DNA of 30,820 bases from Deltaproteobacteria bacterium (lineage in GTDB: Bacteria > Desulfobacterota > Dissulfuribacteria > Dissulfuribacterales > QOAL01), in contig JAMOUE010000310.1 of NCBI GenBank assembly GCA_027068235.1, positions 1-30,820 of the forward strand, given 5' to 3'. Positions 1-30,820 of the stretch are shown piece by piece; position 1 is the first letter of the stretch, and the number at the start of each line of letters is the position of its first letter. The notes under the pieces were generated by a model. The model was not told the origin of the DNA. It worked only from the letters and a program-made list of their open reading frames with translations, and did not search any database. Both the position numbers and the translations under genes were made by a program.

Positions 1-2340
1 AACAAGATAAAACAAAGAATCTTCTGGGTAACAGCCATCTTCGCCACGTATGCCGGCCTTTTTACCTGTAAGGATTTCCACACCTTCTTCAACACGCTCT
101 ATCGACCAGATATGAAACTTGCCGTCTCTAACTGCCTCAATTACCTCTTGTTTCAAGTTGAGATCCCGTACATTGGCCTTGGGAATGATAACACCTTGTG
201 TGGTTGTAAGACCCCTTGCCTTACAAAGATCAAAGAAACCCTCAATCTTTGCACTAACTCCTCCAACAGGCAGTATTTCCCCTTTCTGGCTTACAGCACC
301 AGTACACGCCACATCTTGACGTAAAGGAACATCTGAAAGTGCTGACAAAAGTCCAAACAGCTCGGCCCCTGATGCAGAGTCACCGTCTACCATTCCGTAA
401 CTTTGTTCAAAACAGATGGTAGCTGTGAGGCTTAGAGGTTTGTCTTGGGCAAACATCTGCCTTAGATATCCAGAAAGAATCATTACACCTTTTGTATGGA
501 TCTTTCCGCTTAATTCTGCCTCTCTTTCAATATTGACGATTCCATCCTTACCAAGGCAGACATTTACTGTGATCCTGCTAGGTTTGCCAAATACAAAATC
601 CCCAAGATCATACACGGCAAGCCCATTAACTTGACCTACTGCACTACCATCTGTAGCAACTTTGATTACATCCTTGACCAAAAGCTCCTGTAGATGCTCT
701 TGATAAAGGCTTGAACGATAGCGCCTTTCATCAATGGCCTGCTGCACATACTTGGCAGTTATATAAGAACTACCTGCCTTGGTTGCCCAAAAATTTGCCT
801 CAACTGCAAGGTCTTCTATGTCTGTTATCTTGAGGGTTAGTTTCTCTCTGGAATCAGCAAGTTCTGCAGCAAACTCCAAGAAACGGACTGCACCTGTCCT
901 GTCAATATCCAAAAGGTTGTTCTTTTTTCTAATGGATGCAAGGAGCCTGAAAAATTCCCGTTGGCGCTCAAGATTATTATCTGTTCTGGTATCTAGGTGT
1001 GACTTGATCTTGAACAGCTCCCTAAAATCCTCATCAAAGTTGTAAAGTAGCTGATAAAGATAGGGCTCTCCCATCAATACTATCTTGACGTCAAGCCTTA
1101 CAGGCTCTGGCTTGAGGCTTTTGGTAGTAAAAAGGCCATACTGTTCACCAGGGTCTTCTATCTCAAGTTTTCCTGTTTTTAGAGCCCTTTTAAGGGCCTC
1201 ATATGAAAAGGGCCTTTTTAATAGATCTGAGACCTTTAATAGAAGGTATCCGCCATTTGCCTTGTGAAGCGCACCGGCTTTTATCATGGTAAAATCTGTA
1301 AAAAGCGCACCAAACTGTGCCTGGCGTTCTATCACACCGAAAAGATTTGGATAACTTGGATTTGCTTCAAAAATTACAGGCTTTGCCTCTGTCTCTGAAT
1401 TATCCACAAGTACATTCACATCATATCTGGCAAAATTCGGTCCAGCGCCTGGTACAGGAAACGGCATTCCTGGAGGAGGCGTATTCTTTGAAGGCAAAAA
1501 ATCCTGAAAATGGATTACAACATCTTCAAGTACATTGTCGAAATAAACCTGTAGCCTAGAATATGAAGAATATTTCTCCTTTAATGGCTCAATCAGCATC
1601 TGTGCAGTCTGACGCGCCACCTGCCTGTCGAGCTCTTTGAGTTTCTGCTGCACCTCCTGCTCGAGTTGATGAACCTGACGCATGGCAGCACCCATCTCTC
1701 TATGGAGCTCTTCACTACGCTTTTTTAAGTCGTCCTGTTGTTCCTGGGGCATCTTGGAGATCTCTTCAGGTGGCAATGGGCTGCCATCCTCCTTGGCAGG
1801 TATGACCATCATACCAGTTGGATCTGCCTGAAGCATAAAGCCCTTTCCCTTTACCTTTTTATCAAGCTCTTCAAATATCTCTGTGCGCCTCTTGTTGAAC
1901 TCCCGTATTACCTCCTCTTTTCTGACAAGGTACGTCTCTCCTTCAAAACTCTTTGGCATATGAAGCTGAAGGTTATCAACGAGCTCGGCCATATCCTTTT
2001 TGAGCTGCATACCTAAACCGGGCTCCAAGAGGATGGCTAAAGGGACATCTGGGTCCTGAAAATTGTGGATGTAGCAGATGTCTTTTGGCCTATCTCCATT
2101 TCTAGCAGCAAGTTTTTCAAGCTTAGATATTGTCAACTCCAGGGCGCCAGCCTCCTGAAGTCCAGCTACAAAGACGTTGAAGCCAGGATTTTCTATCTCT
2201 AACCCTACATCAAGGGCCCTTTCCGCCCGTTCCTGTCCATAAATAGCAAGACTTTCATCCTCCAATTGGCTCAAATATTCAAATTCAAGACTATCTGGCT
2301 CTATATTTAACCGAAGCTTGTCAGGAGTCAGCTTTTCCAC
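1..2340 (-). CDS. Lon-like (COG1067/LonC-type) protease, 3' end beyond the window
   Basis: Not in the ORF track. Manual translation from GTG at 2340 (SD-like GAGGTG upstream, 12 bp after the ruvB stop) gave an open frame to position 1: MEKLTPDKLRL...GQERAERAL...FEANPSYPNLFG...GALHKANGGYL...VGQVNGLAVY...DGDSAS (370-384)...PVGGVSAKIEG. Lon Ser-Lys dyad motifs are present. Confidence 0.92.
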   Translation of the reverse strand, partial: MEKLTPDKLRLNIEPDSLEFEYLSQLEDESLAIYGQERAERALDVGLEIENPGFNVFVAGLQEAGALELTISKLEKLAARNGDRPKDICYIHNFQDPDVPLAILLEPGLGMQLKKDMAELVDNLQLHMPKSFEGETYLVRKEEVIREFNKRRTEIFEELDKKVKGKGFMLQADPTGMMVIPAKEDGSPLPPEEISKMPQEQQDDLKKRSEELHREMGAAMRQVHQLEQEVQQKLKELDRQVARQTAQMLIEPLKEKYSSYSRLQVYFDNVLEDVVIHFQDFLPSKNTPPPGMPFPVPGAGPNFARYDVNVLVDNSETEAKPVIFEANPSYPNLFGVIERQAQFGALFTDFTMIKAGALHKANGGYLLLKVSDLLKRPFSYEALKRALKTGKLEIEDPGEQYGLFTTKSLKPEPVRLDVKIVLMGEPYLYQLLYNFDEDFRELFKIKSHLDTRTDNNLERQREFFRLLASIRKKNNLLDIDRTGAVRFLEFAAELADSREKLTLKITDIEDLAVEANFWATKAGSSYITAKYVQQAIDERRYRSSLYQEHLQELLVKDVIKVATDGSAVGQVNGLAVYDLGDFVFGKPSRITVNVCLGKDGIVNIEREAELSGKIHTKGVMILSGYLRQMFAQDKPLSLTATICFEQSYGMVDGDSASGAELFGLLSALSDVPLRQDVACTGAVSQKGEILPVGGVSAKIEGFFDLCKARGLTTTQGVIIPKANVRDLNLKQEVIEAVRDGKFHIWSIERVEEGVEILTGKKAGIRGEDGCYPEDSLFYLV

Positions 2341-2352
2341 TTCTTCTCACCT

Positions 2353-3384
2353 CTATCTCTTTAATCCAAGGTGCGTATAGGCCTTGTCAGTAGCCATCCT
2401 GCCCCTTGGAGTTCTATGCAAAAAACCTTCCTGGACCAAAAAAGGCTCGTAAACCTCCTCAATCGTTCCGCTTTCCTCTCCTACCGATACCGCAATGGTA
2501 TCTAGCCCCACAGGGCCACCATCGAACCTTTTTATTATGATTGAAAGGATCTGTCTATCCATCCCATCAAGACCCTTTTCATCAACATCCAACATAGTTA
2601 GGGCATTATCAGCAACATCTTTTGTTATTACACCATGGGCCTTTATCTCTGCAAAATCCCTAACCCTTCTAAGAAGTCTATTGGCTATCCTTGGAGTACC
2701 CCTTGATCGCCTGGCAATCTCTTTAGCCCCTTCTTCATCTATGGCAATACCCAGTACAGATGCAGAACGACTTACAATCTCCTGAAGTTGATCAACAGTA
2801 TAAAAATCAACCCTTAAAAGTACACCAAACCTGTCTCGCAATGGTGGAGACAAAAGACCAGCCCTTGTAGTAGCACCAACCATAGTAAAACGTGGGAGAT
2901 CTATCTTGATCGTTCTTGCACTTGGGCCTTGACCAATAATCAGATCTAGCTGGAAGTCCTCCATGGCTGGATAAAGAATCTCCTCTACAGATGGACTCAA
3001 TCGGTGGATTTCATCTATGAAGAGGACCTCTCCTGGCTGAAGATTGGTCAAAATGGCTGCCAAATCTCCAGGTCTTTCTATCACAGGGCCAGATGTGCAT
3101 CTTATGCCCACACCAAGCTCTTTTGCTATAATGTGCGCCAAAGTAGTTTTGCCAAGCCCAGGGTGACCATGCAGCAAACAATGATCTAGAGGCTCTTTCC
3201 TGCGCCTTGCAGCCTCGATAAAAAGGGCAAGGCCCTTTTTTAACTCTTCTTGGCCAACATATTCAGAAAGACTCTGGGGTCTCAAGGTTGGCTCTGCAAC
3301 TAGATCATCTTTAAGACATACAGGGGATATGGAAGACCTTTCTTCTTCCAAGGAAGATGGCTGGCTAATCTTCTTATATTCCAT
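2353..3384 (-). CDS. ruvB: Holliday junction branch migration helicase RuvB
   Basis: [12 protein letters not shown], Walker [10 protein letters not shown], Walker [34 protein letters not shown]. Confidence 0.99.
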
Positions 3385-3390
3385 AATACC

Positions 3391-4014
3391 TTATCTCACC
3401 TTAGAAAGTAGCTGCAAAGCCCTTGTTATCACCTGATCCAACCCAATATTACCTTCTTTAGACAAAATTTCAGCAGTTACTCGTTTGGCCTCATTTGGCT
3501 TGTATCCAAGATTCACCAGGGCGGATATTGCATCGTCTGCCAAGACGCTACCACCCTCGTCCGGAGATGAAGATTCCATCTCGGATGAATCCATACCCTC
3601 CTTGGCAAGTATCTTTGCCGCCTTTTCCTTTAGATCAACACAAATACGAGCCGCAGTTTTTTTGCCAACTCCATGAACTGAGCGTATTCGTGCAGTATCT
3701 CCCTTGGCTATATCAGCAATCAGTTCCTCTGGGGAAAGCACCGACAATACGTTTAAGGCCAGCTTTGGCCCCACTCCCGAGACCTCAAGAAGCACCCTAA
3801 ATGCCATCAACGCCTTTTTTTCAAGGAACCCATATAAATTGATCTGATCGTCTCTTATGATAAGATTGGTATAAATCTGGACTGTATTTCCTGCCTGCGG
3901 AAGCCTAGATAAAAATGAAGATGGCATCTCTATTAGATAGCCCACTCCGCCAACATCAAGAAGAACCGCACCTTCCCAAATGTCTACAACGGTTCCCTTC
4001 AGATAACCTATCAC
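3391..4014 (-). CDS. ruvA: Holliday junction branch migration protein RuvA
   Basis: MIGYLKG, LLDVGGVGY, LYGF, VSGVGPKLAL, GVGKKTAARI, ALVNLGY; lies between ruvC and ruvB; GTG start. Confidence 0.98.
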   Translation of the reverse strand: MIGYLKGTVVDIWEGAVLLDVGGVGYLIEMPSSFLSRLPQAGNTVQIYTNLIIRDDQINLYGFLEKKALMAFRVLLEVSGVGPKLALNVLSVLSPEELIADIAKGDTARIRSVHGVGKKTAARICVDLKEKAAKILAKEGMDSSEMESSSPDEGGSVLADDAISALVNLGYKPNEAKRVTAEILSKEGNIGLDQVITRALQLLSKVR

Positions 4015-4051
4015 TATGCTATCCTTTCCCTGGCGATGATGTTAAAAGGTT

Positions 4052-4561
4052 CTAACCAAGTTCAAGTTTGATAAGGTCTTGCACCTTTGTTGATTGCACA
4101 TGACAAAGGGCTACTGCCAGCGCATCAGAGGCATCTTGCGGTGGCGGCTTGGCAAGACCAAGGATTAGGGTAACCATCTCCTGGACTTGATGCTTCTCTG
4201 CACGTCCATAACCCACAACTGCCCTTTTCACCTCAAGGGCAGAATACTCAAAAATTTCAAGATCGTTGTTTATGGCTGCCATCAACAGTGCCGCCCTGGC
4301 ATGACCTAACTTCAAGGCAGCTCCTGCATTTCTCGCAACAAAAACCTGTTCAAATGCTGCACAAACAGGAGAAAACTCTGCTATCACCCGACAAAGACTC
4401 TCATAGAGGTGTTTGAGCCTGTCTGGGAAACTCCTCTTAGGACTTGTCCTTATAACCCCGGCCCCAAGAACATTTATGCGCCCATTCTTAGTCTGCTCTA
4501 TCACTCCATAGCCTGTAGCCATGGAGCCGGGATCAACTCCAAGAACGGGCCCAATTGTCAT
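4052..4561 (-). CDS. ruvC: Crossover junction endodeoxyribonuclease RuvC
   Basis: GVDPGSMATGYGV, FEQVF, EVKRAVVGYGRAEKHQVQEMV, DASDALAVA. Confidence 0.98.
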   Translation of the reverse strand: MTIGPVLGVDPGSMATGYGVIEQTKNGRINVLGAGVIRTSPKRSFPDRLKHLYESLCRVIAEFSPVCAAFEQVFVARNAGAALKLGHARAALLMAAINNDLEIFEYSALEVKRAVVGYGRAEKHQVQEMVTLILGLAKPPPQDASDALAVALCHVQSTKVQDLIKLELG

Positions 4562-4563
4562 GG

Positions 4564-5313
4564 TCAGGCTACCTTTTCAAGTATTTCGTCTGGAATATCA
4601 AAGTTTGCATATACGTTTTGGACGTCGTCGTTTTCCTCAAGGGCATTCATAAGGGCAATGAGCTGCTGGGCCTTTTTCTCATCATCTACCTTCACTATAT
4701 TAGAAGGCACCATTGTAACCTTTGCAGAAAGTATCTCTATACCCTTGTCTGCAAGGGCCTTTTTGACCTTGGAAAGATCTTCTGCAGACGTCTCTATTTC
4801 CCATTCACTTCCTGCATCTTGAATATCCTCTGCCTCTGCCTCAAGAGCAGCCGCCATAAGGGTATCTTCGTCTACTTTGTCCTTTTCAACAACGATTAAC
4901 CCCTTCTTTTCAAAAATCCATGCAACACTGCCTGGCTCTCCAAGACTGCCTCCCCTTTTGGCAAAAATGTGGCGTACCTCGGCAACTGTACGCTGGCGGT
5001 TATCGGTAATTGTTTCAACCAAAACCGCCACTCCGCCTGGCCCATAACCTTCGTAAGTCACCTCTTCGTAGGAAACACCTTCAAGTTCTCCTGTACCCTT
5101 TTTAATGGCCCTTTCAATGTTGTTTTTTGGCATATTGGCAGCCTTAGCAGACTCGATGGCTGCCCTTAGTCGCGGATTGGCAGCAGGATCACCACCGCCA
5201 AGCCTTGCAGCTACTGTAATCTCCTTTATGAGTTTGGTAAAAATCTTGCCTCTTTTGGCATCTTGAGCAGCCTTTTTATGTTTAATGGTGCTCCACTTTG
5301 AGTGTCCAGACAT
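4564..5313 (-). CDS. yebC: YebC/PmpR family protein
   Basis: [52 protein letters not shown]; typical position upstream of ruvC. Confidence 0.98.
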
Positions 5314-5407
5314 TAAATTCCTCCAGTAATCTGATTATCTCTTTGATTAGATTACACAAACCCTTTGGAATTTTAAAGCGCAAAGGGTCCTTAAAAAAAA
5401 CACACAT

Positions 5408-6778
5408 CTAAAATCTTCTTACACGTTCATAGAATGACTGAAGATCCTTTTTGATAAACTTCTCCACCTTTGCAAGGTTTCTCTTGTGTCTCACCCAGAT
5501 CTGACGCCTTGCATCCCTTTCAAGCAGATCAAGTACTTTTGAGCGTACCCGTTGCCACAGATCTCTTTCATAGGCGGAATCAAGCTTTACTAGAGAATCA
5601 AGGTTGGTGGTACAATATTTTACAAACCGTGGAAATGTAAACTTTTGGAAATATACAGAGCCTCCAGCCACAACCAAAAGGAGCCAGATTAATGGCCAAA
5701 GAAAGTTATTGAAGGAGAGAGTACCTGTAGCCAAAGAAAGGATAAACGGCTCTGACGGATAACCTGTAAGGAGATTCATGGCCAGATCGCCCAACAAAAA
5801 AGCCAAAATACCAGTGATGCCAAGGGACCTTAGAAAAGCTTTCATCCTTTTTAAAAAAAGCTCCTTAAAGCGCTTCATTGCTTTAATAACCAGTGCAAGT
5901 TCCCTGGCCGCTTTGTCAACCTCCTGTATCATGTGGAAAAGACGCATACGCGGCGCCCCTAAGATAGCCTTTTTAAGCTCCTGCCTCTCCTTCTCCCACA
6001 CCTCAAATTCCTTTGGTATTGCCTTGCCTGGTATCTTTGCATAGGTGAGATAAATACGAGGGATATCTTTTCTACCAGTCATCTGAGACAGATTCCAACA
6101 AAGAGTTCCATAAGCCCGAACAAGATCTTCCACGTTCTCACACTCATCGATCCTGTTCATAACAAAAAGTACCCTGTCTTCATCAGATGAGGCCGGCAGT
6201 GTAGTACGCAAGGCCTTGTAAGTTTCCTTTATGGTTCCTGCCTTATGAGGATCAAACATAAGGACAATGAGATCAGCAAGCCTTGCAAGTTCACCTATGA
6301 CCCCGAGGAAATCATAACCCCTATCCTGCTCTGTTACAGAATCGAGCATTCCAGGCGTATCAATAATGGCTATATCCTTTAGTTTTTCACATTGGATCTT
6401 TTTCATAACCAGATGAGACAAGAGCTTTTCCCCAAACCTTCTCAAACTGCCAAAAGGCAGGGTCTCATCTGCAACCAGAGTGCTTCCTAGTATGTCACCG
6501 GGGCTTTCTTCTTCAGAAGGTGCAGTGATTATCGTAAAACTATCATCAGTTGGCGCCTGACCTGTTCTTTGAATATCCTTCTCTATGAATTCATTTATAA
6601 AAGTGGATTTTCCTGATGAATAATTGCCAATTATAAGAACAATGGGCTTCCACTTGAGAGGCGTCAAAAGCTCTTCCATATTGAAGCCATAGCACTCAAA
6701 CACACCGGATAGCTTCTTAGGAAGTATCTTTTCTATTTTTGCCTTGAGATCCTTGGCATCTTTCATGGAGGCTTCCAT
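5408..6778 (-). CDS. Dynamin-superfamily P-loop NTPase, EHD/sarcalumenin-like, with C-terminal hydrophobic segments
   Basis: GNYSSGKS (6605-6628), TGQAPTDDSF, IIDTPG, FDPHKAG, NRID, LVRAYGTLCWNL; two hydrophobic stretches (LGITGILAFLLGDLAM, FLWPLIWLLLVVAGGSVYF); SD AGGAG before ATG 6778. Confidence 0.85.
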   Translation of the reverse strand: MEASMKDAKDLKAKIEKILPKKLSGVFECYGFNMEELLTPLKWKPIVLIIGNYSSGKSTFINEFIEKDIQRTGQAPTDDSFTIITAPSEEESPGDILGSTLVADETLPFGSLRRFGEKLLSHLVMKKIQCEKLKDIAIIDTPGMLDSVTEQDRGYDFLGVIGELARLADLIVLMFDPHKAGTIKETYKALRTTLPASSDEDRVLFVMNRIDECENVEDLVRAYGTLCWNLSQMTGRKDIPRIYLTYAKIPGKAIPKEFEVWEKERQELKKAILGAPRMRLFHMIQEVDKAARELALVIKAMKRFKELFLKRMKAFLRSLGITGILAFLLGDLAMNLLTGYPSEPFILSLATGTLSFNNFLWPLIWLLLVVAGGSVYFQKFTFPRFVKYCTTNLDSLVKLDSAYERDLWQRVRSKVLDLLERDARRQIWVRHKRNLAKVEKFIKKDLQSFYERVRRF

Positions 6779-6894
6779 GTCTTGGCTCCTAATTAAAAAA
6801 TAGATTTAATCCATAAATAGATATGTAAAGTCGCCTTTTATCATGAAAGGCGATCAAGGTGCAATGAAGATTCTGGCTTCTCCCACAAATATCA

Positions 6895-6932
6895 TATGTA
6901 TCTATTAAATCTTTATGTATCTATTAAATCTT
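6895..6932. repeat. Exact 19-bp tandem duplication TATGTATCTATTAAATCTT x2
   Basis: Read directly: copies at 6895-6913 and 6914-6932, in a divergent intergenic region. Confidence 0.95.
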
Positions 6933-6951
6933 TGTGTTATTTATTGGGTAA

Positions 6952-7542
6952 ATGAAAGACTCTTTTAACAAATCCATGAGACCTAAAAGGGTAAATTGTA
7001 TTGGATTTGATGATGCTCCTTTTGAAAAAGAGCATAAAGGTAGGGTTTCTATAGTAGGCACTGTCTATGCAGCCCACAGGCTTGATGGTGTCCTAATAGG
7101 GCATGTCCAGAAGGACGGAACAGACGCTGCTTCACAAATTATAGAGCTGGTTGGCCATTCCAGATTCCATGAACATTGTAATCTAATAATGCTACAGGGC
7201 ATCTGTCTTGGCGGTTTTAATGTAATAGATGCCAAAAAGATATATAAGGCACTTAAGCGTCCAATACTTATCGTTTCTAGAAAAGAGCCAAATTATCCTG
7301 CCATTAAAAATGCACTTTTGACCAAGATCCCAGATGGCAAAAAGAAGTGGGAAATAATACAGAATCTTGGTGAGATGGAACCTTGTTGCAGATGTTATGT
7401 GCAAAGGGTTGGGCTAGATCGAATGGAGACAGAAAAAATCATCAATTTTTTCTGCATAAATGGAAACATACCCGAACCCCTTCGCACGGCACATCTGATA
7501 GCTGGGGCATTGGGTAGAGGTATGAGTAAGGGGCGTGTTTAA
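6952..7542 (+). CDS. DUF99 (endonuclease V-like) family protein
   Basis: IGFDDAPF, DGTDA, MLQGICLGGFNVID, NIPEPLRTAHLIA. Confidence 0.88.
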   Translation: MKDSFNKSMRPKRVNCIGFDDAPFEKEHKGRVSIVGTVYAAHRLDGVLIGHVQKDGTDAASQIIELVGHSRFHEHCNLIMLQGICLGGFNVIDAKKIYKALKRPILIVSRKEPNYPAIKNALLTKIPDGKKKWEIIQNLGEMEPCCRCYVQRVGLDRMETEKIINFFCINGNIPEPLRTAHLIAGALGRGMSKGRV

Positions 7543-7558
7543 AGATTAGATAAATATT

Positions 7559-7840
7559 TTAATTCAACATTCTTTCTTCTTTTTTAATCTCTTTTAACTT
7601 TTTCTTATAATACTTTATACACTGCTTAATAAATTTTTTCTGACCCCGTTTCGATGCAAGGTTATCACGATCTACAGGTGCATCCCAGCACGCAAGTAAT
7701 ACCAACCTCATGGGCATATTCATGTCCATAAGACAGTTTATCTTACTTTCATAATACTCTTTCTGAACCTGTAGCCTTATCCGCTTGTTTTTTGTTACAG
7801 GAGTAACCGGTAACTTTCTTTTAGCAGTAGCAAGATTCAT
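7559..7840 (-). CDS. Small basic hypothetical protein (93 aa)
   Basis: Fills the gap between DUF99 and HDOD; SD GAGGTG before ATG; correctly spaced sigma-54 motif 42 bp upstream; no family recognised. Confidence 0.7.
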   Translation of the reverse strand: MNLATAKRKLPVTPVTKNKRIRLQVQKEYYESKINCLMDMNMPMRLVLLACWDAPVDRDNLASKRGQKKFIKQCIKYYKKKLKEIKKEERMLN

Positions 7841-7882
7841 TTGCCCACCTCTTTTATTAAGATTTAAGTTGTTAATAAAGAG

Positions 7883-7898
7883 TGCAAAATAATTGCCA
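7883..7898 (-). promoter_or_regulatory. Sigma-54 (-24/-12) promoter candidate
   Basis: Minus strand TGGCAATTATTTTGCA: GG-N10-GC spacing with TGGCA and TTGCA cores. Confidence 0.7.
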
Positions 7899-8009
7899 CT
7901 TTCATACTAAAAATTTCCCCCAAAATTTATCATTAACAGCGGCAATACAACCGATAAAAGAGATTAAGAGAAAAATTTTTTCAAAAATAGAAAATTTTTT
8001 CACATAAAA

Positions 8010-8888
8010 ATGAAAAAAAATGTCACAGTCATAGATCTTGCTACTCAACGCAAAAAGAAAGAGATAATTGCCAAAATAAACAAGATTCCTCCCTTACCTG
8101 CTTCAGCCCAGGAGGTACTCGCCATAGTTGCGGAAAATCCAAAGGATGTAAAAAGATTGGAGCAGGTAATTATGCACGACCCTTCACTTTCATCACAATT
8201 ACTAAAGGTGGCCAACTGTGCTGCATACTATCCCGCCACCAGGATAACAACTGTTCACAGGGCCATAGTATTCCTCGGCTTTGCAGAAGTAAAAAGCCTT
8301 GCACTAAGCCTCTCCATTTCCAGTGTATTCAAAAACAAAAACTCCCAAACAGGCTTTGACAGACAGAAATTCTGGGAACATTCCATTGCGGCTGCAATGA
8401 TTTGTAGGATACTGGCCAATGAAATGGAACTGGAAGAAACCGACGTCTATTTTACCTGTGGCCTACTACACGACCTTGGACGTATTGTAATGGATACATA
8501 CTTTCCAAATGAATGGAGCCAAATCCTAAACTATGCCCAAGAAAATGAATGCTCATTAATCACAGCAGAAAGAAAGTTTGGCTTTCCTCATAATGTCATT
8601 GGGGCATGGCTAGTGAAAAACTGGGAGCTACCTGAAATCTACGCCAAGAGTATAGCCAGCCACCATATTCCACCAGGCCATCCGCATTTCAATAAAGACG
8701 GCGCCCTAACCCAGTTAGCAGATGGTCTAAGCCATGAGCTTGGAACCGGGCTCTTTAAGGCTCCTTCGTACAACGATGTTACCATTGCCAATTATCTTGG
8801 CTTTGGCAATGAAAAGTTGAATTTCCTTCAGAAACAAATAGAAAAACTGGCCCAGATTGCAGAGGCCATAGCCATGGGGATGATTTAG
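8010..8888 (+). CDS. HDOD domain protein
   Basis: IPPLP, DPSLSSQLLKVAN, RAIVFLG, FWEHS, CGLLHDLGRIV, HNVIGAWLVKNWELP. Confidence 0.93.
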   Translation: MKKNVTVIDLATQRKKKEIIAKINKIPPLPASAQEVLAIVAENPKDVKRLEQVIMHDPSLSSQLLKVANCAAYYPATRITTVHRAIVFLGFAEVKSLALSLSISSVFKNKNSQTGFDRQKFWEHSIAAAMICRILANEMELEETDVYFTCGLLHDLGRIVMDTYFPNEWSQILNYAQENECSLITAERKFGFPHNVIGAWLVKNWELPEIYAKSIASHHIPPGHPHFNKDGALTQLADGLSHELGTGLFKAPSYNDVTIANYLGFGNEKLNFLQKQIEKLAQIAEAIAMGMI

Positions 8889-8904
8889 TGGCCTATAATC
8901 TGCT

Positions 8905-9885
8905 TTAGCCTTCTGCCGCCCTTTGTATATCTATGATACCCTCTGTGCCAGGATACTCCTTTTTGGCATAACAAGTAATATCTGTAAGTTTATGCACAAG
9001 CTCTCCGAGGTATTCAACTTGTTTTTCCAAGCGCGCAAGAGACTTCCGATCGGCAAATGTACCAGTAGAACGCAACAACTCGCAGTTTAAAAGTATAGCC
9101 TGTAGGGGCTGACTGAACTCGTGTGCAACAGCGCCTGCCATTTCCACTATTCCTTCAAGACGTTGCTGTTCAAGCAGGGCCTTTTGTGCCTGTTTCAGCT
9201 CTGTAATGTCCAGCATGAGAACAGCGATCTCTGTTCCCTCTGGCCTCTTGGCAGACGATAATAGGAACCACCTGTCTCTATCTTTGTCATGATATTCAAA
9301 GTTGCTTTTACTCTTCCTGCTGGCCAAATCCTTTATGAGGTCCTGACCAAAGGGCAACTTTGGGCTTCCAAGCTGATCCATCAGATTCAATAAATCCCAT
9401 GCGGACTTGTTGGCCCATTGAATATTTCCTTCCAGATCTATAATTACAAGGCCAGCACCTATGCGAGATATAACCTTGCCCCACAGCTCTCTTTCTATGC
9501 TAACCCTACGCTCTATATTACTGATTTCTACTGCCCTTTGGATTATGTCTCTTAACTCATTGGCATCTACAGGCTTCTCTAGATAGGAGAACGCTCCCTG
9601 TTTCATGGAAACAACCGCATCATCCACTTTACCATAAGCGGTCATTATGATTACTGGAGTAAATGGAGCTATCTCTTTTATCTTTGACAGTAACTCAACC
9701 CCCTTCAGCCCATCCATCCTCTGATCTGTTAACACCAGATCAAAGTCTCCCTTATTAAACAAATCCAAGGCCTTCAAAGGATTATCACAGGCAGTTACAT
9801 TAAGTCCCATGAGCTCGAGACGCATTTTGAGAACGGTCAAGATATTTTCGTCGTCATCAACAAGCAAAATCTTTTTGGTTGTCAT
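8905..9885 (-). CDS. Response regulator receiver + PAS-like + HisKA protein without HATPase_c domain
   Basis: ILLVDDD, LVLTDQRMDG, IIMTAYG, YLEKP; PAS-like GLVIIDLEGNIQWAN; H-box AHEFSQPL; the ORF ends about 71 aa after the His. Confidence 0.88.
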   Translation of the reverse strand: MTTKKILLVDDDENILTVLKMRLELMGLNVTACDNPLKALDLFNKGDFDLVLTDQRMDGLKGVELLSKIKEIAPFTPVIIMTAYGKVDDAVVSMKQGAFSYLEKPVDANELRDIIQRAVEISNIERRVSIERELWGKVISRIGAGLVIIDLEGNIQWANKSAWDLLNLMDQLGSPKLPFGQDLIKDLASRKSKSNFEYHDKDRDRWFLLSSAKRPEGTEIAVLMLDITELKQAQKALLEQQRLEGIVEMAGAVAHEFSQPLQAILLNCELLRSTGTFADRKSLARLEKQVEYLGELVHKLTDITCYAKKEYPGTEGIIDIQRAAEG

Positions 9886-9963
9886 AGTCTTTTAGTTTAT
9901 CCTTGAATAAATTGACAATTTTCCATGAAAAGACTAGCAAATTATATACCCTGAATAAGAAAA

Positions 9964-10848
9964 ATGAAACAGGCAAATCCAGAGTCTATTAGATATGTAG
10001 TCGAACAATTGGCCATAAACATTGGGCCACGCCCAATAAAACTACCTAAGAAACTTTACCAAGCTAGAGACTTTATTGCTGGTGCTTTTCAAAAGTTAAA
10101 TATGTCAGTTACGCTGCAATCCGTGTACTACAAAGGGATAGAGTACCACAATGTTCTTGCTTGCACACAAGGTCATGATCCACTTGCCAAGAGAGAAAAA
10201 CCCATTGTTGTAGTGGGCGCCCACTACGATACTGTATCCACTACTCCAGGAGCAGACGACAATGGAAGTGGCGTTGCGGCACTATTAGAAATTGCCAAAC
10301 TACTAAATCCCTTCTCTTTTGATAATATAGTTTATGCTTCATTCTGTATGGAAGAGCCACCAGTTTTCCGCACAAAAAAGATGGGAAGCTACAGATATGC
10401 CAAATATTTAAAGGATATTGGCCAAAAACTCCATGGAATGATATGCCTTGAGATGATAGGATACTTTTCTACCAAGCCAGGTAGCCAAAAATATCCTTTT
10501 CCACTTATGAATAAAATGTATCCAGACCAAGGAAATTTTATTGCAATGGTTGGCAATCTTCCCTCAAGAGACTTCACACACAGACTGAAAGAACTATTTC
10601 AAAAATATAGTGAGTTACCTGTTGAATCCCTAAACGCCCCTGCCCTAATGATTGGAATAGATTTTTCTGACCATTGGGCATTTCAAAAGGTAGGATATAA
10701 GGCCATAATGGTTACGGATACGGCATTTTACAGAAATCCACATTACCATCGTCCAACCGATAGTCCAGCTACCTTAAACTATACAAAGGCTGCCCAGGTG
10801 GTGGATGGCCTTAGTGGAGCAATTATGGATATATGCTCTTCAGATTAA
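9964..10848 (+). CDS. M28 family metallopeptidase
   Basis: VVVGAHYDT, PGADDNGSGVA, EE, MICLEMIGY, SDHWAF, PHYHRPTD. Confidence 0.92.
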   Translation: MKQANPESIRYVVEQLAINIGPRPIKLPKKLYQARDFIAGAFQKLNMSVTLQSVYYKGIEYHNVLACTQGHDPLAKREKPIVVVGAHYDTVSTTPGADDNGSGVAALLEIAKLLNPFSFDNIVYASFCMEEPPVFRTKKMGSYRYAKYLKDIGQKLHGMICLEMIGYFSTKPGSQKYPFPLMNKMYPDQGNFIAMVGNLPSRDFTHRLKELFQKYSELPVESLNAPALMIGIDFSDHWAFQKVGYKAIMVTDTAFYRNPHYHRPTDSPATLNYTKAAQVVDGLSGAIMDICSSD

Positions 10849-11339
10849 TCCCTTTTCCACTTTATTCTAACACTTTTCTCACCATCTCCATATTCGAGGC
10901 TATATTCTCCCTGATATGAACGCCTTACGGCCTCTCCTATCCTCTTGGCCAGATGAATACCTGTGGTGGTAATTGTTATTCGATTATCATCTTGATCTTG
11001 CTCTATTGCCATTATACGTTCGAGAGGATGCTCCAACTTTTCTGCCTTTTCCTCATTACGCACCAGATTAAGTATCTCTTCTCCATGCGTTTTAAGAAAA
11101 CGTCCTTGCAACTCTATGATACCTGCAGGCATTTTCTCCTTTGTTCTTCTACATGCTGGACAAAGGACCTTGGTTGTTTTGTAGGGTTTTTCCTGCATCC
11201 ATACCCAGCGCCCTCCTGTATAGACTGCTCCACAATCAGGGCAAAGTGTTGATTCAGGAAATTTTTCTCTGGACTGATACGGATCATGACGCTTTTCTTT
11301 TACCAATCTATCCAGCCTACCAAATTTGCCTTTGTCCAT
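10845..11339 (-). CDS. BCAM0308-like protein with two CxxC pairs
   Basis: HDPY, CPDCGAVYTGGRWVW, CPACRR, EHPLERIM, TTTGIHLAKRIGEA. Start moved from 11351 to 11339 because SD GGAGGT precedes that ATG. Family recognised from memory. Confidence 0.75.
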   Translation of the reverse strand: MDKGKFGRLDRLVKEKRHDPYQSREKFPESTLCPDCGAVYTGGRWVWMQEKPYKTTKVLCPACRRTKEKMPAGIIELQGRFLKTHGEEILNLVRNEEKAEKLEHPLERIMAIEQDQDDNRITITTTGIHLAKRIGEAVRRSYQGEYSLEYGDGEKSVRIKWKRD

Positions 11340-11464
11340 AAGCACCTCCATTATACTGAAATAACAAAAGATTTTTCATTCGCTTTTACATTTACAGAAG
11401 TTAACTTTAAAAAAGTTAAGTACTTATATTTTTAGATACAAGGAACTGCGTTAATTTACGCTTA

Positions 11465-11944
11465 CTATTTTTTCTTGTAGGTGCCTATCAGAACAGCCTT
11501 GGCAAGAATATGGCCTTTCATGGCTTCCTCGAGTTGAACCTTTGTAGGGTTCTCCAAGTCATTCAAAACCGTATCCAAGGCATATAGCTTAAAAAAATAT
11601 CTATGACGACCAATGGGAGGACAAGGTCCACCATAATCCATTCTATGCCAATCATTCTGGCCAAAACGAACCATAGCAGAAAGCTTGTCTTTACTCTCTG
11701 AGATTCCTTCGGGTAACGACCTATATTGTGGAGGTATATTGTATAGAACCAAATGTACCCATGTCATTTGCGGATTGGCAGGGTCTGGCGCGTCAGGATC
11801 ATCCACTATAAGTGCAAGACTCTTGGTCCCCTTTGGAACATCAGACCATTCCAAGGGAGGAGATATATCCTGACCCTGACAAGTATATTTTTTAGGGATC
11901 TCTGTGCCATTTTTAAATGCCTTGGATTTTAACTCAAAGGACAT
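11465..11944 (-). CDS. YbhB/YbcL (PEBP/Raf kinase inhibitor-like) protein
   Basis: SPPLEWS, LALIVDDPDAP, YGGPCPP, HRYFFKLYALD. Start moved from 12025 to 11944 (SD GGAGG). Confidence 0.93.
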   Translation of the reverse strand: MSFELKSKAFKNGTEIPKKYTCQGQDISPPLEWSDVPKGTKSLALIVDDPDAPDPANPQMTWVHLVLYNIPPQYRSLPEGISESKDKLSAMVRFGQNDWHRMDYGGPCPPIGRHRYFFKLYALDTVLNDLENPTKVQLEEAMKGHILAKAVLIGTYKKK

Positions 11945-12144
11945 GGCCGTTCCTCCAAAGAAATGGCTAGAAAACAAAACGAACCATACAACATGAAATG
12001 AAAGCTGCCTTAAATATTTACCCATAAATATTATCTTATCAAAAGAAGCAAGTATTTTAAAGAAGATTTTGATCTGTTAAACTACTTGGAAAGTTTTTAG
12101 AAAATAGATGAGAAAACTTTCATTTTACATTCAGTTTTGAATAT

Positions 12145-12160
12145 TGGAGTGTCTTTTGCT
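12145..12160 (+). promoter_or_regulatory. Weak sigma-54 promoter candidate upstream of the 551-aa secreted protein
   Basis: TGGAGTGTCTTTTGCT has GG-N10-GC spacing, but the -24 element lacks CAC. Confidence 0.3.
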
Positions 12161-12311
12161 TTACTGGCAATGATCAGAGGTAACATAAAAAGGACTATGT
12201 TGATGGGCGATGGATAACTTAGAAAGAGATTAATGCCGTTGCCTTAAAAAATATGCAACTATATAATTTAAGTTAAACAATGCATAAATTTTAAAAGGTA
12301 GGATATAAATA

Positions 12312-13967
12312 ATGAAAAATTTATCATCACGTTTTTTGATAATCCTAACAATAGTACTGATGTGTTGGGCATATGTTTCTCCTAATTATGCCTTGGCAAA
12401 GTTGGATATAGTCCAACTTGCACAAACAGACTCTGACGATGAATTTTTCACAGTTGCTTTGGGAGAAGATTACGCATTTTGGAGTCATTACGATGATGGA
12501 ATTTATGCATGGCACACCAATAACCCAATAAATGCCGGACAGAAAATCGCCGACGACCACAAAGTCACCGTACTTTCTGCTTCAGGCAATAAGCTTGCCT
12601 GGATTGATGATAGTGACGACATACAAGTTTGGAACGGCTCATCCATTCAGGAAAAAGAAGACGATGTAATAGACAGAATATCTCTTTACCATGAAAATCT
12701 TGCCTTTGTTGAGGAAGACCATGAACACTTTTTTCATCAGGACACAGAAATCTTCTTACGCATACCAGGGCAAAAAATCCAAATTACAGACAATGACTAT
12801 GATGATAAACATCCCTCTTTATACAAACAGACCCTTGCATGGGTTGGAGAACATGATGGAGACAACTTCGATCTCTTTTATTGGGATGGACAACACGCTT
12901 ACAAACTCACAGATACCGATGGTGATGATCTTGAGCCAAGCCTACACAACGGTGCCATAGCCTGGACAGAATTTGATGGCGACGATTATGAAATCTACTA
13001 TTGGCAAGGCGGAGCAAACATTCAGATAACCGACGATGACTACGATGACAGATCTCCTGTTATCAAAGATGGGAAGATCGTATGGATAAAAAAGAAAGGC
13101 TCTTGCCAGGATATATTCATGTGGGATGGCTTTCAGATAAAAAAGCTGACAGACGGATGCTATGACAAAATCCAATCTTTGGACTTCAACGGCAAGGCCA
13201 TTTTATGGGCGGCAAGAGAAGATGATGAAAAGGCAGTCTATTATGCATCCCTTCCAGATACGACACGTCCATTCACTGGATGGTGGTATGATCCGGATGA
13301 ACCAGGAACCGGAGTTGCCACTGAAATCAAGGACAATAAGATCTTTCTTACTTGGTTCGTGTACGATCAGTCGGGCAGAAGCACTTGGTATTCTGCTGGC
13401 GGAACCATGTCTAGTCAAGACAGCTTTACAGGCAGCCTTTATTCATGGAAAGGATGGCCTTGGGGAAGTGAATATTTTCAGCCTGTTCCCGATATTGTTG
13501 GTACAATAGTTCTTATACTTAACGAATTTCCAACCCGATCCATCACATTTACCATCACTATAGGCAATACTGTGGTTACTAAGACCTTCAAGCCGTTCAT
13601 GGCTGATTTTGCCCCTGGTCCAGAAGACTCCAGACACCTTACAGGGTGGTGGTTTGATCCTGCCTATGACGGCATGGGGTTCTTCATTGATGCCAGAGGA
13701 GGCAAGATGGCAATGGTCTGGTACAACTATCGAGAAGATGGAAGTGCTAGATGGTGGACATCGGAAGGGGTCTTTGCTGACGGCGCATCTACCTATACCG
13801 ACACCTTGGATGGCTGGCAAGGTGGCCAATGTCCAGGTTGTCCCTACAGATTACCAAACCTGATTGCAGGTCAAGGTGGTACAATTACTCTTAATTTCAC
13901 AGATAGCGCCCATGCAACTTGTACCGTTGGCAATACGACTCTTAATCTTATAAGATTCGATTTTTAG
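12312..13967 (+). CDS. Secreted protein: acidic beta-propeller-like repeats plus two Trp-rich GxWxDPxxxGxG modules
   Basis: N-terminal signal peptide (hydrophobic core, ALA); ~40-aa repeats starting DDKHP (12801), DDLEP (12924), DDRSP (13044); modules GWWYDPDEPGTG (13278) and GWWFDPAYDGMG (13644). Confidence 0.85.
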   Translation: MKNLSSRFLIILTIVLMCWAYVSPNYALAKLDIVQLAQTDSDDEFFTVALGEDYAFWSHYDDGIYAWHTNNPINAGQKIADDHKVTVLSASGNKLAWIDDSDDIQVWNGSSIQEKEDDVIDRISLYHENLAFVEEDHEHFFHQDTEIFLRIPGQKIQITDNDYDDKHPSLYKQTLAWVGEHDGDNFDLFYWDGQHAYKLTDTDGDDLEPSLHNGAIAWTEFDGDDYEIYYWQGGANIQITDDDYDDRSPVIKDGKIVWIKKKGSCQDIFMWDGFQIKKLTDGCYDKIQSLDFNGKAILWAAREDDEKAVYYASLPDTTRPFTGWWYDPDEPGTGVATEIKDNKIFLTWFVYDQSGRSTWYSAGGTMSSQDSFTGSLYSWKGWPWGSEYFQPVPDIVGTIVLILNEFPTRSITFTITIGNTVVTKTFKPFMADFAPGPEDSRHLTGWWFDPAYDGMGFFIDARGGKMAMVWYNYREDGSARWWTSEGVFADGASTYTDTLDGWQGGQCPGCPYRLPNLIAGQGGTITLNFTDSAHATCTVGNTTLNLIRFDF

Positions 13968-14061
13968 TAAGATATTATTGCATGCTCTTGGTAAACTTTA
14001 ACAATAACTCATGGCTATCTCTAAAAATGAGTGGCCATAGGTTCAATCCAAGGGGAAAACA

Positions 14062-14850
14062 GTGCTAAAGGTATCAAGTTACATCTGTCTATTTTTTATA
14101 TTGACTATTACCACATGCCAGGCATCTGACTTCACAGGCATGTGGTGGGATACAAGTAAACCTGGTACGGGTGTATTTCTCGACTACATTGAAGATTCTA
14201 ACGGGATATGTGGTTCTTGGTATTTATACGATGAAAGAGGCACACCCCAATGGGTTACTTTCATAGGTACTGTTACGAACAACACTCTTAATACCTCTTT
14301 ATATCGATTCACTGGTCCCTCCTTTGGAGGAGCTTGGGACAATAGCATCGTTAGAGGCGAAGCTGTCGGGACAATCTCTATTGATTTTTCAAATCCTCAA
14401 ACTCTAACGATGGATTACGAGATCGAAAGACAAAGGGGCATATTAAAACTAACAAGATTTTCTACTCAAACTTGCCCAGGATCTATATGGTGGGATATTT
14501 CAAAGCAGGGCCAAGGCATTGTACACTTCCACTTTTTAGATTCTTCTGGAAAAGAACAACTCGGACTGGTCTGGTATGTTTATGATATGGAAGGAAACAA
14601 CATCTGGTATACGGCAACCGCCAGCCCAGGTAACTCTTCCTATGATGTTTGGCAATTTGTTGGGCCCTCTTTAGGAGATAAATGGGACTTAGCTCTTTTA
14701 CAGAGTGAAAAAGTTGGCATCATTACAGGCAACTTTGATAATTCTATTCAAAATGGAGAAAAACACTCTGTAAGGTTGGATTTCGATATAAAAAGTACTA
14801 AAGGCGTACTTTCTTTAGAACCCTTTCTTTGTCCAATTGCGACACCTTGA
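14062..14850 (+). CDS. Secreted protein made of two Trp-rich modules paralogous to the C-terminus of the upstream gene
   Basis: Signal peptide; GMWWDTSKPGTG...WYLYDERGTPQWV (14137) and GSIWWDISKQGQG...WYVYDMEGNNIWY (14479); GTG start with AAGGGG SD. Confidence 0.82.
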   Translation: MLKVSSYICLFFILTITTCQASDFTGMWWDTSKPGTGVFLDYIEDSNGICGSWYLYDERGTPQWVTFIGTVTNNTLNTSLYRFTGPSFGGAWDNSIVRGEAVGTISIDFSNPQTLTMDYEIERQRGILKLTRFSTQTCPGSIWWDISKQGQGIVHFHFLDSSGKEQLGLVWYVYDMEGNNIWYTATASPGNSSYDVWQFVGPSLGDKWDLALLQSEKVGIITGNFDNSIQNGEKHSVRLDFDIKSTKGVLSLEPFLCPIATP

Positions 14851-14930
14851 AGCGTCCATAATAAAAGAAAATTAGCCCCCCAATTCTATAAGTGGAAAAA
14901 ACATTGGGCTTATCACGACTCTGGACGCTT
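14850..14930. repeat. 81-bp segment bounded by 9-bp perfect inverted repeats
   Basis: AAGCGTCCA (14850-14858) / TGGACGCTT (14922-14930); imperfect inner pair AGCCCCCCAAT (14874-14884) / ATTGGGCT (14903-14910). Confidence 0.6.
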
Positions 14931-15002
14931 GATTTGGTTTCATGATATCAGGTAACAAGTAGCTCCCATTAATAAAGAACAAGCTATAGTGGAGGCAGCT
15001 AA

Positions 15003-16619
15003 TTGAACAGAAGCATCAAAACATGTGTAAGATATGATGGTAGCTTTATCTTTGGCATTCACAAGCCTAACTACAAGGTAATCAACAGGAGATTAAACAA
15101 GACAATAACGGAGTTGGGACGAACTGAGCATGGAGAAATCATACAAAATCATGTCAACTTTCCAGATGGCGACCTTGAAATAACAGCTGCTCAGCCTATA
15201 TACGAAATCCCAAACGCCTTTCCATTTTGGGGTACAACGTACATACTTGGAGATGTCGCTTCAAAAGTTGTCAATGAACCGTTTCCTGTTTCCTTTGCTC
15301 CCAAAGGCAAAACAGACTTTGAAATATGGGATGACTTTAAAAAGGTCTCCTTGAAAGACGTGCCCCGCCCTATTGTACTTGCCATGGCCCAAACCTGTAC
15401 AAATCCCAATATACTTGTAAGCCTTTTGCCTCTTGCCGCTCAATTTGTTGAAGACAAAGATGGCACAGTAGTTGGGCTTCGTTATGATAAAATGAAAGAT
15501 GGGTCTGTAAGACCACGCATTTTTGATCATGACCTCTATGAAACCCTGGGTAACAACCCTTGTCTGCCAGATCAAATAAAGCAGGTTATGCTTTTAAAGC
15601 CTGGTGTCCAAGGCACAAGTCCTATTGTTGGAGAATATTTGGACAAGGCCAAGTGTCATATCTGGGAATATCTGAGGGCCAACAGCTATATTCCCTGGGG
15701 ACACTTTGCAGCCAACATGGCTGAAGACTCTATAAGATATTCTGTGAAAAACCTGGACATGGATGACATTACTGGCCTTAGGCATCTTTATTATCAAAGG
15801 ATTTATATAACCCTTGCAAGCGAACTTGGAATTCCAATAAAAAAACAAGGGCTTTTATCAAGGCATGAATTAGAAGAGATACGATGTGAAATACAAAGTG
15901 CATTGGACAAGAGAGGATATGAAGACTTACGATTCAGTTCTACTTTGTGGGGTTGGAATTATGGTTATGATTTCAGCCCTTCTGGTTTCAGGCTTCATGC
16001 CTCTCACCAGCAGATACACCAGCAATTTGCACTGATTCCAGATGTTGTGGAAGCTCAGGATGGTGGGATACATAATCGCATTCCAACTTATGCAATTGGA
16101 GATATGGTCGCATCTTTTATTGAGCAGTTTAAACAACAATACAAAACCAATTTCTTCGATGCATACATAAAAGCCATATTGACGAATAATCGTACCGATG
16201 GCCTAGATGAACCTGAACAAGGGCTTTCTATTTTTAGAGATGAAAATGTGATGCTCTTTGTTCCTAAGGCCCAAAGATTTCATGGAGAGCTACACATATT
16301 GTGTCTTGAAAAGGTTGGCAACATCATCGAGGCCAACAATGCTGTACGGAAAAGTTTAGACAAGGCCATTTACCTGGCAGTAAACATACTAGATAGGTTA
16401 GGCGCTAGAATGATAACATCTTTTGAATTATCAAAGCGATTCGGAGTGAATATTGATCAGCGCCTAATGTACTGTTTGATTCCAAAGCATCCACAGTCTC
16501 CAGGTGCATTCAGTGAACAACAGGCCAGATGGATTACTGGCCACTTTCCTGAAGACTTTGCAAGAAGCTGTAGGCAGATTGTTAGAGAATTACCAGAAAT
16601 ACCAAGACTTGATGATTAA
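15003..16619 (+). CDS. Uncharacterised protein with a GalT/HIT-like region
   Basis: 538-aa ORF, TTG start after SD GGAGG; ASHQQIHQQ resembles GalT ASxxHPHxQ; DENVMLFVPKAQRFHGELHIL resembles the GalT second-half motif. The ORF is solid, the family call is tentative. Confidence 0.6.
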   Translation: MNRSIKTCVRYDGSFIFGIHKPNYKVINRRLNKTITELGRTEHGEIIQNHVNFPDGDLEITAAQPIYEIPNAFPFWGTTYILGDVASKVVNEPFPVSFAPKGKTDFEIWDDFKKVSLKDVPRPIVLAMAQTCTNPNILVSLLPLAAQFVEDKDGTVVGLRYDKMKDGSVRPRIFDHDLYETLGNNPCLPDQIKQVMLLKPGVQGTSPIVGEYLDKAKCHIWEYLRANSYIPWGHFAANMAEDSIRYSVKNLDMDDITGLRHLYYQRIYITLASELGIPIKKQGLLSRHELEEIRCEIQSALDKRGYEDLRFSSTLWGWNYGYDFSPSGFRLHASHQQIHQQFALIPDVVEAQDGGIHNRIPTYAIGDMVASFIEQFKQQYKTNFFDAYIKAILTNNRTDGLDEPEQGLSIFRDENVMLFVPKAQRFHGELHILCLEKVGNIIEANNAVRKSLDKAIYLAVNILDRLGARMITSFELSKRFGVNIDQRLMYCLIPKHPQSPGAFSEQQARWITGHFPEDFARSCRQIVRELPEIPRLDD

Positions 16620-16885
16620 GAAACAGAGTGCCTTTTGTGAACTCACCTGTTCAAGAACTTTTTATTTTTTCGATTGGCCCCCAATCGAACAACTTGGACC
16701 GTCTCACGTTGGCACAGGCCGCTTTGGCTTTTTGTTAGAGGTCTTTTTCTGATGCCGACCGGCATCAACGGGGGCACCTCAAGATGGCAATCCCAACTTG
16801 GGCAAGAGCCACCTATTAATGGCAATCCATATCACTAAAACCAATAGAAGAGAAAGAAGATTGTCCATGAAATTCATTACCTCGC

Positions 16886-16914
16886 AAAAAAGGCAGAAGA
16901 AAATCTTCTGCCTT
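16886..16914 (-). terminator. Intrinsic terminator of the Fe-S/cytochrome operon
   Basis: 11-bp stem AAGGCAGAAGA/TCTTCTGCCTT, 3-nt loop, T-tract on the minus strand, 32 bp after the cytochrome stop. Confidence 0.85.
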
Positions 16915-16946
16915 AAAGATTATCTTCCTATTGTAAGAAATTCTCC

Positions 16947-17348
16947 TTATTCGTGACCATGACCCTTTGGCTTTACACCAGTCATTCTATTATACCCTTT
17001 TACTCCAATATGGCAAAGGGTGCACCTGGTGTTGGATGCAAAAGCGCTGTCGCCGTCATGACATTGACCACAGTACTTTCCTTCGTATAGGGCCTTCATA
17101 TTGAAATCTTTATTTTCTTCAGCAGTACCTGCAGCCATCTCAAATGGATCGTCATGGCAGGAATCACAATCTAACCCATTTTCTTCGACATGGAGCTTAT
17201 GATCAAAAACCACTGCCTTTACAGGTTTGGTGAAGATAATTGGCTCCTGAGGATAATCCTCGTCATCCTCTCCAGAGGCCGCACCTACAGCCAAAACACA
17301 ACAAAGAAACATTACACAAAGAAATATTTTAAGACCTTTTTCAATCAT
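16947..17348 (-). CDS. Periplasmic triheme c7-type cytochrome c
   Basis: Signal peptide; FDHKLH; three CxxCH motifs (CDSCH, CGQCH, CTLCH) with the GKYCGQCHDG..AF pattern of c7-type triheme domains. Confidence 0.92.
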   Translation of the reverse strand: MIEKGLKIFLCVMFLCCVLAVGAASGEDDEDYPQEPIIFTKPVKAVVFDHKLHVEENGLDCDSCHDDPFEMAAGTAEENKDFNMKALYEGKYCGQCHDGDSAFASNTRCTLCHIGVKGYNRMTGVKPKGHGHE

Positions 17349-17366
17349 CTTTTTCCCCCTGTATAA

Positions 17367-18110
17367 TTAATCGTTCATGTAAAAGATACATGGTTTAGCA
17401 CCTGTTTCTGGTCTTAAGACCCAGACAGCCTTATCTGGCTGGTGTACCAATTTCCATACTTCACTGTTTTTGTCAGAAAAGTCACCGAATACCCTGACGT
17501 GTGCAGGACAGGCGGCTGAACAAGCTGTAAGCTTCTCACCTTTTGATAGCCTCGTATCCCAACAGAAGTTGCACTTGTCAATGGCCCTTTTCTCCTCATT
17601 AAAGTATCTGGCATTGTAGGGACAGGCTGCCATACAGGTCTTGCAACCTATACACTTATGATAGTGCATAACCACGATACCAGTCTTTGGATCTTTGGTG
17701 GTAGCCTTTGTAGGACATACCCTTACACAGGGAGGATTAAGACAGTGATTACAAAGCACTGGCATAAAAATAGAGAACTTTTTCCCTTCATCATCTTCGG
17801 CCATCTTTTCTAAGATAGTAGTTCTGTAACCATAATCTGGCACATGATTGGTCTTTTTGCATGCTTCCTTGCACTTTTCGCAATCTACACAATGATTCTG
17901 TCTGATGACCATAACGTAATGGGGCTTGTAGGGAGTCTTTTCATAGCCTTCAAGCTCTACCAAGGCATTCGCCTCATCCTCTGGCAGAGGAACAAGGGAG
18001 AGAATTGACCCTCCGGCTAAAACGCCTGTTATTTTGAGGCCCAACTTTAAAAATTCCCTTCTTTCCTCATCTGTTACAAAGTTTGGTTTATCGGACCTAT
18101 TCACCTTCAC
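17367..18110 (-). CDS. Tat-exported 4x[4Fe-4S] protein (NrfC/TtrB/DsrO/HybA family)
   Basis: RREFLK Tat motif; CVDCEKCKEAC, CNHCLNPPCVRVCP, CIGCKTCMAACP, KCNFC...CSAACP; GTG start, SD AAGGAGG. Confidence 0.93.
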   Translation of the reverse strand: MKVNRSDKPNFVTDEERREFLKLGLKITGVLAGGSILSLVPLPEDEANALVELEGYEKTPYKPHYVMVIRQNHCVDCEKCKEACKKTNHVPDYGYRTTILEKMAEDDEGKKFSIFMPVLCNHCLNPPCVRVCPTKATTKDPKTGIVVMHYHKCIGCKTCMAACPYNARYFNEEKRAIDKCNFCWDTRLSKGEKLTACSAACPAHVRVFGDFSDKNSEVWKLVHQPDKAVWVLRPETGAKPCIFYMND

Positions 18111-18469
18111 TTTTATCGTCCTCCTTAGGGAGTGTATTTTTTAACATGCTCGTGTGATTTTAAACGCAAATTCAAAAAAAACGCAACCCTGTTGTTTGAA
18201 ACCTTTAAAAAAAATCACCCTTTACAGGGCGATTGAAAAATAACTTGGGAATATTAACACAAACTGAATGACTATTCATCAAAAAAATTGGCTTTTATTT
18301 GCAATCAACCCAATCCGTTATATTTTTTCTCACACTAGTTAAAGTCACAACTTTTACATGAAATTCAAAAGAATATATTTGTTTGTTATAAATTTGTGCT
18401 AACTACTTGTTTATTTGCTAAATATCGTATAGCCTTGAAATAATGGTACCTTTGGTAGGGAGGGGACAA

Positions 18470-19222
18470 ATGAGACGCTTTGTTAGCAAGGTTGCCTATC
18501 TTTTCATATTTGCGGCCTTGGCTATTACATTACCAGGTTGTGGTGACAAGGAAAGAAAACTTCCTCGTTATTCCTTGAAACCCATCCCTTTATTTGACTT
18601 ATCGCGCTCCTATAGCAATCAAAAGTGGAGAAACAATCTTAAATATCTTTATCAGCCGCTTCCCAAACCACTAAAAGATGCAAAGATAGTGGTTAACAAA
18701 CGGCGTCACACCCTTTACCTATTTTCAGGCAACACTTTGATGCGTATTTACCCTATCAACTTGGGCCCAGATCCACTAAATGATAAAATAAAGGCTGGAG
18801 ACGGCCGAACACCAGAGGGCAAATATTTTATATGCAATAAAAATTCTAAAAGTAAGTATTATAAATCCCTTGGCATCAGTTATCCGTCCAAGGAAGATGC
18901 CCAAAGGGGCTTAAAGATGGGATTTATAACAAAGAAACAATATGATGCCATAGTATATGCAATAGACCATGGCAAAAGGCCTCCGTGGTTTACCAAGCTT
19001 GGTGGAGCAGTATGTATTCATGGAGGTGGGATAGGATGGGACTGGACAAGAGGATGTATAGCTCTTAGAAATCCAGATGTCCAAGAACTCTTTGAGGTCA
19101 CCAAGGTGGGAACGCCTGTAATTATAATAAATGGCTTACCACAAAAAATAAAAAGACAAAAACGTACTACTACACTTATTACTACAGCTAATAGTGAACG
19201 GAAACGTATGTCCCTGGATTAG
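18470..19222 (+). CDS. YkuD-family lipoprotein, YafK/DpaA/Csd6-like subgroup
   Basis: Lipobox LPGC; KIKAGDGRTPEGKY, SLGISYP, catalytic IHG...TRGCIAL. Start moved from 18443 to 18470 (SD GGGAGG). Confidence 0.85.
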   Translation: MRRFVSKVAYLFIFAALAITLPGCGDKERKLPRYSLKPIPLFDLSRSYSNQKWRNNLKYLYQPLPKPLKDAKIVVNKRRHTLYLFSGNTLMRIYPINLGPDPLNDKIKAGDGRTPEGKYFICNKNSKSKYYKSLGISYPSKEDAQRGLKMGFITKKQYDAIVYAIDHGKRPPWFTKLGGAVCIHGGGIGWDWTRGCIALRNPDVQELFEVTKVGTPVIIINGLPQKIKRQKRTTTLITTANSERKRMSLD

Positions 19223-20375
19223 AGCGAGAGGCCTTGGCAAAACGGCCTTTAGGTGCAAAGGGCCTAGTCCAATTAAATAACCAATAGGCATCTCGTGGAG
19301 CAAGATTTACGCAACCATGAGACTGTTTCATTCCGAAATTGTCGTGCCAGTAGGCTCCGTGCATGGCTATCCCAGAAAAGAAATACATATGATAGGGCAC
19401 GTCTTCCAGAAAGTAGTAGTCTATTCCCTTTCTTCCCCCGCTCATCTTGGCCATTTGGACCTTGCCCCAAATCCTGAAAAGCCCTGTAGGGGTCTCAAAC
19501 TCTGGTAGCCCTGAAGAAATCAAGGTAGCGTAAACCATCTTGTCTCCTTCAAAGGCCTCTAGCACTTGTTCATACAAATTGATATCTATCCACTTGACTC
19601 CAGGTGGGACCTTAGAAGGCCTCTGCGGATGGGTGATTAAGGCTACTCTTCGGCCATCCACCCACTTTTGTGATGCAAGCTTCAACCACTTTTGGCCATT
19701 TACCATTTTTATCTTTAAAACCTTGACCAATGTATGTTTTTCTAAAAGCTCACCATCAAGATATTCCTGTTTTCCAGGCGTGGCGGAGGTATAGGTATCC
19801 AGCACCAACCATCCATAAATTCCATTGAGAGGGTGCTGCCTAAGATCAACGCCCTTAAATTTCGACACATCAAAAAAAGAAAGATATTTATCCTGTATAA
19901 ACTCGTTCTTGTTTATGTAGTACCATGTATTATTACCCGATTTGATAGCCAGGGGACTTTCCAGAGAAACCCATATAAAACCACCATCAAGATAGCGAAC
20001 AGGCCTTTTATCTACGAGACTATTCCAAGCCCCTTTATATACAGGAGCTGGCTGTGTAGTCACCTGAGCATAGTTATATGGTAATATTTCCCTATGTTCC
20101 GTCCATTTAAAAGATTTATCGGGCAGTATCTTAACTATCTTATCTGAATTGTTGACTTCAGCCTTATTATTAACAGCAGTAGTAGTTGTTGTTGGTGGTG
20201 GTGGTGTGTTATTGGTGGTAGTTGTGGAATTGTTGACCACATTGGGTAAAGAAGCCACTACGTCCTTTCCTGACGGCTTCGAGGATAAGACCGGCTGACA
20301 GTAGCTAACAGATGGAACAATAATAAAAAGGAATACAATAAAGCAATCTACAACTAGTTGAAACGCAGCTTTCAT
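19188..20375 (-). CDS. L,D-transpeptidase (YkuD) with signal peptide and Thr/Asn/Pro linker
   Basis: WIDINLYEQ, TPTGLFRI, HGAYWHDNFG...SHGCVNL. Start moved from 20405 to MKAAF at 20375, with its SD in the rtcB 3' end. Confidence 0.9.
   Translation of the reverse strand: MKAAFQLVVDCFIVFLFIIVPSVSYCQPVLSSKPSGKDVVASLPNVVNNSTTTTNNTPPPPTTTTTAVNNKAEVNNSDKIVKILPDKSFKWTEHREILPYNYAQVTTQPAPVYKGAWNSLVDKRPVRYLDGGFIWVSLESPLAIKSGNNTWYYINKNEFIQDKYLSFFDVSKFKGVDLRQHPLNGIYGWLVLDTYTSATPGKQEYLDGELLEKHTLVKVLKIKMVNGQKWLKLASQKWVDGRRVALITHPQRPSKVPPGVKWIDINLYEQVLEAFEGDKMVYATLISSGLPEFETPTGLFRIWGKVQMAKMSGGRKGIDYYFLEDVPYHMYFFSGIAMHGAYWHDNFGMKQSHGCVNLAPRDAYWLFNWTRPFAPKGRFAKASRSNPGTYVSVHY
20178..20235. repeat. Trinucleotide-rich low-complexity tract encoding NNSTTTTNNTPPPPTTTTT
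   Basis: GTA/GTT/GGT runs read directly on the + strand. Confidence 0.8.
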
Positions 20376-20385
20376 CTTCTGTTCT

Positions 20386-21816
20386 CTACCCCTTAATGAC
20401 AGCAAGTGGTTTTAACCGTGCCACCTTTTTTGCCAATCCAGACTTATGGGTGGCATCTACCACTCTTTCAACATCTTTGTAGGCCTCTGGAGCCTCCTCT
20501 GCAGCACCGCGCAGACTTGCAGCCTTTAGTATGATTCCCTTGGCCCTCAGACCGTTTATAACCCCTTTGCCCTTCCATCTTTTAAGGGCAGCCCTTCTTG
20601 ACATAGACCTTCCAGCACCATGACATGCGCTGCTCCAAGCAAGCTCCTCTCCACTTGTAGTACCTGTAAGGATATAGGAACTAGTCCCCATTGTCCCTCC
20701 AATAAACAAGGGCTGTCCCACATCCTTGTATATCTTTGGTAGATCCTTGTGACCAGGACCAAATGCCCTGGTAGCCCCCTTTCTATGCACAAGGAGTTTG
20801 CGCATTTTATCATTAACCCTATGCTTTTCAACCTTGCACGTATTGTGACTCACATCATAAATAAGCTGGCACGATGCCTCAGGTATAATCCTTTGAACCA
20901 CTTGTCTCGTAAGGTGGCCTAGCACTTGCCTATTGGCTAAAGCACAGTTTATGCCGCATCCAACAGCCTTGAAGTAATCACTTCCCTCCTGGGATTTTAT
21001 AGGAGCGCAAACAAGCTCCCTTTCCCTAATTGGGATATCATACTTTTTGGATGCTGCTCCAAGGATCTGTAGATAGTCAGTGCCTATCTGGTGGCCTAAC
21101 GCCCTTGAACCGCAATGTATGGATATAACTACATCATCCTCTTCAAGTCCGTAGGCGCTAGCAGCATCCTTATCAAAGACTTCCTCTACATATTGAATCT
21201 CAAGATAATGGTTGCCTGAACCAAGAGTGCCTATCTGTCTTTTCTGTCTTTCTTTAGCAGTGGATGACACCTTTGACGGATCGGCATCTCGAACCCTTCC
21301 ACCTTCTTCGATAAACTCTAGCTCCTCCCTGAATCCGTAACCCTTATCAACGGCCCAGTGAGCGCCATGTATTAGTACGTCATCAAGCTTGTTAGCTGTT
21401 AGCTTTATCTTCCCAGTTGAACCAACCCCTGCAGGAATATAACGAAAGAGCTCTTCTATAAGTTCACTAAGTTTTGGTAAAAGCCTCTCTCTTTTTATAT
21501 CAAGCCTATGACATCGCACCCCACATGAGATATCATACCCCACTCCACCTACAGATATGACACCTCCTTGGTCTGGATCAAAGGCAGCAACGCCCCCAAT
21601 GGGGAAACCGTAACCCCAGTGTGCATCAGGCATAGCCATGGCACCTTTAACAATGCCTGGCAAACAAGAGACATTGGTGAGCTGAGTATAAACCTTTTCG
21701 TCCATGTCAGACAAAAGTCTGCTGTCTGCAAAAATAAAGGCGGGCACTCTCATCTGGCCACTTTTGGGAATCTGCCAAATGCAGTCTGATATCTTCTGCA
21801 ATCTGCCTTTGTCCAT
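20386..21816 (-). CDS. rtcB: RNA ligase RtcB
   Basis: MPDAHWGYGFPIGGV, GYDISCG, GTLGSGNHYLE, IHCGSRALGH, HRKGAT, SACHGAGR, EEAPEAYKD, C-terminal IKG. Confidence 0.98.
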   Translation of the reverse strand: MDKGRLQKISDCIWQIPKSGQMRVPAFIFADSRLLSDMDEKVYTQLTNVSCLPGIVKGAMAMPDAHWGYGFPIGGVAAFDPDQGGVISVGGVGYDISCGVRCHRLDIKRERLLPKLSELIEELFRYIPAGVGSTGKIKLTANKLDDVLIHGAHWAVDKGYGFREELEFIEEGGRVRDADPSKVSSTAKERQKRQIGTLGSGNHYLEIQYVEEVFDKDAASAYGLEEDDVVISIHCGSRALGHQIGTDYLQILGAASKKYDIPIRERELVCAPIKSQEGSDYFKAVGCGINCALANRQVLGHLTRQVVQRIIPEASCQLIYDVSHNTCKVEKHRVNDKMRKLLVHRKGATRAFGPGHKDLPKIYKDVGQPLFIGGTMGTSSYILTGTTSGEELAWSSACHGAGRSMSRRAALKRWKGKGVINGLRAKGIILKAASLRGAAEEAPEAYKDVERVVDATHKSGLAKKVARLKPLAVIKG

Positions 21817-21880
21817 GGCGCTCTCCTTTTAACCCAAACTATACATTGAAAAAGCTCCTGAGAATCTGAACAAGCCTGGC

Positions 21881-22309
21881 TTACACATCAACCACACACT
21901 GGGCAATCCATAACCCTTCCCTCTTCTCAACCAGGGCCTCGGTAAATGTAGCTCCTTTTACCTCTATGCCTCTACCATGCTTCTCCACAGACCACTTCTC
22001 ACCAATAGCCTTGCCAGAAAGGGAGTTGGCATTAATCACCACACGAAATCGTCCAAAAACCATATGTTTCATATCGGAAATCGAGATGAGCTTGTTTATC
22101 CAGGCCACAAAAAGTGCTGTAAGATCAAAAGATGAGCACTCTATATCTATTTCATTACGGCATTCTATTGATGCTGGATTATCTACGAGCAATGAAAATA
22201 GGGCGTGGGCACCATTTTCAAAGGCCTCTTCTACGGTGTATCCAATACCTCTTATCCCAATATCCGCAACATGATCAAAGGTCTGCCATCCCGGGCTCAA
22301 CTTTTCCAT
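21881..22309 (-). CDS. Archease
   Basis: FDHVADIGI, EEAFENGA, IEVKGAT, C-terminal VVDV; directly upstream of rtcB. Start placed at MEKL (22309), overlapping the upstream stop. Confidence 0.95.
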   Translation of the reverse strand: MEKLSPGWQTFDHVADIGIRGIGYTVEEAFENGAHALFSLLVDNPASIECRNEIDIECSSFDLTALFVAWINKLISISDMKHMVFGRFRVVINANSLSGKAIGEKWSVEKHGRGIEVKGATFTEALVEKREGLWIAQCVVDV

Positions 22310-22551
22310 TGTTTTTTGCCCCACTCAATCCAACCCCATGTAGAAAGACCAGTAAAGACGACAAAAAGAGCGGCCTGGGCATAAATCTCATGGTAAATGT
22401 TTACTGCAATCCAGCCTATATTTGCCAGGGTATATATGGCAAAGCTTGCCCTCTTTTTTTTGATATTCAAAACAGCAGCATAGATACTTATAGCAGTAAG
22501 GGTCCATGGCAGATAGGTTGTCATGATATGATGTATGACCTGACCTTTCAC
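22297..22551 (-). CDS. Small 3-TM membrane protein resembling half of a PnuC transporter
   Basis: Three hydrophobic segments; ANIGW...IYAQAALF...WGWIEW matches the PnuC repeat pattern; overlaps both neighbours. Alternative start at ATG 22524. Confidence 0.7.
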   Translation of the reverse strand: MKGQVIHHIMTTYLPWTLTAISIYAAVLNIKKKRASFAIYTLANIGWIAVNIYHEIYAQAALFVVFTGLSTWGWIEWGKKQWKS

Positions 22552-23108
22552 TTTAGATAGTTTAACATGGCCTTGAACTGCGGTGTTCCAGCCCTTTTAA
22601 GAAGTTGATAAACGATGGTCTCAGTCGGGGCACAGAATATAGAGTTCGCCATCATGAGCGCTACAGCCTGTTTCTTATTCTTCTTATAACGTGAAGATAT
22701 GGCATCTGTTGCCACCCATGTATAAAAATCCCTTTCAACTGCAGCAATTGCCGTTTGAAATACACAGATATGGGCTTCAACACCACATAGAACAAGTGTA
22801 TCAATGGCTGATGGCAAACCCCTCAATATATTTTTGAACTCGTTATTGTAAAAACAGTTGAACTCAACCTTGTCCACCTTGAAAAGATTTTCATCAGGCA
22901 GAACCACATCTGAGACTATGGGGCCTAATCCCTTTTCATATTGGGTTGTAGCAATTATGGGCATACCAAAAGTTTCAAAAGTCTTTATAAGCAGATTGGT
23001 ATTTTTTACAACACGTTCTGGCTTTTCAACTGCCTTCATGAGTCGTTCCTGAGGATCTATGACCACCAAACAGGTACGTTTAGGATTGATGATCTGTATC
23101 TTTTTCAT
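22548..23108 (-). CDS. Isochorismatase-family cysteine hydrolase (YcaC/ISOC-like)
   Basis: LVVIDPQERL, TTQYEKGLGPIV, DKVEFNCF, CGVEAHICVFQT (Asp-Lys-Cys triad). Start moved from 23165 to 23108 (SD GAGGAGG). Confidence 0.92.
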   Translation of the reverse strand: MKKIQIINPKRTCLVVIDPQERLMKAVEKPERVVKNTNLLIKTFETFGMPIIATTQYEKGLGPIVSDVVLPDENLFKVDKVEFNCFYNNEFKNILRGLPSAIDTLVLCGVEAHICVFQTAIAAVERDFYTWVATDAISSRYKKNKKQAVALMMANSIFCAPTETIVYQLLKRAGTPQFKAMLNYLK

Positions 23109-23153
23109 TGCTGAAAAGGCCTCCTCTTTTTTGAATATTGTACTAAGTAACAC

Positions 23154-23187
23154 AAAAAAAGGCATCCTTCCCTTTCGAAAGGATGCC
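23154..23187 (-). terminator. Intrinsic terminator after actP
   Basis: 9-bp stem GGCATCCTT/AAGGATGCC followed by 7 T on the minus strand. Confidence 0.85.
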
Positions 23188-23214
23188 CCTCTTTAAACTA
23201 TTGCTTTTAGATGA

Positions 23215-24990
23215 TTAGTGATCTACAGCAGCACCAGCTCCCCTTGGAGTACGGATAGAGGAAACGAGCTCCTGTATCTCCTTTGGAGGTTCCTTGGTCA
23301 TGGAAGATACAACCCAGGTTACCACAAAGTTTATAATCATACCTATAGTTCCAATGCCCTCTGGACTGATACCAAAGAGCCACTGATCCTTGGTGCCGCC
23401 CATAAACTTAAAATAGACGATGTAGGCAGCAGTAAAGAGAATACCTGCCAGCATGCCACAAATGGCCCCCTCCCTATTTGTCCTAGCAGAAAAGATTCCA
23501 AGGACGATTATTGGGAAGAAGGAGGAGGCTGCCAGACCAAAGGCAAAGGCAACAACCTGTGCCACAAAGCCTGGAGGATTAATACCAAAATACCCTGCTA
23601 TACATACTGCGATTCCAATCATTATACGTCCAACCAAGAGACGCTGCTTCTCTGTGGCCTTCCTGTTGATCATCCTGTAGTAGAGGTCATGCGATATGGA
23701 GGAGGCGATAACCAACAACAGACCAGAAGCAGTTGAAAGGGCTGCTGCAAGACCTCCTGCTGCAACAAGCGCAATGACCCAGTTGGGCAGATTTGCAATT
23801 TCTGGGTTGGCGAGAACCATAATATCCCTGTCAACATAAAGCTCATTTGGAGAGCTAGTAAGCTTGTTGGCCACTATTTTCTGTCCCAATGGACCAGTCT
23901 TTCCAGGAACAAACTTTGGTTTTCCAACAAATGGTTTTCCTGCCCTGTACTGGATTATGCCGTCATTGTTTTTGTCAACCCATGCAATGAGTCCGGTCTT
24001 TTCCCAGTTTTTGAACCATGATGGTGCCTCAGCATAGGGCTTGTCGTTGATGGTATCAATCATGTTGTAGCGAGCAAAGGCTGCCACTGCTGGGGCCGTG
24101 GTGTAAAGAATTGCAATAAACAAAAGTGCATAACCAGCGCTTAGACGAGCAGCGCGCACACTTGGAACGGTATAGAACCTAATAATAACATGAGGGAGTC
24201 CTGCTGTACCAACCATGAGGGCAAAGGTGATACAAAAGACATCCAACATGGATTTTGCCCCTGGTTGGGTATATGCCGTAAAACCGAGATCCGTATTTAG
24301 CTTATCCAATACGTCTAATAAATACTGGCCCGTATACTGGCCTGTCTGAACAGTTCCACCAAGTCCAATCTGAGGGATTGGAGTACCTGCAATCTTCATA
24401 GAGATAAATACAGCAGGAATAAGGTAAGCAGTGATAAGAACCGTGTACTGGGCAACCTGGGTCCAGGTAATTCCCTTCATTCCCCCAAGACCTGCATAGA
24501 AAAACACAATGGCCATTCCAATAAGGACACCAGTGTTAACAGGAACCTCAAGAAAACGGCTAAAGACGATACCAACGCCCCTCATCTGGCCACAAACGTA
24601 TGTAAGAGAAACGAATATGGCGCACATTAAGGCAACAAACCTGGCAGTGTCAGAGTAATACCTGTCACCAACAAAGTCTGGTACTGTATACTTTCCAAAC
24701 TTCCTCAAGTATGGGGCAAGAAGCAGTGCCAACAGCACGTAACCGCCTGTCCATCCCATAAGATAAATAGAACCTGCATATCCCAAAAAGGATATAAGTC
24801 CTGCCATTGAGATGAACGAAGCAGCACTCATCCAGTCAGCAGCAGTTGCCATACCGTTGGCCAATGGAGGAACTCCTCCACCTGCCACATAAAAACCTTT
24901 TGTGTCACGCACCCTGGAAATCCAGGCAATAAAGATGTAGAGACTGAATGTCAGCCCTACCATTATGTAAGTCCACGCTAAGATAGACAT
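23215..24990 (-). CDS. actP: Sodium:solute symporter, cation/acetate symporter ActP type
   Basis: NGMATAADWMSAASF, APYLRKFGKYTVPDF, GTAGLPHVIIRFYT, LAAALSTASGLL; preceded by a DUF4212 partner. Substrate is inferred. Confidence 0.92.
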   Translation of the reverse strand: MSILAWTYIMVGLTFSLYIFIAWISRVRDTKGFYVAGGGVPPLANGMATAADWMSAASFISMAGLISFLGYAGSIYLMGWTGGYVLLALLLAPYLRKFGKYTVPDFVGDRYYSDTARFVALMCAIFVSLTYVCGQMRGVGIVFSRFLEVPVNTGVLIGMAIVFFYAGLGGMKGITWTQVAQYTVLITAYLIPAVFISMKIAGTPIPQIGLGGTVQTGQYTGQYLLDVLDKLNTDLGFTAYTQPGAKSMLDVFCITFALMVGTAGLPHVIIRFYTVPSVRAARLSAGYALLFIAILYTTAPAVAAFARYNMIDTINDKPYAEAPSWFKNWEKTGLIAWVDKNNDGIIQYRAGKPFVGKPKFVPGKTGPLGQKIVANKLTSSPNELYVDRDIMVLANPEIANLPNWVIALVAAGGLAAALSTASGLLLVIASSISHDLYYRMINRKATEKQRLLVGRIMIGIAVCIAGYFGINPPGFVAQVVAFAFGLAASSFFPIIVLGIFSARTNREGAICGMLAGILFTAAYIVYFKFMGGTKDQWLFGISPEGIGTIGMIINFVVTWVVSSMTKEPPKEIQELVSSIRTPRGAGAAVDH

Positions 24991-25072
24991 AGCCTTTCTC
25001 CTCTCCTAAATAAGTGTTTTTTTGTTCTTTCCCTTAGACTCCTGTTTTGAACATAGCAAAAGTGAAGGCAAT

Positions 25073-25324
25073 CTATTCATGCACATCATATTCTCTGTCT
25101 AATTTCTGCATGTAGGCATAGTAGACAAAGATCAGGCAAACAAAGACATAGATAGCCCCTTGCTGGGCAAACCAGAAGCCAAGAGGAAACCCTCCAATCT
25201 TGATGGCATTGAGAGGCTCCACAAAGATGATGCCACACCCATAGGAAACAACGGCCCAGATGACCAGAAGAAATGACATGAATGTCACATTCTTCTTCCA
25301 ATATTCCTGTAGGTTTTTACTCAT
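25073..25324 (-). CDS. DUF4212/DUF485 small membrane partner of ActP-type symporters
   Basis: YWKKN, GFPLGFWFAQQGAI, two TM segments, SD AGGAGG. Confidence 0.92.
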   Translation of the reverse strand: MSKNLQEYWKKNVTFMSFLLVIWAVVSYGCGIIFVEPLNAIKIGGFPLGFWFAQQGAIYVFVCLIFVYYAYMQKLDREYDVHE

Positions 25325-25357
25325 AATCTCCTCCTTTTCTTATAAAAATTGGGGTAA

Positions 25358-25392
25358 AAAATAACAGTGGAATCGTGAATGTCAATATGACA
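25358..25392 (-). promoter_or_regulatory. Sigma-70-type promoter candidate with an overlapping palindrome
   Basis: Minus strand TTGACA (25385-25380), 16 bp, then TG-n-TATTTT (25363-25358); palindrome TGTCA-ATA-TGACA at 25380-25392. Confidence 0.5.
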
Positions 25393-25554
25393 ATTATTGA
25401 CACCCAAGATTCTTATATTTTAACACATTAAAATAAAAAAGAAAAATAATGAGGGATCATTCATTCACAATTAATAGTTGTTAAGAAACCACATAGGCTA
25501 CCTGGAAAATTGGCGTTACCCATATTGAAAATTCCTTGGCAGGGACAATCTTAA

Positions 25555-25570
25555 TGGTTGCAAAATTGCA
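25555..25570 (+). promoter_or_regulatory. Weak sigma-54 promoter candidate upstream of prs
   Basis: TGGTTGCAAAATTGCA has GG-N10-GC spacing and a TTGCA core, but the -24 element is non-consensus and it lies about 215 bp before the start. Confidence 0.3.
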
Positions 25571-25786
25571 AGGTTTCACTTGACAAAAAAGAGGTGATAT
25601 CTCTTTATAGCTACCAGTGAGAGGTACAGGAGGAAGGAAGTTCTTTATAGATTCTATTTGAGAGCTTTAAAGCAAAGACAAAGCAATTTGTAAAGAGCTT
25701 CAATCAAAATTCAACTAAAATTTATAAGATACAGCAAAATCTAATGTAAGGGTATTTTTTAGAAGTAGCCTAAAAATAAATCACTT

Positions 25787-26674
25787 ATGATGAAAGCCTG
25801 CTTATTATATTTTCCAGATTGCAAAGAGCCAGCCAATAGGCTTGCCCACTTTTTACAGATTGAATCTGACCAGATCCAAATCCACCATTTTCCTGATGGC
25901 GAGAGCCTGATAACACTTCCTGAACGTCTTCCAGAGTGTGTTATAATATATGAAAGCCTCAACAATCCCAACCAAAAGCTGATAGAACTCCTTTTTGCCG
26001 CCCGAGGAGCACGTAACAGCAAGGTTAAAAATCTAATCTTAATTGCACCATATCTGGCATACATGCGGCAAGATAAGTGCTTTAGACCAGGGCAAGTTGT
26101 AAGCCAAAAGGTCATAGGAACATTTCTATCTGAGCTGTTTGATTCTTTAATAACAATAGATGCCCATCTTCACAGGATTAATAATCTTTCCCAAATCCTT
26201 CCAGGATGTAGAGCCATAAATCTCACAACTTCTGCACTTACAGCCAACTTTATTGTAGAACACTTTCCCTATGCACCCTTTTTACTTGGTCCAGATGAAG
26301 AATCACTCCAGTGGGTCGCAGGCATAGCAAAAAATGCTGGATTAGAATATGGAGTATGCAAAAAGATCCGTTATGGAGACAAAAATGTTAATGTAACCCT
26401 ACCAAATGTTAATCTAAGAAACAGACACGTAATATTGATAGATGACATCGCAAGTACTGGCTACACATTGGCAGCAGCTGCCCAAGAACTTAGAAAAAGT
26501 GGGATAAACCATATAGATTGCATCATTACCCATGCCCTTTTTGCCAAAGGAGCCCTGAAACTTCTGAAGGAAAGCGGCATAAAACATATCATTACTTCCG
26601 ATACGATTTCGCACTCCACCAACAAGATCTTTATTGCCCCTATTGTTGCAAAGGCCCTCGAAGATCTTGTATAG
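25787..26674 (+). CDS. prs: Ribose-phosphate diphosphokinase (short, divergent type)
   Basis: HFPDGES, APYLAYMRQD, IDAHLH, LGPDEES, LIDDIASTGYT, THALF. Confidence 0.92.
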   Translation: MMKACLLYFPDCKEPANRLAHFLQIESDQIQIHHFPDGESLITLPERLPECVIIYESLNNPNQKLIELLFAARGARNSKVKNLILIAPYLAYMRQDKCFRPGQVVSQKVIGTFLSELFDSLITIDAHLHRINNLSQILPGCRAINLTTSALTANFIVEHFPYAPFLLGPDEESLQWVAGIAKNAGLEYGVCKKIRYGDKNVNVTLPNVNLRNRHVILIDDIASTGYTLAAAAQELRKSGINHIDCIITHALFAKGALKLLKESGIKHIITSDTISHSTNKIFIAPIVAKALEDLV

Positions 26675-26737
26675 AATTTAGGAATTTATATATTTGCCAA
26701 AATGGAGCTTTTAAGATCTTGATAAACGGTCAAGCCC

Positions 26738-27433
26738 ATGTCAGAAAATAGAAAGACAGACGATAACTTTGCAATATGTTTGGTAAGTGGTGGCTTGGAT
26801 AGCTGTGTTACGGCTGCAATTGCACTAAAAGAGTGTAGCAAGGCAGCATTTCTCCACGTGAACTATGGGCAAAGAACGGAAAAACGGGAGTTAAAGGCCT
26901 TTGAGGATATAGCCAGATTTTATGATATTCAGAAAAAACTTGTAGTCAGCCTTGAATATCTTGCCCAGATAGGAGGTTCAGCCCTTACTGACCAAACAAT
27001 AGATGTACCAGAAAATCAACTTTCCAACTCAACCATTCCTGTCACTTACGTACCTTTCAGAAATACCCATATCATAGCCATAGCTGTGTCATGGGCAGAA
27101 GTCCTGGGAGCAGGACGCATATATATTGGAGCAACAGAAGTTGACAGTTCTGGGTATCCGGATTGCAGAAAGAGTTACTTTGAGGCATACAACAAGTTGA
27201 TAGAAGAAGGGACCAAACCTGAAACCAGAATATCCATACATACTCCCTTGATAGACATGACAAAAAAACAGGTGGTTGAGCATGGGATAAAGCTTAATGC
27301 GCCTTTACACCTAACCTGGTCTTGTTATCAGAACGAAGACATTGCGTGCGGTGTTTGCGACTCCTGTTTGTTGAGATTAAAAGGCTTTAGGGAGGCTGGC
27401 TTCAAAGATCCAATTGCTTACAAGGTGTTGTAA
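26738..27433 (+). CDS. queC: 7-cyano-7-deazaguanine synthase
   Basis: SGGLDS, YGQR, YVPFRN, SGYPDCR, TWSCY...CGVCDSC. Confidence 0.98.
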   Translation: MSENRKTDDNFAICLVSGGLDSCVTAAIALKECSKAAFLHVNYGQRTEKRELKAFEDIARFYDIQKKLVVSLEYLAQIGGSALTDQTIDVPENQLSNSTIPVTYVPFRNTHIIAIAVSWAEVLGAGRIYIGATEVDSSGYPDCRKSYFEAYNKLIEEGTKPETRISIHTPLIDMTKKQVVEHGIKLNAPLHLTWSCYQNEDIACGVCDSCLLRLKGFREAGFKDPIAYKVL

Positions 27434-27843
27434 TGGAACAATATGAGAAAGAGTGTAGCCCAAAACCACTGTTTGAATGCAAATGTTGCGGCCACTGCTG
27501 CCATGGAGTTGCCACAGTCTCTGTTACAGATGCGGAACAAAAAAGAATGGCTAGTTTTCTTGGCATCTCACTAGAAGAATTAAGACACAACTATCTGGTA
27601 ATAGGAAAAGGCAGCACTTCCATGAAGATAATCAATGGCCACTGCATATTTTATGGAGAAGATGGACTTTGCAAAGTACACCCTGTCAAACCATTTCACT
27701 GTAAACGATGGCCTCTTCATCCAAGCATCCTTGGGGATGAAGCTGCATGGAAAGCCATCAAGGCAGACTGTCCAGGTTTTGCCAAAGAGACCACTTGGGA
27801 ACAGGCCAAGGAGTTAGTAAGGAAGCAATTAAATGGATCTTGA
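27433..27843 (+). CDS. YkgJ-family Cys-cluster (Fe-S/Zn) protein
   Basis: CKCCGHCC, CIFY, CKVHPVKPFHCKRWP, CPG. Confidence 0.88.
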   Translation: MEQYEKECSPKPLFECKCCGHCCHGVATVSVTDAEQKRMASFLGISLEELRHNYLVIGKGSTSMKIINGHCIFYGEDGLCKVHPVKPFHCKRWPLHPSILGDEAAWKAIKADCPGFAKETTWEQAKELVRKQLNGS

Positions 27844-28636
27844 CAATATAAAAAAACACGTCTTTGTTAGCTGCCCGTTTAATCTTTTAAAGAAAAAATA
27901 TCTGCCAATAATCTTGGATCAAAACATAAATCCTGAGATTGGCTTAAACGGCACGATACTAGACACTTACACCTTTAAAGATTTTCTGGATGCCTCTAAG
28001 GCATTAAAGAGTAACAACCTTTCTTGCACGCTACATGCCCCTTTTACCGACATCAGTTGTGGGGCAATAGACGCACAGGTTAGGGCTGTAGCACTTGAAA
28101 GACTTAAGTATGCAGTTGATCTTGCAGCACTTTTTGAAGCGCACTCCTTGGTGTTTCACTCTGGATGGGAAAAAAAGATCTATGCAGATGCCACAGATAT
28201 GTGGTTGAGTTTTGCCACAGAAACCATTGAAAATTTATGTGAACATGCTGCAGCCTCTGGAGTACAACTTGCCCTTGAAAACGTCTTTGAGCTCGATACC
28301 TACCTACATAAAAAACTTTTTCACGCCATACCTTCTAATCAGCTAGGTTTTTGTCTGGATGCAGGGCATGTCTATGCCTTTTCCAAAACTCCACTGGAAA
28401 AATGGGTTGAGGATCTTGGGACAAGAATTAGACATCTTCATCTTCACGACAACAAAGGAGAAGCTGACGAACACCTTGCCCCTGGTACTGGGATAGTTGA
28501 TTTCGAACTCATCTTTTCTTGGCTTTCAAAACACAACATAAGACCTGTTCTCACACTTGAGGCCCATGACGAGGAAACTGTTATTCCAGGACTTGTTGCC
28601 ATAGGCGGGTTAATGGAAAGATATTTTGGCAAATAG
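27833..28636 (+). CDS. Sugar phosphate isomerase/epimerase / AP endonuclease 2 TIM-barrel protein
   Basis: TLHAPF, VFHSG, LALEN, CLDAGH, HLHLHDN..DEHL, TLE metal-binding pattern. Confidence 0.9.
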   Translation: MDLDNIKKHVFVSCPFNLLKKKYLPIILDQNINPEIGLNGTILDTYTFKDFLDASKALKSNNLSCTLHAPFTDISCGAIDAQVRAVALERLKYAVDLAALFEAHSLVFHSGWEKKIYADATDMWLSFATETIENLCEHAAASGVQLALENVFELDTYLHKKLFHAIPSNQLGFCLDAGHVYAFSKTPLEKWVEDLGTRIRHLHLHDNKGEADEHLAPGTGIVDFELIFSWLSKHNIRPVLTLEAHDEETVIPGLVAIGGLMERYFGK

Positions 28637-28700
28637 ATTCCTACCCCTTATCAAAGGCAAATTTCACATATTGCATAACATGAAAGGGAAACAATAAAAG

Positions 28701-29291
28701 GTGCTGATTGCTCTCACAGGGACCTTGGGAGGTGGAAAGTCAACGGTTTTACGCTTCTTTGACCTTTTTGGCGTTAATACCATAAGTGCCGATGAGATAG
28801 TTCATGAACTCCTTGAAACACCAAAAGTACGAGACCAGATTCAAAAATACTTTGGAAGGAAAGTCTTTACCCCAAGTGGCAAGATTGACAGAAAGAAACT
28901 TGCTGCCAGGGTATTTTCTAACAAAGATGAAAAAAGGTATCTGGAATCTATCCTCCATCCACTGGTATTCCAAACAATCTTTGACAGATACAGCCAGAAT
29001 CCAAAGGCCATAACGGTGGCTGAAGTGCCGCTTCTTTTTGAAACCGCCACTGAAGACCACTTCAACAAGGTTATAGTGGTGAAGACCCCTATCCAAGTTG
29101 TAAAAAAGAGACTTCAACAAAGGGGCATGAGCCACGAAGATATAGAAGCAAGGATGAAGCATCAAATTGACCTAGAGACAAAGCTTGCAAAGGCAGATTT
29201 TATAATTGATAATTCTGGCTCTCTTTCCGAAACAAAAAAACAGGTTGAAGACTTAGTAAAAATCTTGAATGCGCAAAACAGAAGCTCATGA
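28701..29291 (+). CDS. coaE: Dephospho-CoA kinase
   Basis: LTGTLGGGKSTV, SADEIVH, IDRKKLA, LESILHP, EVPLLFE, ADFIIDN. Confidence 0.96.
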   Translation: MLIALTGTLGGGKSTVLRFFDLFGVNTISADEIVHELLETPKVRDQIQKYFGRKVFTPSGKIDRKKLAARVFSNKDEKRYLESILHPLVFQTIFDRYSQNPKAITVAEVPLLFETATEDHFNKVIVVKTPIQVVKKRLQQRGMSHEDIEARMKHQIDLETKLAKADFIIDNSGSLSETKKQVEDLVKILNAQNRSS

Positions 29292-30562
29292 AACCTAGAA
29301 ATCTTCTTGAGGCCAAGGTACAAGAGTTGCTTGGGCTTGTCTGCAACTCAGGGCTTAAGGATAATCCCGTACTATATTGGTTTGTAATCTCCCTAATAGT
29401 ATTTATATGCTGCACAGTTAGCTATTTGGTAGTTCGTTACATAATAATTCGACTCATTCATAGAGCCCTTCAAAAGACCAAAAACAAATGGGATGATGTT
29501 CTTATTAAACAAAAGGTCTTTGTCCCCTTATCCCTTTGGGTTCCTGCCATCGTTTTTAACTATCTTGGCCATTCCATACCTGACTTTCCAGATATCCTTT
29601 TAAAACTGGTTTATCCCTTTGTTCTTCTTGATATTGCCTTTGTATTTGACAGGCTTCTATCGGCAGGCCTTGAGATTTACAACATGCATCCTATGTCGTA
29701 CCGATGGCCAATCAAGGGATACATCCAAATTATCAAACTATTCTTATACATTGCAGTAGGAATCATCATTATCTGTTACCTCCTTGGCGAGTCCCCTTGG
29801 GCGCTTCTAAGTGGCCTTGGCGCCATGACGGCACTGCTACTTTTGATATTTAAGGATACAATCCTCTCCTTTGTTGCTGGGATACAAATTGTTGCCAACG
29901 ATCTCATAAGGTTGGGAGATTGGATAGAGGTCCCACAGTTCAATGCAGATGGAGATGTTATAGAGATCGCCCTTTACACCATTAAGGTTCAAAACTGGGA
30001 TAAAACTGTTACGGTCATTCCTACCTACAAACTTATATCTAACTCATTCAAGAACTGGCGAGGCATGAAACAGGCCGGTGCAAGACGGATAAAACGGTCA
30101 ATTCTCATAGACCAGACCAGTGTCAAATTTTGTGATAAGGCCATGATAGAAAAGTTCAAAAAGATCCAGATCCTTAGGGATTACATTGAACAAAAGGAAC
30201 AAGAGCTTGAAAGCTACAACAAACAACACAACATAGATGAAAACGTGTTGGTTAATGGCAGACGAATGACTAATCTTGGCACATTCCGGGCATATCTAAC
30301 CAGATACTTAAAGAACAATCCCCACCTCAGAAAGGATATGACCTTAATGGTGAGGCAACTTGCCCCTAAACCAGAGGGCATACCACTTGAAATCTACTGT
30401 TTCTCCAGCGACATAAGATGGGCCAATTACGAATCAATTCAAGCCGACATCTTTGACCACGTATTGGCATGTGTGCCCAATTTTTACTTACGGGTGGCAC
30501 AAATACCCACAGGCCACGATATAAAATCTGCCGGTGTATGGTCATGTGCAAAAGAAGGGTAA
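29288..30562 (+). CDS. ybdG: MscS-family mechanosensitive channel (YbdG/MscM-like)
   Basis: GLGAMTA, FKDTILSFVAG, GDWIEV, VQNWDKT, SFKNWRGM, TNLGTFRAY, YESIQADIFDH. Confidence 0.93.
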   Translation: MKPRNLLEAKVQELLGLVCNSGLKDNPVLYWFVISLIVFICCTVSYLVVRYIIIRLIHRALQKTKNKWDDVLIKQKVFVPLSLWVPAIVFNYLGHSIPDFPDILLKLVYPFVLLDIAFVFDRLLSAGLEIYNMHPMSYRWPIKGYIQIIKLFLYIAVGIIIICYLLGESPWALLSGLGAMTALLLLIFKDTILSFVAGIQIVANDLIRLGDWIEVPQFNADGDVIEIALYTIKVQNWDKTVTVIPTYKLISNSFKNWRGMKQAGARRIKRSILIDQTSVKFCDKAMIEKFKKIQILRDYIEQKEQELESYNKQHNIDENVLVNGRRMTNLGTFRAYLTRYLKNNPHLRKDMTLMVRQLAPKPEGIPLEIYCFSSDIRWANYESIQADIFDHVLACVPNFYLRVAQIPTGHDIKSAGVWSCAKEG

Positions 30563-30707
30563 AGTGCTTGATATATAAATTGCCTCCAGTGTATTCTTTA
30601 CCTAAATACTTTCCAAAATCTTTTGACAAGGTTGGCAGCCTTGGCACCATTTAACAAGATGAAAGTTTGTGTTTGTATTTCGTCTTCAAAGGTGATAGGA
30701 GCAAAAA

Positions 30708-30820
30708 ATGGCCTCTAAAGGAAGACTAATAGCCATTGGAGATATTCACGGTTGCATAAAAAAACTCAAGAATCTACTGGGGCACTTGTCCATACAAAGT
30801 GATGATACTGTAATCTTTCT
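30708..30820 (+). CDS. Metallophosphoesterase (PPP/ApaH-like), 5' part only
   Basis: Not in the ORF track. ATG at 30708 after AGGAG gives MASKGRLIAIGDIHGCIKKLKNLL...DDTVIF; GDIHG is the first calcineurin-like motif. Confidence 0.88.
   Translation, partial: MASKGRLIAIGDIHGCIKKLKNLLGHLSIQSDDTVIF

Follow-up and report, generated by a model that had tools for sequence, protein, structure and literature searches.

A single open reading frame of 456 amino acids, which spans positions 5408-6778 on the minus strand of the window (the whole 30,820-nt stretch of DNA analyzed here, from a hydrothermal-vent bacterium of the sulfate-reducer type), was found to encode an NTPase related to EHD proteins and to the MfnL family. 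We consider it likely that this protein is a stand-alone member of the dynamin superfamily, belongs to a Thermodesulfobacteriota subfamily of a bacterial clade sister to EHD/sarcalumenin, and serves as a hairpin-anchored membrane shaper. All motifs quoted in a preliminary description of this DNA were present in the translation and in the quoted order, including: (i) GNYSSGKS (residues 51-58), TGQAPTDDSF (72-81), DTPG (140-143), and FDPHK (175-179); and (ii) NRID (208-211), LVRAYGTLCWNL (219-230), and PRIY (240-243). These were assigned as G1 (GNYSSGKST), G2 (with T77), G3 (DTPG), and G4 (NRID). The helical region and two hydrophobic segments described as following PRIY were borne out by the AF2 model and by Kyte-Doolittle hydropathy, and the EHD strings given there for comparison agreed with the residue-level alignment to EHD2 and with the consensus of 12 true EHDs. 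The features of the gene and its surroundings are presented in Table 1.

Table 1. Features of the EHD/MfnL-type gene and of the downstream array in the window.
Feature	Positions	Strand	Basis
Complete CDS, EHD/MfnL-type dynamin-superfamily NTPase (P0001)	5408-6778	-	ORF translation; Dynamin_N 1.6e-13; EHD2 9e-38
Shine-Dalgarno AGGAG, 7 nt upstream of ATG at 6778	6786-6790	-	Sequence read directly
N-terminal helices (residues 2-42), predicted part of composite helical domain as in EHDs	6653-6775	-	AF2; profile alignment; VIA-align
Extended dynamin/EHD-type G domain (residues 43-275)	5954-6652	-	EHD2 alignments; hhalign; clade-wise motif table; translation check
P-loop GNYSSGKST	6602-6628	-	Within G domain
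Switch I QRTGQAPTDD	6542-6571	-	Within G domain
LPF, equivalent of EHD KPF loop	6452-6460	-	Within G domain
DTPG	6350-6361	-	Within G domain
RGYDF	6308-6322	-	Within G domain
FDPHK	6242-6256	-	Within G domain
G4 NRIDEC	6140-6157	-	Within G domain
Helix alpha6 (residues 216-234), invariant W228; predicted two-fold homodimer interface	6077-6133	-	Complex prediction; alignment
Long stalk helix (residues 276-313, EHD alpha8 equivalent)	5840-5953	-	AF2; charge; EHD2 alignment
Hydrophobic hairpin (residues 314-378)	5645-5839	-	Hydropathy; invariants; clade comparison
C-terminal helices (residues 379-456), net charge about +10	5411-5644	-	AF2; VIA-align; Foldseek
Downstream array yebC-ruvC-ruvA-ruvB-LonC/LonB-like, same strand	1-5313	-	Pfam; order conserved in relatives
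yebC	4564-5313	-	Pfam
ruvC	4052-4561	-	Pfam
ruvA	3391-4014	-	Pfam
ruvB	2353-3384	-	Pfam
LonC/LonB-like protease, runs off window	1-2340	-	Pfam

The sequence affinity of the protein was examined by several types of search. With phmmer, EHD2 was matched over residues 41-295 at an E-value of 9e-38 and EHD4 at 1e-35, and no other dynamins were found at E <= 1. The family profile detected EHD2 at 2e-44, compared with 6e-6 for the Campylobacter DLP, 0.04 for SynDLP, and 0.4 for mitofusin. Identity to the EHD G domain was about 33% across about 255 residues, and at the level of sequence the similarity to EHD2 is far beyond chance. Comparison of A1 with the EHD alignment by hhalign gave a probability of 99.96% (E-value 4e-39) for window protein residues 10-278 (HMM columns 18-286); profile homology to EHDs was significant only in this range, with the helical domain past residue 278 unmatched. 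Among the Pfam models, Dynamin_N (PF00350) was matched over profile positions 1-167 of 168 at 51.4 bits (cut-off 27), while the NCBIfam LeoA and DynA models reached only 13.6 and 10.3 bits, below their cut-offs of 325 and 1600, respectively. Neither the EH domain (PF12763/EF-hand) nor EHD_N (PF16880) and DUF5600 (PF18150) was matched at E <= 1, in agreement with the earlier statement that an EH domain is lacking; the protein extends 78 residues past the hairpin to its end, and the true EHDs fetched for comparison all have PF12763. In EHDs proper, the EH domain is located at the C-terminus or, in plants, at the N-terminus. Shared derived motifs were also detected, including the RGYDF insertion, FDPxK, RxYGxLxWN/SL, and the PF loop, which are missing from classical DLPs. 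In the literature, ATP use by EHDs is attributed to a Met that directly follows the Asp of G4 (PMC5084822). As a rule for distinguishing ATP from GTP this was dropped, with the position found to be S, T, M, Q, A, or G among eight true EHDs; the residue is Glu in the window protein and invariant in its subfamily. Sequence does not settle the choice between ATP and GTP, because this position varies even among true EHDs. Nucleotide handling may differ from that of both EHD and MfnL, since the G4 motif is NRIDEC rather than NKxD.

Phylogenetic relationships were determined by IQ-TREE (LG+C20 PMSF, 62 rows), with Dynamin_N hits from genomes of the phylum serving as outgroup DLPs and eukaryotic EHDs obtained via a bridging query. 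The latter were absent from the top 150 representatives, which were all bacterial or MfnL-type and lacked EH, EHD_N, and DUF5600. A search of 121 genomes of the phylum for LeoA-family outgroup sequences yielded no match, and its controls gave none either. Classical DLPs split off with support of 100/100, EHD plus sarcalumenin (SRL) was recovered at 100/99, and the window subfamily at 100/99; the latter was sister to a G2 plus MfnL clade (89/93), with the join at 93/92. In this phylogeny, the window protein falls within a subfamily of Thermodesulfobacteriota that has GNYSSGKS and NRxDEC as its motif signatures. The sister of this subfamily is the MfnL family, which comprises PVC/Proteobacteria members and the trypanosome mitochondrial TbMfnL (clade identity was checked by accession, with TRSC58_06192 corresponding to P0451). 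On the same grounds, the window subfamily and MfnL are jointly sister to EHD and sarcalumenin and far from classical DLPs. In the window's own family, all 24 genomes carry a single copy of the gene, as do 36 of 41 relatives. The preliminary reading of the protein as EHD-like, rather than BDLP-, DynA-, LeoA-, or CrfC-like, is upheld by the HMM searches, in which EHD was closest and the classical bacterial dynamins were far weaker, by the fold comparison, and by a tree that places it outside the ordinary DLP and CrfC clades. That reading was amended on the following points. The nearest solved relatives are the eukaryotic EHDs, which are membrane-shaping ATPases, but among relatives that have been studied it is MfnL (TbMfnL), not EHD itself, that lies closest by phylogeny. 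Moreover, the window subfamily, at 155 bits versus EHD2, is not the most EHD-like bacterial group, the PVC/proteobacterial group scoring 195 bits.

The predicted fold was consistent with this placement. The AF2 model (pLDDT 82.6, pTM 0.76) was aligned by VIA-align to EHD4 (5mvf) at Z 28.1 over 362 of 375 residues (model residues 6-456 versus chain residues 19-403), with EHD2 at Z 23-24 and MFN1 next at Z 20; by Foldseek, the top 19 Swiss-Prot models were all EHD or sarcalumenin. The N-terminal flank was modeled as helices at residues 2-29 and 34-42, and the family profile alignment with EHD2 begins at profile position 8, which corresponds to EHD2 residue 19. At the other end, helices were predicted at residues 356-391, 402-427, and 431-455 (pLDDT about 90), and the VIA-align and Foldseek alignments reach residue 455-456 versus EHD residues 399-403. 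In the model, the C-terminal helices (residues 379-456) return from the membrane and complete an EHD-like helical domain, such that the EHD-type composite helical domain is present in full and is built from the N- and C-terminal flanks. This match of the helical domain is one of predicted structure, since the sequence profile match ends at residue 278. Prediction of the homodimer gave a score of 0.46 versus 0.00 for the best control and thereby passed the mark, which 20 of 30 solved homodimers reached, as did 1 of 23 monomers. This pass may stem from solved structures of EHD dimers that the model had learned. The predicted interface involves residues 215-261 and is placed on helix 216-234, where the family-invariant W228 aligns with EHD2 W238. 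As judged from the model, helix alpha6 with W228 is the equivalent of EHD interface-1, which was defined around EHD2 W238 (PMC9741607).

The region following the stalk was examined as a candidate membrane anchor. It was found to contain two segments, each about 21-22 residues long, with a polar loop of 18 residues between them, with Kyte-Doolittle 19-residue windows of >= 1.4 at residues 312-339 and 352-382 and a hydropathy that is moderate overall (about 1.6-2.0, maximum 1.96). The hydrophobic segments were conserved across 28 family members, in which D331 (located within segment 1), P341, and P362 are invariant. An uninterrupted AF2 helix (residues 275-338) leads from the stalk into segment 1; the stalk helix ends in the polybasic stretch KAMKRFKELFLKRMK (residues 298-313) directly before the membrane segment, and the net charge of +6 at residues 290-315 and about +10 at the C-terminal flank forms a positive-inside pattern. 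The membrane-inserting loop and polybasic helix of EHD2 (residues 318-330) align to profile positions 307-319, and the hairpin of about 65 residues occupies the place of the EHD2 membrane-inserting tip. When clades were compared, the hairpin region was about 50 residues longer than its EHD/sarcalumenin counterpart, with a maximum hydropathy of 1.6-2.7 versus < 1.05. The membrane anchoring suggested earlier is supported at the level of prediction by AF2, hydropathy, and this clade comparison, with a hairpin of two helices as the probable anchor in the inner membrane.

We infer membrane insertion, topology, oligomerization, and remodeling for the bacterial members and propose the following mechanism. 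The hairpin would span or deeply enter the inner membrane, so that both termini and all catalytic parts would lie in the cytoplasm. A stable two-fold dimer would form via helix alpha6 (W228) in the fashion of EHDs, and these dimers would assemble further, depending on nucleotide, with the conserved PF loop and the G interface as contacts. The resulting oligomer would then shape, tether, or stabilize curved inner membrane from its cytoplasmic face.

Other explanations were weighed against this mechanism. That the protein is an ordinary DLP of the BDLP, DynA, LeoA, CrfC, or IniA type, with an EHD likeness of only generic G motifs, might be argued from the recognition of generic Dynamin_N alone by Pfam and from the presence of mitofusin, BDLP, IniA, DynA, and CrfC among the Foldseek and VIA-align matches, although the latter is expected of a superfamily. 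Against this stand a gap of 38 orders in E-value between EHD and the best classical DLP, the LeoA and DynA scores far under their cut-offs, EHD-specific motifs and an insertion that are missing in same-phylum classical DLPs, the 100/100 split of the tree, BLASTP matches to same-phylum DLPs of only 1e-3, a length of 456 aa compared with 560-860 aa for these DLPs, and the lack of a paired gene; the probability left to this explanation is negligible, and it has effectively been refuted already. Also unlikely is that the hydrophobic block forms a monotopic wedge or paddle (BDLP- or reticulon-like) in the cytoplasmic leaflet; the protein would then act as a peripheral or monotopic inducer of curvature. 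A monotopic hairpin is conceivable because of D331 in segment 1 and the moderate hydropathy, to which may be added the invariant prolines 341 and 362, a Gly-rich block, and the precedent of EHDs, of which no more than a loop enters the outer leaflet (PMC9741607). However, the length of each segment is enough to span the bilayer, the polar loop (Y-P-S-E-P...T-G-T-L-S-F-N-N) has its own short helix, the strongly basic flanks on both sides are consistent with an in-in topology, and TbMfnL acts as an integral membrane protein in a manner dependent on its TM pair.

The gene neighborhood raises a different explanation, namely that membrane remodeling is not the main role and that a membrane-tethered NTPase serves the downstream yebC-ruvCAB-lonC genes, e.g., in chromosome-dimer or Holliday-junction processing at the membrane or septum, loosely as does CrfC, a dynamin-like protein that acts in E. 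coli chromosome partition. The same-strand array order was kept in most fetched loci of at least 55% identity that had enough downstream sequence, and no canonical terminator was found in the 94-nt gap before yebC (fold z-score -0.9). Yet the linkage was missing from 23 examined loci of homologues of about 50% identity, the distance to yebC ranges between 19 and 384 nt among loci, yebC has its own Shine-Dalgarno sequence, and the window protein has no DNA- or clamp-binding feature, while CrfC is a distant classical DLP; a partnership of this kind is very improbable. Because the linkage is absent at about 50% identity, it resembles inherited synteny, and the yebC-ruvCAB-lonC context is regarded as clade-specific synteny for which a functional link is not shown. 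Outside the window clade, no conserved neighbor was found in more than 7 of the 23 loci examined, and no second full Dynamin_N gene was detected in the window or in the 91%-complete genome, consistent with the earlier description of the protein as stand-alone. A further idea, to which we give little credence, is that the subfamily, with its invariant NRxD-E-C, is functionally shifted and, retained in an operon-like arrangement with yebC-ruvCAB-lonC, serves as a membrane-anchored NTPase of the EHD type that couples late chromosome processing (Holliday-junction resolution) to inner-membrane closure at division, perhaps with an altered nucleotide preference; if this were true, EHD-style filament mechanics served bacterial cell-cycle tasks before EHDs existed.

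EHDs have been treated as eukaryote-only ATPases, and a 2026 review of the field leaves prokaryotes unmentioned. A simpler system for asking how membranes are shaped by EHD-type filaments, and at what point ATP came to be used, is offered by bacterial relatives in which the G domain, dimer helix, and helical domain of EHDs are combined with a hairpin anchor of their own. Cultured carriers include Dissulfurirhabdus thermomarina and Dissulfuribacter thermophilus for the window subfamily and Halochromatium and Rhabdochromatium for the MfnL type. The idea of a bacterial EHD-like protein, although correct, had already been set out by Schaffer, Iyer, Burroughs, and Aravind in 2020 (Front Genet 11:34, PMC7016017) and in the TbMfnL preprint (bioRxiv 10.1101/2023.06.28.546890); the window gene is a further member of this described group and as an individual gene adds no principle. 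Our analysis joins two lines of literature, neither of which cites the concept of the other: the relatives of EHD/sarcalumenin described from bacteria in 2020 and the MfnL proteins of 2023-24 form one clade, to which the Thermodesulfobacteriota subfamily is a sister branch.

When compared with known systems, the window protein corresponds to the bacterial two-TM relatives of EHD/sarcalumenin described by Schaffer et al. (PMC7016017), who treat them in a single paragraph with a stylized tree and trace their acquisition by eukaryotes to 'a proteobacterial lineage'. That placement is reproduced by the HMM, fold, and tree results presented here; the closest affinity is to EHD rather than to the next DLP (2e-44 versus 6e-6), and two predicted hydrophobic segments with basic flanks are present. 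The type member of the MfnL family, T. brucei TbMfnL (Tb927.7.2410), is carbonate-resistant and oriented toward the matrix; deletion of its TMs releases it, and it raises mitochondrial branching, an effect lost on mutation of the P-loop Lys (bioRxiv 10.1101/2023.06.28.546890); the text of that paper names neither EHD nor Desulfo- taxa. MfnL and the window protein have in common the G domain, the helical region, the C-proximal two-TM hairpin, and short C-terminal helices, as well as the RGYDF, FDPxK, and YGxLCWNL motifs. The orientation predicted for the window protein also agrees with that of MfnL, in that the catalytic part would be at the matrix/cytoplasmic side. BLASTP of the window protein gave 33% identity over 309 aa to T. 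rangeli MfnL (E-value 1.5e-42) and 36% over 431 aa to a bacterial G2 member (E-value 4e-74). Unlike MfnL, the window protein has no mitochondrial targeting sequence, and it lies outside the MfnL clade, with GNYSSGKS in place of GNHSSGKS and NR[IV]DEC in place of NK[VA]Dx[FL]; its subfamily occurs in Thermodesulfobacteriota, whereas MfnL occurs in PVC, Proteobacteria, and eukaryotes.

With EHD1-4/RME-1 (2QPT, 4CID, 5MTV, 5MVF, and 7SOX) the window protein shares the G domain and, in the predicted fold, the composite helical domain (Z 28). It also retains PF from the KPF loop, and its predicted dimer interface has the alpha6 Trp, as in EHDs. The membrane-contacting element of EHDs is at the same helical-domain tip as the hairpin, but EHDs use a peripheral polybasic helix/loop, whereas the window protein keeps a polybasic stretch and adds a hydrophobic hairpin that EHDs lack. 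It further differs in its prokaryotic host, in the lack of the EH domain, of GPF/NPF regulation, and of Pfam EHD_N and DUF5600, and in the replacement of the G4 NKxD by NRIDEC. Sarcalumenin is likewise EH-less, with a G domain and a helical domain of similar length; the window model was matched to it by Foldseek over nearly the full length (TM 0.63/0.61), and BLASTP revealed 37% identity over 211 aa to a T. cruzi homologue. Sarcalumenin, in contrast, is luminal, groups with EHD, and has a hairpin-less region of about 47-53 residues with a maximum hydropathy of about 1.0 or less; this protein of the metazoan SR lumen also has kinetoplastid and diplonemid homologues. The general design is shared with the classical DLPs and mitofusins (BDLP, DynA, IniA, Cj-DLP1/2, and Mfn/Fzo1), which combine a large G domain with a helical bundle whose tip bears a hydrophobic element (PMC5084822). 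Their fold similarity to the window model is at Z 15-20, their sequence matches have E-values of 6e-6 or worse, and they are longer, often paired or fused, and form G-interface dimers, whereas a stable dimer via alpha6 is predicted for the window protein.

All motifs quoted in the preliminary description, which had proposed a stand-alone, EHD/sarcalumenin-like membrane-remodelling NTPase, were found in order in the translated window protein, followed by long helices and the two hydrophobic segments it had mentioned (residues 312-339 and 352-382; Kyte-Doolittle 19-residue windows ≥1.4). The EHD strings it had listed matched the residue-level alignment to mouse EHD2 and the consensus of 12 true EHDs. 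Among Pfam models, the generic Dynamin_N alone matched the protein (1.6e-13), and the LeoA and DynA NCBIfam models scored 13.6 and 10.3 bits (cut-offs 325 and 1600). When all PDB sequences were searched, residues 41-295 matched EHD2 (9e-38) and EHD4 (1e-35), and no other dynamin-family PDB sequence was significantly matched by the single sequence. A family profile (A1) built from 28 members lifted the EHD2 match to 2e-44 and lengthened the alignment so that it covered profile positions 8-348; the runner-up dynamin-like match was a Campylobacter dynamin-like protein (DLP; 6e-6), while SynDLP and mitofusin were without significance. Profile-profile comparison with an EHD alignment (99.96% probability, E 4e-39) covered window residues 10-278 only (HMM columns 18-286), corresponding to the N-terminal helix and G domain.

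The relationship was extended by the AlphaFold2 model (mean pLDDT 82.6, pTM 0.76). Foldseek placed EHD4 and EHD2 at the top of the PDB matches (5.6e-17 to 5e-14), followed by mitofusin and BDLP (about 5e-9); among Swiss-Prot models, the top 19 were EHD1-4, plant EHDs or sarcalumenin, aligned over query residues 5-455, with FZL, DynA and CrfC ranking 6-7 orders of magnitude below. VIA-align superposed model residues 6-456 on chain residues 19-403 of EHD4 5mvf (Z 28.1, rmsd 4.6 Å, 362 of 375 target residues), ahead of EHD2 (Z 23-24) and mitofusin-1 (Z 20). Based on these matches, both the G domain and the composite helical domain of EHD are present in full in the predicted fold, as the preliminary description had anticipated.

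Relatives of the window protein numbered at least 1978 at 90% clustering; a 50% representative library gave 1600 matches at E ≤ 1e-3 and 176 at E ≤ 1e-30. Two bacterial subfamilies were distinguished by signature: (i) G1 (GNYSSGKS, NR[IV]DEC), carried by at least 542 species genomes of Thermodesulfobacteriota, among which Dissulfurirhabdus thermomarina and Dissulfuribacter thermophilus are in culture; and (ii) G2 (GNHSSGKS, NK[VA]Dx[FL]), carried by at least 530 species genomes of Planctomycetota, Verrucomicrobiota, Chromatiaceae, Rhodobacterales and Kuenenia, the type strains of Halochromatium and Rhabdochromatium among them. Long G2-like sequences came from eukaryotes, and since one of these, TRSC58_06192, is entered as T. 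rangeli MfnL in the preprint on the Trypanosoma brucei type member TbMfnL (bioRxiv 10.1101/2023.06.28.546890), G2 and its long eukaryotic relatives together are the MfnL family. In the main tree (IQ-TREE, LG+C20 PMSF, 62 rows, 465 columns), the eight same-phylum classical DLPs used as root were split from the window protein and its relatives at 100/100, in keeping with the proposed placement outside ordinary dynamin-like clades. EHD and sarcalumenin grouped at 100/99, G1 with the window protein at 100/99, and eukaryotic MfnL, nested among G2, at 100/97; G1 joined (G2, MfnL) at 93/92. A 93-row quick tree was consistent with this topology. The outgroup branch is long and places the root within the EHD-like assemblage only tentatively, so any direction of transfer read from it is equally provisional. 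By profile score to EHD2, G2 (195 bits) was nearer than G1 (155 bits).

Several family members deserve separate mention. Dinoflagellate MfnL-type proteins (Symbiodinium; e.g., P0263, P0240, P0252, and P0262) lack EH domains and fall within the MfnL clade; their NCBI names, 'EHD2' or 'EH domain-containing protein 4', are annotation errors that blur the line between both families. A 60%-identical homologue from a MAG that bears the label 'archaeon', where its contig measures 2.5 kb (L042, JAIWFS010000237.1), is most likely a binning error and not an archaeal copy, as all other close matches were from Thermodesulfobacteriota. Members also occur in Candidatus Magnetocorallium paracelense (L077), a magnetotactic multicellular Desulfobacterota, and the anammox planctomycete Candidatus Kuenenia stuttgartiensis (L200), both of which build elaborate intracytoplasmic membranes; such hosts would suit a protein acting at membrane invaginations.

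The source genome is a 2.38-Mb, 91%-complete MAG from a hydrothermal-vent metagenome, in which no second full-length Dynamin_N protein was detected, bearing out the stand-alone claim. The gene occurred once in each of the 24 genomes from the window's own family and once in 36 of the 41 relatives, and was present in just 11 of 301 genomes sampled evenly over the phylum. Downstream, the protease gene starts 12 nt past ruvB, and the yebC-ruvCAB-lonC order was kept in most loci of ≥55% identity (fetched loci with enough downstream sequence) and missing from all 23 examined loci of about 50% identity, where no neighbour was common to more than 7. We read this linkage as inherited synteny. In the 94-nt gap before yebC, which has its own SD, no canonical terminator was found; cotranscription with the array is possible but unproven. 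Upstream, the 173-nt divergent intergenic region shared with the Endo_dU gene holds a perfect 19-bp tandem direct repeat (minus-strand unit AAAGATTTAATAGATACAT, twice), which may be a regulator binding site.

Coordinates of the EHD-like gene and neighboring features in the window
Feature	Position	Strand	Remarks
EHD-like gene	5408-6778	(-)	single ORF, 456 aa
Shine-Dalgarno of EHD-like gene	6786-6790	(-)	AGGAG, 7 nt ahead of ATG
Hydrophobic block	5645-5839		residues 314-378; invariant D331, P341, P362
Downstream array		as EHD-like gene	yebC, ruvC, ruvA, ruvB, LonC/LonB-like protease
LonC/LonB-like AAA+ protease	1-2340	(-)	runs off window; AAA_32, LonB lid, LonC helical, Lon_C
Tandem direct repeat	6896-6933		putative regulator binding site
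Endo_dU gene	6952-7542	(+)	PF01949
Putative lysine-rich ORF	7559-7840	(-)	93 aa, without Pfam match; between Endo_dU and HDOD-HD protein genes

In the model, residues 275-338 form an unbroken helix that leads out of the G domain into hydrophobic segment 1, and a polar 18-residue loop with a short helix (345-351) leads to a returning second long helix (356-391). All 28 family members have an Asp, D331, midway along the first segment; together with the invariant P341 and P362, this makes the block an unusual one for a simple anchor. Net charge is +6 on one flank (residues 290-315) and +10 on the other (381-456), which fits a cytoplasmic location of both protein ends. Alternatively, the region may be monotopic instead of bilayer-spanning, an arrangement for which the invariant D331, P341, and P362 inside the block leave room. 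The hairpin was further compared in a 62-sequence alignment (stretch equivalent to window residues 296-400). In the window's subfamily, in the PVC/proteobacterial one and in eukaryotic MfnL, this stretch spans 90-149 residues (mostly 93-109) and its hydropathy peaks at 1.6-2.7, whereas in EHD and sarcalumenin it spans only 46-53 residues, with a maximum of about 1.0 or less. By HMM alignment, the polybasic stretch and start of segment 1 sit opposite EHD2 residues 318-330, which make up the membrane-inserting loop and polybasic helix at the tip that forms the EHD membrane-binding site (PMC5084822, PMC9741607), so the hairpin sits where EHD carries its peripheral membrane-binding element.

The stable dimers of EHDs are held by a two-fold interface that is specific to the EHD family, lies on helix alpha6 and includes the conserved Trp W238; further assembly proceeds via the KPF loop and G interface (PMC9741607). 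W238 of EHD2 aligns with W228, invariant in the family, as are two residues of the KPF loop, P108 and F109. Two-copy complex prediction scored 0.46, while the highest of its three controls scored 0.00, though the 0.46 may owe something to solved EHD dimers that the model had learned; of 30 solved homodimers, 20 attained the mark for such predictions, as did 1 monomer out of 23. The predicted symmetric interface (residues 215-261) is centered on alpha6, which supports a predicted EHD-type dimer. Regarding nucleotide preference, ATP use by EHD2 has been attributed to the Met after the G4 Asp (PMC5084822); in the window subfamily this residue is instead an invariant Glu, a Cys comes next almost without exception, and Arg replaces the Lys of NKxD in the window protein. 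As this position is S, T, M, Q, A, or G in eight true EHDs, sequence cannot decide between ATP and GTP, and the Met rule was dropped as a predictor. The 'GTPase dependence' of TbMfnL was deduced from in vivo effects of the P-loop mutation K141A rather than from a specificity assay (bioRxiv 10.1101/2023.06.28.546890).

The window gene is a further member of the bacterial group of two-TM EHD/sarcalumenin relatives already described by Schaffer et al. 2020 (PMC7016017). Its sister family was studied by experiment in the TbMfnL preprint, which lists bacterial homologues and names neither EHD nor Desulfo- taxa (bioRxiv 10.1101/2023.06.28.546890); prokaryotes are absent from a 2026 EHD review. The current analysis explicitly joins the literature on bacterial EHD/sarcalumenin relatives to that on MfnL, defines the Thermodesulfobacteriota subfamily and its NRxDEC motif, maps the hairpin to the EHD membrane-binding tip, and predicts conservation of the EHD-specific dimer interface.
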